NCBI GenBank assembly: GCA_903846015.1
Contig: CAIMZS010000460.1
Location: forward strand, 40 to 64,039
Origin: an uncultured Anaerolineae bacterium
GTDB taxonomy: Bacteria; Chloroflexota; Anaerolineae; Anaerolineales; Villigracilaceae
Direction: 5' to 3'
Length of the DNA: 64,000 nucleotides
Shown one piece after another: positions 1-64,000 of this stretch (positions within the stretch are counted from its first letter, which is position 1; each line of letters starts with the position of its first letter). The notes below the pieces were generated by a model. That model saw only the letters and a program-made list of their open reading frames with translations, was not told the origin of the DNA and did not search any database. The position numbers and the translations under genes were made by a program.

Positions 1-1
1 A

Positions 2-703
2 CGACGCTCTCCGATCTTGGCGAGCTCTCTTTTCGCCGTGCTGGGATTATTTAATGTAGCCATTCCATTTATTCTGATTACCTGGGGTGAAAAATCAATC
101 GACTCAGCCGTTGCCGCCATCCTGAACGCAACCGTCCCGTTGTTCACCGTTATCCTGGCACATTTTTTTCTAAAAGACGACCGAATCACCCTGCCAAAGA
201 TCAGCGGGCTGATGATCGGTTTTCTGGGTGTGGTGCTGCTGCTGAGCAAGGATCTGAGCATCGATGCGCACAATCCGGTACTTGGGCAAGCCGCAGTCAT
301 CCTGGCATCATTTTCATACGCTGGCAGTTACATCTATGCCCGCATCCACACTGCCGAAGTGCCTGGACAGATTCGCGGCATGCTGCCACTATTTAGCGCA
401 ACCGCCATGGTTTGGGTCATTGCTCCAGTGGTCGAAGCTCCACTTGTCATCCCCAGGCTGCCGATAACCTGGATCGCTTTGATATGGCTGGGTGTGCTTG
501 GAACCGGGTTGGCATTGCTGATGCAATATTATCTCGTGCACGAGATTGGCCCCACCCGTGCTACACTTGTAACCTACATCTTTCCACTCGGCGGCGTACT
601 ACTCGGTGTCATATTCCTGCACGAACAGTTCTCCTGGCAATTAGCCGCAGGCGCCGCCCTGATCATCTCATCTATTGCAGTTGTAAATTGGAAGAAAAAA
701 TGA
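2..703 (+). CDS. EamA/DMT-family transporter, 5'-truncated by the window edge
   Basis: The ORF is open to the window start. It is a multi-pass hydrophobic protein with EamA-like segments (ILNATVPLFTVILAHFFLKD, LMQYYLVHEIGPTRATLVTYIFPLGGVLLGV). Its stop TGA at 701-703 overlaps the era start in an ATGA arrangement. Confidence 0.8.
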   Translation, partial: RRSPILASSLFAVLGLFNVAIPFILITWGEKSIDSAVAAILNATVPLFTVILAHFFLKDDRITLPKISGLMIGFLGVVLLLSKDLSIDAHNPVLGQAAVILASFSYAGSYIYARIHTAEVPGQIRGMLPLFSATAMVWVIAPVVEAPLVIPRLPITWIALIWLGVLGTGLALLMQYYLVHEIGPTRATLVTYIFPLGGVLLGVIFLHEQFSWQLAAGAALIISSIAVVNWKKK

Positions 704-1620
704 CAGAAAAAAAATCCGGCTTTATCTCCATCATCGGCCATCCCAATGTTGGAAAATCAACACTCGTCAACGCGTTTCTCGGCCAAAAAATCGCCGCGGT
801 TACGCCCAAGGCCCAAACCACCCGCCGCCGCCAGATGGGCATTCTTACCAACGAAGAATACCAGTTGGTTTTTCTTGACACCCCTGGCATCCACAGCCCG
901 CGCCACAAACTGGGCGAATTTTTAAACCAGGAAGCCGAGGATGCCATGCAAAGCGTGGATGTTATCTTGTGGCTTGTGGATGCAGCTGAGGGTCCAACCG
1001 ATGACGATAAGCGCATAGCTGCCACGCTGGCACAAATAAAAAAACGGGCCCCGCTTTTCGTGGGAATCAATAAAGTTGATCTGATCTCCCCCGATCATAT
1101 CCCTCTAAAAATCGCCGCTTACGCCGAACTGGTGACGGATGCTGAGATATTTCCCTTCAGCGCCACTCGTGGCGAAGGGCGCAATGAATTACTGGATGCA
1201 TTAATCGCCAAAATGCCGATGCGCGAACCCGAGTTCGATGACGGCCAGGTGACCGATTTTTACGAGCGTGAAATCGCCGCCGAACTGGTGCGCGAGGCCT
1301 GCCTGATCCATTTGCGCAACGAAGTCCCGCACGGGGTCAATGTGCGCATTGACGAATTCGTCGAGCGCGGCGAAAAAGGCGCACATATTTCGGCCACCGT
1401 GTTCGTCGAGCGTGACTCTCAAAAAGGTATCATGATTGGCGAAGGCGGCGGCATGCTCAAGAAGATCGGCACAACCGCCCGACAGGAAATCGAATCCATG
1501 AGCGGTCGCAAAGTATTCCTGGAACTGCGTGTAAAGGTTGAAAAAGATTGGCGCGATGACGAATCTGCTCTGCGGCGGTTTGGCTATAAGATTGAGCCTA
1601 AAAAGAAAACCAAAAAATAA
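700..1620 (+). CDS. era: GTPase Era
   Basis: The in-frame ATG at 700 gives MTEKKSGFISIIGHPNVGKSTLVN (G1 motif), followed by DTPG and NKVD and a C-terminal KH-like region. The upstream part of ORF 412-1620 overlaps the EamA gene and is not coding. Confidence 0.95.
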   Translation: MTEKKSGFISIIGHPNVGKSTLVNAFLGQKIAAVTPKAQTTRRRQMGILTNEEYQLVFLDTPGIHSPRHKLGEFLNQEAEDAMQSVDVILWLVDAAEGPTDDDKRIAATLAQIKKRAPLFVGINKVDLISPDHIPLKIAAYAELVTDAEIFPFSATRGEGRNELLDALIAKMPMREPEFDDGQVTDFYEREIAAELVREACLIHLRNEVPHGVNVRIDEFVERGEKGAHISATVFVERDSQKGIMIGEGGGMLKKIGTTARQEIESMSGRKVFLELRVKVEKDWRDDESALRRFGYKIEPKKKTKK

Positions 1621-1627
1621 CATACAG

Positions 1628-1664
1628 GAAGGGCGCAAGTTCTGCTGCGCCCTTCTTTAATTTT
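1628..1664 (+). terminator. Rho-independent terminator downstream of era
   Basis: GAAGGGCGCA-AGTTCTGC-TGCGCCCTTC forms a 10-bp perfect stem and is followed by TTTAATTTT. Confidence 0.6.
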
Positions 1665-1682
1665 CCGTATGCCGGAGAAAAT

Positions 1683-2357
1683 ATGACCATCACCCTGTTC
1701 ATCCTCGCAATGTTAAGCTCCCTGGTTGAATGGTTTGCCGTTTCCAAAGGTTGGCACAAAATAGAATATGCTGCCAAACCAGCTTTAATGCTTTTTTTAT
1801 CAGCCTGGCTGGTATTGAGTGCAGATGTACGCGGGCCGCTTGGCTGGTTTTTACTGGGAGGATTGCTGTCGCTGGCTGGCGATATTCTACTCATGTTGCC
1901 CAACAAAGAACGTTGGTTCCCCTTCGGTCTGGGTGCTTTCCTGCTGGCGCATGTCGCTTACATTCTTGGGTTTAACACCCCACCCCCACCTTTCAACCCC
2001 ATGACCATTGGTGTAGCCGTCATGGTGGTCGCCTCCGCGCTGCCCCTCATCCGGCGTATAGTGACAGGTACCGCCCAAACGGGCCAGCTTCGGTTAGTCG
2101 GGCCAGTGCGAGTTTATGCCGCCGTCATTTCGCTGATGCTATTTTCAGCGTTACTGACCCTCTTTCGCACAGATTGGCTGTCCACGCCTGCCTACCTGGT
2201 CAGCCTGGGGGCAGTTTTGTTTATCTCATCAGACATGCTGCTGGCCTGGAATAAATTCGTAAATCCCATCCGGCACAGCCCGCTATGGGTCATGGTCACA
2301 TATGATCTGGGCCAAATGGCGCTGATTGCCGGAGCATTGGGGCAGTTCGGAAAATGA
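1683..2357 (+). CDS. YhhN-family lysoplasmalogenase-like membrane protein
   Basis: A 224-aa polytopic protein with the YhhN-like motifs AKPALM, LAGDILLM and FLLAHVAYI. Confidence 0.7.
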   Translation: MTITLFILAMLSSLVEWFAVSKGWHKIEYAAKPALMLFLSAWLVLSADVRGPLGWFLLGGLLSLAGDILLMLPNKERWFPFGLGAFLLAHVAYILGFNTPPPPFNPMTIGVAVMVVASALPLIRRIVTGTAQTGQLRLVGPVRVYAAVISLMLFSALLTLFRTDWLSTPAYLVSLGAVLFISSDMLLAWNKFVNPIRHSPLWVMVTYDLGQMALIAGALGQFGK

Positions 2358-2362
2358 CAGCT

Positions 2363-2388
2363 GTGCCCGTGCTGAACCGGGTACCATT
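2363..2388. repeat. Short dispersed repeat, family A' (GCCCGTGCWGAACCGGGTACCATT)
   Basis: gtgcccgtgctgaaccgggtaccatt lies between the convergent stops of the YhhN and YitT genes. It is near-identical to 18977-19002 and, in reverse complement, to 12109-12132. Confidence 0.7.
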
Positions 2389-3277
2389 ATTGTCGCTTAA
2401 ACGGTTGGAACCCCTCACCCAACGCCTCATGAGCAGCACCAATCACCATAAAGGCCTGCGCATCTGCTTCATGGACGATCGTCTTCAAAAGCTGGACTTC
2501 CGAACGAGTAACAACCGTGTAAAGTACCGGCCGTTCCTTGCCAGTATATGCCCCGGTACCCGAAAGCACCGTGACACCTCGCTCCATCACGGATAATATC
2601 CTTTCCGCCACATCCTTGGGCTGCGAAGTAACAATTAATGCTGTGCGGACCGTGCCTGCGCCCTCCATCGTGGTATCGACGACCAACCCGCTGACATACA
2701 AGGTAATGATGGCGTACAGCGCTTTGTCCCACCCAAAAATAAAACCAGCGCCCAAAATAACCGCTGTATCTGTAATGAGATAACTCTGCGTAATGGGGAC
2801 ACCACGATAGTGGTTCAAAATACGCGCCAGAATATCACTACCGCCGCTGGTGCCCTGTCCACGATACACCAGCCCATACCCAATCCCAGACACCACAGCG
2901 CCATAAAGTGAATTAAGCACCAGATCATTCGTCAACCCATTTTTTGGGAAAAACGGCAGCCACAGCAAACCATCGGTAAAAAATGAAAGCGCGACAATGG
3001 CAAAAGCCGTGCGCATGGCAAAACGACGCCCGCCCAAAAAGCGCCACCCGATCAAAAAAAGCGGTATGTTACCTATAAAAACCATCAACCCGATTGGCCA
3101 ATGGGTGAAATAATTGATCAATTGAGCAATACCACTGACACCCCCAGAGGCCAGTTCGGCGGGGATTAGAAAAATACGTAACCCAACTGCCTGGACCAGA
3201 GTACCGAAAGCCACCAGACCGAAATCCCGCAGGGTCGGCCAATATGGATGGATCGGTTTCATTGACGAATTACTCAT
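2387..3277 (-). CDS. YitT-family membrane protein (DUF161/DUF2179)
   Basis: 296 aa with a membrane region (GGVSGIAQLINYF, IGNIPLFLIGWRFLG) and a C-terminal soluble DUF2179-like tail. Confidence 0.8.
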   Translation of the reverse strand: MSNSSMKPIHPYWPTLRDFGLVAFGTLVQAVGLRIFLIPAELASGGVSGIAQLINYFTHWPIGLMVFIGNIPLFLIGWRFLGGRRFAMRTAFAIVALSFFTDGLLWLPFFPKNGLTNDLVLNSLYGAVVSGIGYGLVYRGQGTSGGSDILARILNHYRGVPITQSYLITDTAVILGAGFIFGWDKALYAIITLYVSGLVVDTTMEGAGTVRTALIVTSQPKDVAERILSVMERGVTVLSGTGAYTGKERPVLYTVVTRSEVQLLKTIVHEADAQAFMVIGAAHEALGEGFQPFKRQ

Positions 3278-4157
3278 TCAGTTTCACACCCGCCAGCGCT
3301 TCAATCACAGCCAGCACCCCAGAATTATCCAATTCACCCATGCCCATTTGCAGCATCGCGCTGAATAATTGGGCATTCCCAGCAGTGGCAGGCAGCGGAA
3401 CGCCGTATTCGCGCGCAGTCTCCAAAACAATATTGAGATCCTTAGCCTGCATGTGAGCCTTAAAACCCGGACCGCGATTTCCAGCAAACAAACGCGGCGG
3501 CTTTACATCCAGAGTCCAACACTGTGCAGCGCCGCCTTTGATGGCATCAACCACTTTTTTAGGGTCAACGCCGGCTTTCTGGGAAAAAATGAGCAGTTCG
3601 CCCATCGCTACCATTTGCGCAGCCACCATGATCTGGTTGGCTGCCTTGGCCACCTGGCCTGCCCCTGCCGCGCCAACGTGTGTGACGGTCTTGCCCATGG
3701 CCAGCAAAACCGGCATAACTTTTTCAAGAGCAGACGCATCACCGCCAACCATGATAGTCAGTGTACCGTTTTTCGCGCCAATGTCTCCGCCGCTGACCGG
3801 GGCATCCAATGCAAACACACCCTTCTCAGCCAATTGACCGGCAATCGCACGCGCGGTGACGGGTTTAATGGTCGAATTGTCAATGTAAACCAGCCCCGAT
3901 TTGGCTGTATCCATGATGCCACCCTTGCCAAGTACCACCTTTTCGACATCCGGAGAATCCGGCAGGTTGGTAAACACCACATCGACCTGTTCCGCCACTT
4001 CAGCAGCGGATTGTGCTGCCAGCGCACCCTCCGCCACCAATTCATCCACCGCCGCACGGCTGCGGTTATGCACAACCAGTGGGAACCCGGCTTTGAGAAT
4101 ATTGCGGGCAATCGATTTCCCCATTAATCCAAGACCGATGTAACCGATTTTTAACAT
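3270..4157 (-). CDS. NAD(P)-dependent beta-hydroxyacid dehydrogenase (2-hydroxy-3-oxopropionate / 3-hydroxyisobutyrate reductase family)
   Basis: N-terminal Rossmann motif IGYIGLGLMGKSIARN, then DAPVSGG and GAGQVAKAANQ, which are typical of the GarR/MmsB family. Confidence 0.85.
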   Translation of the reverse strand: MLKIGYIGLGLMGKSIARNILKAGFPLVVHNRSRAAVDELVAEGALAAQSAAEVAEQVDVVFTNLPDSPDVEKVVLGKGGIMDTAKSGLVYIDNSTIKPVTARAIAGQLAEKGVFALDAPVSGGDIGAKNGTLTIMVGGDASALEKVMPVLLAMGKTVTHVGAAGAGQVAKAANQIMVAAQMVAMGELLIFSQKAGVDPKKVVDAIKGGAAQCWTLDVKPPRLFAGNRGPGFKAHMQAKDLNIVLETAREYGVPLPATAGNAQLFSAMLQMGMGELDNSGVLAVIEALAGVKLNE

Positions 4158-4270
4158 TTTTGGTTTCCTTTGATCCTTTTTTGGGGGTGATTATACTCGT
4201 TTGCCAATCGGCAATGGCCGATCAGACTCTCATCCAAGCCGTAAAAGGTTTTGCAGGAGAGCCTGATATG

Positions 4271-4311
4271 AAAAATTCAGGGAGCCGAATTTCAACGGCT
4301 CCCTGAATTTT
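4271..4311. terminator. Bidirectional hairpin terminator downstream of the SIMPL gene
   Basis: TTCAGGGAGCCG-AATTTCAA-CGGCTCCCTGAA forms a 12-bp perfect stem, flanked by AAAAA on one side and TTTT on the other. Confidence 0.6.
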
Positions 4312-4333
4312 GGTTGTGTAAACTAACCGAAGT

Positions 4334-5104
4334 TTACTTGATATCGTACGCGATCGTCACAGTGACCGTGATCTCCATTTGCCCGGGGTTGATCGGCACA
4401 GCGATATCTGCACTGGCTGCCCCGCCGCCCATGCCCTTGCCCTGGAATATGGGGGATGGTGATGCATCGTAATATTGGATACTCTGGATGTCGCCCAGGG
4501 TAACGCCCGCGGCATCAGCCAGTTCAACTGCCTGTGTTTTAGCAGTCTTGACCGCATCAGCGCGCGCCTGGCTGAGAGCCTTGCTTTTATCAGCCACATC
4601 AAATTGGATGCTGTTAATATTATTTGCGCCCGCCTTTACAGCGGCGTCCAGCAGGTCACCCAACTTATCGAGCTTGCGCACAGTCAAATACACGGTGTTG
4701 TCGACAGCATAGTTGGAACTGGTTGGCTTGCCATCTGGCCCATACTGGTTATTTTGCCAGATACTAAAGTTGGTAGTTTGGATATCATTAGCATCCACCC
4801 CTGCAGCCTTCAGCGCAGTGATCAACTTCTGTGTATTCGCGTTGTTCTCAGCCACCGATTCGGAAGCAGTCGCCATTTCGGTATGCACACCAACATAAAT
4901 ATACGCGATGTCAGGCTTCAACGACACCTTTCCGGCACCGCTAATGGTAAGCGTACGAGGTGTGGAAGAAGCGCTCTGGCCGGCCTGGGCAGCCGATGAT
5001 GTGACCGGAACTACTGCAGCAACCGGCAGCATTGCCGGACCACAAGCACTCAACAGAACCGCCAATAGGACAACAATTGAAATTAATAATGTTTTGGTTT
5101 TCAT
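4334..5104 (-). CDS. SIMPL-domain (DUF541) secreted/lipoprotein
   Basis: MKTKTLLISIVVLLAVLLSACG is a lipobox-like signal. SIMPL-like segments follow (KPDIAYIYVGV, QTTNFSIW, INPGQMEITVTV). The start at 5104 is preceded by an AAGGAGAG Shine-Dalgarno sequence. Confidence 0.8.
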   Translation of the reverse strand: MKTKTLLISIVVLLAVLLSACGPAMLPVAAVVPVTSSAAQAGQSASSTPRTLTISGAGKVSLKPDIAYIYVGVHTEMATASESVAENNANTQKLITALKAAGVDANDIQTTNFSIWQNNQYGPDGKPTSSNYAVDNTVYLTVRKLDKLGDLLDAAVKAGANNINSIQFDVADKSKALSQARADAVKTAKTQAVELADAAGVTLGDIQSIQYYDASPSPIFQGKGMGGGAASADIAVPINPGQMEITVTVTIAYDIK

Positions 5105-5270
5105 CTTTCTCTCCTTGTGAATTTGAATTACCATATTCCAGACGCACAAGCTTGTAAAAAGTTCCCTGCGCTTGTATTTTCATCAAACATCCTGTAAAAT
5201 CTAAACAAATGTTCTAATACATAACCAAATAGCGTAGAAACAGTGCACATCCAACATTAAAGGAAAAGCA

Positions 5271-6476
5271 ATGACTCTTGACTTTCAACAGGTGTATCAA
5301 AAGATCAAGGAAATTGGCGCCACCGTTCAACAACGCAAAAAAACACTGGAAGAACGGCGCGCTCATGCCCGCTTTCTGCTGAATTTGCACGCCGATAACC
5401 TGGCTGGGTTGCGCTATAAGATTGAAACCGTCAAAGAGGCTGATCCCAATATCCGCTGCGCCCTGCCGCTTCAGGAACGCCTGGACCACCACAGCCCTGG
5501 GCCTGATCTGCCGTCCGCCGCAACCCTGATCGCCGCAGACGGTTCGCAGATCAATCCAGACCGGCATGCCGCCATCCAATACGGATTGGTAAATGTAGGC
5601 GCAATCATCCTGCGGCTGAACTCGAACGAAGCACCCATCATTCGCACCGACAGCGAACTGCTTTACGATGATGAACTATACACTCCATCCGGAAACCCAC
5701 TCTCGGAGGGCCTGGTTGCCCTACAGCGCGATCTGAAAGAACGGGCAAAACTTCTTGTTCTGGCAGATGAATTCGGCGTTGACGGCAGCCCGGTGATCAC
5801 ATTTACCGATGGCCCCATCGAACTGTGGGGAATGAGGGATGGCGAGGATGCCCTCGCCTTTGAGCAGAGCCTGAAAAAATACCTGTCTGTGCTTTCCCAG
5901 CTTCAACAAAAAAATATCACCACGGCTGGTTACGTCGACAAGCCATCATCCGATCCAGTCATCCGCTTGCTTGAACTGACCGAAGCAACCGATGATGACC
6001 TGAAAAAACTGCGCGAATTTCATCCCTTACGTGGTGTCACAGACCGCTGGCTTTTTGGCGATGGGAACGTCGCGCTGATCAAAAGCGGTGAACGCTCGGC
6101 CGTATTCGCTTTTCAATCGAAATCCGAAAAATATTACAACGGCATTTTGGCCCTGCACTTTTTTTATCTTAACGTTGGCACAGACAGGCATCCTACCATC
6201 GTACGGGTCGAGATCCCTAAATGGGTTGTTGATGACCCCGAAAAGCTGAACATGCTCCACGCCGTGCTTATCAGCCAATGCCGCATGCTGGGCGCCAGAC
6301 CCTACCCCTACCTGCTGCATCGCGCCCACGAAACAGCCGTGGTCACACATGAAGAAAAGCAGCAAGTCGACCAGATGCTGATGAGTGAACTTTATCGCTC
6401 CGGTGGAGAAATTGACGAAGGCTCATACAAGCAATCCGCCAAGGATTTGGCCGGAAGAACGGGCTACCGGCGCTAA
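5271..6476 (+). CDS. nurA: NurA-domain nuclease (HerA partner)
   Basis: 401 aa with NurA-like acidic motifs: LIAADGSQINPDRH (catalytic-Asp context), ITFTDGPIELWG and YVDKPSSDPVIRLLEL. It lies two genes upstream of a HerA-like ATPase. Confidence 0.7.
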   Translation: MTLDFQQVYQKIKEIGATVQQRKKTLEERRAHARFLLNLHADNLAGLRYKIETVKEADPNIRCALPLQERLDHHSPGPDLPSAATLIAADGSQINPDRHAAIQYGLVNVGAIILRLNSNEAPIIRTDSELLYDDELYTPSGNPLSEGLVALQRDLKERAKLLVLADEFGVDGSPVITFTDGPIELWGMRDGEDALAFEQSLKKYLSVLSQLQQKNITTAGYVDKPSSDPVIRLLELTEATDDDLKKLREFHPLRGVTDRWLFGDGNVALIKSGERSAVFAFQSKSEKYYNGILALHFFYLNVGTDRHPTIVRVEIPKWVVDDPEKLNMLHAVLISQCRMLGARPYPYLLHRAHETAVVTHEEKQQVDQMLMSELYRSGGEIDEGSYKQSAKDLAGRTGYRR

Positions 6477-6571
6477 TATGATAAAAACGCTCTTATCCGC
6501 GTTTTCCTCGGCGCATTGGTTTTTCTCAGCATAATATCAAGACACTTAGAACAGCGAAAATCGGAGCCAGC

Positions 6572-7168
6572 ATGCCATCTTATGAAATTGGACGTTTACT
6601 ACGCGCCGGAACAACCGGTTTTATCGCCGGGTGCTCGGTCTCACAATTTGAAGCCCCGGCCTTCGGGTCACTTGTCCGCGCTCCATTGGGGGACGACTAC
6701 CAGGTTTATGGGCTGATCTACGATATCCATATCGATGATGATGGGCTGGTCCGCCAGCTCGTGACCGCCGAGCATGTCAGCCCGGAGGTCATGAAAGACA
6801 ACCGTGAGCGCCGCATCGTACCGGTGGAAATGTCTGTGCTCTCGGCTGGCTACAAACAGGGTGACCGCATCCAGCACCTGCTGCCGCCTCGCCCGCCGCT
6901 CAGTCTGGACGTGATCTTTTTGTGTGATGATAAAGAACTGGTCCAGTTCACCGATGTGGGTCGCTTCGGCTATTTTCGACATATCCTGCGCGCCAAGGAT
7001 GCCCCCATCGGCGAGATGCTGGCGGCGCACATTCAACAAGCCGGCGCAGCACATGGGCAGCTCAGTGACAGGTGGAAGGAAGCCGCCACCCAGGAATTGA
7101 TCACCTTGCTCCGTGATGATTACCCGACCTTAATGAGCGTGCTCGGCGCGCTGGGCGAAGTCTTTTAG
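6572..7168 (+). CDS. Hypothetical protein, candidate stand-alone HAS-barrel domain plus helical tail
   Basis: A 198-aa ORF sits between the NurA and HerA genes. GSLVRAPLGDDYQVYGLIYDIHI resembles the HerA N-terminal segment GGFVVIDSGNYRFYGLVTDLKL encoded next door. A later segment, VEMSVLSAGYKQGDRIQHLLPPRPPLSLDV, also fits a barrel. Confidence 0.5.
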   Translation: MPSYEIGRLLRAGTTGFIAGCSVSQFEAPAFGSLVRAPLGDDYQVYGLIYDIHIDDDGLVRQLVTAEHVSPEVMKDNRERRIVPVEMSVLSAGYKQGDRIQHLLPPRPPLSLDVIFLCDDKELVQFTDVGRFGYFRHILRAKDAPIGEMLAAHIQQAGAAHGQLSDRWKEAATQELITLLRDDYPTLMSVLGALGEVF

Positions 7169-7221
7169 GTTTTCCTTCCACAAACTGCACAAGCACATCT
7201 CAACCAAACAGAGAGGTCGCC

Positions 7222-8946
7222 ATGTTTAATCAAAACTCGAAAATTGTAGTTCAACAACCCACCATCGGCTACATGGTCGGCGGAGGCCTGAAAGAATCCT
7301 TCTCCGCCCGCCTGACCGTTGACCCGCTTGACATCCAGGAAGGCGGCTTTGTTGTCATAGACAGCGGCAACTACCGTTTCTACGGGCTGGTTACTGACCT
7401 GAAGCTGGGCGCCACCGACCCGCGCTTCGCGGATGAGCAGTCCGAGAAACGCCTGCCGCCCTCCCTCGCCAAGGCATTGCACGGCCAAACCCTCTTCACC
7501 AACCTGGAGATCCTGCCGGCGCTCATGCTGGAACGCGGCCCCGATCCCGCTTCAAAGGAATACAAACTATGGCGGGCAGAACACCCCGAAGATCCGCGCC
7601 CCCTGCCGGTCAAGACCGTGCCCATGCATCACGCGCCTGTCAGCCTGGCGGATGCAGCCGATATTGCCACCATTTTCGGCGACCCCGATAAAGATGGTAA
7701 CTTTATCATCGGCTACACCCGGGAACAGGGGCACCCGGTCTGCATCAACCTGGAGAAGTTCGTTCAGCGCTCTTCCGGTGTCTTCGGCGCCACCGGCACC
7801 GGTAAATCCTTCCTCACCCGCCTGATATTGGCCGGGTTGATGCACTATAACAAGGCTTCGGTACTTGTGTTAGATATGCACAACGAGTACGGCTTTGACG
7901 ATGTTGCCTCCGACACCAAAATGCCCGTCATTGGCTTAAAAACCAAGTTCAGGGGTAAGGTCAGGGTGGTCGGTCTTGGCGCAGGGGCCAAAATCCGCAA
8001 TAGTCAGACACCCGACTTTAACCTGGAAATCGCCATGAAGGATATCTCCGCGGCGGATGTAGAAATGCTGGCGCGCGAATTGAATCTAAAGGATACCTCC
8101 CCCACCACACTCAACGCACTATACACATCCTTTAAAAGCGACTGGTTTGCACACTTCAAATCAATGAACCGCGAAGAAGTCGAAGTGGAAGATGACAAGG
8201 GTCGGATCAAGAAAGTGCCGCACCCCGATAGCGTTGCCTGCTGGGCCGAGGCAAACGGCGTTAATGTGATGGCTGCCGAAGCCCTGCACGACAAGCTGCG
8301 CCGTTTATTCGGCAAACCCTATATCGTTGAAAAACCCGTTTCGGATGGCATCGGTGAAATCATCAAGGCACTCGAAGCCGGGCAGCACGTGGTTTTATCG
8401 TTCGGCGACCATGAAGCTGACCTGGACTACCTGCTGGTGTCCAACCTGCTGACACGCCACATTCGCGACGCATGGGAAAAAAGAACCAATGAATTCCGCG
8501 CGCACGGCTCGCGCGAACCACGCCCGCTGGTCATCGTGGTAGAAGAGGCTCACAAACTACTGAACCGCGAAATGGCCGCGCAGACCACCTTCGCCACCAT
8601 CGCGCGCGAACTGCGCAAATACTACGTCACCCTTCTGATTGTCGATCAGCGCCCATCCCAAATCTATGATGAAGTCATGTCGCAGCTCGGCACACGCATC
8701 AGCGGCTGGCTGGGCGATGACGATGACATCCAGGCCGTCCTATCGGGGCTGTCTGGCCGTGAAGCCATTAAGGGTATGTTGGCACGCCTGCAGCCCAAGG
8801 AAGAAGTCCTGCTGCTCGGCTGGGGCGTGCCCATGCCGCTGCCGGTGCGGTCACGGCGTTATGACGATAACTTCTGGCGCGAGCTGCTCGGCGCAAAAAA
8901 CGGCAGTACCGAAGCCGGTTTATTGAAAGAGTTGGGTTTTGATTAA
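7222..8946 (+). CDS. herA: HerA-like FtsK/HerA-superfamily ATPase
   Basis: 574 aa with an N-terminal HAS-barrel-like region. Walker A is GVFGATGTGKSF (nt ~7786-7809) and Walker B is PLVIVVEEAHKLL (nt ~8521-8560). The distal motif LLIVDQRPSQI is typical of HerA. Confidence 0.85.
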   Translation: MFNQNSKIVVQQPTIGYMVGGGLKESFSARLTVDPLDIQEGGFVVIDSGNYRFYGLVTDLKLGATDPRFADEQSEKRLPPSLAKALHGQTLFTNLEILPALMLERGPDPASKEYKLWRAEHPEDPRPLPVKTVPMHHAPVSLADAADIATIFGDPDKDGNFIIGYTREQGHPVCINLEKFVQRSSGVFGATGTGKSFLTRLILAGLMHYNKASVLVLDMHNEYGFDDVASDTKMPVIGLKTKFRGKVRVVGLGAGAKIRNSQTPDFNLEIAMKDISAADVEMLARELNLKDTSPTTLNALYTSFKSDWFAHFKSMNREEVEVEDDKGRIKKVPHPDSVACWAEANGVNVMAAEALHDKLRRLFGKPYIVEKPVSDGIGEIIKALEAGQHVVLSFGDHEADLDYLLVSNLLTRHIRDAWEKRTNEFRAHGSREPRPLVIVVEEAHKLLNREMAAQTTFATIARELRKYYVTLLIVDQRPSQIYDEVMSQLGTRISGWLGDDDDIQAVLSGLSGREAIKGMLARLQPKEEVLLLGWGVPMPLPVRSRRYDDNFWRELLGAKNGSTEAGLLKELGFD

Positions 8947-8984
8947 CACCAGGCAGATTTCCCTTTGACACGCGAGGAGCACAA

Positions 8985-9491
8985 ATGACACACCCTTTAA
9001 TCGATCAACTTCGTTTTGCCCGTCTTGAATGGCTGCGCGGCCTCGAAAATATCCCGGAAGATGATGCCCAGCGCCACTTTGGTCCAATGAACTGCATCAG
9101 TTGGACAATAGGCCATCTGGCCTGGCACGAACAACGTTACTGGCTGGAGCGTGCCCAGGGACAGATTCTTATCCCGACGCTGAATGAACTCTTCGCTTAT
9201 CGCGCGCCAATGAGCACACCATCACTGGATGAAATGCTCTCGGCCTGGCGCCAGATAACCCAGGCAACCGACCCATATCTTGATACGCTCACAACCGAAT
9301 TATTGCAGGGTGAACTGCTGCACAAAGGGCGCTCAATCGGGCAAACCATCGGCTCAGGGCTTCACCGCATTAATTATCATTATTGGTACCACATCGGCGA
9401 GATACAGGCGATTCGGCAAATGCTTGGGCATACCAACCTGGCCGAATATGTCGGCGATATTGAGAAACTGGCACCCTATCGCCCCGAGTGA
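8985..9491 (+). CDS. DinB-superfamily protein
   Basis: 168 aa with four-helix-bundle-type His motifs (TIGHLAWHEQRYW, YHYWYHIGEIQ). Confidence 0.7.
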   Translation: MTHPLIDQLRFARLEWLRGLENIPEDDAQRHFGPMNCISWTIGHLAWHEQRYWLERAQGQILIPTLNELFAYRAPMSTPSLDEMLSAWRQITQATDPYLDTLTTELLQGELLHKGRSIGQTIGSGLHRINYHYWYHIGEIQAIRQMLGHTNLAEYVGDIEKLAPYRPE

Positions 9492-9531
9492 CAAAGACCG
9501 GTAATCCGATATAAATGGATGAGGAAACAAG

Positions 9532-10899
9532 ATGGTTGACCAACATGCAAGAAACCTGGAAATAGATTCCTTACAAATTTTGCGCGAAGCGCTTAATAAA
9601 CTGGATAATGGATTTTCGGCACTCAAACCAGCCGCAATCCCATCAGATCATCAGGCTCTGGAAAACGTTCTTTTTGAAGTAGCCGAACGATTGAAAGACA
9701 ATTATCCCTACTTTCACCCGCTCTACGCCGGGCAAATGCTCAAACCGCCCCACCCTGTCGCCCGCCTGGCCTATATGCTGGCGATGTGGATCAATCCAAA
9801 CAATCACGCCCTGGATGGCGGCAAGGCCAGTTCGCAAATGGAAAAAGAAGCCGTCGCCGAAATCGCAAAAATGTTCGGCTGGGATACCTTTCTCGGCCAC
9901 CTGACCAGCGGCGGCACAATGGCCAACCTGGAAGCCTTGTGGGTGGCCGGACAGTTCAACCCGTCCGGGAAAATTGTCGCTTCAAAACAAGCCCATTACA
10001 CCCACAGCCGCATCAGCGCCGTGTTAAAACTTGATTTCGCCTCAATCCCAAATGACCGGCGCGGCCGGATGGATATCGATGCGCTGAAAAAACTCCTTGA
10101 CCTGGGTAATATCGGCACGGTGGTCGCAACAGTGGGAACCACCGCCACCGGTTCGATCGATCCGCTCCCCGACCTGCTCAACCTGCGCGAAAAATACGGC
10201 TTTCGCATCCACATCGATTCAGCCTACGGCGGCTACTTCAAACTGGCAGATAACCTCTCGCCTGAAACCGCCGCTGTCTATGAACGCATCAATGAAGCCG
10301 ATTCGATCGTGGTCGACCCGCACAAACACGGCCTCCAACCGTACGGCTGTGGCTGCGTTCTTTTCCGTGACCTATCCGTGGGCCGTTTCTACAAACACGA
10401 TTCACCTTACACCTATTTCAGTTCAACCGAGCTGCATCTCGGTGAAATCAGCCTGGAATGCTCCCGCGCCGGCGCCACTGCCGTAGGGCTGTGGGCCACC
10501 CAAAAGCTGCTCCCCCTTGAAAAAGGCGGCGAATTCGCCCTGGGATTGCAAAGCGGGCGTGAGGCTGCCCTGGCTCTGTGGGAAAAGCTGCGTGCGGATA
10601 AACGCTTCATCACCGCCTTCCCTCCCGAATTAGATATCATCTTCTGGGCCCCGCACGCCAAAAGTGTCAGCGCCTCCTCAGAAATGGCGCGTAAACTCTT
10701 CGCAGCCGCCGAAGAAAAACAGCTTTACCTGGCACTGGCCAATTTACCGGTTGAATTCTTCGATCTTCCCGCCGGCATGCAGCCAGATAGCGACACCATC
10801 ACCTGCCTGCGTTCCGTCCTGATGAAGCCGGAGCACCGCGCCTGGGTGGATGAAATTTGGAACATCATCGACCAAGTCGCTGGCGATACCCCCGCCTGA
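9532..10899 (+). CDS. Group II pyridoxal-phosphate-dependent decarboxylase
   Basis: HLTSGGTMANLEALWVA, HIDSAYGG and the PLP-lysine context VVDPHKHGLQPYGCG. Confidence 0.85.
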   Translation: MVDQHARNLEIDSLQILREALNKLDNGFSALKPAAIPSDHQALENVLFEVAERLKDNYPYFHPLYAGQMLKPPHPVARLAYMLAMWINPNNHALDGGKASSQMEKEAVAEIAKMFGWDTFLGHLTSGGTMANLEALWVAGQFNPSGKIVASKQAHYTHSRISAVLKLDFASIPNDRRGRMDIDALKKLLDLGNIGTVVATVGTTATGSIDPLPDLLNLREKYGFRIHIDSAYGGYFKLADNLSPETAAVYERINEADSIVVDPHKHGLQPYGCGCVLFRDLSVGRFYKHDSPYTYFSSTELHLGEISLECSRAGATAVGLWATQKLLPLEKGGEFALGLQSGREAALALWEKLRADKRFITAFPPELDIIFWAPHAKSVSASSEMARKLFAAAEEKQLYLALANLPVEFFDLPAGMQPDSDTITCLRSVLMKPEHRAWVDEIWNIIDQVAGDTPA

Positions 10900-11015
10900 A
10901 AACGCATTTGCCCGAAATACAACTCGCCAACCTGGCAGGGCGGCAGATACAGAGCTTTTCCTTTTGGTTTTAAACGTAATCATGATTAACGTTAAAAAAA
11001 TGAAAGGGTTATTCG

Positions 11016-12062
11016 ATGTTGAAGAAAATTCTGCTCTTCATGAGCATTTTCCTATTTTTCATAGCGCCAACAATTTCGGTCAAAGCACAATTCGAGTCTT
11101 TTGCAGAAGCAAAACAACAGTTTTCGGCCGAAGACCCATATATATTGATCGCCGAAGTCAACGCTTTACGGGCAGCCACGGGCACATTCCAATATGAAAT
11201 CAGCCCGATCCTGATGCAGACTGCCCAGGCCCAGGCAGATTATATGGCCTCCATCGGAACCATCACCCATCTCGGGCCCGGCGGGATTACCACCACAAAC
11301 CGTCTCCTGGCAGCAGGTTATCCCCTGGCAGGTGATCTTTCGTTGGGCGGGATTCGCTCCGAAAACATTGTCGCGGGACTGGGAATGACTGTGGCGGATG
11401 CGATAGCGTATTGGAAAGGGGACGACGTACACTACAACACCATGACATCACCCAACTATACCCAAATCGGCGTCGGGATAGCCATATCCGGCGAAGATGT
11501 TTACTTCGTCCTCGACTGCGCGCGACACCTCGGGGCAAAAACCCCTTACCTGACAAACACCCCTGAACCCACTATCGAAGGCGACACATCCGGACAAAGC
11601 CCGGAAACCGATAATTCAGGTTACGTTGCCCTGCCCGGCGAAGGTCCGCTGGCGAGCAGCCTCTTCACTGCCACCCCTGATAACAATGGAAAACTTTACC
11701 ACATCGTAAAACCGGGGGAGACCTTATGGTTGATTGCAATTTCCTACGGCGTCAAAATAGCAGATATTCGCCGCCTGAACTATATGGCCGAGGCTGATGC
11801 GATTTACCCGAAAGAAAAACTGTTGATTCGTGAAGGGGTTTTTATAACGCCAGTTCCGCCGGTGCCATCCAATACCCCGGCTGCCACCCTTACTGTAAAA
11901 CCAACCCAGATGCAATCCCCTTCAGCGACCGCCACGCTCGTTCAGGCTGCTCCCGTCGCGTCCAGTTCAACCCTGCTGGGAATCGGAGTGCTGGTGATCG
12001 CTGCGCTGATCATGATCGGGGTTATGCTGCCAGCCTTCAGACAATCGAACAAACCTCGTTGA
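11016..12062 (+). CDS. Secreted CAP/SCP (YkwD-like) domain protein with a LysM domain and a C-terminal membrane anchor
   Basis: There is a signal peptide, followed by a CAP-like core (AQAQADYMA, ENIVAG, YTQIGVGIA). A LysM domain follows (YHIVKPGETLWLIAISYGVKIADIRRLN). The protein ends in a hydrophobic tail. Confidence 0.8.
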   Translation: MLKKILLFMSIFLFFIAPTISVKAQFESFAEAKQQFSAEDPYILIAEVNALRAATGTFQYEISPILMQTAQAQADYMASIGTITHLGPGGITTTNRLLAAGYPLAGDLSLGGIRSENIVAGLGMTVADAIAYWKGDDVHYNTMTSPNYTQIGVGIAISGEDVYFVLDCARHLGAKTPYLTNTPEPTIEGDTSGQSPETDNSGYVALPGEGPLASSLFTATPDNNGKLYHIVKPGETLWLIAISYGVKIADIRRLNYMAEADAIYPKEKLLIREGVFITPVPPVPSNTPAATLTVKPTQMQSPSATATLVQAAPVASSSTLLGIGVLVIAALIMIGVMLPAFRQSNKPR

Positions 12063-12108
12063 GCCAGTTGGTGAACGCTGGTAAACGGCCCAAATAGAGT
12101 AATTTTGG

Positions 12109-12132
12109 ATGGTACCAGGTTCTGCACGGGCA
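12109..12132. repeat. Short dispersed repeat, family A' (reverse orientation)
   Basis: atggtaccaggttctgcacgggca is the reverse complement of tgcccgtgcagaacctggtaccat. Confidence 0.6.
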
Positions 12133-12268
12133 TAGAGCGAAAAAAGAACGCGCAAATCTCTACTCTACGACAGTACTCACAGGCGTTCAAGTCGCGTCTC
12201 CGCACAACCGTGCCCTACTCTATCACCAGCATATTCAGTACAATATAGTGAATTCACTTCTGACCGAC

Positions 12269-12293
12269 ATCCCGTGCTGGAACCGGGATCCCA
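12269..12293. repeat. Short dispersed repeat, family A' (degenerate copy)
   Basis: atcccgtgctggaaccgggatccca shares the CCGTGCTGGAACCGGG core. Confidence 0.45.
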
Positions 12294-12319
12294 ACGCAGT
12301 ATGACCTGAACTGGAAAAC

Positions 12320-14053
12320 TTGATTATGAATAACCACGAAGTAGCCGACACTTTTACCCTGATCGCCAACCTGCTTGAGATTAAAGGCGAGGTCATCTAC
12401 GTTACCCTGGCCTACCGCAAAACCGCAGAAACCCTGGTCTCGCTCGGACGCGATATCAACGAATATTGGAAGGAAGGCAAGCTGCGCGAGATCCCATCCG
12501 TTGGCAAAGCCATTGCCGAAAAAATAGACGAATTGCTGCGCACCGGTCAGCTTCAATTTCTGGAAAATCTCAAGCAGGAAATTCCCGCCGGGCTGGCCAA
12601 ATGGCTGCAAGTCCCCGGCCTGGGACCCAAAAAAGTGGCCCTGATTTGGAAGCAGTTGGGCATCACCACGCTGGCTGAACTGACAAGCGCCGCTCAACAA
12701 GGCAGGCTGCGCTCCCTGCCCGGCATGGGCGAAAAATCAGAAGCCCAGATCCTGGTCGGGCTGGAATCGCTCTCGCGCCGTTCGGGACGAATTCCGCTCG
12801 GGCGCGCCTTTCCCCTGGCCCAGGAGATCATCGCCGCCCTCACAAAAATCCCAGGCGTGACGGGCGCCTCACCCGCCGGTTCGCTCCGCCGCATGCGCCC
12901 CACCGTTGGCGATTTGGACATCCTGGTCTCCGCCAGGCAGTCCGCCCCGGTCATGGAAGCCTTCACCACCCTGCCCGGCGTTGTCCGCGTGCTTGGCAAA
13001 GGCGAAACCAAGGCCAGCATAGAATTTGGCGATGGGCTGCGCGCCCAATTGTGGGTGCACCCACCCGAAAAATTCGGCACGGCCCTGCAATACGCCACCG
13101 GTTCAAAAGACCACAACGTACAGCTCCGCCAGCTTGCCCTGGAAAAAGGTCTGTCGCTCTCCGAACATTCCCTGGCACGCACCGACGGCACCGACGAAAT
13201 CCTGTGTGCCACCGAAGAGCAAGTCTACGCCGCGCTCGGCCTGCCATACATCCCCCCGGAAATGCGTGAGGATCGCGGCGAAGTACAGGCCGCCAAAACA
13301 GGATCGCTCCCCAGGTTGATCGAAGTGGGTGATATTCGCGCCGATCTCCAGACCCACTCCAACTGGTCGGATGGCAAATTGACCATGCTGGAAATGGCCC
13401 GCGCCGCCGCCCGGCGCGGCATCAAAGTGATCGCCTTCACCGACCACTCGGTCAGCCTGGGTGTCACTGGAGGTCTCAGCATGGAACGCCATGCCGAACA
13501 ACAACTCGAGATGGCTGCCGCCCAACGCGAACTGGGCGACAGCATACGCATTCTGCATGCCTCCGAAGTCGAGATCAAGGCCGACGGCTCGCTGGATTAC
13601 CCCGATGAATTCCTGGCGAGCCTGGACCTGGTGCTGGCTTCCCTGCACACCTCCCTGCGCCAGCCGCGCGAAAAGGTCACCGAACGCCTGCTCAAAGCCA
13701 TCCACAACCCGCACGTTGATATCATCGGTCACCCCACCGGCCGCCTGATTCCTGACCGTGAAGGCGCCGACCTGGACATGGAAGCCGTGTTGACCGCCGC
13801 AGCGCAATCCGGCGTGGCACTCGAGATCAATGCCAGCCCCTACCGCCTGGACCTGGAAGACATTTATGCCCGCCGCGCCAAAGACATGGGCATTCCCATC
13901 AGCATCAATACCGATGCTCACTCCGAGGCCGATATGGATATGCTGCCCTTCGGCGTAGCCATTGCCCGCCGCGCCTGGCTGACGGCAGAAGATGTCATCA
14001 ACACCTGGCCTGAACATCGTTTACTGACCTGGCTGGCAAATCGAGGTCAATAA
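12320..14053 (+). CDS. polX: DNA polymerase/3'-5' exonuclease PolX (Pol beta-like domain plus PHP domain)
   Basis: HhH motifs (IPSVGKAIAEKI, LPGMGEKS), the nucleotidyltransferase motif GSLRRMRPTVGDLDILV, and a PHP domain (HSNWSDG, FTDHS, INTDAHS). The true start may be the ATG at 12326. Confidence 0.9.
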   Translation: MIMNNHEVADTFTLIANLLEIKGEVIYVTLAYRKTAETLVSLGRDINEYWKEGKLREIPSVGKAIAEKIDELLRTGQLQFLENLKQEIPAGLAKWLQVPGLGPKKVALIWKQLGITTLAELTSAAQQGRLRSLPGMGEKSEAQILVGLESLSRRSGRIPLGRAFPLAQEIIAALTKIPGVTGASPAGSLRRMRPTVGDLDILVSARQSAPVMEAFTTLPGVVRVLGKGETKASIEFGDGLRAQLWVHPPEKFGTALQYATGSKDHNVQLRQLALEKGLSLSEHSLARTDGTDEILCATEEQVYAALGLPYIPPEMREDRGEVQAAKTGSLPRLIEVGDIRADLQTHSNWSDGKLTMLEMARAAARRGIKVIAFTDHSVSLGVTGGLSMERHAEQQLEMAAAQRELGDSIRILHASEVEIKADGSLDYPDEFLASLDLVLASLHTSLRQPREKVTERLLKAIHNPHVDIIGHPTGRLIPDREGADLDMEAVLTAAAQSGVALEINASPYRLDLEDIYARRAKDMGIPISINTDAHSEADMDMLPFGVAIARRAWLTAEDVINTWPEHRLLTWLANRGQ

Positions 14054-14124
14054 AACACAGCCAGCCGGTATCTAAAAATCTAACCAAAGCTTAATCCTGC
14101 TGTAAGATTTTCGGGCGGCAGTAT

Positions 14125-14133
14125 TGATATAAT
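14125..14133 (+). promoter_or_regulatory. Possible extended -10 promoter element (TGATATAAT)
   Basis: A TGnTATAAT match lies 25 nt upstream of ATG 14158, with a CAGGAG Shine-Dalgarno sequence at 14143-14148. Confidence 0.3.
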
Positions 14134-14157
14134 CAAACCAGACAGGAGTACTCCAAT

Positions 14158-14799
14158 ATGTTTATGTTTGAAGGCGCCGACCGCCGCAAAGAAGAAGAAC
14201 GCATTCGCAATGAAGGCCGCCTGCCACCAGGACAGGCACTGACGTTAAAGTTTCCGGTGCTGCACTACGGCCCGGTACCGCCATTCAACCCAGCCACATG
14301 GGACCTGCGGGTATGGGGTGAAGTGGAGCAAGAAAAACGTTGGACTTGGGATGAGTTTAACCAACTACCACGCACAAAACTACTGATGGACATCCACTGT
14401 GTAACCAAGTGGAGCAAATTTGACACGTTATGGGAAGGCGTTTCGGTGAAAACCCTTGCGGAACAGGGTTTCATCAAGATCAAGCCAACAGCCAGGTACG
14501 TTATGCAGCACGCCGAATATGGTTTTACGGTCAACCTGCCCCTGGAAGTGGTATTACAGGAAAACTTTCTGATGGCAACGCACTTCAATGGCAAACCGAT
14601 CGATGCCGATCACGGGCATCCGCTGCGCGGTGTGGTAGGTTTTATCACACAAAAAGAAACCCTGGAAACCCCCTATTTCTGGAAAGGCGCCAAGTGGCTG
14701 CGAGGAATCGAGTTTATGCCCGCCGACCGGCGCGGTTTTTGGGAACAAGCCGGATATCACAATCGCGCAGATGTTTGGAAAGAAGAGCGCTTCGGGTAA
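14158..14799 (+). CDS. Sulfite-oxidase-like molybdopterin oxidoreductase (small YedY/SorA-like catalytic domain)
   Basis: PPGQALTLKFPVLHYG and the Mo-ligand cysteine context MDIHCVTKWSKFDTLWEGV, plus HGHPLRGVV. Confidence 0.8.
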   Translation: MFMFEGADRRKEEERIRNEGRLPPGQALTLKFPVLHYGPVPPFNPATWDLRVWGEVEQEKRWTWDEFNQLPRTKLLMDIHCVTKWSKFDTLWEGVSVKTLAEQGFIKIKPTARYVMQHAEYGFTVNLPLEVVLQENFLMATHFNGKPIDADHGHPLRGVVGFITQKETLETPYFWKGAKWLRGIEFMPADRRGFWEQAGYHNRADVWKEERFG

Positions 14800-14829
14800 G
14801 AGCCAACCCCCAGGCTGTGGATTTAAACG

Positions 14830-14863
14830 AAAAGAGGAGCCAATCCATCCGGCTCCTCTTTTC
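14830..14863. terminator. Bidirectional hairpin terminator between convergent genes
   Basis: AAAAGAGGAGCC-loop-GGCTCCTCTTTT has an 8-bp GC-rich stem flanked by A and T runs. Confidence 0.6.
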
Positions 14864-14881
14864 TATATTATTCGGGATAAC

Positions 14882-16042
14882 TTACGGCCGCTTGACCAGC
14901 GTCAGCGTAAGATCGACCTTCTGATCTCCGCGCAGCACGGTCAGGACGATCGTATCACCAGGAGACTTATTATCGACCAGGTAGCCGATCAGATCATCAT
15001 ATACTTTGACCGGATTGCCATCGACCGCAATCACCAGGTCTCCGCCGGTCGGTATATTCTGCGAATTGGCAGAACCGCTTGCCCCCACCACGCCCGCTTG
15101 GGCTGCAGGACCACCGGGAACCACATCCGTGATGTAAACACCCGTCATGCTTTTCAGACCCAATTCATTGATGACCGATAATGATAAGTGATCACTGGGC
15201 AGAGCTGAAATACCCATATAAGGATACTCAAACTTGCCATTCTTGATCAGCTCCGGGACAACACGCTTGATCAAATTGGAAGGGATCGCAAAACCCAGCC
15301 CGGTACTGGTTGGTTCACCTGTGTTTGCGGATAAATTTACATATACGGATCGGTTAACACCAACCACTTCTCCGCTAAGATTAAGCAATGGCCCGCCGGA
15401 ATTTCCGGGGTTGATGGCGGCATCCGTCTGAATCATGTCGGCAACGCTGAAGGTTCCGCCGCCTGCCGTTTGCCTGAGTGCGTTTTCGGTTCGGCCAAGC
15501 GCTGAAACGATCCCCAGTGTCATAGTGCCATTCAGTCCAAATGGATTTCCGATGGCAATCACCGTTTGACCAACCTTAAGCTGCTTGGAATTACCCAGCG
15601 AAAGCGGATGAATCTCAGTCGCCGGAGCATCCACTTTGATAACCGCCAGGTCCGAATCCAGGTCAGTTCCCACTACAGTGGCAAAAGCCTTGAAACCAGA
15701 TGTGAAATCGACTTCGATCTTTTGTTGGCCTTCAACAACATGTGCATTGGTGACAATATGACCCTGCCCATCAAAAACCCACCCGGTACCAAGAGCTCCA
15801 CCCTGCGCAGTTAGAACCTGGATTAAGACGATCCCTGGTGAAACGTTATCATACAAAGATGTAAGTGTATCTTGCTGGCTTAAGCCTTGCGCCGACACCA
15901 GGATTGGCGCTTGTGTAGGAACCAATACTGCGTTAGGAACCGTCACCACCGGAGCTGTAGTTCCGGGTAATACTGCCTGGCAAGCCAATGAGGCCAATAC
16001 TAATACCGCAATTGCTACCATTAAACGAGCATTGTTTTTCAT
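14882..16042 (-). CDS. S1C (HtrA/DegP-like) serine protease with a PDZ domain
   Basis: There is a signal/anchor sequence. The catalytic triad contexts are TNAHVV, DLAVIKV and GNSGGPLLN. A C-terminal PDZ-like region is present. Confidence 0.9.
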   Translation of the reverse strand: MKNNARLMVAIAVLVLASLACQAVLPGTTAPVVTVPNAVLVPTQAPILVSAQGLSQQDTLTSLYDNVSPGIVLIQVLTAQGGALGTGWVFDGQGHIVTNAHVVEGQQKIEVDFTSGFKAFATVVGTDLDSDLAVIKVDAPATEIHPLSLGNSKQLKVGQTVIAIGNPFGLNGTMTLGIVSALGRTENALRQTAGGGTFSVADMIQTDAAINPGNSGGPLLNLSGEVVGVNRSVYVNLSANTGEPTSTGLGFAIPSNLIKRVVPELIKNGKFEYPYMGISALPSDHLSLSVINELGLKSMTGVYITDVVPGGPAAQAGVVGASGSANSQNIPTGGDLVIAVDGNPVKVYDDLIGYLVDNKSPGDTIVLTVLRGDQKVDLTLTLVKRP

Positions 16043-16066
16043 TCTTATCTCCTACTACGATGAGGC

Positions 16067-17008
16067 TCATGATTTTTCGAGATCACGGGCCTTCTGCAAT
16101 AACGACTGTTGTTCTGCAGTCAAATTTTTAGGCATACGTACCTTTACCTGCACAAACAAATCACCTTTCAACTGGGTATTCTTTAACTGCGGCATCCCGC
16201 GACCGGCAATGCGCATCTTCTGCTCCGGTTGGGTGCCGGCAGGGATTGTCAGCTTAACCCGGCCGCTCATCGTCAGGACTTCCACTTCACCACCCAACAG
16301 CGCTGTAAATACATCAACACTGACAGGCGCGTAGAGGTCGGCCCCATCACGTTCAAAACGGGCATCATCCTCAACCACCACTTTGAGGTACATATCAGAA
16401 CTATCTGGCGTACTACCTGCAATCCGAACTTTGGTCCCGGTTTTGGCACCAGCCGGAATTTTCACCTGTATTCGCCGTCCACCACGCTCAAACAACCGAG
16501 TGGCGCCCTGGTAGGCCTCCTGTAAAGAAATAAGCACAGTCTGCTCATTTTCAGGAGCCCGGCGCGTACGAATATTACTTCCGGGCATCCCACCCATGCC
16601 ATTCAAATTACCAAAAATAGCGCTAAAAAAATCAGAAAAACCACCACCTGAGCCGCCCGCGCCAACAGGGTTGCCTGCGCCGCCTCCGAACAGGTCATCC
16701 AAGTTTACATTTTGACCCCCGGCCGCATTGGTGTACCACTGCCCCCAATCAAAACCACCCGGTTGGCCACCGCCGCGTTGATAAGTGGAATAGGCGCTTC
16801 CCAATTGATCATAACGGGAACGCTTTTGGGGGTCAGAAAGCACCTGATAAGCTTCGTTCATTTCCTTGAACTTTTCTTCAGAAACCTTATCGCCAGGGTT
16901 GCGATCCGGGTGGTACTTTAGCGCGAGTTTACGATACGCTGAGCGAATTTCATCAGCGCTGGCAGAACGGGACACACCGAGAACCTGGTAATAATCTTTA
17001 TAATCCAT
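16067..17008 (-). CDS. J-domain co-chaperone without a zinc finger (CbpA-like DnaJ homolog)
   Basis: [33 protein letters not shown], a G-rich linker, and C-terminal DnaJ_C repeats. There is no CxxCxGxG module. Confidence 0.85.
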
Positions 17009-17210
17009 ATAATCTATTCTATGACGTCAGGGAGATGCGAGTCAAGTCAGAACAGGAATATCTAACGCAACTCTAACCTAGTTTCTCAGGCCAATCCCAG
17101 CAGAAAGAGACCTTCATGGTGACATACCAACCAAACAGTATTTCGCGGCACCTGTTTTGCAGCAAGCGGTACAATATATTATTATCATACACTCGGAAGA
17201 TGAACAACAA

Positions 17211-17795
17211 ATGAAATCAATCTGTGTCTACTGTGGTTCTGCGGATGAAATCCATCCAGATTTCAAGCTGGCTGGCCTGCAAATGGGGCGAGCCTTGGCC
17301 GAGAACGGCCTTCGTTTAATCTTTGGTGGTGGTAAAACCGGCATCATGGGGGCCGTGGCGGATGGCTGCCTGCAAGCAGGCGGTCAGGTTATTGGTGTGA
17401 TCATTGAATCGATGAATACCCCCGCCCTTGCGCACATGGGATTGACCCGCCTGGAAGTGACACCCACCATCCACGAACGCAAGGCGCGCATGTACGCACT
17501 AGCCGATGGCTATATTGCCCTGCCCGGCGGTTATGGGACTTTCGATGAGCTGTTCGAAACCATCACCTGGTCACAAATCGGCGTCCACGAAAAACCGATT
17601 GGCATGCTTAATACTCGTCAATACTTTGAGCCGTTAATGACAATGATACTTTACGCCGAAAAAGAAGGCTTTATATTCCCCGAACATCGCAAAATGTTAT
17701 GCATGGCAGATACCCCACAGGAACTGCTTGCCTGCATGGGTACATATCAACACCCGGCCAAAGCGGTAAAACGTTGGCTGCGGCAGGATCAATAA
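17211..17795 (+). CDS. LOG-family (TIGR00730) nucleotide phosphoribohydrolase
   Basis: MKSICVYCGS, GGGKTGIMG and PGGYGTFDELFE motifs. The ATG at 17211 is chosen because the family motif starts immediately after it. Confidence 0.85.
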   Translation: MKSICVYCGSADEIHPDFKLAGLQMGRALAENGLRLIFGGGKTGIMGAVADGCLQAGGQVIGVIIESMNTPALAHMGLTRLEVTPTIHERKARMYALADGYIALPGGYGTFDELFETITWSQIGVHEKPIGMLNTRQYFEPLMTMILYAEKEGFIFPEHRKMLCMADTPQELLACMGTYQHPAKAVKRWLRQDQ

Positions 17796-17799
17796 ATTC

Positions 17800-18249
17800 A
17801 TGTCAGCCGGTCACGTTCATAATATCGCCACATCCGTGGCAAGTGGAGCTGTTCTTGCACTGGCTGCGGTCAACCATTCTTATGATCTGGCAACAGTGGC
17901 CGCGGGCATCGCCGTGGGGTTGCTGCTGAGCCCAGACCTGGATGTGCGCCACGGCAGTGTCAGCAACACCAATTTTCGACAGATCGCGCGCCCATTGGCG
18001 CTGCCATGGAAGGTGATTTGGTGGGTCTATGCGCGCCTGATCCCCTGTCACCGCCACTGGCTCAGTCATGCGCCAATCATTGGCACACTTGGACGATTGT
18101 TATACTTAAGCCCATGGATGCTTCTACCCTATCTGGTCTTCGATTTTCCACCCGAGTGGAGCTGGCCTTACCTGGCCCTGGCGGCTGCCGGGCTTGGGAT
18201 AAGCGATATTCTGCACTGGTTAATGGATGGAATGCCGTTATATCGGTAA
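17800..18249 (+). CDS. Small membrane protein, possibly DUF2227 metal-binding family
   Basis: 149 aa, hydrophobic, with the His-rich segment CHRHWLSHAPIIGTLGRL. It starts 4 nt after the LOG stop, so it is probably co-transcribed. The family assignment is from memory only. Confidence 0.45.
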   Translation: MSAGHVHNIATSVASGAVLALAAVNHSYDLATVAAGIAVGLLLSPDLDVRHGSVSNTNFRQIARPLALPWKVIWWVYARLIPCHRHWLSHAPIIGTLGRLLYLSPWMLLPYLVFDFPPEWSWPYLALAAAGLGISDILHWLMDGMPLYR

Positions 18250-18306
18250 AGGTGGGGAAATATTCCAATAATTTCCATCTCTCGATTTTAAAGTAAAGGT
18301 TATCCC

Positions 18307-18939
18307 ATGCTTGACTTTTCCAGACTACCCATCTTCATCTTCGCATCCATCATATTACTGCTCACGCCCGGCCCCGCGGTGCTGTACATCATCGCGCGCA
18401 GCATTGATCAAGGTCGAGCTGCCGGGCTGGTCTCGGTGCTCAGTGTGGAGGTGGGTAACTTTTTCCATGCCGTAGCCGCAGCATTTGGTCTCTCCGCGTT
18501 GTTACTTTCATCCGCAACGGCTTTCAACATAGTGAAATACATGGGAGCGGCTTACCTTGTTTTCCTGGGCATACACAAACTTTTTTCAAAAACCACCCAA
18601 ACACAGTTGACGATGATGGAACCGCAAAAACTATCGCGCGTATTCTCTCAGGGAGTGACTGTTGCCGTGCTCAACCCCAAGACCGCCCTATTCTTTCTGG
18701 CTTTTTTACCACAATTCGTGGATCGCAGCAAAGGCCAGATAGGGCTGCAGTTGTTTATGCTCGGCAGCCTGTTTATGCTAATGGCCATCATCAGCGACGG
18801 GACATACGCCCTTCTAGCCAGTTCAGCCCGACAGTGGTTGAAATCCCACAGCCAGGTATGGCTGGCTGAACGCTATGTGGTCGGTTTCATCTATATCGGG
18901 TTGGGCATCGCAGCCGCGCTCGCCGGCCAGCCCAAATAA
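18307..18939 (+). CDS. LysE-family amino-acid exporter
   Basis: LLLTPGPAVLYIIARSIDQGRAAG is an N-terminal signature, with a six-TM pattern. Confidence 0.85.
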   Translation: MLDFSRLPIFIFASIILLLTPGPAVLYIIARSIDQGRAAGLVSVLSVEVGNFFHAVAAAFGLSALLLSSATAFNIVKYMGAAYLVFLGIHKLFSKTTQTQLTMMEPQKLSRVFSQGVTVAVLNPKTALFFLAFLPQFVDRSKGQIGLQLFMLGSLFMLMAIISDGTYALLASSARQWLKSHSQVWLAERYVVGFIYIGLGIAAALAGQPK

Positions 18940-18976
18940 AAAGACTCGCCCGCAAAATTGGTTTGCGGACAAGTCT

Positions 18977-19002
18977 TTGCCCGTGCAGAACCGGGTACCA
19001 TT
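18977..19002. repeat. Short dispersed repeat, family A'
   Basis: ttgcccgtgcagaaccgggtaccatt lies between convergent gene ends and is near-identical to 2363-2388. Confidence 0.7.
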
Positions 19003-19019
19003 CTTCTCACAATTACCAG

Positions 19020-19997
19020 CTATTCGCCGCCCGGCTTGTTTTGAAGCACGGCCTCGATCTGTTCCATCACATCAACGGTGAGTTTGGCAGATACATCCAG
19101 CGCCATCATATTTTCGCGAACCTGAGAAACACGGCTTGCCCCAGTGATCACGGTGCTGACATTCGAATTTTTCAGACACCAGGCAATCGCCAATTGAGCC
19201 ACGTTACAACCCAGGTCAGCAGCCATGACTTGAAGCGCTTTGACCTTTGCGAGACCATCAGGGTTGGTCAGACGTGGAAGCAGCCATTCGTAACCCTTAA
19301 GCGTGCCGCGGCTGTCGGCCGGGATACCATCATTATATTTTCCGGTCAACAGACCGGAAGCAAGCGGCGACCAAATGGTAGAACCATAACCATAATCCTT
19401 GAACAGGCGCGCATATTCCTTTTCGAAACGTTCACGCGTAAGCATGTTGTACTGCGGCTGTTCCATGACAGGTTTGTGCAGATGGTGGCGCTCGGCAATC
19501 TCAATCGCCGCAACGATATCCGCAGCCGGCCATTCGGATGTACCCCAATAAAGAGCCTTGCCCCTTTCAATAATATTGTGCATCGCCCAAACGGTTTCCT
19601 CAATGGGCGTAGTGGGGTCTGCCCGATGGCAAAACACCAGATCCACGTATTCCATATCTAAGCGCTTGAGTGAACCATCCATGGCTTCCAGCAAATGCTT
19701 TCGATTAAGGGTGTTTTTTTCATTAACGCTATCGTTCAACCCCCAAAAAAACTTGGTCGAAATAATATAGCTTGAGCGGCGCCAACCTAATTTCTTAAGG
19801 GCCAGACCCATCACTTCTTCAGACTTGCCATTGGCATATACTTCAGCATTATCAAAAAAATTTACACCGGAGTCGTAAGCGGCAGACATGCATTCCATCG
19901 CCAAATCAACATCGACTTGATTAAAAAACGTAACCCAAGATCCAAGCGAAAGTTCACTCACTCGCAGCCCGGATCGGCCCAGATGGCGGTAATTCAT
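19020..19997 (-). CDS. Aldo/keto reductase (Kv-beta-like subfamily)
   Basis: [21 protein letters not shown], the DNAEVYANG catalytic context and [13 protein letters not shown]. The start at 19997 has a GGAG Shine-Dalgarno sequence. The longer ORF extends to 20012. Confidence 0.9.
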
Positions 19998-20090
19998 AGT
20001 GGTTATCTCCATAGTGTACAGAATATTAAAATGTTGGCAGCCAAACCTTCGTTCACCAAGCTTTTGATCTCACCTGGTAACTATATCAAA

Positions 20091-20660
20091 TTACTCGTGA
20101 AATTCTTCCACCTGGTAAATCTCCACTCCAAGGTGCTTTTGTCGCCAAATATTGGGGGCTGCACCCATTTTAGCGCACAGATGACTGAGAAATTCGGCTT
20201 TTTCAGGGATCTGCTCCCATACCTGCGGTAAAAAAGTGGCCCGGCTGGAACCGTTTCGCAGGATGACGCCATCGATTCTGGGACGCAGCCTGGCGAGCAA
20301 ATCGTTTTGATCGGAATACTCCAGTTTCTCGGGTTTGCTCAACCGCGAGACTTCAACCAGGATGCGCGTCAATTCAACCGGTCGAACCGGTGGAAACCGG
20401 TAATCCTGCAAAGCAGCCGCAATGGCGTGTTCGCGGACATCTTCGTAAAGCGCCTGGTACGGCTGCAGCGCGCCAATACAACCACGCAGCTGCCCGCGAA
20501 TGGTCAGTGTCACAAATGAAGCCCCTTCAGCTAGCAAGATAGGCGTTAGCTTGGTTCCATCAGGGGCTGGAAGTTCCACATTACGCACGCTGCACTCAAG
20601 CGCTTCACGTGCCAGGTATAAAAGAGTCCGTTTTTCATCAGGCGAAAGAACGTCGCTCAT
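20091..20660 (-). CDS. AMMECR1-domain protein (AmmeMemoRadiSam system protein A-like)
   Basis: From the internal ATG: MSDVLSPDEKRTLLYLAREALE, GASFVTLTIRGQLRGCIG and ATFLPQVWE. Confidence 0.8.
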   Translation of the reverse strand: MSDVLSPDEKRTLLYLAREALECSVRNVELPAPDGTKLTPILLAEGASFVTLTIRGQLRGCIGALQPYQALYEDVREHAIAAALQDYRFPPVRPVELTRILVEVSRLSKPEKLEYSDQNDLLARLRPRIDGVILRNGSSRATFLPQVWEQIPEKAEFLSHLCAKMGAAPNIWRQKHLGVEIYQVEEFHE

Positions 20661-20686
20661 TTTATTTTCCTTGTTTGCAAGTAAAC

Positions 20687-21175
20687 TCAGGCTGCTGTAA
20701 TCTTCTGATAACCTCGATTGAAATACAGCAAGGGATCGCCATCCTCGCTGGATTGAGCAGAGAGAACTTCGGCGATAAAGATGGTGTGGGTGCCCGAGCC
20801 AATCGTGGTAACCACGCGGCAATCGAGTTGGGCCAACCCTTGCTTAATCAGCGGAACGTTGCTGACCAGGTTGATGGTCTCTACACCGCTCAAACGGTCC
20901 ATCTCATCCGGTACCCTTCCCGCAAACCGATCTGAGAGTTCCACCTGGCTTGAATTGAGGATGCTGATGCCAAAATTTCGCGAACGCATAATCAAATCGT
21001 GCGTTCGCGCAGTCTGTGCAAGCGAAATCAGCACTTGTGGGGGTGTTAATGATACCGATGTAAAAGAACTTACCGTCATGCCATGCTGAACACCATCGTG
21101 CGCAGCTGTAACAACGGTAACACCTGTGGCCCAAAACCGCATGGCCTGGCGCAGTAATTCGGACTCGACTGTCAT
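20687..21175 (-). CDS. Flavin reductase-like FMN-binding protein
   Basis: AMRFWATGVTVVTA and HGMTVSSFTSVSLTPPQVLISL. The start at 21175 is preceded by GGAGAA. Confidence 0.8.
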   Translation of the reverse strand: MTVESELLRQAMRFWATGVTVVTAAHDGVQHGMTVSSFTSVSLTPPQVLISLAQTARTHDLIMRSRNFGISILNSSQVELSDRFAGRVPDEMDRLSGVETINLVSNVPLIKQGLAQLDCRVVTTIGSGTHTIFIAEVLSAQSSEDGDPLLYFNRGYQKITAA

Positions 21176-21534
21176 TTCGTTCTCCAGAGTTTTTTTTATC
21201 ATACTTCCAGCCGGAAAAGACGTCAAGACAAATCCTGGATTTGATATTAGCGCCTGTGCTGTTTAAGGAGCGCACCTGTCATTATGAAATTGCTTAGCCG
21301 GTGGTCTCACAACCCCTATTTTGCGCCAAACGAACCAGGTTCCCTTAATAAAAGCCCTTCTTTGCGATACCTGGCGGCTTTTGCGTGAGTCCGAGTTTGT
21401 ATACCTATTTCTTGACGAATACAATTTATTCAAAATTCCGGCAAATTCTTCTCCAAAAATGAGATACGATTGTCCTGTGCTTCAGAATTGTTTGCCTACA
21501 AGAAAGATACAAGGTAGTATATAATAGGTTCATT

Positions 21535-22323
21535 ATGGATTCTGCTTCACAAACTCCACCTTCCGAGCCGGCTCCCCGTCCTCAAACGCGACGAAAGTCC
21601 AAATCACCTCGCATTTTGCAGAGTGCCTTAGGCGCAGCTATCCTGGTTGCAACACTATTTATAGCATTTGCCCCAAATACGCTCTCAGGAAACTTAAACG
21701 ACCAGTTGGTCGCCCTATTAACAACCCAACCTGATGCTGTAGCCGTTCTGCCTGGTACGCCCCGTCCCCAAATCAAAATCGGCATTGTAGCAGGTCACTG
21801 GGGTAACGATTCCGGAGCGGTGTGCGACAATGGCACCACCGAACAAGAAGTAAATCTAAAAATCGCCACCCTCGTCCAGCAGAAACTGGGGGCATTGGGC
21901 TTCGACCCTATTTTACTGAAAGAATTCGACACACGCCTCTCCGGCTTTCGCGCTGCAGTATTGGTATCAATCCACAACGACTCTTGCAAATTCGTCAATG
22001 ACCAGGCCACTGGCTTTAAGGTGGCTGCCGCAATGAGTTCGCGCGATACCAACCTGGCTAATCGGCTAGCAGGCTGTCTACGTAATCGCTATCAACAAAT
22101 CACCAAGATGTCACCGCATAATAGTGTTACAAACGACATGACCTTGTACCATGCCTTTAGTGAAATCGACCCGAATACAACCGCCGCCATTATTGAGACT
22201 GGCTTTTTGAAGCTGGATTATGAAATATTGACAAACAACACCGAACTTGTTGCCACTGGTGTAACAAACGGAATCGTATGCTTTATTAATAACGAAAATC
22301 TTGAACCAACACCCACCCCTTAG
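21535..22323 (+). CDS. N-acetylmuramoyl-L-alanine amidase (Amidase_3)
   Basis: An N-terminal anchor, then IVAGHWGNDSGAVC, VLVSIHNDS and ETGFL motifs. Confidence 0.85.
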   Translation: MDSASQTPPSEPAPRPQTRRKSKSPRILQSALGAAILVATLFIAFAPNTLSGNLNDQLVALLTTQPDAVAVLPGTPRPQIKIGIVAGHWGNDSGAVCDNGTTEQEVNLKIATLVQQKLGALGFDPILLKEFDTRLSGFRAAVLVSIHNDSCKFVNDQATGFKVAAAMSSRDTNLANRLAGCLRNRYQQITKMSPHNSVTNDMTLYHAFSEIDPNTTAAIIETGFLKLDYEILTNNTELVATGVTNGIVCFINNENLEPTPTP

Positions 22324-22344
22324 TCAGGCCAAAACAGGTATCCT

Positions 22345-23937
22345 ATGAACCCGAACCAAACTGCCGCATTTAAAACCCTGGAACAAGCTCAGCAAGCTTT
22401 AAAAAGTGGAGATAAGAATGCATCCCGCCAGCTTGCGGCACATGCTGTTCAGCTTGCCCCGGAATTGGAAGAGGTTTGGTTGTTAATGGCAGCGCTGGCC
22501 ACCCCACAAGATAGTATAGCCCTTCTCCAGAAAGCTTTGCAGATTAACCCACAAAGCGAACGCGCCGTTAAGGGTTTGGCCTGGGCAAAAAAGCGCATAT
22601 CCCAGGAAACGCAAATCGGCATGACGGCACCAAACATTCCTCTGCATCCGGTAACGCCAGAAGAAATAAGCGCTCCACCGATTAGGAACGCTCCGGAACC
22701 GCAAATCGGCATGATGGCATCAGACATTCCTCTGCATCCGGTAACGCCAGAAGAAATAAGCGCTCCGCCGATTAGGAACACTCCGGAACCGCGACAGATT
22801 ACCCAGAATTTGGTTATCAGTCCTGCAGAACCCGGGCCTGTCAAACTTCCTGGTTCGATCACCCAACCTCACAAGATATCATCCACTGAACATGAGCCGG
22901 CCACTACCCTTGCCGATGCACCCAAAACTCCTCGCAGCAAAGATTCTTTTGTTCTTCCGCGTTATTCCTACGTGGCCCTGCTGGGTGTTTTTATCTGCCT
23001 GGTAATTGCATGGTTGGCATGGCAAGGCGTGCAGCCAGCTGCGGCTTTCTTCAGCAGCCACCCATTTACCGGTCAGGAACATGGGCCAGCCTGGGCGCCG
23101 GTAAGCATCGTCAAACCAGCACCTCCACTTAATACAAATGAGATCATTGCAGACCCAACCGCCACGAATATTACCCCTGCAGATCTGGCGCCCACTGCTC
23201 TTGCGCCCTCGGTTGACCCTTCAACCCTGACTGAAACCCCGGCACCAGCAGCAGTCGTTCTTTCAACTGATATACCGGTTGTTATGACAGCAACCCAGCA
23301 GATTGCCGCCATTCTCCCCACAAACACACAGATCGTCGTCACGGCAACACCACAACCAACGGCCATCCCGCCCACATCCGTACCGGCTCCGACTCTCCCG
23401 GCTCCAACCATTCCAGTGCCAACCGATCCTCCATTACCCACTGCCACTACGATAGCAACATTGGCAGTGAGCACACTCGTAGTCGATGCAGCTGCATCAC
23501 CCACCCCACTACCCACCGATACTGGCGGGCCGTTCGCCACTCCCCTGCCACCGGGTAACAGCGGGGTAGTCAGTTCCGCTGGCAGCGGACACTGGATCGA
23601 TGTAGATCTGACAAACCAGATGGTATACGCCTATGATGGCAATAACATTGTAAATTCATTCCTGGTGTCCACCGGGACATGGGCGCATCCCACCGTCACT
23701 GGTCAGTACCATGTATACGTCAAATATCGCTACACAGATATGTCCGGCCCCGGCTATTACCTGCCCAACGTGCCCTTTACCATGTATTTTTACCAGGGAT
23801 ACGCACTTCACGGCACATACTGGCACAGCAACTTCGGCACCCCCATGAGTCATGGATGCGTCAACTTGAGCATACCCGATTCCGAATGGGTCTACAATTT
23901 TTCATCGGTGGGGACACTGGTCAATGTGCATTATTAA
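22345..23937 (+). CDS. TPR / Pro-Thr-rich linker / L,D-transpeptidase (YkuD) protein
   Basis: The N-terminus is TPR-like. An internal 30-aa tandem duplication follows, then a TM segment and a long P/T/A-rich linker. The C-terminal YkuD catalytic context is HGTYWHSNFGTPMSHGCVNL. Confidence 0.85.
   Translation: MNPNQTAAFKTLEQAQQALKSGDKNASRQLAAHAVQLAPELEEVWLLMAALATPQDSIALLQKALQINPQSERAVKGLAWAKKRISQETQIGMTAPNIPLHPVTPEEISAPPIRNAPEPQIGMMASDIPLHPVTPEEISAPPIRNTPEPRQITQNLVISPAEPGPVKLPGSITQPHKISSTEHEPATTLADAPKTPRSKDSFVLPRYSYVALLGVFICLVIAWLAWQGVQPAAAFFSSHPFTGQEHGPAWAPVSIVKPAPPLNTNEIIADPTATNITPADLAPTALAPSVDPSTLTETPAPAAVVLSTDIPVVMTATQQIAAILPTNTQIVVTATPQPTAIPPTSVPAPTLPAPTIPVPTDPPLPTATTIATLAVSTLVVDAAASPTPLPTDTGGPFATPLPPGNSGVVSSAGSGHWIDVDLTNQMVYAYDGNNIVNSFLVSTGTWAHPTVTGQYHVYVKYRYTDMSGPGYYLPNVPFTMYFYQGYALHGTYWHSNFGTPMSHGCVNLSIPDSEWVYNFSSVGTLVNVHY
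22611..22790 (+). repeat. 2 x 90-bp near-identical in-frame tandem duplication inside the L,D-transpeptidase gene
   Basis: Unit 22611-22700 and unit 22701-22790 differ at about 6 positions. They encode QIGMTAPNIPLHPVTPEEISAPPIRNAPEP and QIGMMASDIPLHPVTPEEISAPPIRNTPEP. Confidence 0.9.
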
Positions 23938-23984
23938 ATATTGGCCCGCCTCTTCTCCGGTCAATTTCGCAAGCTGGTAGGAAA

Positions 23985-24413
23985 ATGTCACCTAAAGCAC
24001 TCTTCCCAGGTCTGGTTTTTGATGAATACGATCACCCCCTTACCGTTGGATATATAGGCGCAGACCCGGCCTATATCATTGACGACGCCGGATTTCACCG
24101 CTACATCCCTGCAGAACAAATCGATCGTTTCATCCTGAATGAAATGAAAAAACTTATCCAGGGTAATGAGGGCTTTCTAAGCGAACAAGCGGCCAAGATG
24201 TTGGGAACTGATGATTTATTCAGTAAAGCAATGATCCAAAACCAATTGAAGAATATCGACAAGCAATTTGACATGCTATTTGAGGTTGGCATTCCAGAGG
24301 AAATGCGCGCTTATCTTGGCATGTCCGGATTCAAAGTCACCGTGGATTATCACGGGCAGGTACTGGACGTGCGCCAGGGCGGCGGAATCAGTGGAGACGG
24401 TGACGGAGAATAG
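23985..24413 (+). CDS. Hypothetical protein (142 aa)
   Basis: The ATG at 23985 follows an AGGAAA Shine-Dalgarno-like sequence. The longer ORF from 23679 overlaps the end of the transpeptidase gene. I recognised no motif. Confidence 0.5.
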   Translation: MSPKALFPGLVFDEYDHPLTVGYIGADPAYIIDDAGFHRYIPAEQIDRFILNEMKKLIQGNEGFLSEQAAKMLGTDDLFSKAMIQNQLKNIDKQFDMLFEVGIPEEMRAYLGMSGFKVTVDYHGQVLDVRQGGGISGDGDGE

Positions 24414-24467
24414 GGGCGACCATCTCGGCTCGATCGTCAAAATTGGATTTATTATTCTAGCGGCTTT

Positions 24468-26381
24468 TTAAGATGCAGGCAGGACAACAACAAACTTGGA
24501 TCCAACCCCGAGCGTTGATTCAACCCAGATCCGACCCGCATGGTTTTCAACAATAGACTTGACGATAGCCAGCCCCAGACCAGTGCCCGGCGTGTCTTTT
24601 GGGGCATTTTCTGCACGATAAAACTTCTCGAAAATATGCAATTGATCAGCCTGCGGAATACCAATCCCTGTATCTGCCACCTCAAATATGATTTGTTCGG
24701 CCTCGCTGCGCAGAATGACATCGATCCGGCCCTTGACCGGGGTGTATTTTATGGCATTGACCAATAAATTATCCATCATCTGACGCAAGCGAATCGGATT
24801 GCCTCGCAAAACCGGCAAATCAGGTGAGATTGTAAGCTGCAGATTTTGATGCTTATCTGTTATCTGGCGGCCCAAATTATCAAGCGTGAAGCGCAAGATA
24901 GTTTCGATGAATACTTCATCCTTGCGAGTATCAAAACCGGCCTCAATACGCCCCAGGTCTAGCAAATCATTAATCAGCGCCGTGATATTCTGGGCGCTGC
25001 TTTGGACATGCCGGACAAATTCCTTCTGCTGATCATTAAGCGGGCCAACCCGGTCGAGCAGCTCAACATAACCCATGATGGCAGTCAGTGGAGAGCGCAG
25101 ATCGTGCGAAATGGTATGAATGAAATCACTCTTCAGCCTGTCGAGCATCTTTAAGTGAGTGATATCCTCCAGGGTAATAACTGATCCAATCGCTTTTATA
25201 GGAATGTATTGCGAATTGAAAACACGCCCATCTTCAAAGGCGATCTCATGAAATTTGAGCGGACTATCCGTGATGGATCCCAATAAACCAGTAAAATCAT
25301 GATGCGAAATGGCTTCTAAAACAGGCATACCGATTAATTCGGATATGCCCAGGCCAAAGGTTTTTCTTGCAGCCGGGTTGATTAATAAGATGTGATTCGA
25401 CTTATCCAACAGGATGACGCCATCTTGAATGTCGTTAATGACTGTTTCAAACTTGGCGCGCTCATGCTCAGATTCATCATACAACTGCGCATTTTGAATT
25501 GCAATCGCAGCAAAATCAGCCAATACCCGCATCACCAGTTCATGATGGGGGGCAAATGGAAGTTTTGCGAGACGATTGTCCACCCCCAACACACCAATTA
25601 CACGACCATTGTTGTGCAACGGCACGTAGATAAGTGAATATACCAGATAAGCTGTTTTGATCTTATTAGGCGCATCCCGACAAAAAGAGATTGCCTCCCC
25701 TGTACTCATCACCTGGCCTGCAAGAGTATCCTTGACCGGCAGCCGAAAAGTTCGTGCGAATTTTTCATCAAAATTCCTGCTGGCGCGCATATACAATTCA
25801 TCGGTGCTTTCATCCAATAAAAGCAGTTGCCCCTCTTCCGCGTTGGTCAATTCAACAGCGGCTGTTACTACATTGCTAAGCACACTATCGAGATTAAGTG
25901 ATGCAGTAATCGAACGGCTTAAGGTTACCAGCGTTTCCATCTCATGAATACGCTCCTCCAGCGATGAGGTCGTACGGCGTACCTCACGGCGCACCCAGTC
26001 ACCCATTTGGGCTGCGCGTTTCTGACTTTGCTGGATGGCACGACCAATTTCATCAATTTTCAGCGGGGGGAAAATACAATCGCTCAGACCAGAGCGCAAG
26101 CACTCCAGGACAAGTTTCGGATCATGGTTAACAGCATAAAGAATAACGGGCAGGGTTGGAAAACGACCAAGCACCAGCCTGGCTTGATCCAGTCCGCTTT
26201 TATCCCCTAATTTCTCAGCAATAACCAGCAAGGTGGGAACCGTTTCTTGCAGCGTATTTTCAAGCGCAGACAAGCTCTTCGCAATAGCCAGGTCATAACC
26301 AGCCGCATGCAAGGCCCTTTCAAAAAGGTCAAGCGTGGGGGACTGCTCCATAGCTAATAGAATGAGATCTGGTTTGGGCAT
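24468..26381 (-). CDS. Hybrid-type sensor histidine kinase (receiver-like N-terminus, GAF, PAS, HisKA, HATPase_c)
   Basis: H-box HTISHDLRSPLTAIMGY, N-box LLVNAIKYT, G1 DTGIGI and G2 GTGLGLAIV. Confidence 0.9.
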   Translation of the reverse strand: MPKPDLILLAMEQSPTLDLFERALHAAGYDLAIAKSLSALENTLQETVPTLLVIAEKLGDKSGLDQARLVLGRFPTLPVILYAVNHDPKLVLECLRSGLSDCIFPPLKIDEIGRAIQQSQKRAAQMGDWVRREVRRTTSSLEERIHEMETLVTLSRSITASLNLDSVLSNVVTAAVELTNAEEGQLLLLDESTDELYMRASRNFDEKFARTFRLPVKDTLAGQVMSTGEAISFCRDAPNKIKTAYLVYSLIYVPLHNNGRVIGVLGVDNRLAKLPFAPHHELVMRVLADFAAIAIQNAQLYDESEHERAKFETVINDIQDGVILLDKSNHILLINPAARKTFGLGISELIGMPVLEAISHHDFTGLLGSITDSPLKFHEIAFEDGRVFNSQYIPIKAIGSVITLEDITHLKMLDRLKSDFIHTISHDLRSPLTAIMGYVELLDRVGPLNDQQKEFVRHVQSSAQNITALINDLLDLGRIEAGFDTRKDEVFIETILRFTLDNLGRQITDKHQNLQLTISPDLPVLRGNPIRLRQMMDNLLVNAIKYTPVKGRIDVILRSEAEQIIFEVADTGIGIPQADQLHIFEKFYRAENAPKDTPGTGLGLAIVKSIVENHAGRIWVESTLGVGSKFVVVLPAS

Positions 26382-26400
26382 TATCCCATTTTACCTTATG

Positions 26401-27561
26401 CTACGACTTGAGCGAGGTATTTTGCTGACTGACCCGCGATAATAAACGCTTCATTGCGCTCTGAGTTGTGACAAGTGCATGCTTCTGCTCAGAAGTTAAA
26501 GGCCCCATTTTTTCAGTTAATACGAGATCAAGTGGATACAATGCGGTAGTCAGACCAGATTGGGTTTCCTCGCTAATACTTTGAAGAAGCGCATTCTTTT
26601 GTTTTACCCCAGCCTGGGCAGACTCTGCGTTTTGCGCAAGCGCGCGAAACAAGCGCGCATTGACCATTGAAATGGATGCATAATCGGCAATGGCTGCAGA
26701 CAAAGTGTTCTCACTTTCGCCAAAGGGTTTTTCAGATTTACGAACAACGGTAAGCAAGCCAATAGCCTCATTTTGGACTTTGACCGGCACAACCATCGCC
26801 GACCTGCCAAGTGCCGCAATTTTAAACTTTTGCAGCGACTGTCCGTGAATACTGAGCGTTTCAGCCGATAAGGCCACCAATTGGCCAAGACCATCATCCA
26901 GGGGCTGACCTATTTTTCTTGCCCAGACTTCGGGCAAGTTACGGTGTGCCGCCAGCACAAAAGTTCCGCTGCGATCATCCTTAAGCGTCAGCCATCCGAA
27001 ATCGGCTTCGGTAACCAATGTAATGGCTTCAACAATCTTCTCGAACAACACCCGCTGATCCGTAATGGAGATCACAGCCCGCCCCACTGAAAAGATGGTG
27101 CTCAATTCTCGTACCCGGCGCTGTAACTCCATATTGGTTTGCTTAATCTGCACATCCAGCTTTTCACGGGCCCGAGTCTCACGCACATGTTTGAGCGCGC
27201 GCTCAACAGATGAAACCACTTCAGCCTCGCGAATAGGCAGCATCAAATAATCACTGGCACCCAGGCGAAATGCCTGAATAATATGGGATTCCTGACCTTT
27301 TTCGGCCAGTACGATCATGGGAGTGAGGATACCCTGTGATGATAACGCCACCAACAAATCTTTACCGCTCAACCCAGGCAAATTAAGGTTGGCGATCAAC
27401 ACATCTGGTTGGAACTGGATGGCCTGGCGAATAGCGCTTGAGCCATCATTGGCAACAGCTACCTGGTAACCAAAGGGTTTGAGCGCCTGGCGAGCGATCA
27501 AATCACTGATATCTGGGTCGCTTTCAACAACAAGGATTTTTTCAGAAAGGGCAGTTGCCAT
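26401..27561 (-). CDS. Response regulator with a GAF output domain
   Basis: Receiver motifs KILVVESDPD and DVLIANLNLPGLSGKDLL, followed by a coiled coil and a GAF-like region. The start at 27561 gives MATALSEK. Confidence 0.85.
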   Translation of the reverse strand: MATALSEKILVVESDPDISDLIARQALKPFGYQVAVANDGSSAIRQAIQFQPDVLIANLNLPGLSGKDLLVALSSQGILTPMIVLAEKGQESHIIQAFRLGASDYLMLPIREAEVVSSVERALKHVRETRAREKLDVQIKQTNMELQRRVRELSTIFSVGRAVISITDQRVLFEKIVEAITLVTEADFGWLTLKDDRSGTFVLAAHRNLPEVWARKIGQPLDDGLGQLVALSAETLSIHGQSLQKFKIAALGRSAMVVPVKVQNEAIGLLTVVRKSEKPFGESENTLSAAIADYASISMVNARLFRALAQNAESAQAGVKQKNALLQSISEETQSGLTTALYPLDLVLTEKMGPLTSEQKHALVTTQSAMKRLLSRVSQQNTSLKS

Positions 27562-27649
27562 ATAATTTATAATAGCATAATTCCACAATTTTGGCTGTCT
27601 GTATTCTTGCTTTTTTCAGAACCTGGCCCAATTCATCCAAGGAAATGAC

Positions 27650-29278
27650 ATGAACGACAATTTTTGCTGGTGGCGTGATGGCATCATTTACCAGATCTAC
27701 CCGCGTTCGTTTGCTGATTCAAATGGCGATGGAATCGGCGATCTCCAGGGAATCATTTCCAAACTGGGCTACTTAAACGAGTTGGGCATTGATGCCATCT
27801 GGTTTTCACCCTTCTATCCATCGCCAGAAATCGATTTCGGTTACGACATCAGTAATTATTTAGACGTTGATCCACGTTTCGGCACTCTGGCCGATTTTGA
27901 CGAACTTATCACAACTGCGCACACCTTCGGCATTCGCGTAGTGTTGGACATGGTTGCGAACCATACATCCGACCAACATGCCTGGTTTATTGAATCGCGC
28001 TCATCCCGTGAAAACCCGAGGCGCGACTGGTATATCTGGAAAGATGGCGCTGGCAGCGGACGACCGCCAAACAACTGGAAATCGTGTTTTGGGGGCAGCA
28101 GTTGGGAATACGATGCCTGCAGCCGGCAATATTACCTGCATACCTTCGCCACCCAGCAGCCCGATGTAAACTGGCGTAACCCTCAGCTGCGCAAGGCCCT
28201 GCTGGACGTATTTCGATTTTGGCTGGATCGAGGCGCGGACGGATTTCGCCTGGATGTATTCAACGCTTATTTCAAGGATGAGCACTTCCAGAATAACCCG
28301 GGTCAGCTTGGTTTACGCGATTACGACCAGCAGAAACATATCCATGACATGGATCAGCCTGAAATGATACCTCTTTTGCAGGAGCTGCGAACACTGATGG
28401 ATGAGTACCCCGAACGTTATACGGTCGGTGAAATTTTTCTTCCCACACCAGAAAAAACAGTCCACTATACCGGGAACGATCTTTTGCACGCTGCCTTTAG
28501 TTCTGACTTGATTGAATCCGAGTTGATCTTTCCCTGGAGTGCAGGATGGGTCGCGCAAAAGATCAACAAACGTGACAACTTGTTCGATAGCGCGGGAATC
28601 TGGCCAACAACAATGCTGAGCAATCACGATAAGCCGCGCACCGCCAGCCGGTATGTAAAAGGCGAGAACGACGATCAAGCCTTCACCGCTATGGCCGTGC
28701 TGTTGACAGTGCGCGGGACCCCTTTTATTTATTATGGCGAAGAAATTGGCATGCGCAACATTTCACTAAAACGGAATGAGATCATGGACCCACCTGGTCA
28801 AAAATATTGGCCGATTTACCAGGGGCGGGATGGATTCCGCTCACCCATGCAGTGGAGAGATGCCCCATTTGCAAGTTTCTCCACAACAAAACCCTGGCTG
28901 CCAGTACATTCCAACTACCATCAGCGCAATGTTGCCAGCCAGCAAGAAAACCCCCAATCCTTATGGAATTTCACCAGGCAGTTAATCGCCCTACGGCGCG
29001 CATACCCGGCACTCCGCCGCGGAAGTTTTCACATCTTCTTTCGAACAGATACCGGGGTAATGGCGTATGAGCGTAAACTGGATGAACAGCGCATCCTTGT
29101 TTGCATTAACTTCAGCAGCTCTATGCGCCAGGTCGAGTTCATACCGGATGCCGACCCAAAACTGGCTGCCATCCTGATTTCCAGTGCCGGACGAAAGGAT
29201 TTTTATACATCGCACAATCAATTTATGCTCAACCCACACGAGGTTCTACTTCTGGAATTGAAACCGGGGATGGTATGA
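27650..29278 (+). CDS. GH13 alpha-glucosidase / oligo-1,6-glucosidase family
   Basis: WWRDGIIYQIYPRSFADSNGDGIGD, DMVANHTS, GFRLDV, VGEIF and SNHD conserved regions. Confidence 0.9.
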   Translation: MNDNFCWWRDGIIYQIYPRSFADSNGDGIGDLQGIISKLGYLNELGIDAIWFSPFYPSPEIDFGYDISNYLDVDPRFGTLADFDELITTAHTFGIRVVLDMVANHTSDQHAWFIESRSSRENPRRDWYIWKDGAGSGRPPNNWKSCFGGSSWEYDACSRQYYLHTFATQQPDVNWRNPQLRKALLDVFRFWLDRGADGFRLDVFNAYFKDEHFQNNPGQLGLRDYDQQKHIHDMDQPEMIPLLQELRTLMDEYPERYTVGEIFLPTPEKTVHYTGNDLLHAAFSSDLIESELIFPWSAGWVAQKINKRDNLFDSAGIWPTTMLSNHDKPRTASRYVKGENDDQAFTAMAVLLTVRGTPFIYYGEEIGMRNISLKRNEIMDPPGQKYWPIYQGRDGFRSPMQWRDAPFASFSTTKPWLPVHSNYHQRNVASQQENPQSLWNFTRQLIALRRAYPALRRGSFHIFFRTDTGVMAYERKLDEQRILVCINFSSSMRQVEFIPDADPKLAAILISSAGRKDFYTSHNQFMLNPHEVLLLELKPGMV

Positions 29279-29427
29279 AAGCTTTAAAAAATCTTACATC
29301 CCCGAATACCTTATTCCATTCGCGTTGATCCGGCAGACCACATGAATGAGTGAACATGAGCAGCCACAAATTCGCACCCCATCCAGCTCAACCTTTGCAA
29401 TTAATTTTTTCGCGCTATACTTAAATC

Positions 29428-31065
29428 ATGGCTGTTGACATGCAGTATATTCCACCCACACGAACGGAAACGGTAAAAACGGAAGCCGCTGGGCCGTTGA
29501 ATCGATTTCTACCTCCATCTGTGGATGGCATTGGCCGGACATTTGTGGCAAGTTTAAACCTGCCTTCAACCTGGATTTTGGATCCTTTTGGCTCTTCACC
29601 TCACATGGCTGTTGAAATGGCACGCGGCGGGCATAGGGTCTTGGTGGCAGCCGGCAACCCGGTCAGCCGATTTCTGATCGACCTTGCCGCCCACCCGCCA
29701 AAACTGAGCGATCTGCAGGCCGCCCTGGCTGATCTAGCAGCCACCCGTAAGGAAGGCAAACGTCTCGAGACACACCTGCAATCCTTATACATGACAAAGT
29801 GTGAAAACTGCTCTCGCGATCTTTCTGCAGATACCTTTTTATGGAATGGCAAAACCGGGATGCTAACCGGGCGTATTTATAATTGTATCTGCGGCAGCGG
29901 CGGTGAACACCCTGCCAGCCCTGAAGATGTGGAAAATGCAGCCCGCTGGGCACGCAGCGATGGGCTTCACCGCTCGCGTGCAATCGAGCGGGTTGCCCCG
30001 GGTCAAGACCCTGACCGGCCATTTGCCGAAGAAGCGCTGAACTTTTACCCACCGCGCGCAGTGTACGCGCTTGGAACCATCATCAACCGCCTGGACGGTC
30101 TTTCCAATTCCGATGAGCGCCGGCGCTGCATGAGCGCACTGGTGCTTTACGCAGCGGACTGCGCCAACGCGCTCTGGCCGCATACCAGCGAGCGCCCGCG
30201 CCCACGCCAACTCACCTTCCCTGGTATCTACCGCGAAAACAACATTTGGCAGGCGCTTGAGCTTGGGGTAAAGGTCTGGGCATCCGATGAAACTTCGATA
30301 CCATTAACATTGTGGCCGCAAGAACCCCCTGAAAGCGGCGGGATATGTATCTTCGAAGGCCCACTGCGTTCATTGGCAGCAGATCTGCAAGAGATTCCAG
30401 TCAAAGCCGTGGTGGCGGCCATTCCCCGTCCAAATCAGGCCTTCTGGACGCTTTCAGCCCTCTGGGCGGGATGGCTGTGGGGCCATGCGTCAGTTGGCCC
30501 ATTCAAATCCGTTCTTCGCCGCCAAAGATACGATTGGCAGTGGCATGCTCAAGCCTTAAAAGCTCTGTTTCTAAACCTGGCTGAAACCACCGCCCCCGGA
30601 ACGCCTTTTTTTACCGTCCTGGCGGAACCAGAACCATCCTTTATCAGTGCCGCGCTGCTGGCTGCGCACAACACCGGATGGAAGATCACGGGTCTCGCAA
30701 TGCATGGCGAACAGGACCCCATTCAAATGCTTTGGAAAAACACAGTCTCCGGTAGCCAAAATGACCAGCCTCAGAAAAAACAACTCGTGCCTACCGCCGG
30801 CACTATGCGTAAGACGATACGCGAAATCCTCGAGAAACATAAGGAGCCCATGGCATATATCCAAATCCTGGCTGCCACACTGGCAGAGCTTGCCCAAAAA
30901 GAAATGCTGCCATGGTCTAACGACGCCATCTCTACCCTGGAGAAAAACATGCATATCACATTGGAAAACCCGGAGTTTGTGGACCTGGAGGCTCGAGCCA
31001 CACCAGAAACAGGAAACTGGGCACTCAGAAAATGGGAAGAACAGAAAACGCTTAAAGGACTATAA
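29428..31065 (+). CDS. Hypothetical protein resembling a methyltransferase with degenerate motifs and a Cys-rich insert
   Basis: A motif-I-like segment LDPFGSSPHMAVEMARGGHRVLVAAGNPV, a Cys cluster (CENC...CICG), and IPRPNQAFWTLSALWAGWLWG where related enzymes carry DPPY...LSDFFYVWL. The family comparison is from memory. Confidence 0.55.
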   Translation: MAVDMQYIPPTRTETVKTEAAGPLNRFLPPSVDGIGRTFVASLNLPSTWILDPFGSSPHMAVEMARGGHRVLVAAGNPVSRFLIDLAAHPPKLSDLQAALADLAATRKEGKRLETHLQSLYMTKCENCSRDLSADTFLWNGKTGMLTGRIYNCICGSGGEHPASPEDVENAARWARSDGLHRSRAIERVAPGQDPDRPFAEEALNFYPPRAVYALGTIINRLDGLSNSDERRRCMSALVLYAADCANALWPHTSERPRPRQLTFPGIYRENNIWQALELGVKVWASDETSIPLTLWPQEPPESGGICIFEGPLRSLAADLQEIPVKAVVAAIPRPNQAFWTLSALWAGWLWGHASVGPFKSVLRRQRYDWQWHAQALKALFLNLAETTAPGTPFFTVLAEPEPSFISAALLAAHNTGWKITGLAMHGEQDPIQMLWKNTVSGSQNDQPQKKQLVPTAGTMRKTIREILEKHKEPMAYIQILAATLAELAQKEMLPWSNDAISTLEKNMHITLENPEFVDLEARATPETGNWALRKWEEQKTLKGL

Positions 31066-31201
31066 TATTTGTGTGCTAATTTTCATAATAAACGGGCAGC
31101 AATGTGAGCGTTAGGATTCTATTTAACTTGCGACAAGGTTACACGCCCAACTTGACATATTTATTGTTATTTAAAACAGAAGGGAGGAGTCAAGCAAGGG
31201 G

Positions 31202-32200
31202 ATGAGTGGATTAAAAAAATACTCTTCGGGCCAACCATGGCTGGTTTTGGCTCTTTTGTTTATACCGCTTTTTCTGGCAAGCTGCGTACCGGTTACGTCA
31301 CCGACTACGTACCTTGAGCCTTGCAAACCAGGAAATATCAAGCTCTACTCTGGTCAATCTTATCCCGAACTACAAGACGCCCAGGCACAAAAAACCGTCG
31401 ATGCAATTTTCGGAAAATATCCGGAAAAACCGGATGAGGTCAAGAAACTTGCCCTCAGATTTTTGGGATATGAAACCCAGCGCTGGTCTGATTTCAGATC
31501 TACTTCTGACTCTGATCCAAGCAAGCTAAAGACGCTGGTCACTTTCATCAGCCCCGGGCTGATCCGCGCAATTGCCTTGAGCCAGGCACTCTCCACGGCA
31601 AAGTCATACCCGAACTTCGGAATAAACGAAGTACAAAATATCACCAACAAATATATTAAAATATTTGATGACCAGAACGATTTCGGCTTTTTTATTCTTT
31701 ACATGCCCGCGGATACATCGACCCCGCAGCAAAATTTCGAGATCCCGCCTTCGTCAATTGAATTGCACAGCACAGTCGGAAAACAGATCAAAAGCAATCG
31801 CAGCGATGATTACCTGAATGCCCCACTGAGCTTTGCTAAAACCAATTATTCCGGTTTCGTCTTTTACCCCATTGGTGGAAAGAACGGCGAAAGTTGCGAC
31901 CCATTACTGGTTTCCAAATCGGGCACATCCCTGACCTTAAAAATCCTTACTGCCAGTATCGCGGGCAAACAAAACATAGCGCTTAGCTGGCAATTTTATT
32001 TTCCGCTGCTGACCGACACCGAGAAGCTTCTTATCGATATTAATTCGGACAACTCAGCCGTCAATAGTAATGAATTATCCCCAAAGAATGAACCTTCATC
32101 GAAAGATTACAGTAATGACCCAGAGAACATCTATTGGCAAGAAATGGGTAGATTTATCTGGTGGAAACTAACACTGGAGCCCGACCCTACAATTCACTAA
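31202..32200 (+). CDS. Putative lipoprotein, unknown function
   Basis: Signal plus lipobox (LFIPLFLASC). The gene is visibly more AT-rich than its neighbours. Confidence 0.6.
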   Translation: MSGLKKYSSGQPWLVLALLFIPLFLASCVPVTSPTTYLEPCKPGNIKLYSGQSYPELQDAQAQKTVDAIFGKYPEKPDEVKKLALRFLGYETQRWSDFRSTSDSDPSKLKTLVTFISPGLIRAIALSQALSTAKSYPNFGINEVQNITNKYIKIFDDQNDFGFFILYMPADTSTPQQNFEIPPSSIELHSTVGKQIKSNRSDDYLNAPLSFAKTNYSGFVFYPIGGKNGESCDPLLVSKSGTSLTLKILTASIAGKQNIALSWQFYFPLLTDTEKLLIDINSDNSAVNSNELSPKNEPSSKDYSNDPENIYWQEMGRFIWWKLTLEPDPTIH

Positions 32201-32226
32201 ACATATTTCCCATCAGGGGGATAGTT

Positions 32227-33636
32227 TCAGGGTAAAAAGTATTCAGCCTCGATACCCTGCCAGGTCTCATTGTGCAATTTCATATGTCCGGCAAGCAGCG
32301 GGTGAACCCGGCTGATCTCTTGCGCTATGCGTTGGGCAACGCGACGAATGGAAAAATGGGCATTCGCAGCCGAGCGTAATTGGCAGAACGCATACGCTTC
32401 GCGCAAATTGAAGCTAGCCAACACACGCCGATTGAACCCATTAGGCACGCTATATTGTGCCACATCCGGGTTCCACGCCACCATTTTTTGCCAAAAATGG
32501 GCCGCTGCATCCATGCCACGCCGGTATTCATCTTCGATACCTGCAACGGCAAAACGGCGGGGTACAGCGTAGCCGGATGCGCACGTAAGCCGTTGGGGAG
32601 TCTGAGTCATCATACGGTGTCGTTTAAACTCGGCATACGCCCCCTGATCCATAAGTAGATCAAAGGTATAGGAACTGTGCTCCAGTTCGCGCAGTGGGAT
32701 ATCGTAACGCCCCAGGCGTGTTAGCAGCACTTCTGCCAGGCGTGCAGCACCTGTAGAATCAACCAGGCGAGTCGCCTCACTATAACTCATATCGCCCAGA
32801 CGATACAAAGCCGAAGCCAATATACGCCTTTCCCCATCTGTATCATAGTCAACCAGAACACACCAATCACCCGGCGTCTTCCGGGTATCCGCTGAACTGG
32901 CAATCACCATCAGTTCAGCGCTGGTTTCCATCAGATAAGAAAGCGGCTCAGCATATTTAACCAGGGTGGGTATCTCACCTCTGGCCGCGATCTTCACCGT
33001 CTCCCCTATTTCACGTACCTCTGCCAATGGGCTCGAGCTCCATTTACGGATCGCATTTTCCAATACACGACCGTTGGCAGTCACGCCCACATTCGCCAAG
33101 GAGGCAGCTGGCAGCAGAAAACGGCAGACATCAACATACTGCGATCGAATACGCCGGTCCCAGGCTTCGTCTGTTTCATTCTCACGGCGAGGCGAGTCTT
33201 TTGCCACAACCCTGCGAACCGGTTCAAGCGAAGCCGCATAAGTTTCGAACAGCATTCGGCAGGTGGCGATATATTCATCCCGCAGCGAGTGGCCGTCCAG
33301 TTCAGGCGGGATGTAGAAATTGTCAGAATCCCATTTCTGATAGCGCGTTGATTTTTCGGTGTATGAAGCCAACCGGTTGGATTCGATGGCTTCCATCGCC
33401 AGGCGCGATGCGTTCTCAATCGCAAGATGCAAAACAGCATGCTCGGCAACCGAGGCATGTCCATAACCCACTACCCACTTCTCATGGAATTGAGCAGATT
33501 TTTCATCATTCAACTGCGAAGCAATCTCGCGAAAAGATTCTGGCGCGCGCGAAGTCTTGGCAAACGCCACGGCAATCGTTTCCGGGCTAAATTGTTTGGG
33601 CGAGAGCAAATAGATATCACGATGGGGCACTGGCAT
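32227..33636 (-). CDS. thyX: Flavin-dependent thymidylate synthase, long two-domain (pseudo-dimeric) ThyX form
   Basis: The N-terminal half has YGHASVAEHAVLHLAIENASR and SNRLASYTEKSTRY, which is the ThyX motif with RHR changed to SNR. The C-terminal half carries FKRHRMMTQTPQ. Confidence 0.75.
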   Translation of the reverse strand: MPVPHRDIYLLSPKQFSPETIAVAFAKTSRAPESFREIASQLNDEKSAQFHEKWVVGYGHASVAEHAVLHLAIENASRLAMEAIESNRLASYTEKSTRYQKWDSDNFYIPPELDGHSLRDEYIATCRMLFETYAASLEPVRRVVAKDSPRRENETDEAWDRRIRSQYVDVCRFLLPAASLANVGVTANGRVLENAIRKWSSSPLAEVREIGETVKIAARGEIPTLVKYAEPLSYLMETSAELMVIASSADTRKTPGDWCVLVDYDTDGERRILASALYRLGDMSYSEATRLVDSTGAARLAEVLLTRLGRYDIPLRELEHSSYTFDLLMDQGAYAEFKRHRMMTQTPQRLTCASGYAVPRRFAVAGIEDEYRRGMDAAAHFWQKMVAWNPDVAQYSVPNGFNRRVLASFNLREAYAFCQLRSAANAHFSIRRVAQRIAQEISRVHPLLAGHMKLHNETWQGIEAEYFLP

Positions 33637-33715
33637 TTAAATCTCCTGTATCCGCCGATAAAACCTGGCCGGTAATATAAAAGTAACCAGGCAGATCTAA
33701 AACCTGCCCAACCCG

Positions 33716-34981
33716 TTATTCCCCAAGCGCATTCTCAAGCCAACCCAAAATACTTTGCTTATGGGTTTCACCATAAACGGTACCACTCTGCCCGTTGATA
33801 ACAACCCGGTATTCGTGCCCATCCAAAACATAACTGGTATACCACAACGGAATAAGCACAAGCTTGAAAGACAGAATGGACAGGCTGGACGTGCTGTAAT
33901 TCAAATCACTGACGTTGCCTGTATCGGCATGGATACTTGCACGTACACGTTCCACAGCCTGTTGGCGCGCATCCAAAGAAGCATCTGACATGGATTTCTC
34001 ATATACTTCAGCCGGCCAACCGGAAAGGTAACGAGGATCATAGGCCGCAGCACTGGATGTGTCAAAACCAGCCTTGAGCTTTGGCAGCAGATCTGCCAGG
34101 CGTGAAGCCGCCGGTATGAAGATATCGTTGAAACTGACATTCTTGTCACCTGAGACAGGCACCTGTTTTTTGTTGCGATAAACTGTGCCACTCCATGGAA
34201 CAGTGCCAAAAATGTCAAAAGTCCACACGGGCAGATACATGCCACGTGGAGGCTGCACCTTACCTTCAGGTTTGATCTTTCGTTTCTCCACCCACCCAAC
34301 CAGGTTAAGAATGGCCTGGTGCTGGTTGAAAGCCATCGGCACAATCGAATCAGGCTCTACAAGTTCCCGCGTAGTGGCAACAACATGCGGCGAGCCGCAG
34401 TAGGCGCACATGGCCGAGATTTCAATTGCCGGAAGAATAAACTGCGCACCGCAACCCTGGCAATTGAATATTTTCACGGCTACTGGTGTGCGATGACCCT
34501 TGCCAGTGGCCATTGCAAGAATAAAATCCTGCTCAAATTGCGGTGCAGCGCTGTTCAAGGTCTGATTACGGGCACAATATTCACACACCAGCGTACGGCC
34601 ATCGCCATCAAAGACCATGCGCCCACCACATTTAGGGCAAGTAAACCGGTCTGCCTGTGCCTTGCGGGCCTCAGTTGACTGGGCAGCGAGCGCATCTGGA
34701 TTGACAATTTCACCGGGTTTGATTTTTCCATCCAAAATCGCAAGCGCCTTGCGCGCCTCAGGATGGGTAGGATCATTCCCTAAGGCTTCTTCAAGATATT
34801 TTCGCTTCTCAATCGGATCTTCACTGACCTGGCTCATCCAATAATTAGCCCAGGTGAGAGTATCTCGATCGTCCGCCATATCCAGGGCGCGCTCAAGGTA
34901 ACGGCGTGCCAGGCCAAAATCCTTGGCTTTAATATTGATGACTGCTTCACGCAGAAGGCTATTATCATAGTCAGATTGCAT
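33716..34981 (-). CDS. TPR plus double zinc-ribbon protein, unknown function
   Basis: The N-terminus is TPR-like. Two zinc ribbons follow: CPKCGGRMVFDGDGRTLVCEYC and CQGCGAQF...CAYCGSPH. The C-terminal domain is conserved-looking. Confidence 0.6.
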   Translation of the reverse strand: MQSDYDNSLLREAVINIKAKDFGLARRYLERALDMADDRDTLTWANYWMSQVSEDPIEKRKYLEEALGNDPTHPEARKALAILDGKIKPGEIVNPDALAAQSTEARKAQADRFTCPKCGGRMVFDGDGRTLVCEYCARNQTLNSAAPQFEQDFILAMATGKGHRTPVAVKIFNCQGCGAQFILPAIEISAMCAYCGSPHVVATTRELVEPDSIVPMAFNQHQAILNLVGWVEKRKIKPEGKVQPPRGMYLPVWTFDIFGTVPWSGTVYRNKKQVPVSGDKNVSFNDIFIPAASRLADLLPKLKAGFDTSSAAAYDPRYLSGWPAEVYEKSMSDASLDARQQAVERVRASIHADTGNVSDLNYSTSSLSILSFKLVLIPLWYTSYVLDGHEYRVVINGQSGTVYGETHKQSILGWLENALGE

Positions 34982-35068
34982 GGGATATCCTGATCAATAT
35001 TTACCTATTTACGCGGTTTGCACGTAACGATTAAAAGTTCCACGACATGATTATTTACGATTCTACCG

Positions 35069-35950
35069 TCACCTGGTTGCAGGTCTGACAATCGCATCGG
35101 TCATGCGCACAACCCGCACCATTGCTTCAACGTCATGGACGCGAACAATATCCGCGCCACGCGCAATCCCAACAGCAACAGCCGCGGCAGTACCCTCAAT
35201 GCGCTGATCTGGCGGCAGGTTAAGAGTATAACCAATAAAAGACTTCCGCGAAGGGCCAAGCAAAATTGGAAATCCCAGCGCGCGAATTTCTCCCAGTCGG
35301 TTAAGCAGCTCCAGATTTTGCTCCACCGTCTTACCAAAGCCGATACCTGGGTCAAGAATGATGTTTTCAGGTGCGATGCCAGCCTTACCTGCCAGCGACA
35401 CCGACTCCATCAACTCAGTTTTGACATCCTCGAGCAAGTTATCGTAATGCATGCCCACATATCGCCCACCCAGGTTTTGCTCCACCTGCGCATTAGACGG
35501 TTTGCTGCGATTGTGCATCAGCACAACAGGAATCTTGTGCTTCGCCAAAACATGGGCCAGCGCCGGGTCTGCGCGCAACCCCCACACATCGTTTACCAAA
35601 TGTGCGCCCGCGCTTATCGCCTGCTCGGCAACTTCCGATTTATACGTGTCTACTGAAATGACCGCAGCGGAATATTCCCGGGCAAGCGCACGAATCACAG
35701 GGATGACTCGCTCCAATTCCTGCTCTGTACTGACCGTTTGTGAACCCGGTCGAGTGGATTCTCCACCAACATCGATGATATCCGCACCGGCAGCCAAAAA
35801 GCGCCCAGCCTGGTCGAGAGCAGCTGCCACGCTTACAACCCCGCTGCTGGGCATCACAGACAGCAGGCCATCGCCGGAGAAACTATCCGGAGTCATGTTT
35901 AAGATGCCCATCACCACGGTGCGCCCCCCCCATGCTTCCAGGGAGAGCAT
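35069..35950 (-). CDS. folP: Dihydropteroate synthase
   Basis: VMGILNMTPDSFSGDG, DIIDVGGESTRPG, SVDTYK and DPGIGFGK. The start at 35950 is chosen on family N-terminal spacing. Confidence 0.9.
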   Translation of the reverse strand: MLSLEAWGGRTVVMGILNMTPDSFSGDGLLSVMPSSGVVSVAAALDQAGRFLAAGADIIDVGGESTRPGSQTVSTEQELERVIPVIRALAREYSAAVISVDTYKSEVAEQAISAGAHLVNDVWGLRADPALAHVLAKHKIPVVLMHNRSKPSNAQVEQNLGGRYVGMHYDNLLEDVKTELMESVSLAGKAGIAPENIILDPGIGFGKTVEQNLELLNRLGEIRALGFPILLGPSRKSFIGYTLNLPPDQRIEGTAAAVAVGIARGADIVRVHDVEAMVRVVRMTDAIVRPATR

Positions 35951-35997
35951 CTGGAATATTTCGCGAAACGGGCCCGATCCTGCTTTCAAGTTACCCA

Positions 35998-36420
35998 CTA
36001 GATGATCTGTTCCATCGATCTCATTAACCAGGCCTCGGCCTCAGCCATGCTGGTAAAAATACGTATCGCTGCCCCGCTGGCAACCGCTCCAGCAGCCACA
36101 TCCATGATGGCTTCTCGCGCGGCATCCGATGCCACCAACACCGCCACACGCAAGTTGCGAGTAGAAGGATCGCTGTTTACTTCTACAGCCATCTTGATGG
36201 CCTTCTGTGAGATATCCTGCACATCGCGTAGATCATACAGGTTGCGAGTCAACCGATCGGACCCCATTAAATGTTCGAACGCAAATTCGCGCCAATCTGC
36301 CAGGGTGGCATCCAAAAGATCGGTAAATACCAGGTTCATACCACCATCTGCGCGGCGGGAGACGGTATAGCCAATACCAGACTTCTGTTGCCAATTAAGC
36401 GATCTCAACATATCCATCAC
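35998..36420 (-). CDS. Hypothetical protein, STAS/SpoIIAA-like by weak resemblance, occupying the folB position
   Basis: 140 aa ending ...IRIFTSMAEAEAWL, a tail style common in STAS-like proteins. It has no T-fold/FolB motifs. Confidence 0.45.
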   Translation of the reverse strand: MMDMLRSLNWQQKSGIGYTVSRRADGGMNLVFTDLLDATLADWREFAFEHLMGSDRLTRNLYDLRDVQDISQKAIKMAVEVNSDPSTRNLRVAVLVASDAAREAIMDVAAGAVASGAAIRIFTSMAEAEAWLMRSMEQII

Positions 36421-36468
36421 AACCTCCGTTCATCAGACTACCAGTATAACAAATTTGCGCGTTGGTTT

Positions 36469-36951
36469 TCAACCAGGAAATAATTTTATACCTTTCTTAC
36501 CTACATTTGCAGCAAGCTGTTCAACACTCAACCCAATTCCCGGGTGGATAAAACCTGGCGCGATTTCAGCCAGCGGAATGAGCACAAAAGCACGTTCATG
36601 CAGGCGTGGGTGCGGAATGGTCAGCGCCAGGCTGTCCAGCAGAATATCATCATAAAAGATGATATCAAGATCGATCAGTCGTGGCCCATTGCGAAAACTG
36701 GGAGTACGGCCCAGGCTTGATTCAATTTCTTTCAGGCCTGCCAGTAGGGCAGATGGAGACAAATCTGTCTCAGCACGCAGCGCCATATTTAAAAAAGCAG
36801 GTTGATCAGCATAACCCCACGGCTCGGTCTCATACACGGCAGATTTTACCACTACATGAATTTGCGGTTCAAGCCAGGCAGTAGCGCTGCGTAGATTCTC
36901 CATACGCTGCCCAAGGTTACTACCCAGCGCGATATATACAATATGGTTCAA
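36469..36951 (-). CDS. folK: 2-amino-4-hydroxy-6-hydroxymethyldihydropterin pyrophosphokinase
   Basis: VYIALGSNLG, YETEPWG, GPRLIDLDIIFY and IPHPRLHERAFVL. Confidence 0.9.
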   Translation of the reverse strand: MNHIVYIALGSNLGQRMENLRSATAWLEPQIHVVVKSAVYETEPWGYADQPAFLNMALRAETDLSPSALLAGLKEIESSLGRTPSFRNGPRLIDLDIIFYDDILLDSLALTIPHPRLHERAFVLIPLAEIAPGFIHPGIGLSVEQLAANVGKKGIKLFPG

Positions 36952-36972
36952 AATATCACCTGGTAAATTTGA

Positions 36973-37383
36973 TCAGATCTTTAGATGATCAGGGGTGAAT
37001 GCGCCCGGCAGCAAACCATTGACGGTAGTTTGATCGATCACGTTTCCCATGGCATCGGCAATCAACACAATAGTATCCAACCCGAACTCAGCCATCACCT
37101 GACGACAGCCCCCGCAGGGATAACCGCCATTGGGGGTGACAACTGCGATCACGTCAAACTCGCGCTCCCCTTCAGAAACGGCCTTGTAAATGGCAACGCG
37201 CTCAGCACACATCGTCGTGGGGTAGGCAGCATTTTCAACGTTAACACCGGTAAAAATTCGGCCACTCTTGGTACGCAGCGCTGCACCAACATGATAATTG
37301 GAATAAGGCGCATATGCCCGGCGGCTGGCTTCATTGGCCAGATCGATTAAAAATTTAGCATCTTGTGATGTCACTGTCATCAT
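36973..37383 (-). CDS. cdd: Cytidine deaminase
   Basis: The zinc motifs CAERVAIYKA and PCGGCRQVMAEF. Confidence 0.9.
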   Translation of the reverse strand: MMTVTSQDAKFLIDLANEASRRAYAPYSNYHVGAALRTKSGRIFTGVNVENAAYPTTMCAERVAIYKAVSEGEREFDVIAVVTPNGGYPCGGCRQVMAEFGLDTIVLIADAMGNVIDQTTVNGLLPGAFTPDHLKI

Positions 37384-37442
37384 TGGATCATACCCTTTAA
37401 AAAACCAATATTCTGCATGCGCTCACAGGCTTAAAACTATAT

Positions 37443-38816
37443 TTATAAATGTGATTCATGTTTTTTGGGATTACGCTCCAACTTCCTGATAGCTCGCGCG
37501 GGTACGCCAACTACCAGCGTATTAGCCGCTACATTTTTGGTAACAACTGATCCAGCCCCAGTTCGCGCGCCATCTCCAATGGTCACAGGCGCAACCAACA
37601 TGGTATCCGACCCAATAAAAACATCTTCACCGATCAGGGTGGCATGCTTATTGACCCCATCGTAATTGCAAGTAATCGTTCCGGCTCCAATATTGGTTTC
37701 GGCGCCGATGGTTGCATTGCCAATATAAGAAAAATGACCCATCTTAACGCCTGGTCCGAGGGTGGAATCTTTTACCTCGCCAAAATTACCTATGTGAACC
37801 CCATCGGAAAGATGAGCGCCTTTGCGCAAACGGGCGAACGGGCCGATATCGACCGAATTTTCAAGCACTGCACCCTCACTGACCGACATGAACACCTTGC
37901 AATCATTACCGACACGGGTATCACGAATATGAGAGTTTGGCCCAATCTGGCAGCGTTGGCCAATGGATGTTTTACCAATCAGGGTGGTGTTGGGCCAGAT
38001 AACCGTATCTGCAGCGATACTGACCTGAGCATCGATGTAACTGGAAGACGGGTCAATAAAAGTGACGCCTGCCAGCATGTGGCCATCATTGATGCGGCGA
38101 CGCATGGCTGCCTCGGCCTCCGCCAGATGCACACGAGTATTAACCCCAATCGTCTCGGCAAAATCATCCATCACAATCGCCTTAACCGACCGTCCATCCG
38201 CTGCTGCCAATTCAATTGTATCGGTAAGGTAGTATTCACCTTTTGGCGAAAGCTGAATACGATGCAGCGCATCCCAAAGCCAGGCCGCATCAAAACAATA
38301 TGCGCCCACGTTTAGCTCTTTAATCTCCAATTGCTGTGGGTTTGCCTGATTTTCTTCCACAATCGCAGCCACCGTGCCATCCGGGTTGCGCACAATCCGC
38401 CCAAACCCGCGCGGGTTATCATAAACAACCGTCAACATGCTAATCGGACCACTGTTTGTGCGCTGTGTTTCAACCAATCGCTGAAGCGTCTCCACTTTCA
38501 ACAGGGGCATATCACCATACGTAACCAGGATGATATCCGCTTTTCCCTTAAGGAGCGCTTCTGCCTGCATAACCGCATGACCGGTGCCAAGCTGGTTTTC
38601 CTGTACCACACAACCTGCCGATTCACCAATCGCCCTGCGAACCGCTTCTGCGCTATGGCCGATGATCACTACAGGTTCCTCGGTGCTGGCCGCCCTGGCA
38701 GCGCTGAGTGCATGGAAAACCATTGGTTGGCCGCAAATGGGATGAAGCATCTTGGGCAATTCGGATTTCATGCGCGTACCCTGTCCGGCAGCGAGTAACA
38801 CGGCGGTGATTTTCAT
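37443..38816 (-). CDS. glmU: Bifunctional UDP-N-acetylglucosamine pyrophosphorylase / glucosamine-1-phosphate N-acetyltransferase
   Basis: An LAAGQGTRMKS N-terminus and C-terminal left-handed beta-helix hexapeptide repeats. Confidence 0.95.
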   Translation of the reverse strand: MKITAVLLAAGQGTRMKSELPKMLHPICGQPMVFHALSAARAASTEEPVVIIGHSAEAVRRAIGESAGCVVQENQLGTGHAVMQAEALLKGKADIILVTYGDMPLLKVETLQRLVETQRTNSGPISMLTVVYDNPRGFGRIVRNPDGTVAAIVEENQANPQQLEIKELNVGAYCFDAAWLWDALHRIQLSPKGEYYLTDTIELAAADGRSVKAIVMDDFAETIGVNTRVHLAEAEAAMRRRINDGHMLAGVTFIDPSSSYIDAQVSIAADTVIWPNTTLIGKTSIGQRCQIGPNSHIRDTRVGNDCKVFMSVSEGAVLENSVDIGPFARLRKGAHLSDGVHIGNFGEVKDSTLGPGVKMGHFSYIGNATIGAETNIGAGTITCNYDGVNKHATLIGEDVFIGSDTMLVAPVTIGDGARTGAGSVVTKNVAANTLVVGVPARAIRKLERNPKKHESHL

Positions 38817-38919
38817 AATAATCTCCAGACCCCTGCGTGGGGAACAAAAAAGCCTTGCACCGGTTGGGGCGCAAAGCCTGTCGATTTATGCACCCTTCAC
38901 AGGGCAAATTTAGAAAAGG

Positions 38920-38990
38920 CTGGGGCGCCAGGACTCGAACCTAGATACTCAGCTCCAAAGGCTGATGTGCTGCCGTTGCACCACACCCCA
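38920..38990 (-). tRNA. tRNA-Gln (anticodon UUG)
   Basis: The reverse complement folds as a cloverleaf. The acceptor stem is TGGGGTG/CGCCCCA and the D stem is GTGC/GCAC. The anticodon stem is TCAGC/GCTGA with loop CTTTGGA, placing the anticodon at 38956-38958. The T arm is CTAGG-TTCGAGT-CCTGG. No CCA is encoded. Confidence 0.85.
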
Positions 38991-39014
38991 ATAAGCGCGT
39001 CAAATTCTATCACA

Positions 39015-40064
39015 TTATTTATCGTACGCCGAGTCAGGAGTAAGACCCAAACGTGAGGCTTGCTCATAAGTTAACTTATCCGGCTCGCTAAAAGTCGTTC
39101 CCTGCTCCACAGCAGAATCCCAAAAGGAGTTTACATCGACAGCCTTCTTGCCGATCTGATCAAAGATATCCAGGAATTCGTTCGGCAAATCCTCCTGACG
39201 AGCCATAGGCTCATTAACGGTTGGATGCAGCGTTGGAAGTTCAGGTTCAGCAGTTGCAACTCCGATGCTTTTAAGCCTTTGCAACAACTCATCGCGAACT
39301 ACAAAAAGCACCTCCAAACGACTCGCCAACGTCCGGGCCTTCGCAATTCCCTTGCCAACCACCAGAATCGCATGCGCCGGCCCTACAGGCAGGAAAACGC
39401 CATCCATATTTTCGCCATCAAACAGATGTATATGGCTATCGGCATGGTTGATGATACTGGCAGCACGCTGGGCCGCATTAAACATACCCATTAGTGCTGA
39501 TATCATCGAAACAGAGCTGTTTGGATCAGGCAATTGACCAGCCTCGGCCTCAATATGACCCATATTGTTGATCAGCAGTACCGCCTGGGCATTTAAATCG
39601 GCCCGCAGATTAATCAACAACTCGCTAATTCCCTTGCGTTCCTGCTCCACCGGTGCACTTAACTTGCCTGTGTTACCAGTATGCAGGATCGTTCTGGCCA
39701 GGCCAAGCAAGCGTTCCACTGCGTCCAGAAAGTCTCCCATCGAGACCGGCTTCGAGAAAAAAGCATCTGAACTCGCCTCTGCAACCTGCCTAAGCAGCCG
39801 CGGGTCAGAAATACCCGTGATCATAATCACCTTGCCCTGCGGGTTCAAGGCACGAAATTTCTTCATCAACTCCAGGCCGTTTATACCCGGCAAGCGATAA
39901 TCAGCGATCAACAAATCTACCCTGATACGGCTTGCTTCCAAAAGGGCCTCTTCGCCAGATGGAGCCTCAGAAACCTTCAAACCCTTTTCGATCGTCTCAA
40001 GCGCAGAACGAAGCAAACGACTGACATCTCGTTGGTCGTCAACGATCAACACATGCTGCTGCAT
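39015..40064 (-). CDS. Response regulator with a Roadblock/LC7-like (MglB-like) central region and an acidic tail
   Basis: Receiver motifs VLIVDDQRDV and DLLIADYRLPGINGLEL. The following region, AVLLINNMGHIEAEAG...AILVVGKG, resembles Roadblock/LC7. Confidence 0.75.
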   Translation of the reverse strand: MQQHVLIVDDQRDVSRLLRSALETIEKGLKVSEAPSGEEALLEASRIRVDLLIADYRLPGINGLELMKKFRALNPQGKVIMITGISDPRLLRQVAEASSDAFFSKPVSMGDFLDAVERLLGLARTILHTGNTGKLSAPVEQERKGISELLINLRADLNAQAVLLINNMGHIEAEAGQLPDPNSSVSMISALMGMFNAAQRAASIINHADSHIHLFDGENMDGVFLPVGPAHAILVVGKGIAKARTLASRLEVLFVVRDELLQRLKSIGVATAEPELPTLHPTVNEPMARQEDLPNEFLDIFDQIGKKAVDVNSFWDSAVEQGTTFSEPDKLTYEQASRLGLTPDSAYDK

Positions 40065-40088
40065 CAGCTTACTCCAGGCAAGCGAGGC

Positions 40089-41090
40089 CTATGCTTTCCA
40101 ACACGCCACAAAATGGTCAGGTGCCGCCTCGCGAAATTCTGGCTCTTGTTGTGAGCAAATGCTGTCTGCAATCGGGCAGCGTGGATGGAAGCGGCAACCC
40201 TTCGGTGGATTAAGCGGGCTGGGGACATCGCCTTTAAGAATGGTGCGTTCGCGCTTAAGAGTCGGGTCTGGAATCGGAATAGCCGACATCAATGCTTTGG
40301 TATAAGGGTGCAATGCGTTGCGGAATAATTCATCCCGGTCGGCAAGTTCCACCACCTTACCCAAATACATGACTGCCACACGATCAGAAATATGCTCCAC
40401 CACACTCAAGTTGTGAGCAATAAACAAATAAGTCAGGCCGAACTCACCTTGCAAATCTTTGAGAATGTTGAGTACCTGTGACTGGATGGACACATCCAAC
40501 GCAGAAACTGGCTCATCACAGATGATGAATTTTGGATTCAATGCCAACGCGCGAGCAATCCCGATACGCTGGCGCTGTCCACCCGAAAATTCGTGCGGAT
40601 AACGACGTGCGTGGTAGTCTTCCAAACCCACTTTTTTGAGCGTATCAAGCATGATCTGGAAACGCTCTTTATGGGTACCAATGTGATGAATGTTTAACCC
40701 TTCCATGACCGACTCGCCAATGGGCATGCGCGGATCGAGCGATGCATAAGGATCCTGAAAAATGATCTGCATATTACGGCGCATCTCTTTCAGAGCCCTT
40801 GGGCGCATCTTAATAATATCTTCACCATTAAAAGACACCTCGCCGGAAGTGGGCTCGATCAGCCGTAAGATAGCGCGACCAACTGTAGTTTTTCCACAGC
40901 CTGACTCGCCCACCAGGCCAAGTGTTTCTCCAGCCTTGACACGCAAGTTGACTTTATCAACGGCCTGAACCTGGCCCACAACCCTCTGTAAAAGACCTGC
41001 GCGAACCGGAAAATACTTTACCAGGTCCTTGACAACCAGAAGATCGAATTTTTCATTGTTTTGCATTATTTTATCCATAGTACGCATCAC
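40089..41090 (-). CDS. Peptide ABC transporter ATP-binding protein (OppF/DppF-like)
   Basis: Walker [10 protein letters not shown], signature FSGGQRQR, Walker B FIICDEP, and a C-terminal oligopeptide-type extension. Confidence 0.9.
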
Positions 41091-42133
41091 TTTTGGGAGG
41101 AAATACGATCGGAAGTAACCGGCGCAGCGGCTTGAGTCGCTGTGTCATAAAGCCAGCAGCGCACCATATGCTCGGGGGAGGCAGCCAAAAGCTCCGGCTC
41201 TTTCTCCACACAGATTGAAAGATGGTTTTCAACTCGCGCGCGGCAGCGCGGAGCAAACCGGCAGCCAGGAGGCAGATTGACCAGGTTGGGTACCGATCCT
41301 GGGATTACTTCCAAGCGTTCTTTCAGTTTACCAAGAACAGGGATGGAACCGATCAAGCCCTGGGTATAAGGATGCAGAGGGCGATCAAAAATAGTTACCG
41401 CATCGGCCTGTTCAACAATCCGACCAGCGTACATAACCGCCACGCGCTCAGCCATTTCGGCCACCACGCCCAGATCATGGGTAATCAAAATAATCGCGGT
41501 GCCGATATTTTTGCGCAGGTTCCGCATCAGATCCAAAATTTGCGCCTGGATGGTCACATCCAGAGCTGTGGTAGGCTCATCCGCGATCAACAGATCTGGC
41601 ACGCATGCCAGCGCCATGGCGATCATCACCCGCTGTGCCTGCCCACCGGAAAGCTCATGCGGATATGATTCAGCCCGGCGCTCGGGATCAGGAATGCCAA
41701 CCATCTTAAGCAGTTCCACGGCCCGGGCGCGTCCCATCACCTTGCCCATGCTCTGATGTATGCCGAGCACTTCGGCAATTTGATCACCTACTTTAAAGAC
41801 GGGGTTGAGAGCGGTTTGCGGCTGTTGAAAGATCATCGATACGCGGTTGCCGCGCACCTTGATCATTTCTTCTTCACTGGCCTTTACCAGATCCTTGCCC
41901 TCAAAAATGATTTCGCCAGAGATGATCTTGCCTGGTTGGCTGATCAAACGCATGATCGAAAGAGATGTAACACTCTTTCCACAACCAGATTCACCTACCA
42001 GCCCCATCACTTCGCCTTGATTAACGTGAAAATCCACTCCATCAACGGCCCTCACCACGCCGTCTTCGGTGTAGAAATACGTTTTGAGATTTTTTACTTC
42101 AAGAAGTGGTTGTTTTACATTCGTCTCAGTCAC
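41087..42133 (-). CDS. Peptide ABC transporter ATP-binding protein (OppD/DppD-like)
   Basis: [17 protein letters not shown] and [12 protein letters not shown]. There is a 4-nt overlap with the downstream ATPase gene. Confidence 0.9.
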
Positions 42134-42182
42134 AGGAATGCTCCTAAAAAAAGGCTAAAATCCAATGGTATCAACACTAGTG

Positions 42183-43172
42183 TTAGAGTTTCAGACGGGG
42201 ATCGAGTGCGTCACGCAAGCCATCACCTATGAAGTTAAAGCACAAAGAACACAGGAAAATAGGCAAACCCGGTACCAACGGCAGCCACGGCTTGTCAAAC
42301 ATAAACTCTTGTGTGGCTGAGAGCATATTTCCCCAGGTGGGAATTGGATCCTGAATGCCAAATCCCAAGAAAGACAGCGCGGCCTCAGCTACAACATAAC
42401 CCGCCATATTCAGCGAAGCATCCACAATAATAGGCGCCATGGCATTGGGGATCATGTGACTGAATATAATCTGAAAATCTGTAGCGCCCAACGAGCGAGC
42501 TGCTTCCACGAAAGTTTGCTCGCGTAGTGAAAGCACCGTACCACGCATAAGCTGGGCAGCCGACATCCAACCAAACCCGGATAAGACGGCAATAATCAAG
42601 ACGGCCTGACGAGCTTCAGTAGGCCTCAACAACATGATCTGACCCATGGCCCATAGAACAGGCTTGGGGATTGGAATCAGCTCAGGATTTTGCAACAACA
42701 AAGAAGATACAATCAACAGCAACGGCAGCGTGGGAATAGTAATGAAAAACTCTACAAAACGCATCAACACAGCGTCAATGATGCCTCCATAGAAACCGGA
42801 ATAGGCACCCACGATCACACCGACAATTTCCGAAATAAACACCGACATAAAAGCGACGGTCAAAGAAATGCGTCCTGCATATAAAACACGCGAGAAATAA
42901 TCCCGACCGATATGATCCGTACCAAGCCAATGAATTTTGCCGGTATCTGCATCCTTTGCGCCAAAAGGTAGGAAATAATTCCCAACCGCCAAATCACCCG
43001 CCTTGAAAGGAGCAATATTTTTAACAAAAATGGAGGAGAGAAAGATCAATATGATCACCGCCATCGAAATCATCGCCAACCTGTGGCGACTGAAACGCTT
43101 AAGCACCAGAGCCGCGGGGCTCTCTTCCTTCATCGTATTATCAGTAGAAAAAGTAGCAAGCTGATTAGTCAT
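42183..43172 (-). CDS. Peptide ABC transporter permease (OppC-like)
   Basis: A polytopic protein with the EAA-loop context FVEAARSLGATDFQIIFSHMIPN. Confidence 0.9.
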   Translation of the reverse strand: MTNQLATFSTDNTMKEESPAALVLKRFSRHRLAMISMAVIILIFLSSIFVKNIAPFKAGDLAVGNYFLPFGAKDADTGKIHWLGTDHIGRDYFSRVLYAGRISLTVAFMSVFISEIVGVIVGAYSGFYGGIIDAVLMRFVEFFITIPTLPLLLIVSSLLLQNPELIPIPKPVLWAMGQIMLLRPTEARQAVLIIAVLSGFGWMSAAQLMRGTVLSLREQTFVEAARSLGATDFQIIFSHMIPNAMAPIIVDASLNMAGYVVAEAALSFLGFGIQDPIPTWGNMLSATQEFMFDKPWLPLVPGLPIFLCSLCFNFIGDGLRDALDPRLKL

Positions 43173-43205
43173 ACCAATTCTCCAGGGGAACAGCAGAACC
43201 CATCT

Positions 43206-44393
43206 TTACGAAAAACGAATACGCGGGTCAACCGCTGTATAGAGAACGTCCCTCAACAGGGTCGCAATCACGGTCAGTACTGCCGTGATAAACAGAATAG
43301 CCATATTGACCGGATAATCGTAATTTCCAAGCGACTGGATGTACAAACGTCCCATGCCAGGCCAGGAGAAAACCGATTCCGTAATGATCGCGCCGCCAAA
43401 CAGCCCGGGTATTGAAAAGACAATGATCGTGACAAAGGGAATGAGCGCGTTACGCAGAGCGTGCTTGATGATCACGACCTGCTCAGTCAAACCCTTGGCG
43501 CGGGCCGTGCGCACATAGTCCTGACGGAGAACATCCAGCATACTGGCACGGATAAAGCGGCTCCATCCCGATACGCTGACAAAGACCAAAACAGAGACTG
43601 GCATGATCAGGTGCAGCACCTTATCCAGCAATGAGCCGCCCTGAACCACGCCAAACATGGGAATACTATAATCACGTACAGCTTCCGAACTGCCCGGGGG
43701 CAAATAAGGCCATCCGGCCATTTTTGGAATGACAGACAGGAACAGAATCAGCAAAATTCCAAAGAAAAAAGTGGGCATGGCCGAACCCATGAAGGCCATG
43801 CTGGTGAAAAAATAATCGAAACGCGAATATTGCTTTACCGCCGAATAGATTCCCAACGGAATCCCGATAATTAAGGAAAGGATAAGCACAATTAACAACA
43901 GTTCAATCGTTTTCGGCAGACGGCTGAGCAAAAGTTCCGAAACCGGCTGGCCGCGATTTGTCGTCCAGGATACACCAAAATCCCCAAATAAAACCCCGTT
44001 ACTGTTCTTACGCCCCACCAGGTTGGCGAGCGTCACGTTTTCCTTGCAGCCAATAACCTGAATATTGCCTTCACTATCAGGCGCTTCCAGTGGTTTGCGG
44101 CAGCCTACCACCACATTCGCAAAAAATTCCCGCCCGGCAATCGTGAGCGGCCCGCGTGGCTGTCCAATAAACCAGCGCGAAAAACGAATGGGCAGGTCTA
44201 AATCCAGTTCAAAATTTGCGCGGATACGGGCAATATCCTCTTCGGTAATCCGAAAGCGGGCGTTTTGCGTCACCTGCCCAAGACCCGCCAAAGGCCCACC
44301 CGGTGCCAAATTTAGCAGGGCGTAAGAAACAAGCGCCGAGAGAAAAACGACGATAATCATCTGAAAGAAACGGCGGATCAGGTATCCAGACAT
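43206..44393 (-). CDS. Peptide ABC transporter permease (OppB-like, with an enlarged periplasmic loop)
   Basis: An MSGYLIRRFFQMIIVVF start and the EAA-loop YVRTARAKGLTEQVVIIKHALRN. Confidence 0.9.
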   Translation of the reverse strand: MSGYLIRRFFQMIIVVFLSALVSYALLNLAPGGPLAGLGQVTQNARFRITEEDIARIRANFELDLDLPIRFSRWFIGQPRGPLTIAGREFFANVVVGCRKPLEAPDSEGNIQVIGCKENVTLANLVGRKNSNGVLFGDFGVSWTTNRGQPVSELLLSRLPKTIELLLIVLILSLIIGIPLGIYSAVKQYSRFDYFFTSMAFMGSAMPTFFFGILLILFLSVIPKMAGWPYLPPGSSEAVRDYSIPMFGVVQGGSLLDKVLHLIMPVSVLVFVSVSGWSRFIRASMLDVLRQDYVRTARAKGLTEQVVIIKHALRNALIPFVTIIVFSIPGLFGGAIITESVFSWPGMGRLYIQSLGNYDYPVNMAILFITAVLTVIATLLRDVLYTAVDPRIRFS

Positions 44394-44521
44394 GGCACAC
44401 TCGCATGAAATTCTAAGAACCGGCAAAAAGAACCACTGAAGGATAAAGTATGGATGTGATGCGCGCTTTCACACGCACCACATCCAATTTTAAAAATTTA
44501 ACCTAACAGGTTCGTCAGAAG

Positions 44522-46486
44522 TTACTTGAGCCACATGTTGATGTCAATGTGTTCCCAGGTCGCAGAAGGAGCCAGGAAGAGAACGATCTTACCCGCATCC
44601 GCAGCATCCTTAAGAGTCTGGCTGAGGCTGACCAGGCTGGTTGTGTCGAGCAGGTCGACTCCACCGGCCAACAGTTGAGCTTCGGCATTCTCAGGGGCTA
44701 CAATCAGAATGGTGATGTTCTTGGTCTTGGGCGCAGTGCCGTAGAAATAGGGGTTGACTGAATACTTAATGAACTCGCCCTTCTTCCACTCGGTGATCAT
44801 GTACGGACCAACATCCATCGGGTTGGTGGTAATTTCGGGCAGGCTGATGAAGTCCTTAGGAGCAACCTCAGACAACTTCTTGCCCTTGTTAGCGCCTTCA
44901 CTCTCAACAACCCGGTGAGCCGGGTACCAGCCAAATGGAGCCAGGAAGTAGAGCGGATCCTGACGACCGGGCAGCCAGACAATGGTGTAGCTCAGGCCGC
45001 TGAAGGTAGCTTTCTGAACCATGTCGCAAGTGATATAAGAGGTCGCGCCGACTTCCTTGTCGCATGTGACCTTGTAGCCCAGTTCGAGGTCTTCCTGAGC
45101 CAGCGGGACGCCATCCGAGAATTTCATGCCATCAACGAATTCATACTTGACGGTCATCTGCTTCATCGAGATCGGGTCGCCCTTGAATTCAACTTCGGCG
45201 CCAGTGGAGTCCTTGATTTTCTGAACTGGGGAGGCCGCGGCATCCAGGGTGACGATATTACCATTTGAGTCAACAACCTTATCGCCGGCCTTGACCTGTA
45301 CGTCAACATTAGTAGCGGCACCATTTTCGATGGTGGCGAGTTGTTTCTGCTCACGCGGTTGGTAGTCATAGTTCTGGCTTGTATAAGCAAGGCCGCTGAC
45401 TAACTGACCGGCAACATAAGCAACATAGGCATTGTCTACGAGCGTGAAGAGCGAGGAAGGCTCCTGGGTAAAGCCAAGCACGATGTTGGTTTTGCCCTTG
45501 ATTTCCCAGGCTTCAGGATTCCAGGTGTAGTAATCTGCATCGCCAGGAGCAATGCTCAAGCCGGCGAATTCCTTATTCCAGGCATAGTAGCTGGCACGAT
45601 TGAAGAGCGGGATACTCGGAACATCTTTGGTAAATTCCTGCTGGACGATCTTGTAAGCGGCAGTACGATCGGCCTTGATCAGGGTGTTGTTGGCGAGTTT
45701 GATGTTATCAGAGGCCAGCTGGTTGCACCAGCCCATGGCATTCTGACCGCTCCAGGCATTTTCAACAGTTGGGATCGAGCTGCAGGCGTATAGATCCTGT
45801 CCACCCGGATCAGTCTGTCCGACCCAGGCAAAAGCACCCAGTTCGTAGTCACGGCGCTTGACACCAGTCTGAGCGCCAAACCACCAGGAAGCGGGTACGT
45901 GCTGGCGGATGATCAGAACACCGCAATCCAACATCTGCTTCTCCCAAACGGCCGCCCAGGTCTGGCGGAATTTGGCATTGGTGGTGGTGAAGTGCAGCGT
46001 CATGGGTTGGTCACTGACAGCAGGATTGTAGCGGAAGCCATCATCAGCATTCAGCTTCCAGCCAGCTTCTTCCAATAAAGCGGCGCCCTTCGCAGGGTCG
46101 AAGGGATAGACAGTGATATTCGCATCACCGGCATAAGCCCAGGAAGTCGACGGGATGAAAGTGTTCATCGGGAGTGTGGCGTTTTGCTCAGCGCTCTGAA
46201 GCGGATAAGCCGCCTTGACAAGATCTGCCTTATTGGTGCAGTAAGCCAGCGCCTGGCGCACCTTCACATCGCTCAGGATCGGGTGTGGGGTGGTGAAGGA
46301 AAGCTTGGCTGCTTCAGGAGCCGCGGTCGCAACGACGATCTGAGCCGGCTGAGTAGCGCCAGGAACCACAACGGTTTCTTTAACGATCACAGGTGCAGCA
46401 ACTGTGGCAGGTGCGCCGCAAGCGCCAAGAAGCATGCTGGCGATAAGCACCAGCCCAAATACGGTCAATAAACGATTTCGTAACAT
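44522..46486 (-). CDS. ABC transporter substrate-binding protein, family 5 (peptide/nickel type)
   Basis: Signal plus lipobox (LLGACG). Size and composition fit a family-5 binding protein, and it is adjacent to the permeases. Confidence 0.85.
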   Translation of the reverse strand: MLRNRLLTVFGLVLIASMLLGACGAPATVAAPVIVKETVVVPGATQPAQIVVATAAPEAAKLSFTTPHPILSDVKVRQALAYCTNKADLVKAAYPLQSAEQNATLPMNTFIPSTSWAYAGDANITVYPFDPAKGAALLEEAGWKLNADDGFRYNPAVSDQPMTLHFTTTNAKFRQTWAAVWEKQMLDCGVLIIRQHVPASWWFGAQTGVKRRDYELGAFAWVGQTDPGGQDLYACSSIPTVENAWSGQNAMGWCNQLASDNIKLANNTLIKADRTAAYKIVQQEFTKDVPSIPLFNRASYYAWNKEFAGLSIAPGDADYYTWNPEAWEIKGKTNIVLGFTQEPSSLFTLVDNAYVAYVAGQLVSGLAYTSQNYDYQPREQKQLATIENGAATNVDVQVKAGDKVVDSNGNIVTLDAAASPVQKIKDSTGAEVEFKGDPISMKQMTVKYEFVDGMKFSDGVPLAQEDLELGYKVTCDKEVGATSYITCDMVQKATFSGLSYTIVWLPGRQDPLYFLAPFGWYPAHRVVESEGANKGKKLSEVAPKDFISLPEITTNPMDVGPYMITEWKKGEFIKYSVNPYFYGTAPKTKNITILIVAPENAEAQLLAGGVDLLDTTSLVSLSQTLKDAADAGKIVLFLAPSATWEHIDINMWLK

Positions 46487-46744
46487 GTAGTTCTCCTCCT
46501 AGAGAAAAGTGAATACGAACAGAATAGGGTAATGGGAAATACAAATGACACTGTCAGATAACCACCTCCTTGCTTGGGTTTACAAAAATGGTATCTCGGG
46601 TGGATATAAGTAACATACAAGTACCAATATAGCACAAGGATTTTATCGCGTCAAGAAAAACAGTCATTCCGGAATACAGATGGTCATTCCAGGCAGTCTA
46701 TCAGATTGATTGGCGCCAGTTATACTACACCCGTTCTTATTCGG

Positions 46745-48730
46745 CTAGCCACCGCAGCTTGGACCATAATCCAATTCGCCCAAGTTCCACAAATCGTTGC
46801 TGGCAAAGGCATCCAGGCTAAAATTACACATGTCGCGGCGGGTGGCGGCAACTTTGATACGCATATACAATGGGACGGACGGCAGATCATTCGCAAAGAT
46901 TACCTGCGCCGCGGCATACCCATCCAGGTAATCTTGTTTTCCGGGTAGGCTGCGCATTGCTTTTCGGCAAAGCGTATCATAATCGGTGTTGAAATAACCG
47001 CTGATATTGACCCCCAACCATTTGTTTTCCTTTGTGGGGATCTGATCGCTTGTAAACCAGGCGCACGGCGGCTCGGTACCCAGGGTGCCAATGGCATACT
47101 CAGCCAGATCAAATTTTCGTCCAAATAAAAGGCCATCCGGTCCGGGAGCATATAATTCATCCTGGCTGTAATATTTAATATTAACGCCCACCCCGCATTG
47201 CGCCAATGACTTGGCCAGAATCTCGCTCACCTGACGGCGCTGCAGCGCCGCAGTCGTCCAATAATTTAATACCAGGGGGGTACCACTGGTCACACCCTTC
47301 ACAGAAAGCGCCACCCGCGGAGTAGCGGGATTATCATCATGATCCACCCAGCCTGCCTTCTCAAGCGCCGCAATGCCCAGGTTGATATCAAATGGATACT
47401 TGACAGTTGTTGCATTAAATAATGGATGCAGTGGGGATACAAACGTATCCGGAACCTGTGAAATACCCCCCAAGACCGTATTGACCACTTTTTGTCTATC
47501 CAAACAGTAGGCAATCCCCTGGCGCGTGCCAATATCACCAAAAATATCCTGGCGGTCACCACCAACGGATGAATAGCCGTCATCATACGAAGCCGGGCGA
47601 ATACCAAAATCAAGACGTTCGATCAAAGGAGTGGTCGATGTCACCAACTTGACCTGTTCGTTACGCTGAAGTTCCGTTAATAAGTCAATTTCGCCATCAA
47701 GACGCAGGCTGGTATCCAACACATCACACTGCCCCGCGATCAAGGCACTGATGCCGGAGGAAGCATCCTTTACAAAACGAAAAGTAAGGTTTTCAAAGCG
47801 CGGAAGCCCTTCGCCGCCTCGAAAATAAGCGGGATTCTTCTCCAGATGAATATACTCACCAACCGCCCATTCTTTGAAGATATAGGGCCCCCAACCTACG
47901 GGAGGATGGGCAACGAAATCACCCTTGGCAAGTTCAGCCGCGGATATTTTTTCCCACAGGTGTTTGGGAAGCGGCGACCAAAAATTCTCGGCGTAGCTTG
48001 GGTCAACAAAACCGGGCAGCCCCCACCACTGCACCGTTTGTTCATCAACAGCCTCGTAGGCACTGGTACGGTCAACCTTGTATTTGGAACCTGGAGTGGC
48101 GGCATCAGATGCCAGTGTAAAAGCAAAGACTGAATCGGCAGAGGTCAACGCAGCCCCATCCGACCAACTCAACTTCGGCAGCAGGCGAAAAGTGACCACC
48201 AACTGATCCATTTTTAGATCAGTGCGGCCATCGTACTTGACGGCGCAGGCATCTTCGGCGCAACCACTCGGATAAACGGTGACGCCAACATCAAGCACAG
48301 CACGGTTGCCAGCCGCATCAATCACAGGCTGTCCGCGTTTCACAATGACGGATGCCAGTTGGGCATCGTTATTTTCAAGAGAGGGAATCTTTTCCAGGAT
48401 AGTGGGCTGATAGCCATTGGTAAAAACGTTGATGGGACCATCATAAATGGCGCCCAGCACACTCCGCGCAGCCGAGTTCAAGATCCCGAACCGGTACAGG
48501 CTATTAGGCTCCTGGCCTAGACAAACCGTCAGCGTGCGCGGCAGTGCCGGGGCTGCGCTGGGCACTGGCTGCGGGGTGGCAACCTCAGTTTGATTTGGAG
48601 CAGGCGTGGCGGTTGTCCCCGCTGCCGCACTGCAGGCTGAAAGCGCCAATCCCAGCATGAGAAGAAGAATAATGAAATAGTCTCGTTCTTTTATCGGGGC
48701 GATAAAATTTCGGTTCCTGAACATGGGCAT
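46745..48730 (-). CDS. Second ABC transporter substrate-binding protein, family 5
   Basis: Signal plus lipobox (LALSACS), 661 aa, with family-5-like segments (GPYIFKEW, HLEKNPAYF). Confidence 0.85.
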   Translation of the reverse strand: MPMFRNRNFIAPIKERDYFIILLLMLGLALSACSAAAGTTATPAPNQTEVATPQPVPSAAPALPRTLTVCLGQEPNSLYRFGILNSAARSVLGAIYDGPINVFTNGYQPTILEKIPSLENNDAQLASVIVKRGQPVIDAAGNRAVLDVGVTVYPSGCAEDACAVKYDGRTDLKMDQLVVTFRLLPKLSWSDGAALTSADSVFAFTLASDAATPGSKYKVDRTSAYEAVDEQTVQWWGLPGFVDPSYAENFWSPLPKHLWEKISAAELAKGDFVAHPPVGWGPYIFKEWAVGEYIHLEKNPAYFRGGEGLPRFENLTFRFVKDASSGISALIAGQCDVLDTSLRLDGEIDLLTELQRNEQVKLVTSTTPLIERLDFGIRPASYDDGYSSVGGDRQDIFGDIGTRQGIAYCLDRQKVVNTVLGGISQVPDTFVSPLHPLFNATTVKYPFDINLGIAALEKAGWVDHDDNPATPRVALSVKGVTSGTPLVLNYWTTAALQRRQVSEILAKSLAQCGVGVNIKYYSQDELYAPGPDGLLFGRKFDLAEYAIGTLGTEPPCAWFTSDQIPTKENKWLGVNISGYFNTDYDTLCRKAMRSLPGKQDYLDGYAAAQVIFANDLPSVPLYMRIKVAATRRDMCNFSLDAFASNDLWNLGELDYGPSCGG

Positions 48731-48830
48731 CTCCGCTAAAAACAGGCTTCTAACATACCCGAATCCTATCCTATCCTATCTTATCCATTCAAGCAAGCAC
48801 AGACCGGATCCGGTATAGTGAAATCATTAG

Positions 48831-48859
48831 TTGACATTCCATACCCAAAATAGTACAAT
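48831..48859 (+). promoter_or_regulatory. Sigma-70-type promoter for mscL
   Basis: TTGACA (48831-48836), a 17-nt spacer, then TACAAT (48854-48859). It is followed by an AAGGAGAAAG Shine-Dalgarno sequence and GTG 48888. Confidence 0.5.
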
Positions 48860-48887
48860 TCAGACAAATCTTATCAAGGAGAAAGCC

Positions 48888-49325
48888 GTGTTAAAAGAAT
48901 TCAGGGAATTTGCTCTACGAGGCAACGTAATTGACCTGGCAGTCGGTGTGATCATCGGTGGTGCCTTTGGCAAGATTGTAACCTCGCTGGTCAATGACAT
49001 CATCATGCCTCCGATTGGTATGTTTCTCGGACACATGAATTTCACCGACCTTTTTATCGACCTGTCCGGGAAGGGCTATGCCTCACTGGCAGATGCCAAA
49101 GCCGCTGGCGCAGCCACGCTTAACTATGGCTTATTTCTAAATACTACTTTAGATTTTCTGATCGTCGCATTTGTTGTATTTATTCTTATCCGCCAGGTAA
49201 ACCGGCTAAAAAAACCGGAGCCCGTTGCCTCAGCCGCTCCACCATCCACCAAAACCTGTCCCCACTGTTTCACCGAGATATCTATCAAAGCCACACGCTG
49301 TCCAAACTGTACATCTCAACTTTAG
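48888..49325 (+). CDS. mscL: Large-conductance mechanosensitive channel MscL with a C-terminal zinc-ribbon tail
   Basis: [31 protein letters not shown] is the canonical N-terminus. Two TM segments follow, and the tail is [18 protein letters not shown]. The GTG start has a strong Shine-Dalgarno sequence. Confidence 0.9.
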
Positions 49326-49365
49326 TACCTCTAAAGTTGGATTTTGCACAAAAGCATGAAATTAT

Positions 49366-49400
49366 CCGATCCTGTACAAAGATGTACAGGATCGGTATTT
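49366..49400 (+). terminator. Rho-independent terminator after mscL
   Basis: CCGATCCTGTACA-AAGA-TGTACAGGATCGG forms a 13-bp perfect stem and is followed by TATTT. Confidence 0.6.
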
Positions 49401-49554
49401 AAAACGTTTTGGAGGCAGACCCTGGTTCTTGTGAAGATGTGGATAAACCTGAGCATAATAGCCAGATGAAACCGGGTTGAAAATACAACTTGGCGATTCA
49501 GTTTATCCAGCTTGTTCCTGGTCAGGTCATTGACAATACTTGGCGCTGGTAAAG

Positions 49555-50532
49555 TTAGCTCACCAAATGACAGGCCACTTCGTGGCCTGGACTTACCTCG
49601 CGGAATTCAGGCTGAGAATCGGCGCAAAAATCCTTGGCTACCGGGCAGCGTGTGCGGAAGCGACAACCGGAAGGAGGATTAACCGGCGACGGAACATCCC
49701 CTTCGAGAATTACTCTTTTGCGCTTTTCTTCTATGATGGGGTCAGAAACCGGTACTGCCGAGAGCAAAGCCTGGGTATAAGGGTGCAGGGGATTGTTATA
49801 CAATGTCTGGCGGTCAGCCAGTTCCACAATAATTCCCAGATACATCACCGCCACGCGATCGCTGATATGGCGTACCATGGATAAATCGTGGGCAATAAAC
49901 AGGTACGTCAGATTGAATTCTTTCTGCAAATCCTCCAGCAGGTTTACCACCTGAGCCTGGATGGAAACATCCAGGGCAGAGATCGGCTCATCGCACACAA
50001 TAAACGAAGGCTGAAGCGCTAAAGCGCGGGCAATCCCAATGCGCTGGCGCTGCCCGCCAGAGAATTCGTGTGGATAACGCACAGAAAAAGACGGATTCAA
50101 ACGCACCAGTTCCAATAGTTGCCCCACGCGTTCGCGCATTTCTTCTTTTGACATGGCGTTGTGCACCAGCAAAGGTTCGCCAATGATCTCTCCGACCGTC
50201 ATACGAGGATTAAGACTTGCATACGGATCTTGAAAGATCATCTGCACTTTGCGGCGCATTTTCCGCAGGTCTTCACCCTTCAGAGCGACCAGATCGGTGC
50301 CATCATAATAAACATGTCCGGAAGTGGGCCGGTAGAGTTGCAAAACAGAGCGCCCGGTGGTGGATTTTCCACATCCAGATTCGCCCACCAGCCCCAGGGT
50401 CTCACCACGCATTATATTAAAAGAAACGTCATCCACCGCATGAACAGCCCCAACCTGGCGCTGCAAGAACCCGCGGTAAATGGGGAAGTGCTTGACAAGG
50501 TGTTCAACGCGAACCAGTACATCAGGGATCAT
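49555..50532 (-). CDS. Peptide-type ABC ATP-binding protein (OppF-like), second copy
   Basis: [17 protein letters not shown] and FIVCDEP. The start at 50532 gives [12 protein letters not shown] and overlaps the upstream stop by 4 nt. Confidence 0.9.
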
Positions 50533-51521
50533 GCGTAAGTTCTCCCACTCTTTACATCTACCCAACAAGCAACTCTATGTTCAGGCGTCACATCTTCAAG
50601 AACCGGATTCTCACTCCAACAGCGTTCAATAACCCACTTACAGCGCGGGGCAAAAGGACACTCGCTTGGCTTTTGAAACAACATAGGGGGCAAACCATCA
50701 ATAGAAAATAAACGCTGCTTCTCATCAAAATCAATGCGGGGCAGGCTGCCCAAAAGACCTATGGTATAGGGATGCCGTGGGTTGGCATACAAATCATGCA
50801 CTTCAGATTCTTCGATGATAAACCCGCCATACATCACAATCACGCGCTGAGCCAGCCCAGCCACAATACCAAGATCGTGAGTGATCCAAATGACAGACAT
50901 CCCAATCTCATCGCGCAGACGCTTGACCAGTTCGACGATCTGGGCCTGAATGGTCACATCCAGCGCGGTGGTTGGTTCATCCGCAATCAGGATTTGGGGA
51001 CCGCAAGCCAGAGCCATCGCTATCATTACACGCTGGCGCATACCGCCTGAAAATTGATGGGGGTAATCATTGAGGCGATCTTTGGCATTTGGGATGCCGA
51101 CCATTTCGAGCAGTTCAACCCCTCGTTTGCGAGCTTGCTCCCTATTCATCATCAGATGAAGTTCCAGCGGTTCAGTCAACTGCCGCCCAATCGTCAAGAC
51201 CGGGTTCAAAGATGTCATCGGATCCTGAAAGATCATGCTGATGCGGGCACCGCGGACATGCCGAATTTCATCCTTGGACATCGTTAGCAAGTCAATTCCA
51301 CGATACAAGGCTTTTCCAGCCGTTATTTTTCCAGGAGGAGTAGCGATAAGGCGCAGAATGGACAACATGGTCACACTCTTGCCGCAACCACTTTCCCCTA
51401 CAACCCCCAGAGTTTCTCCCTCTTTTAGTTTAAACGAAACTCCGTTTACCGCATGAACAATTCCTTCAGGAGTTTTGAACTGCGTCTCAAGCCCTTGAAC
51501 ATCCAGTATCAATTCGGGCAT
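50529..51521 (-). CDS. Peptide-type ABC ATP-binding protein (OppD-like), second copy
   Basis: [17 protein letters not shown] and [12 protein letters not shown]. The start at 51521 gives [11 protein letters not shown]. The longer ORF runs into a repeat element. Confidence 0.9.
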
Positions 51522-51545
51522 CTGCGTTTCCTTTGTTTTGCCAAC

Positions 51546-51595
51546 GATATCCCGGCCACAGTCCCGGTTTCTGCAGCGGGCACGGGGTTGCAATT
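51546..51595. repeat. Degenerate copy of the short repeat (A/A'-like)
   Basis: gatatcccggccacagtcccggtttctgcagcgggcacgggg. The reverse complement contains GTGCCCGCTGCAGAAACCGGG, which resembles the A' core. Confidence 0.4.
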
Positions 51596-51782
51596 ACCCT
51601 TGCATAAGCAGCATAATTAGCGTAACCTGTTACCCGGGACCATATTTTACCGCAGTTCAACAAATTCATTGAGTTTTATGGGTTCTCTTATCTGCGCGCC
51701 TGTAAAAGATTACTGTAAATAAGACCTTTCGAGCCAACATCTCAGATCAGCACTGAAATTCCCAGGCGCAGTCCTGGTCTAT

Positions 51783-51819
51783 GCGATAGTCCCGCGATAG
51801 TGCCGGTTCTAGCACAGCC
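51783..51819. repeat. Short dispersed repeat, family A (reverse orientation)
   Basis: gcgatagtcccgcgatagtgccggttctagcacagcc. The reverse complement contains GTGCTAGAACCGGCACTATCGC. Confidence 0.75.
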
Positions 51820-52015
51820 ACTGCTACAAGGCGAAGGAATCGAAAATATGTGTTCACCCAATCCAAACCTATTTTCTACGAAATTCTGCACCACACCCTC
51901 GGCTTGGGCTTTACCCACTCTTAAAAAAGTGCTATGCTATGATTGGTTTTACATCATCCCGGCACAGACCGGGACCGTCCCTTTCTGAATCTCTCTATTA
52001 CTTGGCTAAAAATTC

Positions 52016-54580
52016 ATGGATAGCAAAACCCTGCACGTACTCGAATATCCCAAAATATTGGAACGCCTTGCCTCCAATTGTGACTTCTCCGCATCGGCAG
52101 CGCTGGCGCGTTCTCTCGAACCCACCACATCCTATGATACCGCCCTGCTGCGCCTGCAAGAGACAACCGAAGCACGCCGGTTGATCACTGCCCAGGATGT
52201 CAGCATTGGTGGGGCTCGTGATGTGCGCGAAAAAGTGGAACTGGCCCGGCGCGGCGGCGTGCTCGAAACAGTTGATCTGTTGGACATAAAATACACCCTC
52301 ATTTCGTGCCGTGAGCTTAAGCGCACACTGCTTGGAAAAGGAATGGACTCAGAAATTCAGCCAGAAGGCGCGACCCCATCCCGGCAGCCGAGTATCCCGA
52401 GGCAAAACCAGCTGCGGAAACAAGCCCGACAGCTCCGCGATGGCTCTGTGCCGCACCCGAATCATCCCTACCCGCGCATGGCCGAACTGGCCCTGGCGCT
52501 GCCCGTACCGCCCGGCGTCGTGGATGCCATTTCCCGCACCATCTCAGATAAAGGCGAAGTACTCGACTCGGCTTCACCCCGGTTAGGCGCCATCCGCGCC
52601 GAGATTCGCGTTGCACGCGAACGCCTGATGAGCCGCCTGCAGCGCTACCTGGGCGACAGCAAGACATCCCCAATGCTGCAAGACACCATCATCACCCAAC
52701 GAGATGGGCGCTACGTCATCCCACTGCGCGCCGAGTTCAAAGGCCAGATCAAGTCAATCGTTCACGACCAATCATCCAGCGGCGCAACACTCTTCATTGA
52801 ACCAATCGCTGTAGTTGAATTAAACAATAAAATGCGTGAAGTGGAATTAGCCGAACGTGACGAGATTCGCCGGGTTTTGGCTGAAGTTTCGGCCCAGGTT
52901 GGCCTGCAGGCCGAAGCTATCGTCACCGGTGTTGATGCCCTGGCAGCCATCGACCTGGCCTTTGCCAAAGCCAAATTTGCCGAAGACATCCATGCATCCG
53001 AACCAATCCTGCACAAACAATCCGCATTGATACGCCTCTTCAAAGCCCGCCACCCGCTGATCGACCCAACCATGGTGGTCCCCAATGACATCGATCTGGC
53101 ACCGGGTACACGCGCCGTTGTCATCACCGGGCCAAACACCGGCGGCAAGACCGTTTCGCTTAAGACCGTCGGTCTGCTGGTGGTCATGGCCCAAAGCGGT
53201 TTGCACATCCCCGCCCAGAGTGGCTCCGAATTATCCATGTTCCATGATATCTTCGCCGATATTGGTGATGAGCAATCCATTGAGCAATCACTCAGCACGT
53301 TCAGCGGTCATATCACCAACATCATCCGCATCCTGAAGAAGATCGACGCCCGTTCACTGGTCATTCTCGATGAACTGGGCGCCGGCACCGACCCACAAGA
53401 GGGCGCAGCCCTGGCGCGCGCCATCCTCAGCCACCTGCTTGAACGCGGGTTGACTACCTTTGTAGCCACACATTACCCCGAACTTAAAGCTTTTGCCCAC
53501 AGCGCCGAAGGCGTGGTCAACGCCTCGCTCGAATTTGACGTTGCCACCCTGCGGCCCACCTACCGCCTGACCATCGGCCTGCCGGGACGTTCCAATGCCC
53601 TGGCCATCGCCGCCAGACTGGGCCTGCCCGAAGCCATCATTGCCGATGCTCGTAACGAGGTCAACCCCGATGAATTGCGCGCCGACCGCCTGCTGGATGA
53701 TATCCGTAAAGAACGCAACCGCTCCAGCCGTGAACGTGAAAAAGCCGAAAAAGCCCGCCAGCGCATTGATGATCTCAGCAGCGAATTAGCCGCACATCTC
53801 GAAAAAATCGAAGACGAGCGCCTCGAAGTGATCGCCAGAGCCAAGGCTGAGGCCGAGCTCGAAGTAGAAGTGCTCAAACGCAATATTGGACGGCTCAAAA
53901 CCGAGTTGAAAAAGCTGCGCCAACCGCTCGAAGCCATTGAGAGACTGGAGATCAAAGCGGAAGCAATCGAGGAAAAAGCCCTGGCGCCCGTTGAGCGCCA
54001 GATTCCCGCAAAGGCAGCCAACCCAAAACCTCTCCCAAAACCCATCAGCGGACCGCTCAAGCTGGGCGAGAAAGTCATCGTTCGCAGCCTTGGCAGCGAA
54101 GGCATTGTCACTGCTCTGGGCGAAGGTGATGCCGAAGTACAGGTTGGCAGTTTGCGCATCCGTGCCCGCTTCGGCGAGATCCAGCGTAAATCTGACGCCG
54201 ATGAAAGCTGGCCTGGCATAGGCATCGGAAAAACAGATGAACCGGGCTTGACCGGACGCACCCGCCGCATTAAACAAATGGCAGAAAATATGCCATCGTC
54301 CACATCTTCATCCTATATCGGGATCGCCACACCCAGTATGGAACTTGACTTACGCGGGCAGCGCGCCGAAGACGCCCTGTTGATGCTGGATAATTACCTG
54401 GACAAGGCCTACCTGGCAGGCATGCCCTTTGTGCGTATCATCCATGGCAAAGGGACAGGTAAGCTGCGCCAGGAAGTGCGCGCAGTACTCAAAGATCATG
54501 CCCAGGTATCATCCTTCGAAGAAGGTCTTCCCGGCGAAGGTGGTGACGGCGTCACCGTTGCCAAAATTGTTAAAGATTAA
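52016..54580 (+). CDS. mutS2: Endonuclease MutS2 (MutS domain V ATPase plus C-terminal Smr domain)
   Basis: Walker A GPNTGGKTVSLKT, DELGAGTDP, a long coiled coil, and the Smr domain LDLRGQRAEDAL...IIHGKGTGKLR. Confidence 0.95.
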   Translation: MDSKTLHVLEYPKILERLASNCDFSASAALARSLEPTTSYDTALLRLQETTEARRLITAQDVSIGGARDVREKVELARRGGVLETVDLLDIKYTLISCRELKRTLLGKGMDSEIQPEGATPSRQPSIPRQNQLRKQARQLRDGSVPHPNHPYPRMAELALALPVPPGVVDAISRTISDKGEVLDSASPRLGAIRAEIRVARERLMSRLQRYLGDSKTSPMLQDTIITQRDGRYVIPLRAEFKGQIKSIVHDQSSSGATLFIEPIAVVELNNKMREVELAERDEIRRVLAEVSAQVGLQAEAIVTGVDALAAIDLAFAKAKFAEDIHASEPILHKQSALIRLFKARHPLIDPTMVVPNDIDLAPGTRAVVITGPNTGGKTVSLKTVGLLVVMAQSGLHIPAQSGSELSMFHDIFADIGDEQSIEQSLSTFSGHITNIIRILKKIDARSLVILDELGAGTDPQEGAALARAILSHLLERGLTTFVATHYPELKAFAHSAEGVVNASLEFDVATLRPTYRLTIGLPGRSNALAIAARLGLPEAIIADARNEVNPDELRADRLLDDIRKERNRSSREREKAEKARQRIDDLSSELAAHLEKIEDERLEVIARAKAEAELEVEVLKRNIGRLKTELKKLRQPLEAIERLEIKAEAIEEKALAPVERQIPAKAANPKPLPKPISGPLKLGEKVIVRSLGSEGIVTALGEGDAEVQVGSLRIRARFGEIQRKSDADESWPGIGIGKTDEPGLTGRTRRIKQMAENMPSSTSSSYIGIATPSMELDLRGQRAEDALLMLDNYLDKAYLAGMPFVRIIHGKGTGKLRQEVRAVLKDHAQVSSFEEGLPGEGGDGVTVAKIVKD

Positions 54581-54624
54581 TCCCGGTTTTTGTAATAGTC
54601 AGCAATAGCGTGAACAAAATTCTT

Positions 54625-54662
54625 AAAAAAGTAGCACGGCGGTAAATCGCCGTGCTACTTTT
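54625..54662. terminator. Bidirectional hairpin terminator after mutS2 (member of a repeated hairpin family)
   Basis: AAAAAA-GTAGCACGGCG-GTAAAT-CGCCGTGCTAC-TTTT has an 11-bp perfect stem. Confidence 0.65.
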
Positions 54663-54789
54663 AATCCTGACCACCACCGAACGCAAATCAGGCAAGTCTC
54701 ATATCAATCCGCTTTGCTGCTTCGAATAGGTTGGCGGTACCCTTATTGTTGCATCCAACGGTGGAACAGATTCGCACCCGGCCTGGTAT

Positions 54790-55254
54790 TTAAGGTTTAT
54801 ATCTGTGCCACTGCCTGGCAAACTTCAAAATCTGGCTGCGGATATAAAACATGTCTGGGTCTGCAATTGGGCGCTGTTTTTTGATCAACTTCATCGCAGC
54901 ATCCGCGCCATATCCCTGGGCAATCAAGATCGCCGCCCCCATCGCCACGCTGCGATGACGCCCCTTCGCGCAGTGCGAATATACTTTTCCACCTTTGCGA
55001 ATGACATCCAATGCGGTGTGTGTGCCTTCAATCAGCTTTTGGATCGGGATCAAGATGATTGGCGAATCAAAAGTCCGCAGCCACAAAAACTCCAATACTT
55101 CCGACCTGCGGTTTTCCGCAATGTCAGGGTGCGGCCCACGCATTAAACGCATATTGATCACCAGGCGCACCCCCAACTCTCGCAGCCGAACATAATCCAC
55201 TGCTTCAGGCGTGGTACCGATAAACAAATCGTCCGTAATTTGCGAAAAGTCCAT
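54790..55254 (-). CDS. Dual-specificity (Cys-based) protein phosphatase
   Basis: The active-site P-loop VYSHCAKGRHRS (HCx5R[S/T]). Confidence 0.8.
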   Translation of the reverse strand: MDFSQITDDLFIGTTPEAVDYVRLRELGVRLVINMRLMRGPHPDIAENRRSEVLEFLWLRTFDSPIILIPIQKLIEGTHTALDVIRKGGKVYSHCAKGRHRSVAMGAAILIAQGYGADAAMKLIKKQRPIADPDMFYIRSQILKFARQWHRYKP

Positions 55255-55277
55255 CCGTAAATTTTACTCCATTCCTG

Positions 55278-55330
55278 CGGCCGTGCTAGCGATAGTCCCC
55301 GGCTCCCGCACGGGGCACCGGCACTATAAG
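55278..55330. repeat. Short dispersed repeat, family A (hairpin form)
   Basis: gcggccgtgctagcgatagtccccggctcccgcacggggcaccggcactataag aligns with 58666-58713. Confidence 0.75.
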
Positions 55331-55331
55331 A

Positions 55332-55368
55332 CGAGATTGCCACGCCGCAAAGAACGCGGCTCGCAATC
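55332..55368. repeat. Short repeat, family B (ATTGCCACGYCGC...GAACGC...TCGCAAT), intergenic copy
   Basis: cgagattgccacgccgcaaagaacgcggctcgcaatc has the internal hairpin GCCGC/GCGGC and outer arms GATTGC/GCAATC. The same family occurs at 60045-60082 and 60659-60700. Confidence 0.6.
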
Positions 55369-55398
55369 TGAATCGGGTAGTATGCCAGGAATGGGAAT

Positions 55399-57084
55399 CT
55401 AACTTTTGGTGGCGGCAATCCACTCGTCCACACGCATTTCAAGCACATCCAGCGGAACGGCCCCGGCCAGCAGCACCACATCATGGAACTCCCGCACATC
55501 AAAACGCTGGCCGAGTACTTTTTCGGCGCGAGCCCGCAGTTCGCGGATCTTCAGCTCCCCCATTTTATAAGCCAGGGCCTGCCCGGGCCAGGCAATATAA
55601 CGGTCCACTTCATTAGTGATATTGAGCAGTGTTGAGGATGTATTTGCAGCCATGAAATCGATCGCCCTCTGACGTGACCAACCCAGGGCATGCAACCCCG
55701 TATCAACCACCAGGCGACATGCGCGCCACATTTCATAACTCAATCGACCAAAATTGCTGTACGGATCAGAATAAAAACCCATCTCCAGACCCAGGCGCTC
55801 GGCATATAACGCCCAGCCTTCTTCAAAAACCGTAAAACCGCTGAAACGGCGGAAATTCGGCAATTCAGTCAATTCCTGCTGCAGCGCAATTTGCAGATGA
55901 TGACCAGGAACCGCCTCATGCAGCGACAGGGCCTCTATCTCATATAATGGGCGGCTTTTTAGATCGTAGGTATTTACATAATAGAAACCAGCTTTGGTGC
56001 CGTCCCCTGTTCCCGGCATGTAATACGCCGTGGTTTGGCCTGGGGCGCTGAAGTCCGGCACAGATCGCAGCCCATATGGCAAGCGTGGCAGAGTTTTAAA
56101 TAACCGCGGCAGCTCACCGTCCACACGCTTCATCAGATAAGCTGTCTCCTTCAACAAAGCTTCAGGCGTATCCACATAAAAACGAGGGTCGCGCAGCAGA
56201 AATTCGACAAAAGCTTGGAAATCACCATGAAAACCAGTCTGGCGAATAACATCATTCATTTCTGCGCGAATACGCCTGACCTCATTTTGTCCTATCTCAT
56301 GCACAGCTTCTGCGGAAATATCAATAGTGGTGAAATAACGAATACGGCTTTGATAAAAAGCGCGCCCATCGGGCAAGTCGGCGGCAGCAATACTATTTCT
56401 AGCGCCAGGCAGATATTCATCTTCCAAAAAACGCACAAGCCCTGCATAAGCCGGAATGACCGAACCGCGAATAGCTTGATGGGCGGCATCGATCAAGCGT
56501 TCCTGGTCAACACCACCAACCGCTGCCGGAAAATCACTGAAAGGCTGGAAAAACACACTCTGCGCTGGATCATCCACACAATGCGCGGATAGGGATTCCA
56601 TCACCCCGCTCAGTGTGACGTGTGCTGGAATAAAACCGGCTTTCAAGCCAGCGCGCATGATATCTATGCTTTGTTCAAAATATTGAGATACGGCTGCCAG
56701 GCGGGCCAGGTAATTCTCGTAATCCTGGACCGTATCGAATGGGGACAGCAGATGCAGATCTGGAAAAAAGATATGAAAACCACCCGCCTTGGAAATGGGA
56801 AGGAAATGCGCCTTGTAATCCAGCTCAGCAATCTCGCTATCCAGCCTGCGCGCGAAGATATCATAATTCAGACGTTCGTCCTTGCTCAAAATGCTTCGAT
56901 CAAGGGCCGCCAGGCGGGTGCGAAAACCACGTAACTGGATCAGCCATGCCTGATAATGCGACTCATCTGCTCCTGGCAAGCGATCATTAAAACGCGAGTC
57001 GCCACAAGCCGTGGCAAAAATTGGATCCCAGCGCATCAACGCGTCCCAGTGATCCGCGAGCAATTGAGCTAATGGTGAGTTCAT
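55399..57084 (-). CDS. DUF885-family protein (putative metallopeptidase-like)
   Basis: The HEAVPGHHLQ motif and a typical DUF885 length. The start at 57084 gives MNSPLAQLLADHW. The 54 extra N-terminal codons of the long ORF are translated repeat elements. Confidence 0.85.
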   Translation of the reverse strand: MNSPLAQLLADHWDALMRWDPIFATACGDSRFNDRLPGADESHYQAWLIQLRGFRTRLAALDRSILSKDERLNYDIFARRLDSEIAELDYKAHFLPISKAGGFHIFFPDLHLLSPFDTVQDYENYLARLAAVSQYFEQSIDIMRAGLKAGFIPAHVTLSGVMESLSAHCVDDPAQSVFFQPFSDFPAAVGGVDQERLIDAAHQAIRGSVIPAYAGLVRFLEDEYLPGARNSIAAADLPDGRAFYQSRIRYFTTIDISAEAVHEIGQNEVRRIRAEMNDVIRQTGFHGDFQAFVEFLLRDPRFYVDTPEALLKETAYLMKRVDGELPRLFKTLPRLPYGLRSVPDFSAPGQTTAYYMPGTGDGTKAGFYYVNTYDLKSRPLYEIEALSLHEAVPGHHLQIALQQELTELPNFRRFSGFTVFEEGWALYAERLGLEMGFYSDPYSNFGRLSYEMWRACRLVVDTGLHALGWSRQRAIDFMAANTSSTLLNITNEVDRYIAWPGQALAYKMGELKIRELRARAEKVLGQRFDVREFHDVVLLAGAVPLDVLEMRVDEWIAATKS

Positions 57085-57096
57085 AATCCTCCAATT

Positions 57097-57180
57097 GCGA
57101 TAGTCCCGGTGCCAGCACGAGGCGATAGTCCCGGTGCCCCGTGGCCGTGCTAGAACGGGCACTATCGCGATAAATCGCTC
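57097..57180. repeat. Two adjacent family A repeat units
   Basis: gcgatagtcccggtgccagcacgag followed by gcgatagtcccggtgccccgtggccgtgctagaacgggcactatcgcgataaatcgc. Confidence 0.75.
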
Positions 57181-57384
57181 TACTATCTCAAGCAGGGGAA
57201 TTATACGATTATTAACGCTGCAAACTTTGCGACTTTGATGAAACAATCGCTTTGCGTGCGAGAAGCCGGGTTTATGTCTGCCTGCTTCCTGGCGAAACTA
57301 TTTTTATCACAATACCAGTCATCCCATGGAATGGTTCCGATCTCCACCTGGAGACACGGGCCCTGATGGAACAACCGCTTTGCG

Positions 57385-57418
57385 TGGCCCTGCTAGAACG
57401 GGCACTATCGCGATAAAC
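57385..57418. repeat. Short dispersed repeat, family A
   Basis: tggccctgctagaacgggcactatcgcgataaac. The preceding segment gatggaacaaccgctttgcgtg duplicates gatgaaacaatcgctttgcgtg at ~57236. Confidence 0.7.
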
Positions 57419-57582
57419 TGCTCATGATTTCCAAAATCAAAGGTAATTTATGGCTTGATCTTTACCGGGTTACAAGCCTTCTACTTCGTTTTTTTGTGTT
57501 AGACTTGCCAGATATTAATGGCTGGGCGGTGCCCGGCGATATTTCAGATGCTCCCCGTCTTTGTGCGGGAAGGAATAATCCT

Positions 57583-58638
57583 ATGCCTTATCGTGGACTT
57601 TTGGATAGATACGGCTCGCTGCTTAACCTGCCGGCCCACACTCGCCCCGTCACTCTCCTGGAGGGCAACACCCCGTTAATCCCCGCCGAAAATCTCTCCC
57701 GGCACCTGGGCGGCGGGTTTGATTTATTTGTTAAATTCGAGGGGCTGAACCCTACCGGCTCATTTAAAGATCGCGGAATGACCGCTGCCGTCAGCGAAGC
57801 GCTTGGGCGCGGCGCTAAAACCGTTATCTGCGCCAGTACAGGGAACACGGCTGCATCCGCAGCCGCCTATGCCTCACGCGCCGGGCTGAAATCAATCGTT
57901 CTGATCCCTCAAGGCAAAGTCGCTGCTGGAAAACTGGCTGGCGCCATCGCCTATGGCGCCCAGGTTGTCCAGATCGATGGCTCATTTGACGATGCCCTGA
58001 CTATGGTGGTGCAAATTTCGGACAAGCACCCTATCTGCCTGGTCAACTCGATTAACCCTTACCGCATCGAAGGACAAAAAACCGCGGCGTTTGAGATCTG
58101 TGATACGCTCGGCCGCGCGCCAGATTGGCTATGCCTGCCAGTTGGCAATGCCGGAAACATCACTGCTTACTGGGCTGGATTCAAACAATACGACGAACTA
58201 AATGCAACTGGCCTGCCCCAAATTTTGGGTGTACAGGCAGCCGGCGCAGCCCCATTGGTACTCGGTCATCCCGTTGAAAACCCCGAAACGGTGGCAACCG
58301 CCATCCGCATCGGCAAACCTGCGCGCGGCGAACAGGCCCTCGAAGCGGCCGAACAATCCAAAGGACGCATCATTGCCGTCAGCGACGACGAGATTCTTTC
58401 CATGCAAGCGCTGCTCGCCAGGCTCGAAGGCATCTGGGTCGAACCTGCTTCCGCAGCCGGGCTGGCCGGTTTGGCCCACGAAATCGCAGCTGGCAACTTT
58501 CACCCCGCCGGGAAACGCATTACAGCCATTTGTACCGGGCACGGCCTCAAAGATCCCGACATCATCATCAAGGGTATGACCAAACCCCAAATCGTCGCGC
58601 CAAATCTGGCTGCCCTTGAAGCCGTGCTTCTTGTCTGA
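57583..58638 (+). CDS. thrC: Threonine synthase
   Basis: MPYRGLLDRYG..., the PLP-lysine context NPTGSFKDRGM, and CASTGNT. A GGAAGGA Shine-Dalgarno sequence lies upstream of ATG 57583. Confidence 0.95.
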   Translation: MPYRGLLDRYGSLLNLPAHTRPVTLLEGNTPLIPAENLSRHLGGGFDLFVKFEGLNPTGSFKDRGMTAAVSEALGRGAKTVICASTGNTAASAAAYASRAGLKSIVLIPQGKVAAGKLAGAIAYGAQVVQIDGSFDDALTMVVQISDKHPICLVNSINPYRIEGQKTAAFEICDTLGRAPDWLCLPVGNAGNITAYWAGFKQYDELNATGLPQILGVQAAGAAPLVLGHPVENPETVATAIRIGKPARGEQALEAAEQSKGRIIAVSDDEILSMQALLARLEGIWVEPASAAGLAGLAHEIAAGNFHPAGKRITAICTGHGLKDPDIIIKGMTKPQIVAPNLAALEAVLLV

Positions 58639-58815
58639 ACCGCATCGTGCGGTGTCTGAACCGGCCCTGCTAGCGATAGTCCCGGCTCTCGCACGGGGCA
58701 CGGGCACTATCGCAGATTTACGCAGATTTAGATGATTACACAGATTAGAGCAGATTAGAGCAAGAGCAAGGTTAAAGACTATCTCGTGGCCGTGCTAAAT
58801 GATCCCGGTTCCCGA
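58632..58815. repeat. Mosaic of short repeat modules filling the thrC-thrB spacer
   Basis: The modules run in this order: GTCTGAACC-hairpin-GTCTGAACC; a family A hairpin; CGCAGATTTA x2; GATGATTACACAGATTAGAG plus CAGATTAGAG plus CAAGAGCAAG; and a degenerate family A end. It is collinear with 61531-61662. Confidence 0.8.
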
Positions 58816-58868
58816 ATCTGTACTTAACTCAGAATGATCTTGCAGTTCAGATTATCCAGGATGATTCC

Positions 58869-59783
58869 ATGAAAATACATGTAAAAGTACCTGCCACCAC
58901 CGCCAACCTTGGCCCCGGCTTTGATGCCCTCGGGCTGGCGCTCGATCTGTGGAACGAGGCCGAATTTATCGCCACCGATGACAGGCAAATCTCCCTGACC
59001 ATCGCGGGGGAAGGCGAAGGCAAACTGCCCACAGATGCCAATAACTCCATTGTTGATGCAGCCCTGCAGATATATGACCTGGCCAGGAAACCCTGCACCG
59101 GCATTCGTATCCACTGTATCAACCGCGTGCCGCTCAGCTCCGGATTGGGATCAAGTTCCGCGGCCATGTTAACCGGGCTGCTGGGGGCCAACGGTTTACT
59201 GGGCAATCCCTTCAGCGATGAAGAAATCCTCAAGCTGGCAATCGAAAATGAAGGCCATCCTGATAACGTTGCCCCCGCCATGCTGGGCGGGCTGGTGGCT
59301 TCGATCGTGTATGAGGGCCGTGTCATCTCGCTGAAGCTGCCCACCCGCGCCAACCGCTCACCCATGCATGTCACCATCGTCCTGCCTGATTTTGACTTCC
59401 CCACCAAACAGGCGCGCGCGATCCTGCCCAAACAGGTTGATCGCAAGGATGCCATCTACAACATCAGCCGCGCGGTACTGGTCACCGAGGCACTGCGCAC
59501 AGGCGATCTGGATCTGCTCGGCAAAGCCATGACGGATGCCCTGCACCAGCCTTTCCGCCTCCCGCTTATCCCAGGCGCACAGACTGCCATGGATGCCGGG
59601 CGGCATGCCGGGGCTGCCGCGGTGGCCCTCTCCGGCGCCGGCCCCAGCCTGATCGCATTCTCATCAAAAGAAGATCCGGCCATCGGTACAGCCATGAAGC
59701 GCAGCTTTGAATCCGCTGGTCTCAGCGCACGCATCTTCGAACTCGGCACGAGCTACGAAGGCGCGGAAGTCCTGATCGTATAG
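58869..59783 (+). CDS. thrB: Homoserine kinase
   Basis: The GHMP motifs VPATTANLGPGFDALG and PLSSGLGSSSAA. Confidence 0.95.
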   Translation: MKIHVKVPATTANLGPGFDALGLALDLWNEAEFIATDDRQISLTIAGEGEGKLPTDANNSIVDAALQIYDLARKPCTGIRIHCINRVPLSSGLGSSSAAMLTGLLGANGLLGNPFSDEEILKLAIENEGHPDNVAPAMLGGLVASIVYEGRVISLKLPTRANRSPMHVTIVLPDFDFPTKQARAILPKQVDRKDAIYNISRAVLVTEALRTGDLDLLGKAMTDALHQPFRLPLIPGAQTAMDAGRHAGAAAVALSGAGPSLIAFSSKEDPAIGTAMKRSFESAGLSARIFELGTSYEGAEVLIV

Positions 59784-59792
59784 TTGATAAAA

Positions 59793-61511
59793 ATGGAAAC
59801 CCTTTCCTCAAACATTGACAGCCGCTCTGTAGATTTTCTGGCCAATTCTGAATATCAGCGCGCGTTAGCGGCCAACCTGCGTGAACGCATCGAACTTGTT
59901 CGCCAGGGCGGCGGCGAGAAATACCGCCAGCGCCACGAGCAGCAAGGCAAACTTTTCGTCCGCGAACGTATTGAATGCCTGTTGGATCCGGGGTCGCCCT
60001 TCCTCGAGCTGTCTGCGCTGGCTGCATGGGATATGTACGGCGAGACTGCCACGTCGCTGGGGAACGCTCGCAATGACAAGAGTGAAAACGCCGCCCCAGC
60101 CGCAGGCATCGTCACCGGCATCGGACGCATTTGCGGGCATGAAGTAATGATCGTTGCTAACGATGCCACCGTCAAAGGTGGCACATACTTCCCCATGACG
60201 GTAAAAAAGCACCTGCGCGCCCAGCAAATCGCCGAAGAAAACCACCTGCCCTGCCTGTACCTGGTTGATTCAGGCGGGGCGTTTTTACCTATGCAGGATG
60301 AAGTCTTCCCGGACGCGAACCATTTCGGGCATATTTTTTATAATCAAGCCCGTATGAGCGCCAAAGCCATCCCGCAAATCGCCGCGGTCATGGGCAGTTG
60401 CACCGCTGGCGGCGCCTACGTCCCCGCCATGAGCGACGAGGCCATCATCGTCCAGGGCACAGGCACCATCTTCCTGGGCGGCCCGCCGCTGGTCAAAGCG
60501 GCGACCGGCGAGGATATTTCTGCCGAGGAACTTGGCGGTGCCGATGTGCATACCCGCAAAAGCGGCGTTGCCGACCATTACGCTGAAGATGATGAACACG
60601 CCATCTCACTGCTTCGCGATATCGTCGAAACTTTGCCAACCGCCAGATCTCGCCACGGGATTGCCACGTCGCTGGGGAACGCTCCTCGCAATGACAGGAG
60701 AGAGTCTTACCTGGCAGCGCTTGATGTAATCCCTCCGGAAGAACCGCTCTTTCCCGCCGAAGACTTATACGGCATCCTGCCACGCAGCTTCCGCGAGTCA
60801 TACGATGTGCGCGAGGTGATTGCCCGCCTGGTCGATGGCAGCAAATTCCGCGAATTCAAAGCGCGCTACGGTACAACACTTGTAACCGGTTTTGCCCGTA
60901 TTCACGGCTATCCTGTAGGCATTATCGCCAACAATGGCGTTCTTTTTAGCGAATCAGCTCTGAAAGCCGCTCATTTCATCGAGTTGTGCGATCAACGCGG
61001 TACACCACTTTTGTTTCTACAAAACATTACCGGCTTCATGGTCGGACGCGAAGCAGAGTCGGGTGGGATTGCACGCGATGGGGCCAAGATGGTACATGCC
61101 GTTGCCAACACCCGCGTACCCAAACTAACCGTGGTGATCGGGGGATCCTTTGGCGCCGGCAACTACGCCATGGCCGGGCGCGGCTATTCACCTCGCTTCC
61201 TGTGGATGTGGCCCAATGCGCGCATCTCCGTCATGGGCGGCGAGCAAGCCGCCAATGTACTCCTGACCATCAAGCAAGACCAGCTTGCCCGTGAAGGTAA
61301 GGCGGCGCTTAGCCCAGAACAGGCGGCTGAGTTTAAACGCCCCACTCTCGAAAAATATGAACACGAAGGCAACCCGTATTACTCCACCGCCCGGCTGTGG
61401 GATGATGGCGTGATCGACCCGCTCGACACCCGTAAGATACTTGGGTTGGCGCTCTCGGTGGTGCTCAATGGGCCGGTGGAAGACAATCATTTTGGTGTCT
61501 TCAGGATGTAA
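59793..61511 (+). CDS. Methylcrotonoyl-CoA carboxylase beta (carboxyltransferase) subunit, with two repeat-derived in-frame inserts
   Basis: Long stretches match recalled MCCC2/LiuB sequence ([61 protein letters not shown]). The ATG at 59793 is preferred over the TTG at 59784. Confidence 0.9.
60045..60082 (+). repeat. Family B repeat inserted in-frame in the carboxyltransferase CDS (copy 1)
   Basis: actgccacgtcgctggggaacgctcgcaatgacaagag encodes [13 protein letters not shown]. Confidence 0.7.
60659..60700 (+). repeat. Family B repeat inserted in-frame in the carboxyltransferase CDS (copy 2)
   Basis: gattgccacgtcgctggggaacgctcctcgcaatgacaggag encodes [13 protein letters not shown]. It differs from copy 1 by about 2 substitutions and one 3-nt indel. 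Confidence 0.7.
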
Positions 61512-61530
61512 CCCTGCGCCCTTTTCACCG

Positions 61531-61662
61531 CGTGTCTGAACCACCTCGTGCGGTGTCTGAACCGCAGATTTACGCAGATTTCGATGATTACGCAGATTAG
61601 AGCAAGAGCGAGTGTCTGAACCGTTGCGTGTCTCGTGGCCGTGCTAGAACCGGCACTATCGC
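61531..61662. repeat. Mosaic of short repeat modules between the carboxyltransferase and the SDR gene
   Basis: The modules run in this order: GTGTCTGAACC x3; CGCAGATTTA x2; GATGATTACGCAGATTAGAGCAAGAGCGAG; and CGTGGCCGTGCTAGAACCGGCACTATCGC. The module order matches 58632-58815. Confidence 0.8.
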
Positions 61663-61673
61663 TGGAGTAATTC

Positions 61674-62720
61674 ATGAACATCCTCATCATCGGTGGAACT
61701 CGCTTTCTTGGTCGTCACCTTGTCGATGCCGCGCTCTCAAACGGGCATACCATCACTCTTTTTAATCGCGGTAAAACAGGTCCAGAACTTTTTCCACAGA
61801 TCGAAACGATTAACGGCGACCGCGAAACGGATCTGAACAGGCTGGCCGGCCGTCAATGGGAGGCGGTCATCGATACCTGCGGGTATTTTCCGCGCATTGT
61901 TAACCTCTCTGCTCAGGCGCTCAAAGATTCAGCCGGAATGTTTGTTTTTATTTCCAGCTTTTCAGTTTATGCAGATTTTTCCAGGATCGGTATCAACGAA
62001 AGCGACCCGACCGGCGGACTGACCGATGAAGGCATCGAAGAAATCACGGGCGAGAGTTACGGCCCCCTGAAAGCGCTGTGCGAACAATTTATTTCGCAAA
62101 AATTCCCGGAACGGGCCCTGATCATCCGCCCTGGACTGATAGTAGGCCCCCATGATCCCACCGACCGCTTTACTTATTGGCCCGCGCGCGTTGCAGCAGG
62201 CGGCGATGTGCTTGCCCCGGAAGACCCGCAGGTCCCTGTCCAAATCATCGATGTGCGTGACCTGGCCGGGTTTATCATCCATCTGATCGAACAGAAATCA
62301 ACCGGCCATGGCCCTGCTAGAACGGGCAATATCGCTAGAACCGGCACTATCGGCGTTTATAACGCCACCGGTCCTGCCGTTGAGCTAAGTTTCGGGGCCA
62401 TGCTTGAAACCTGCAAACAAGTCAGCGGCTCGGATGCGAATTTCAAGTGGGCATCCGTTGAGTTTCTGTCTGAAAACAAGGTTGCTCCATGGAGCGACCT
62501 GCCTGTCTGGGTACCAAATACACCCGCCGATGCTGGATTTTCCCGCGTCGATATTTCCAAAGCGCTCAGCGCTGGTCTGACCTTCCGCACTCTCTCCGAG
62601 ACAGTGCGCGATACGCTGGCCTGGGCATCCACCCGCCCAATTGACTACAAATGGCTGGCGGGCCTGGATACCGATCGCGAAATCGAACTGCACAGCCTCA
62701 TGAGGGAGACACGGCGATAA
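61674..62720 (+). CDS. NAD-dependent epimerase/dehydratase (SDR family) with a repeat-derived in-frame insert
   Basis: MNILIIGGTRFLGRHL Rossmann start, YGPLK catalytic Y-x3-K context. Confidence 0.8.
   Translation: MNILIIGGTRFLGRHLVDAALSNGHTITLFNRGKTGPELFPQIETINGDRETDLNRLAGRQWEAVIDTCGYFPRIVNLSAQALKDSAGMFVFISSFSVYADFSRIGINESDPTGGLTDEGIEEITGESYGPLKALCEQFISQKFPERALIIRPGLIVGPHDPTDRFTYWPARVAAGGDVLAPEDPQVPVQIIDVRDLAGFIIHLIEQKSTGHGPARTGNIARTGTIGVYNATGPAVELSFGAMLETCKQVSGSDANFKWASVEFLSENKVAPWSDLPVWVPNTPADAGFSRVDISKALSAGLTFRTLSETVRDTLAWASTRPIDYKWLAGLDTDREIELHSLMRETRR
62310..62354 (+). repeat. Family A repeat (1.5 units) inside the SDR CDS, in frame
   Basis: ggccctgctagaacgggcaatatcgctagaaccggcactatcggc encodes GPARTGNIARTGTIG. 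Confidence 0.75.
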
Positions 62721-62769
62721 ATCGCCGTGCTATCATGTACGGGATTGGAAATAACAAGGGATCAACCAA

Positions 62770-64000
62770 ATGGCAAATGCCCCGCTATTTACAAAGATTC
62801 TGATCGCCAATCGCGCCGAGATCGCTGTGCGCGTTATGACTGCCTGCCAGGAACTCGGTATCCAGACTGTCGCTGTCTATTCGGAGGCGGATGCTGACGC
62901 CTTGCATGTGCGCATGGCAGACCAGAGAGTGCTGCTAGGCGCGTCTTCGCCCAAAGAATCCTATCTCAACATTGAAAAGATCATTTCAGCAGCCCAGCAA
63001 ACCGGCGCGCAAGCCATCCATCCCGGTTATGGTTTTCTCTCTGAGAATGCCAGTTTTGCCGAGGCTGTCACCAAAGCCGGACTGACCTTTATCGGCCCAT
63101 CCGCCCATGCCATTCGCGCAATGGGTGACAAAGAACAGTCCAAGATTAGTATGAAAGCCGCCGGGGTTCCCACCATTCCAGGCCATGAGGGTCTGATCCA
63201 AACCGCGGAATTCCTTTCTGCCGCAGACAACATCGGCTATCCCGTTCTGGTCAAGGCCGCGGCTGGGGGCGGCGGCAAGGGTATGCGCATCGTGCATTCC
63301 GGGGCAGGAATGGGTGAGGCGCTCGAATCAGCCCGCCGGGAATCGCTCAACTCCTTTGGCGATGACAGGCTGCTAGTTGAAAAATATATAGAACACGCCC
63401 ACCACATCGAATTTCAGGTTTTTGGCGACTCCTTCGGGCATATGGTTCACCTATTTGAGCGCGAATGTTCAGTGCAGCGCCGTCACCAGAAGATCATCGA
63501 AGAGACGCCATCGCCACTGCTGGATTTTGATTTGCGCAACCAGATGGGCGCCGCCGCAGTGGCAGCCGCCCAGGCCGTCGGCTATACCAATGCCGGAACT
63601 GTAGAGTTTATCGTCGATCCTGCCACACGCGCTTTTTATTTCCTTGAAATGAACACCCGCCTGCAGGTCGAACACCCCATCACTGAAATGGTGGTGGGAT
63701 TGGACCTTGTGCAGTGGCAGCTGCGTGTAGCTGGCGGGGAACCTTTCCCATTTGCCCAGGCCAGTCTGACCCAACGCGGGCACGCCATAGAATGCCGCCT
63801 GTACGCCGAGGATCCCGCCAATGGATTCATCCCCGCCACCGGGAAGATGCTGCGCGTGACGGATAGCATTCAGCCGCGCGGGCCAGGTATCCGTTTCGAT
63901 ACTGGCGTCATCACCGGCAGCCAGGTCAGCCACTTTTATGACCCTCTGCTCGCCAAGCTGATTGTACATGCCGAAGACCGCCCCGATGCGCTGCGGCGTA
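62770..64000 (+). CDS. Acyl-CoA carboxylase alpha subunit, biotin carboxylase domain (probably methylcrotonoyl-CoA carboxylase alpha), 3'-truncated by the window edge
   Basis: This ORF is absent from the supplied track because it has no stop in the window. My translation from ATG 62770 gives MANAPLFTKILIANRAEIAVRVMTACQELGIQTVAVYSEADADALHV...HPGYGFLSEN...YPVLVKAAAGGGGKGMRIV, which is a classic biotin carboxylase. Confidence 0.9.
   Translation, partial: MANAPLFTKILIANRAEIAVRVMTACQELGIQTVAVYSEADADALHVRMADQRVLLGASSPKESYLNIEKIISAAQQTGAQAIHPGYGFLSENASFAEAVTKAGLTFIGPSAHAIRAMGDKEQSKISMKAAGVPTIPGHEGLIQTAEFLSAADNIGYPVLVKAAAGGGGKGMRIVHSGAGMGEALESARRESLNSFGDDRLLVEKYIEHAHHIEFQVFGDSFGHMVHLFERECSVQRRHQKIIEETPSPLLDFDLRNQMGAAAVAAAQAVGYTNAGTVEFIVDPATRAFYFLEMNTRLQVEHPITEMVVGLDLVQWQLRVAGGEPFPFAQASLTQRGHAIECRLYAEDPANGFIPATGKMLRVTDSIQPRGPGIRFDTGVITGSQVSHFYDPLLAKLIVHAEDRPDALRR

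Follow-up and report, generated by a model that had tools for sequence, protein, structure and literature searches.

Among the closest described systems are the Rickettsia palindromic elements (RPEs; Ogata et al. 2000, as summarised in PMC10969869 and PMC3184786), selfish elements which in those summaries occupy intergenic spacers and also lie in-frame in conserved metabolic genes. The host protein is described there as remaining intact, with an extra peptide thought to be compatible with the fold, and several genes per genome are affected (PMC10969869, PMC3184786). According to the same summaries, RPEs are palindromes of ~105-150 bp encoding 30-50 residues and are found only in Rickettsia, a genus of obligate intracellular bacteria whose genomes are reduced (PMC10969869, PMC3184786). 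The REPs of Proteobacteria are partly palindromic units of 20-40 nt, found in intergenic spacers singly, as inverted doublets or in mosaic clusters together with other short motifs (PMC3733652, PMC3184786); they are extragenic, carry a GTAG/CGTC tag at the foot of the hairpin and are linked to RAYTs (PMC3733652). In-frame fusion is also described for MITEs, namely ERIC, pneumococcal BOX, Coxiella QMITE1 and the Anabaena MITEs, although MITEs are usually 100-400 bp and bounded by terminal inverted repeats and target-site duplications (PMC10969869, PMC5896051).

Here we describe a block of a short dispersed repeat, family A, that lies in-frame in an SDR gene of an uncultured Anaerolineae bacterium. 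The window, i.e. the whole stretch of DNA that was analysed, is 64,000 nt long, and the analysis reached ~85 kb of this genome's sequence. We consider it likely that a selfish, REP/BIME-like block was copied into a permissive loop of the SDR in the lineage of this species and has persisted as a tolerated, near-neutral passenger. As with RPEs, family A is in-frame in conserved genes, the host ORF is intact and several genes are hit. Unlike RPEs, the block measures 48 nt (24- and 18-nt units), has one palindrome arm in the gene and comes from a Chloroflexota Anaerolineae MAG; family A has no sequence similarity to RPEs, and the resemblance is one of analogous behaviour rather than membership. 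The singlets, inverted groups and spacer mosaics of family A recall REP/REPIN/BIME elements, as does an abundance sufficient to break assemblies. However, its arms begin GCGATAGT... and lack the GTAG/CGTC tag, head-to-tail arrays are common, and at least 3 of the ~16 family A or variant loci on the 83-kb contig are in coding sequence (~13 are intergenic). Family A is MITE-like in being a small repeat whose open frame is embedded in a host ORF, but the SDR copy has neither terminal inverted repeats nor a target-site duplication. Coding minisatellites (in-frame VNTRs) usually arise locally within one gene. The 18/24-nt units resemble these in being arranged head to tail and differing in copy number (a biotin carboxylase has 547 vs 539 aa), whereas the family A unit is common to a dispersed intergenic family. 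Its behaviour matches that of RPEs and in-frame-fusing repeats, its anatomy is closer to REP/BIME mosaics, and it is a member of none of these groups. The phenomenon is known elsewhere; neither this family nor so many coding inserts so close together in an operon of a Chloroflexota bacterium appears to have been described. Other identities were rejected as unlikely on anatomy: a DGR template/variable-repeat pair (no reverse transcriptase nearby, and differences between units that are not adenine-specific), a CRISPR (spacers are lacking), a phase-variation tract (the length of each unit is divisible by three) and an operator site (tandem arrays within coding sequence).

The gene that carries the block is as follows.

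61674-62720, + strand: extended SDR of the NAD-dependent epimerase/dehydratase family, 348 aa, apparently intact (PF01370, motifs, AlphaFold2, Foldseek and synteny)

The ORF scored 46.8 bits against PF01370 (gathering cutoff 20.9, E = 3.3e-12), with no specific model for it in NCBIfam. Both the glycine-rich motif G7-G8-T-R-F-L-G13 (GGTRFLG) and Y129-G-P-L-K133 (YxxxK) are invariant across 120 sequences. In an AlphaFold2 model of the SDR (120 sequences; mean pLDDT 91.3, pTM 0.90), the predicted protein is a two-domain GalE-like fold, and Foldseek retrieved GalE-like UDP-sugar 4-epimerases in the PDB (probability 1.0, TM 0.6-0.75). The original prediction, made from the DNA letters and their translations, had named an SDR epimerase/dehydratase whose frame stays open and whose downstream sequence is normal, and the domain match, the fold and the alignment with homologues all agree with it. 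Moreover, there is no sign that the gene is decaying: relative to the 119 closest homologues, it keeps 62/62 of the invariant family positions and 92/96 of those at least 90% conserved. It is found between carboxyltransferase and biotin carboxylase genes in an operon of the methylcrotonyl-CoA-carboxylase type, with the same order in the syntenic relative L003.

Within this gene the DNA at 62310-62354 reads GGCCCTGCTAGAACGGGCAATATCGCTAGAACCGGCACTATCGGC, which is translated in the frame of the ORF as GPARTGNIARTGTIG, between ...IEQKSTGH and VYNATGP.... This had been described as 1.5 repeat units forming a loop of roughly 15 residues. Alignment with homologues keeps the loop and resizes it, from 15 residues and 45 nt to 16 codons and 48 nt (HGPARTGNIARTGTIG, ~62307-62354, protein residues G211-I226). 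The repeat does have more than one unit; since the natural unit is 24 nt, these are one full unit and one short unit of 18 nt.

62307-62354, + strand: in-frame insert, consisting of CAT, the long unit, the short unit and GGC (from homologue columns, L003 codons and pLDDT)
62310-62333, + strand: family A long unit, 24 nt, GGCCCTGCTAGAACGGGCAATATC, of the 57386 subtype, with 3 mismatches to the consensus and 1 to 57386-57409
62334-62351, + strand: family A short unit, 18 nt, GCTAGAACCGGCACTATC, without the GGCCGT head, matching intergenic 61643-61660 at 18/18 positions

Placement of the insert is ambiguous by one GGC codon (62307-62354 or 62304-62351). By codon comparison, the site reads ATA ACC GGC ACA TAT AAT in L003 and TCA ACC GGC [CAT GGC CCT GCT AGA ACG GGC AAT ATC GCT AGA ACC GGC ACT ATC GGC] GTT TAT AAC in the window, where brackets enclose the insert. 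Its flanks are ...AAATCAACCGGC and GTTTATAAC..., and a direct join of the two would mark an empty site. Tandem Repeats Finder reported 2.1 copies of period 18 at 62316-62352. Terminal inverted repeats and a target-site duplication were not recognisable in the SDR copy; the junctions show an ambiguous 2-3-nt GC/GGC repeat and a clean element boundary is not definable. The block folds no better than its shuffles (z = +1.19), and a promoter and terminator scan of 61400-62800 gave nothing tied to the insert. The encoded peptide includes 4 Gly, 4 Thr and 2 Arg among its 16 residues and, from the translation, contains the tryptic peptides TGNIAR and TGTIGVYNATGPAVELSFGAMLETCK.

The insert belongs to family A, for which the consensus of the natural 24-nt unit is GGCCGTGCTAGAACCGGCACTATC. 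A search of the window for the 19-mer GCTAGAACCGGCACTATCG, allowing up to 3 mismatches, gave 8 matches where 0.01 would be expected, and both units within the SDR gene are among these; the core CSGGSACTATCG gave 12 matches against 0.9 expected. The DNA is as first quoted, and the claim that a repeat of the neighbouring spacers sits in-frame in the SDR gene is upheld by these counts. Individual copies can also be paired with the insert. Positions 62334-62352 are an exact copy of intergenic 61643-61661, 62307-62347 is 78% identical to intergenic 57140-57180 over 41 nt, and the first unit with its left flank is identical to intergenic 57383-57411 at 27/29 nt. The two units are of different subtypes, unit 1 being like 57386 and unit 2 like 61637. 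As judged from sequence, the insert looks like an ordinary family A block, with the same layout as the long+short intergenic arrays of L008 (5971-6011 and 7418-7458). The other family A copies and variants in the window are given below.

61634-61662, + strand: closest intergenic copy of family A, immediately upstream of the ribosome-binding site of the SDR and within a mosaic of short modules (61520-61665)
57097-57168, both orientations: intergenic cluster of three family A units, (-)(-)(+), inverted and REPIN/BIME-like, fold -33.6 kcal/mol, z = -1.7
57383-57411, + strand: intergenic copy of family A lying upstream of thrC; insert unit 1 matches it most closely
58663-58713, + strand: long palindromic family A, GCGATAGTCCCGG...CGGGCACTATCGC, in the thrC-thrB spacer, hairpin -26 kcal/mol, z = -2.97
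55279-55327, + strand: second long palindromic form (family D13), followed by an intergenic copy of a second family, B, at 55333-55368
51783-51821, - strand: intergenic family A copy
2365-2387, + strand: intergenic variant unit GCCCGTGC(A/T)GAACCGGGTACCAT
12109-12131, - strand: further variant copy
18979-19001, + strand: further variant copy

Family A thus occurs as singlets, inverted groups, long palindromic forms and head-to-tail arrays, and is mixed in varying orders with the modules GTGTCTGAACC, CGCAGATTTA and GATTAGAGCAAG(A/T)GCGAGTGTC. A related variant unit, GCCCGTGCAGAACCGGGTACCAT, is likewise mixed with it and adjoins family A units in L008 and L006. Whilst the long forms fold well (z = -2.97), a single unit does no better than shuffled sequence (z = -0.41). 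The spacer that precedes the SDR measures 163 nt in the window and 57 nt in L003; the spacers of L003, this one included, are repeat-free, and its 9.3 kb contained no family A copy. Several contigs of the organism start or stop at family A repeats, which suggests that there are many copies genome-wide. Among the matches listed, one spacer contains an identical 24-mer; it belongs to L006, a second Anaerolineae MAG, which appears to be a different species (GC 57% vs 52% here, tetranucleotide r = 0.81). The family therefore seems narrow in distribution but not confined to one species. A metagenome pattern scan returned only a homologue of the L006 locus (L007), a viral pattern scan gave no family A match, and searching the repeats against Rfam gave no known RNA family at the gathering or the E-value threshold. 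The literature search found nothing matching the repeat sequence, nor any Chloroflexi/Anaerolineae repeat elements, and family A seems undescribed so far. Lastly, a protein search with synthetic (ARTGTIGR)x5, a very short and biased query, returned nothing scorable from a database of 5.8 billion sequences.

Two frames are open in the forward unit and two in the reverse (4/6 in total). By our own calculation, ~0.68 of the frames of a random 24-mer are open. The idea that the repeat is adapted to coding DNA was therefore rejected for want of evidence, as four open frames out of six and a period divisible by three are close to chance.

The insert is specific to this lineage. All 16 of its columns are empty in 119/119 of the closest homologues (64-75% identity, ~330 aa), and no other internal insert of 7 aa or more occurs in the remaining sequences of the 120-sequence alignment. 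Thus all orthologues outside the species lack the segment, and the peptide was not found in distant orthologues (0/119). All three alleles of the species (99% identity, forming a 90%-identity protein cluster) are 348 aa long with an identical insert; an empty-site allele was not found among them. The insert was recovered from independent assemblies (ENA ERZ27313599, ERZ1426842, ERZ1426836 and ERZ1426841, and Logan ERR4195066), and the window differs from the ENA contig L001 by 5 substitutions and 0 indels over 12.3 kb. On this sequence comparison, the best explanation would be an insertion, rather than a loss elsewhere, on the branch leading to this species once it had separated from relatives of ~75% protein identity.

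Length at the insert site is otherwise invariant across the 119 homologues. The site is therefore not naturally length-variable, and its tolerance of the insert is slightly more notable than had been implied. As a separate observation, the gene context upstream of the same SDR is different in ERZ1426841, and a 536-aa carboxyltransferase adjoins the same SDR in that assembly.

In the AlphaFold2 model, residues 212-225 are the only segment with pLDDT below 50, and the disordered insert is placed between a helix (194-209) and a strand (227-231). A peptide rich in Gly, Thr and Arg, as modelled here, suits a flexible, solvent-exposed loop. The topology of extended SDRs assigns this helix, like the x-Y-N-x-G strand, to the Rossmann domain, in which loops that lead into a parallel strand at its N-terminal end are on the face opposite the cofactor cleft. 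We take strand 227-231 to be the last strand of the Rossmann sheet. Since the loop precedes this presumed last strand, it is probably away from the cofactor and substrate cleft and distal to the active site, as expected from general extended-SDR topology. The original prediction had asked whether the insert is a surface loop near the substrate-binding C-terminal domain; the model gives a disordered loop, and the topology puts it, probably, on the far side from the cleft rather than near that domain.

The SDR gene is not alone in carrying such segments, as its upstream neighbour contains two inserts of family B.

60041-60077, + strand: family B (family D14), in-frame in the carboxyltransferase, insert 1, in a loop naturally variable in length
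60651-60698, + strand: family B, in-frame in the carboxyltransferase, insert 2, 15 residues, in an inter-subdomain linker

For insert 2, at most 5/64 homologues have a residue in any of the 15 columns, 9 columns are empty in 64/64, and a comparable insert was found in 0/64. Both carboxyltransferase inserts are real and, with the SDR insert, span ~2.3 kb, in keeping with the three coding-sequence insertions within 2.5 kb that had been counted at the outset. Past the end of the window, contig L001 shows a composite insert of 43-48 aa in the C-terminal tail of the biotin carboxylase, which holds two family A units read in the other open frame (AVLEPALS), and the next gene, an adh_short SDR, begins with (ARTGTIGR)x4 in 24-nt tandem units. 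Counting these 1.4 kb beyond the window, five coding inserts lie within ~5 kb. Moreover, two assemblies differ in the length of the biotin carboxylase (547 vs 539 aa), and the gene after it is displaced by exactly 24 nt. Family A unit number is therefore polymorphic in coding sequence, units having been gained and lost there, since the difference is exactly one unit.

Our favoured account of the SDR insert is that a block of 24 + 18 nt (48 nt with flanks), from a repeat native to this Anaerolineae lineage, would have been copied into the codons for the loop that joins helix 194-209 to strand 227-231. It would have survived through a length that is a multiple of three, a stop-free ARTGTI frame and a peptide that fits a flexible surface loop and leaves the fold undisturbed. 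Compatibility of frame and length is best explained as a survival filter, and the insert would be a passenger, neutral or nearly so, rather than a functional module. As to the copying itself, transfer from another member of the family by recombination or template switching would be favoured over a dedicated transposase, because the insert has one palindrome arm and two subtypes, the mosaics vary, and the target resembles the repeat core. This last resemblance is between TCAACCGGC in the host and AGAACCGGC in the repeat, and in the biotin carboxylase the target TGGAACC resembles CTGAACC. The likeness of target to core could nevertheless be chance, with Thr-Gly simply encoded by ACC GGC.

A dedicated transposase seems to us an unlikely agent, though one that merits weighing. 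Family A would then be a true REP/REPIN or a MITE moved in trans by an enzyme of the RAYT/IS200-IS605 type, or by another. The z-score of -2.97 makes good hairpins of the long forms, yet at -0.41 the single unit folds no better than shuffled sequence, and the GTAG/CGTC tag is absent from the hairpin foot. There are inverted unit pairs at 57097-57168, whereas the SDR copy is single-armed, with no inverted partner and with no terminal inverted repeats or target-site duplication that could be recognised. A possible compensatory switch of G:C to C:G in a 4-bp stem between the subtypes, and the occurrence of the exact 24-mer in what is apparently a different species (L006), would suit a mobile element, but the modules are joined in many orders and no transposase gene is known for family A. 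We hold it improbable, and distinctly more so, that the loop was recruited for a function, whether as an interaction or regulatory surface or as an RNA signal running across four genes of the methylcrotonyl-CoA carboxylase operon. Five in-frame inserts do fall within one four-gene operon, all of whose genes carry repeats, but the units are also common in the intergenic spacers of the 83-kb contig, and the frame in which they are translated varies from gene to gene. All sampled alleles share one fixed, identical SDR insert, at a site of invariant length in 119 homologues; against this, the loop is predicted to be disordered, unit number varies in the biotin carboxylase, and the open frames (4/6) are as expected for a random 24-mer.

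It is scarcely credible that the insert is an artefact of assembly or annotation, i.e. a chimeric join at a repeat, or that the SDR is a pseudogene. It is true that repeats interrupt contigs of this organism, and ERZ1426841 shows a different context upstream of the SDR. However, the insert is identical in several independent assemblies, one of them Logan unitig-based, and the agreement of these assemblies, with no indel over 12.3 kb, makes an assembly artefact very unlikely. The contig name also implies a k-mer (k141) longer than the 48-nt block for the assembly, and the ORF is intact with all invariant residues kept. That the loop is ancestral and the intergenic copies derive from it, or that the likeness is coincidental, is a formal possibility alone, which is effectively refuted: the loop is present in 0/119 homologues, the family occupies many intergenic sites as well as a spacer of another species, and the chance expectation was 0.01. 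Copying of a native block into a permissive loop, with the insert persisting as a passenger, is thus the reading we retain.

In-frame colonisation of conserved enzymes by short selfish repeats is not confined to the reduced genomes of intracellular bacteria such as Rickettsia and Coxiella, as a Chloroflexota lineage shows it too. Three enzymes (an extended SDR, a carboxyltransferase and a biotin carboxylase) thereby offer natural insertion experiments that point to sites where extra residues are tolerated. More tentatively, families A and B may together form an undescribed mosaic short-repeat system of the Anaerolineae that colonises coding sequence at a frequency comparable to that of RPEs, a suggestion we put forward with some doubt. 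If true, a free-living and environmentally abundant lineage would be available for studying the birth of peptides from selfish DNA across metagenomes, and the rules on which protein sites tolerate new segments would become open to study. On the practical side, such repeats break assemblies, inflate protein lengths and add odd low-complexity segments to metagenome protein catalogues.

At two codons of the SDR, those for F90 and F96, the window allele differs non-synonymously from both other alleles of the species. The former is at a near-invariant Tyr, and the latter where the family consensus is Ile; these could reflect sequencing error or slightly relaxed constraint.

The two genes that follow the extended SDR gene in the operon, encoding a biotin carboxylase and an adh_short SDR, also carry repeat sequence within their coding regions. 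These loci lie past the end of the window on L001, an ENA contig from the same organism that overlaps the window over 12.3 kb, and are given here with the other sites considered (window coordinates unless a contig is named; L008 is a locus with intergenic family A arrays and L006 a contig from another Anaerolineae MAG).

L001 12470-12600: composite repeat mosaic in the biotin carboxylase gene, ~140-270 nt past the window end on the same contig
L001 12763-12870: family A units at the apparent 5′ end of the downstream adh_short SDR gene
2365-2387, 12109-12131, 18979-19001; L008 4775-4797; L006 5840-5920: variant unit GCCCGTGC(A/T)GAA(A)CCGGG(T/C)ACCAT, intergenic
55333-55368: intergenic family B copy, GATTGCCACGCCGCAAAGAACGCGGCTCGCAATC
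60059 and 60683: substitutions in family B inserts, both synonymous
61942 and 61959: differences in the window SDR allele, F90 and F96

The mosaic is composed of GTCTGAACC, CGCAGATTA, two family A units and GATTAGAGCAAGTGCGAGTGTC, and adds 43-48 residues in-frame to the biotin carboxylase, in its C-terminal tail; the syntenic relative L003 does not have these residues. Two assemblies give this protein as 547 aa and 539 aa, a gap of exactly one 24-nt unit. The N-terminus of the adh_short SDR appears to consist of MIKARTR followed by (TGTIGRAR)-type repeats encoded by four 24-nt family A units. Upstream of the ATG of this start is an AGGA ribosome-binding site, and no plausible start codon was found nearer to the Rossmann motif. 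These ~35 N-terminal residues are likewise missing in L003.

Family A units (57143, 57386, 61637 and 62310) can form a 4-bp stem, GCC[G/C]-N9-[C/G]GGC; the copy at 57143 contains a mismatch in this candidate stem. A possible compensatory switch from G:C to C:G, seen in a small number of copies, separates the two subtypes. Two copies of the variant unit lie between convergent genes, and others are joined directly to family A units. Because a GAACCGG core is common to all three, the variant unit, family A and the GTGTCTGAACC module are, judging by sequence, probably one superfamily.

The intergenic family B copy shares the outer ATTGC...GCAAT arms of the two carboxyltransferase copies but differs from them in the sequence of the inner stem; it appears to resemble the widespread GCAATGAC-type hairpin repeats of Chloroflexota and cyanobacteria. 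Over the 12.3 kb shared with L001 only five substitutions were found, two of which fall inside the carboxyltransferase family B inserts. These inserts together span ~80 nt, and the chance of such a placement is ~4e-4 by our own binomial estimate, which suggests either gene conversion among repeat copies or quicker change inside them.

A further ENA contig (ERZ1426841, 14,254 nt) contains the same 348-aa SDR, preceded as in the window by a spacer of 163 nt. Its carboxyltransferase, by contrast, is annotated as 536 aa (572 aa in the window), and upstream of it lie DSBA, GST, VapBC, acyl-CoA dehydrogenases and a thiolase where the window has thrC-thrB. The contig could represent a rearranged strain, a form lacking the family B inserts or an assembly chimera at repeats.

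At positions 90 and 96 the window SDR allele encodes phenylalanine (F90 and F96), in contrast to Y90 and I96 in the species' two other alleles. At least 90% of the 119 homologues share Y90, and isoleucine is the family consensus at position 96. Both differences are A-to-T changes within a T-rich stretch, and may be either genuine variants or errors of sequencing or polishing.

Among 64 aligned carboxyltransferase homologues, the sole other internal insert of at least 7 aa was ERLLRHPAQRD in P0149, near the linker that carries family B insert 2 in the window; possibly a repeat was inserted here separately, in a different lineage. Lastly, ORF 22345-23937 (530 aa) contains a 90-nt tandem repeat (22605-22792; 2.1 copies, 93% identical) with no apparent relation to family A or family B.
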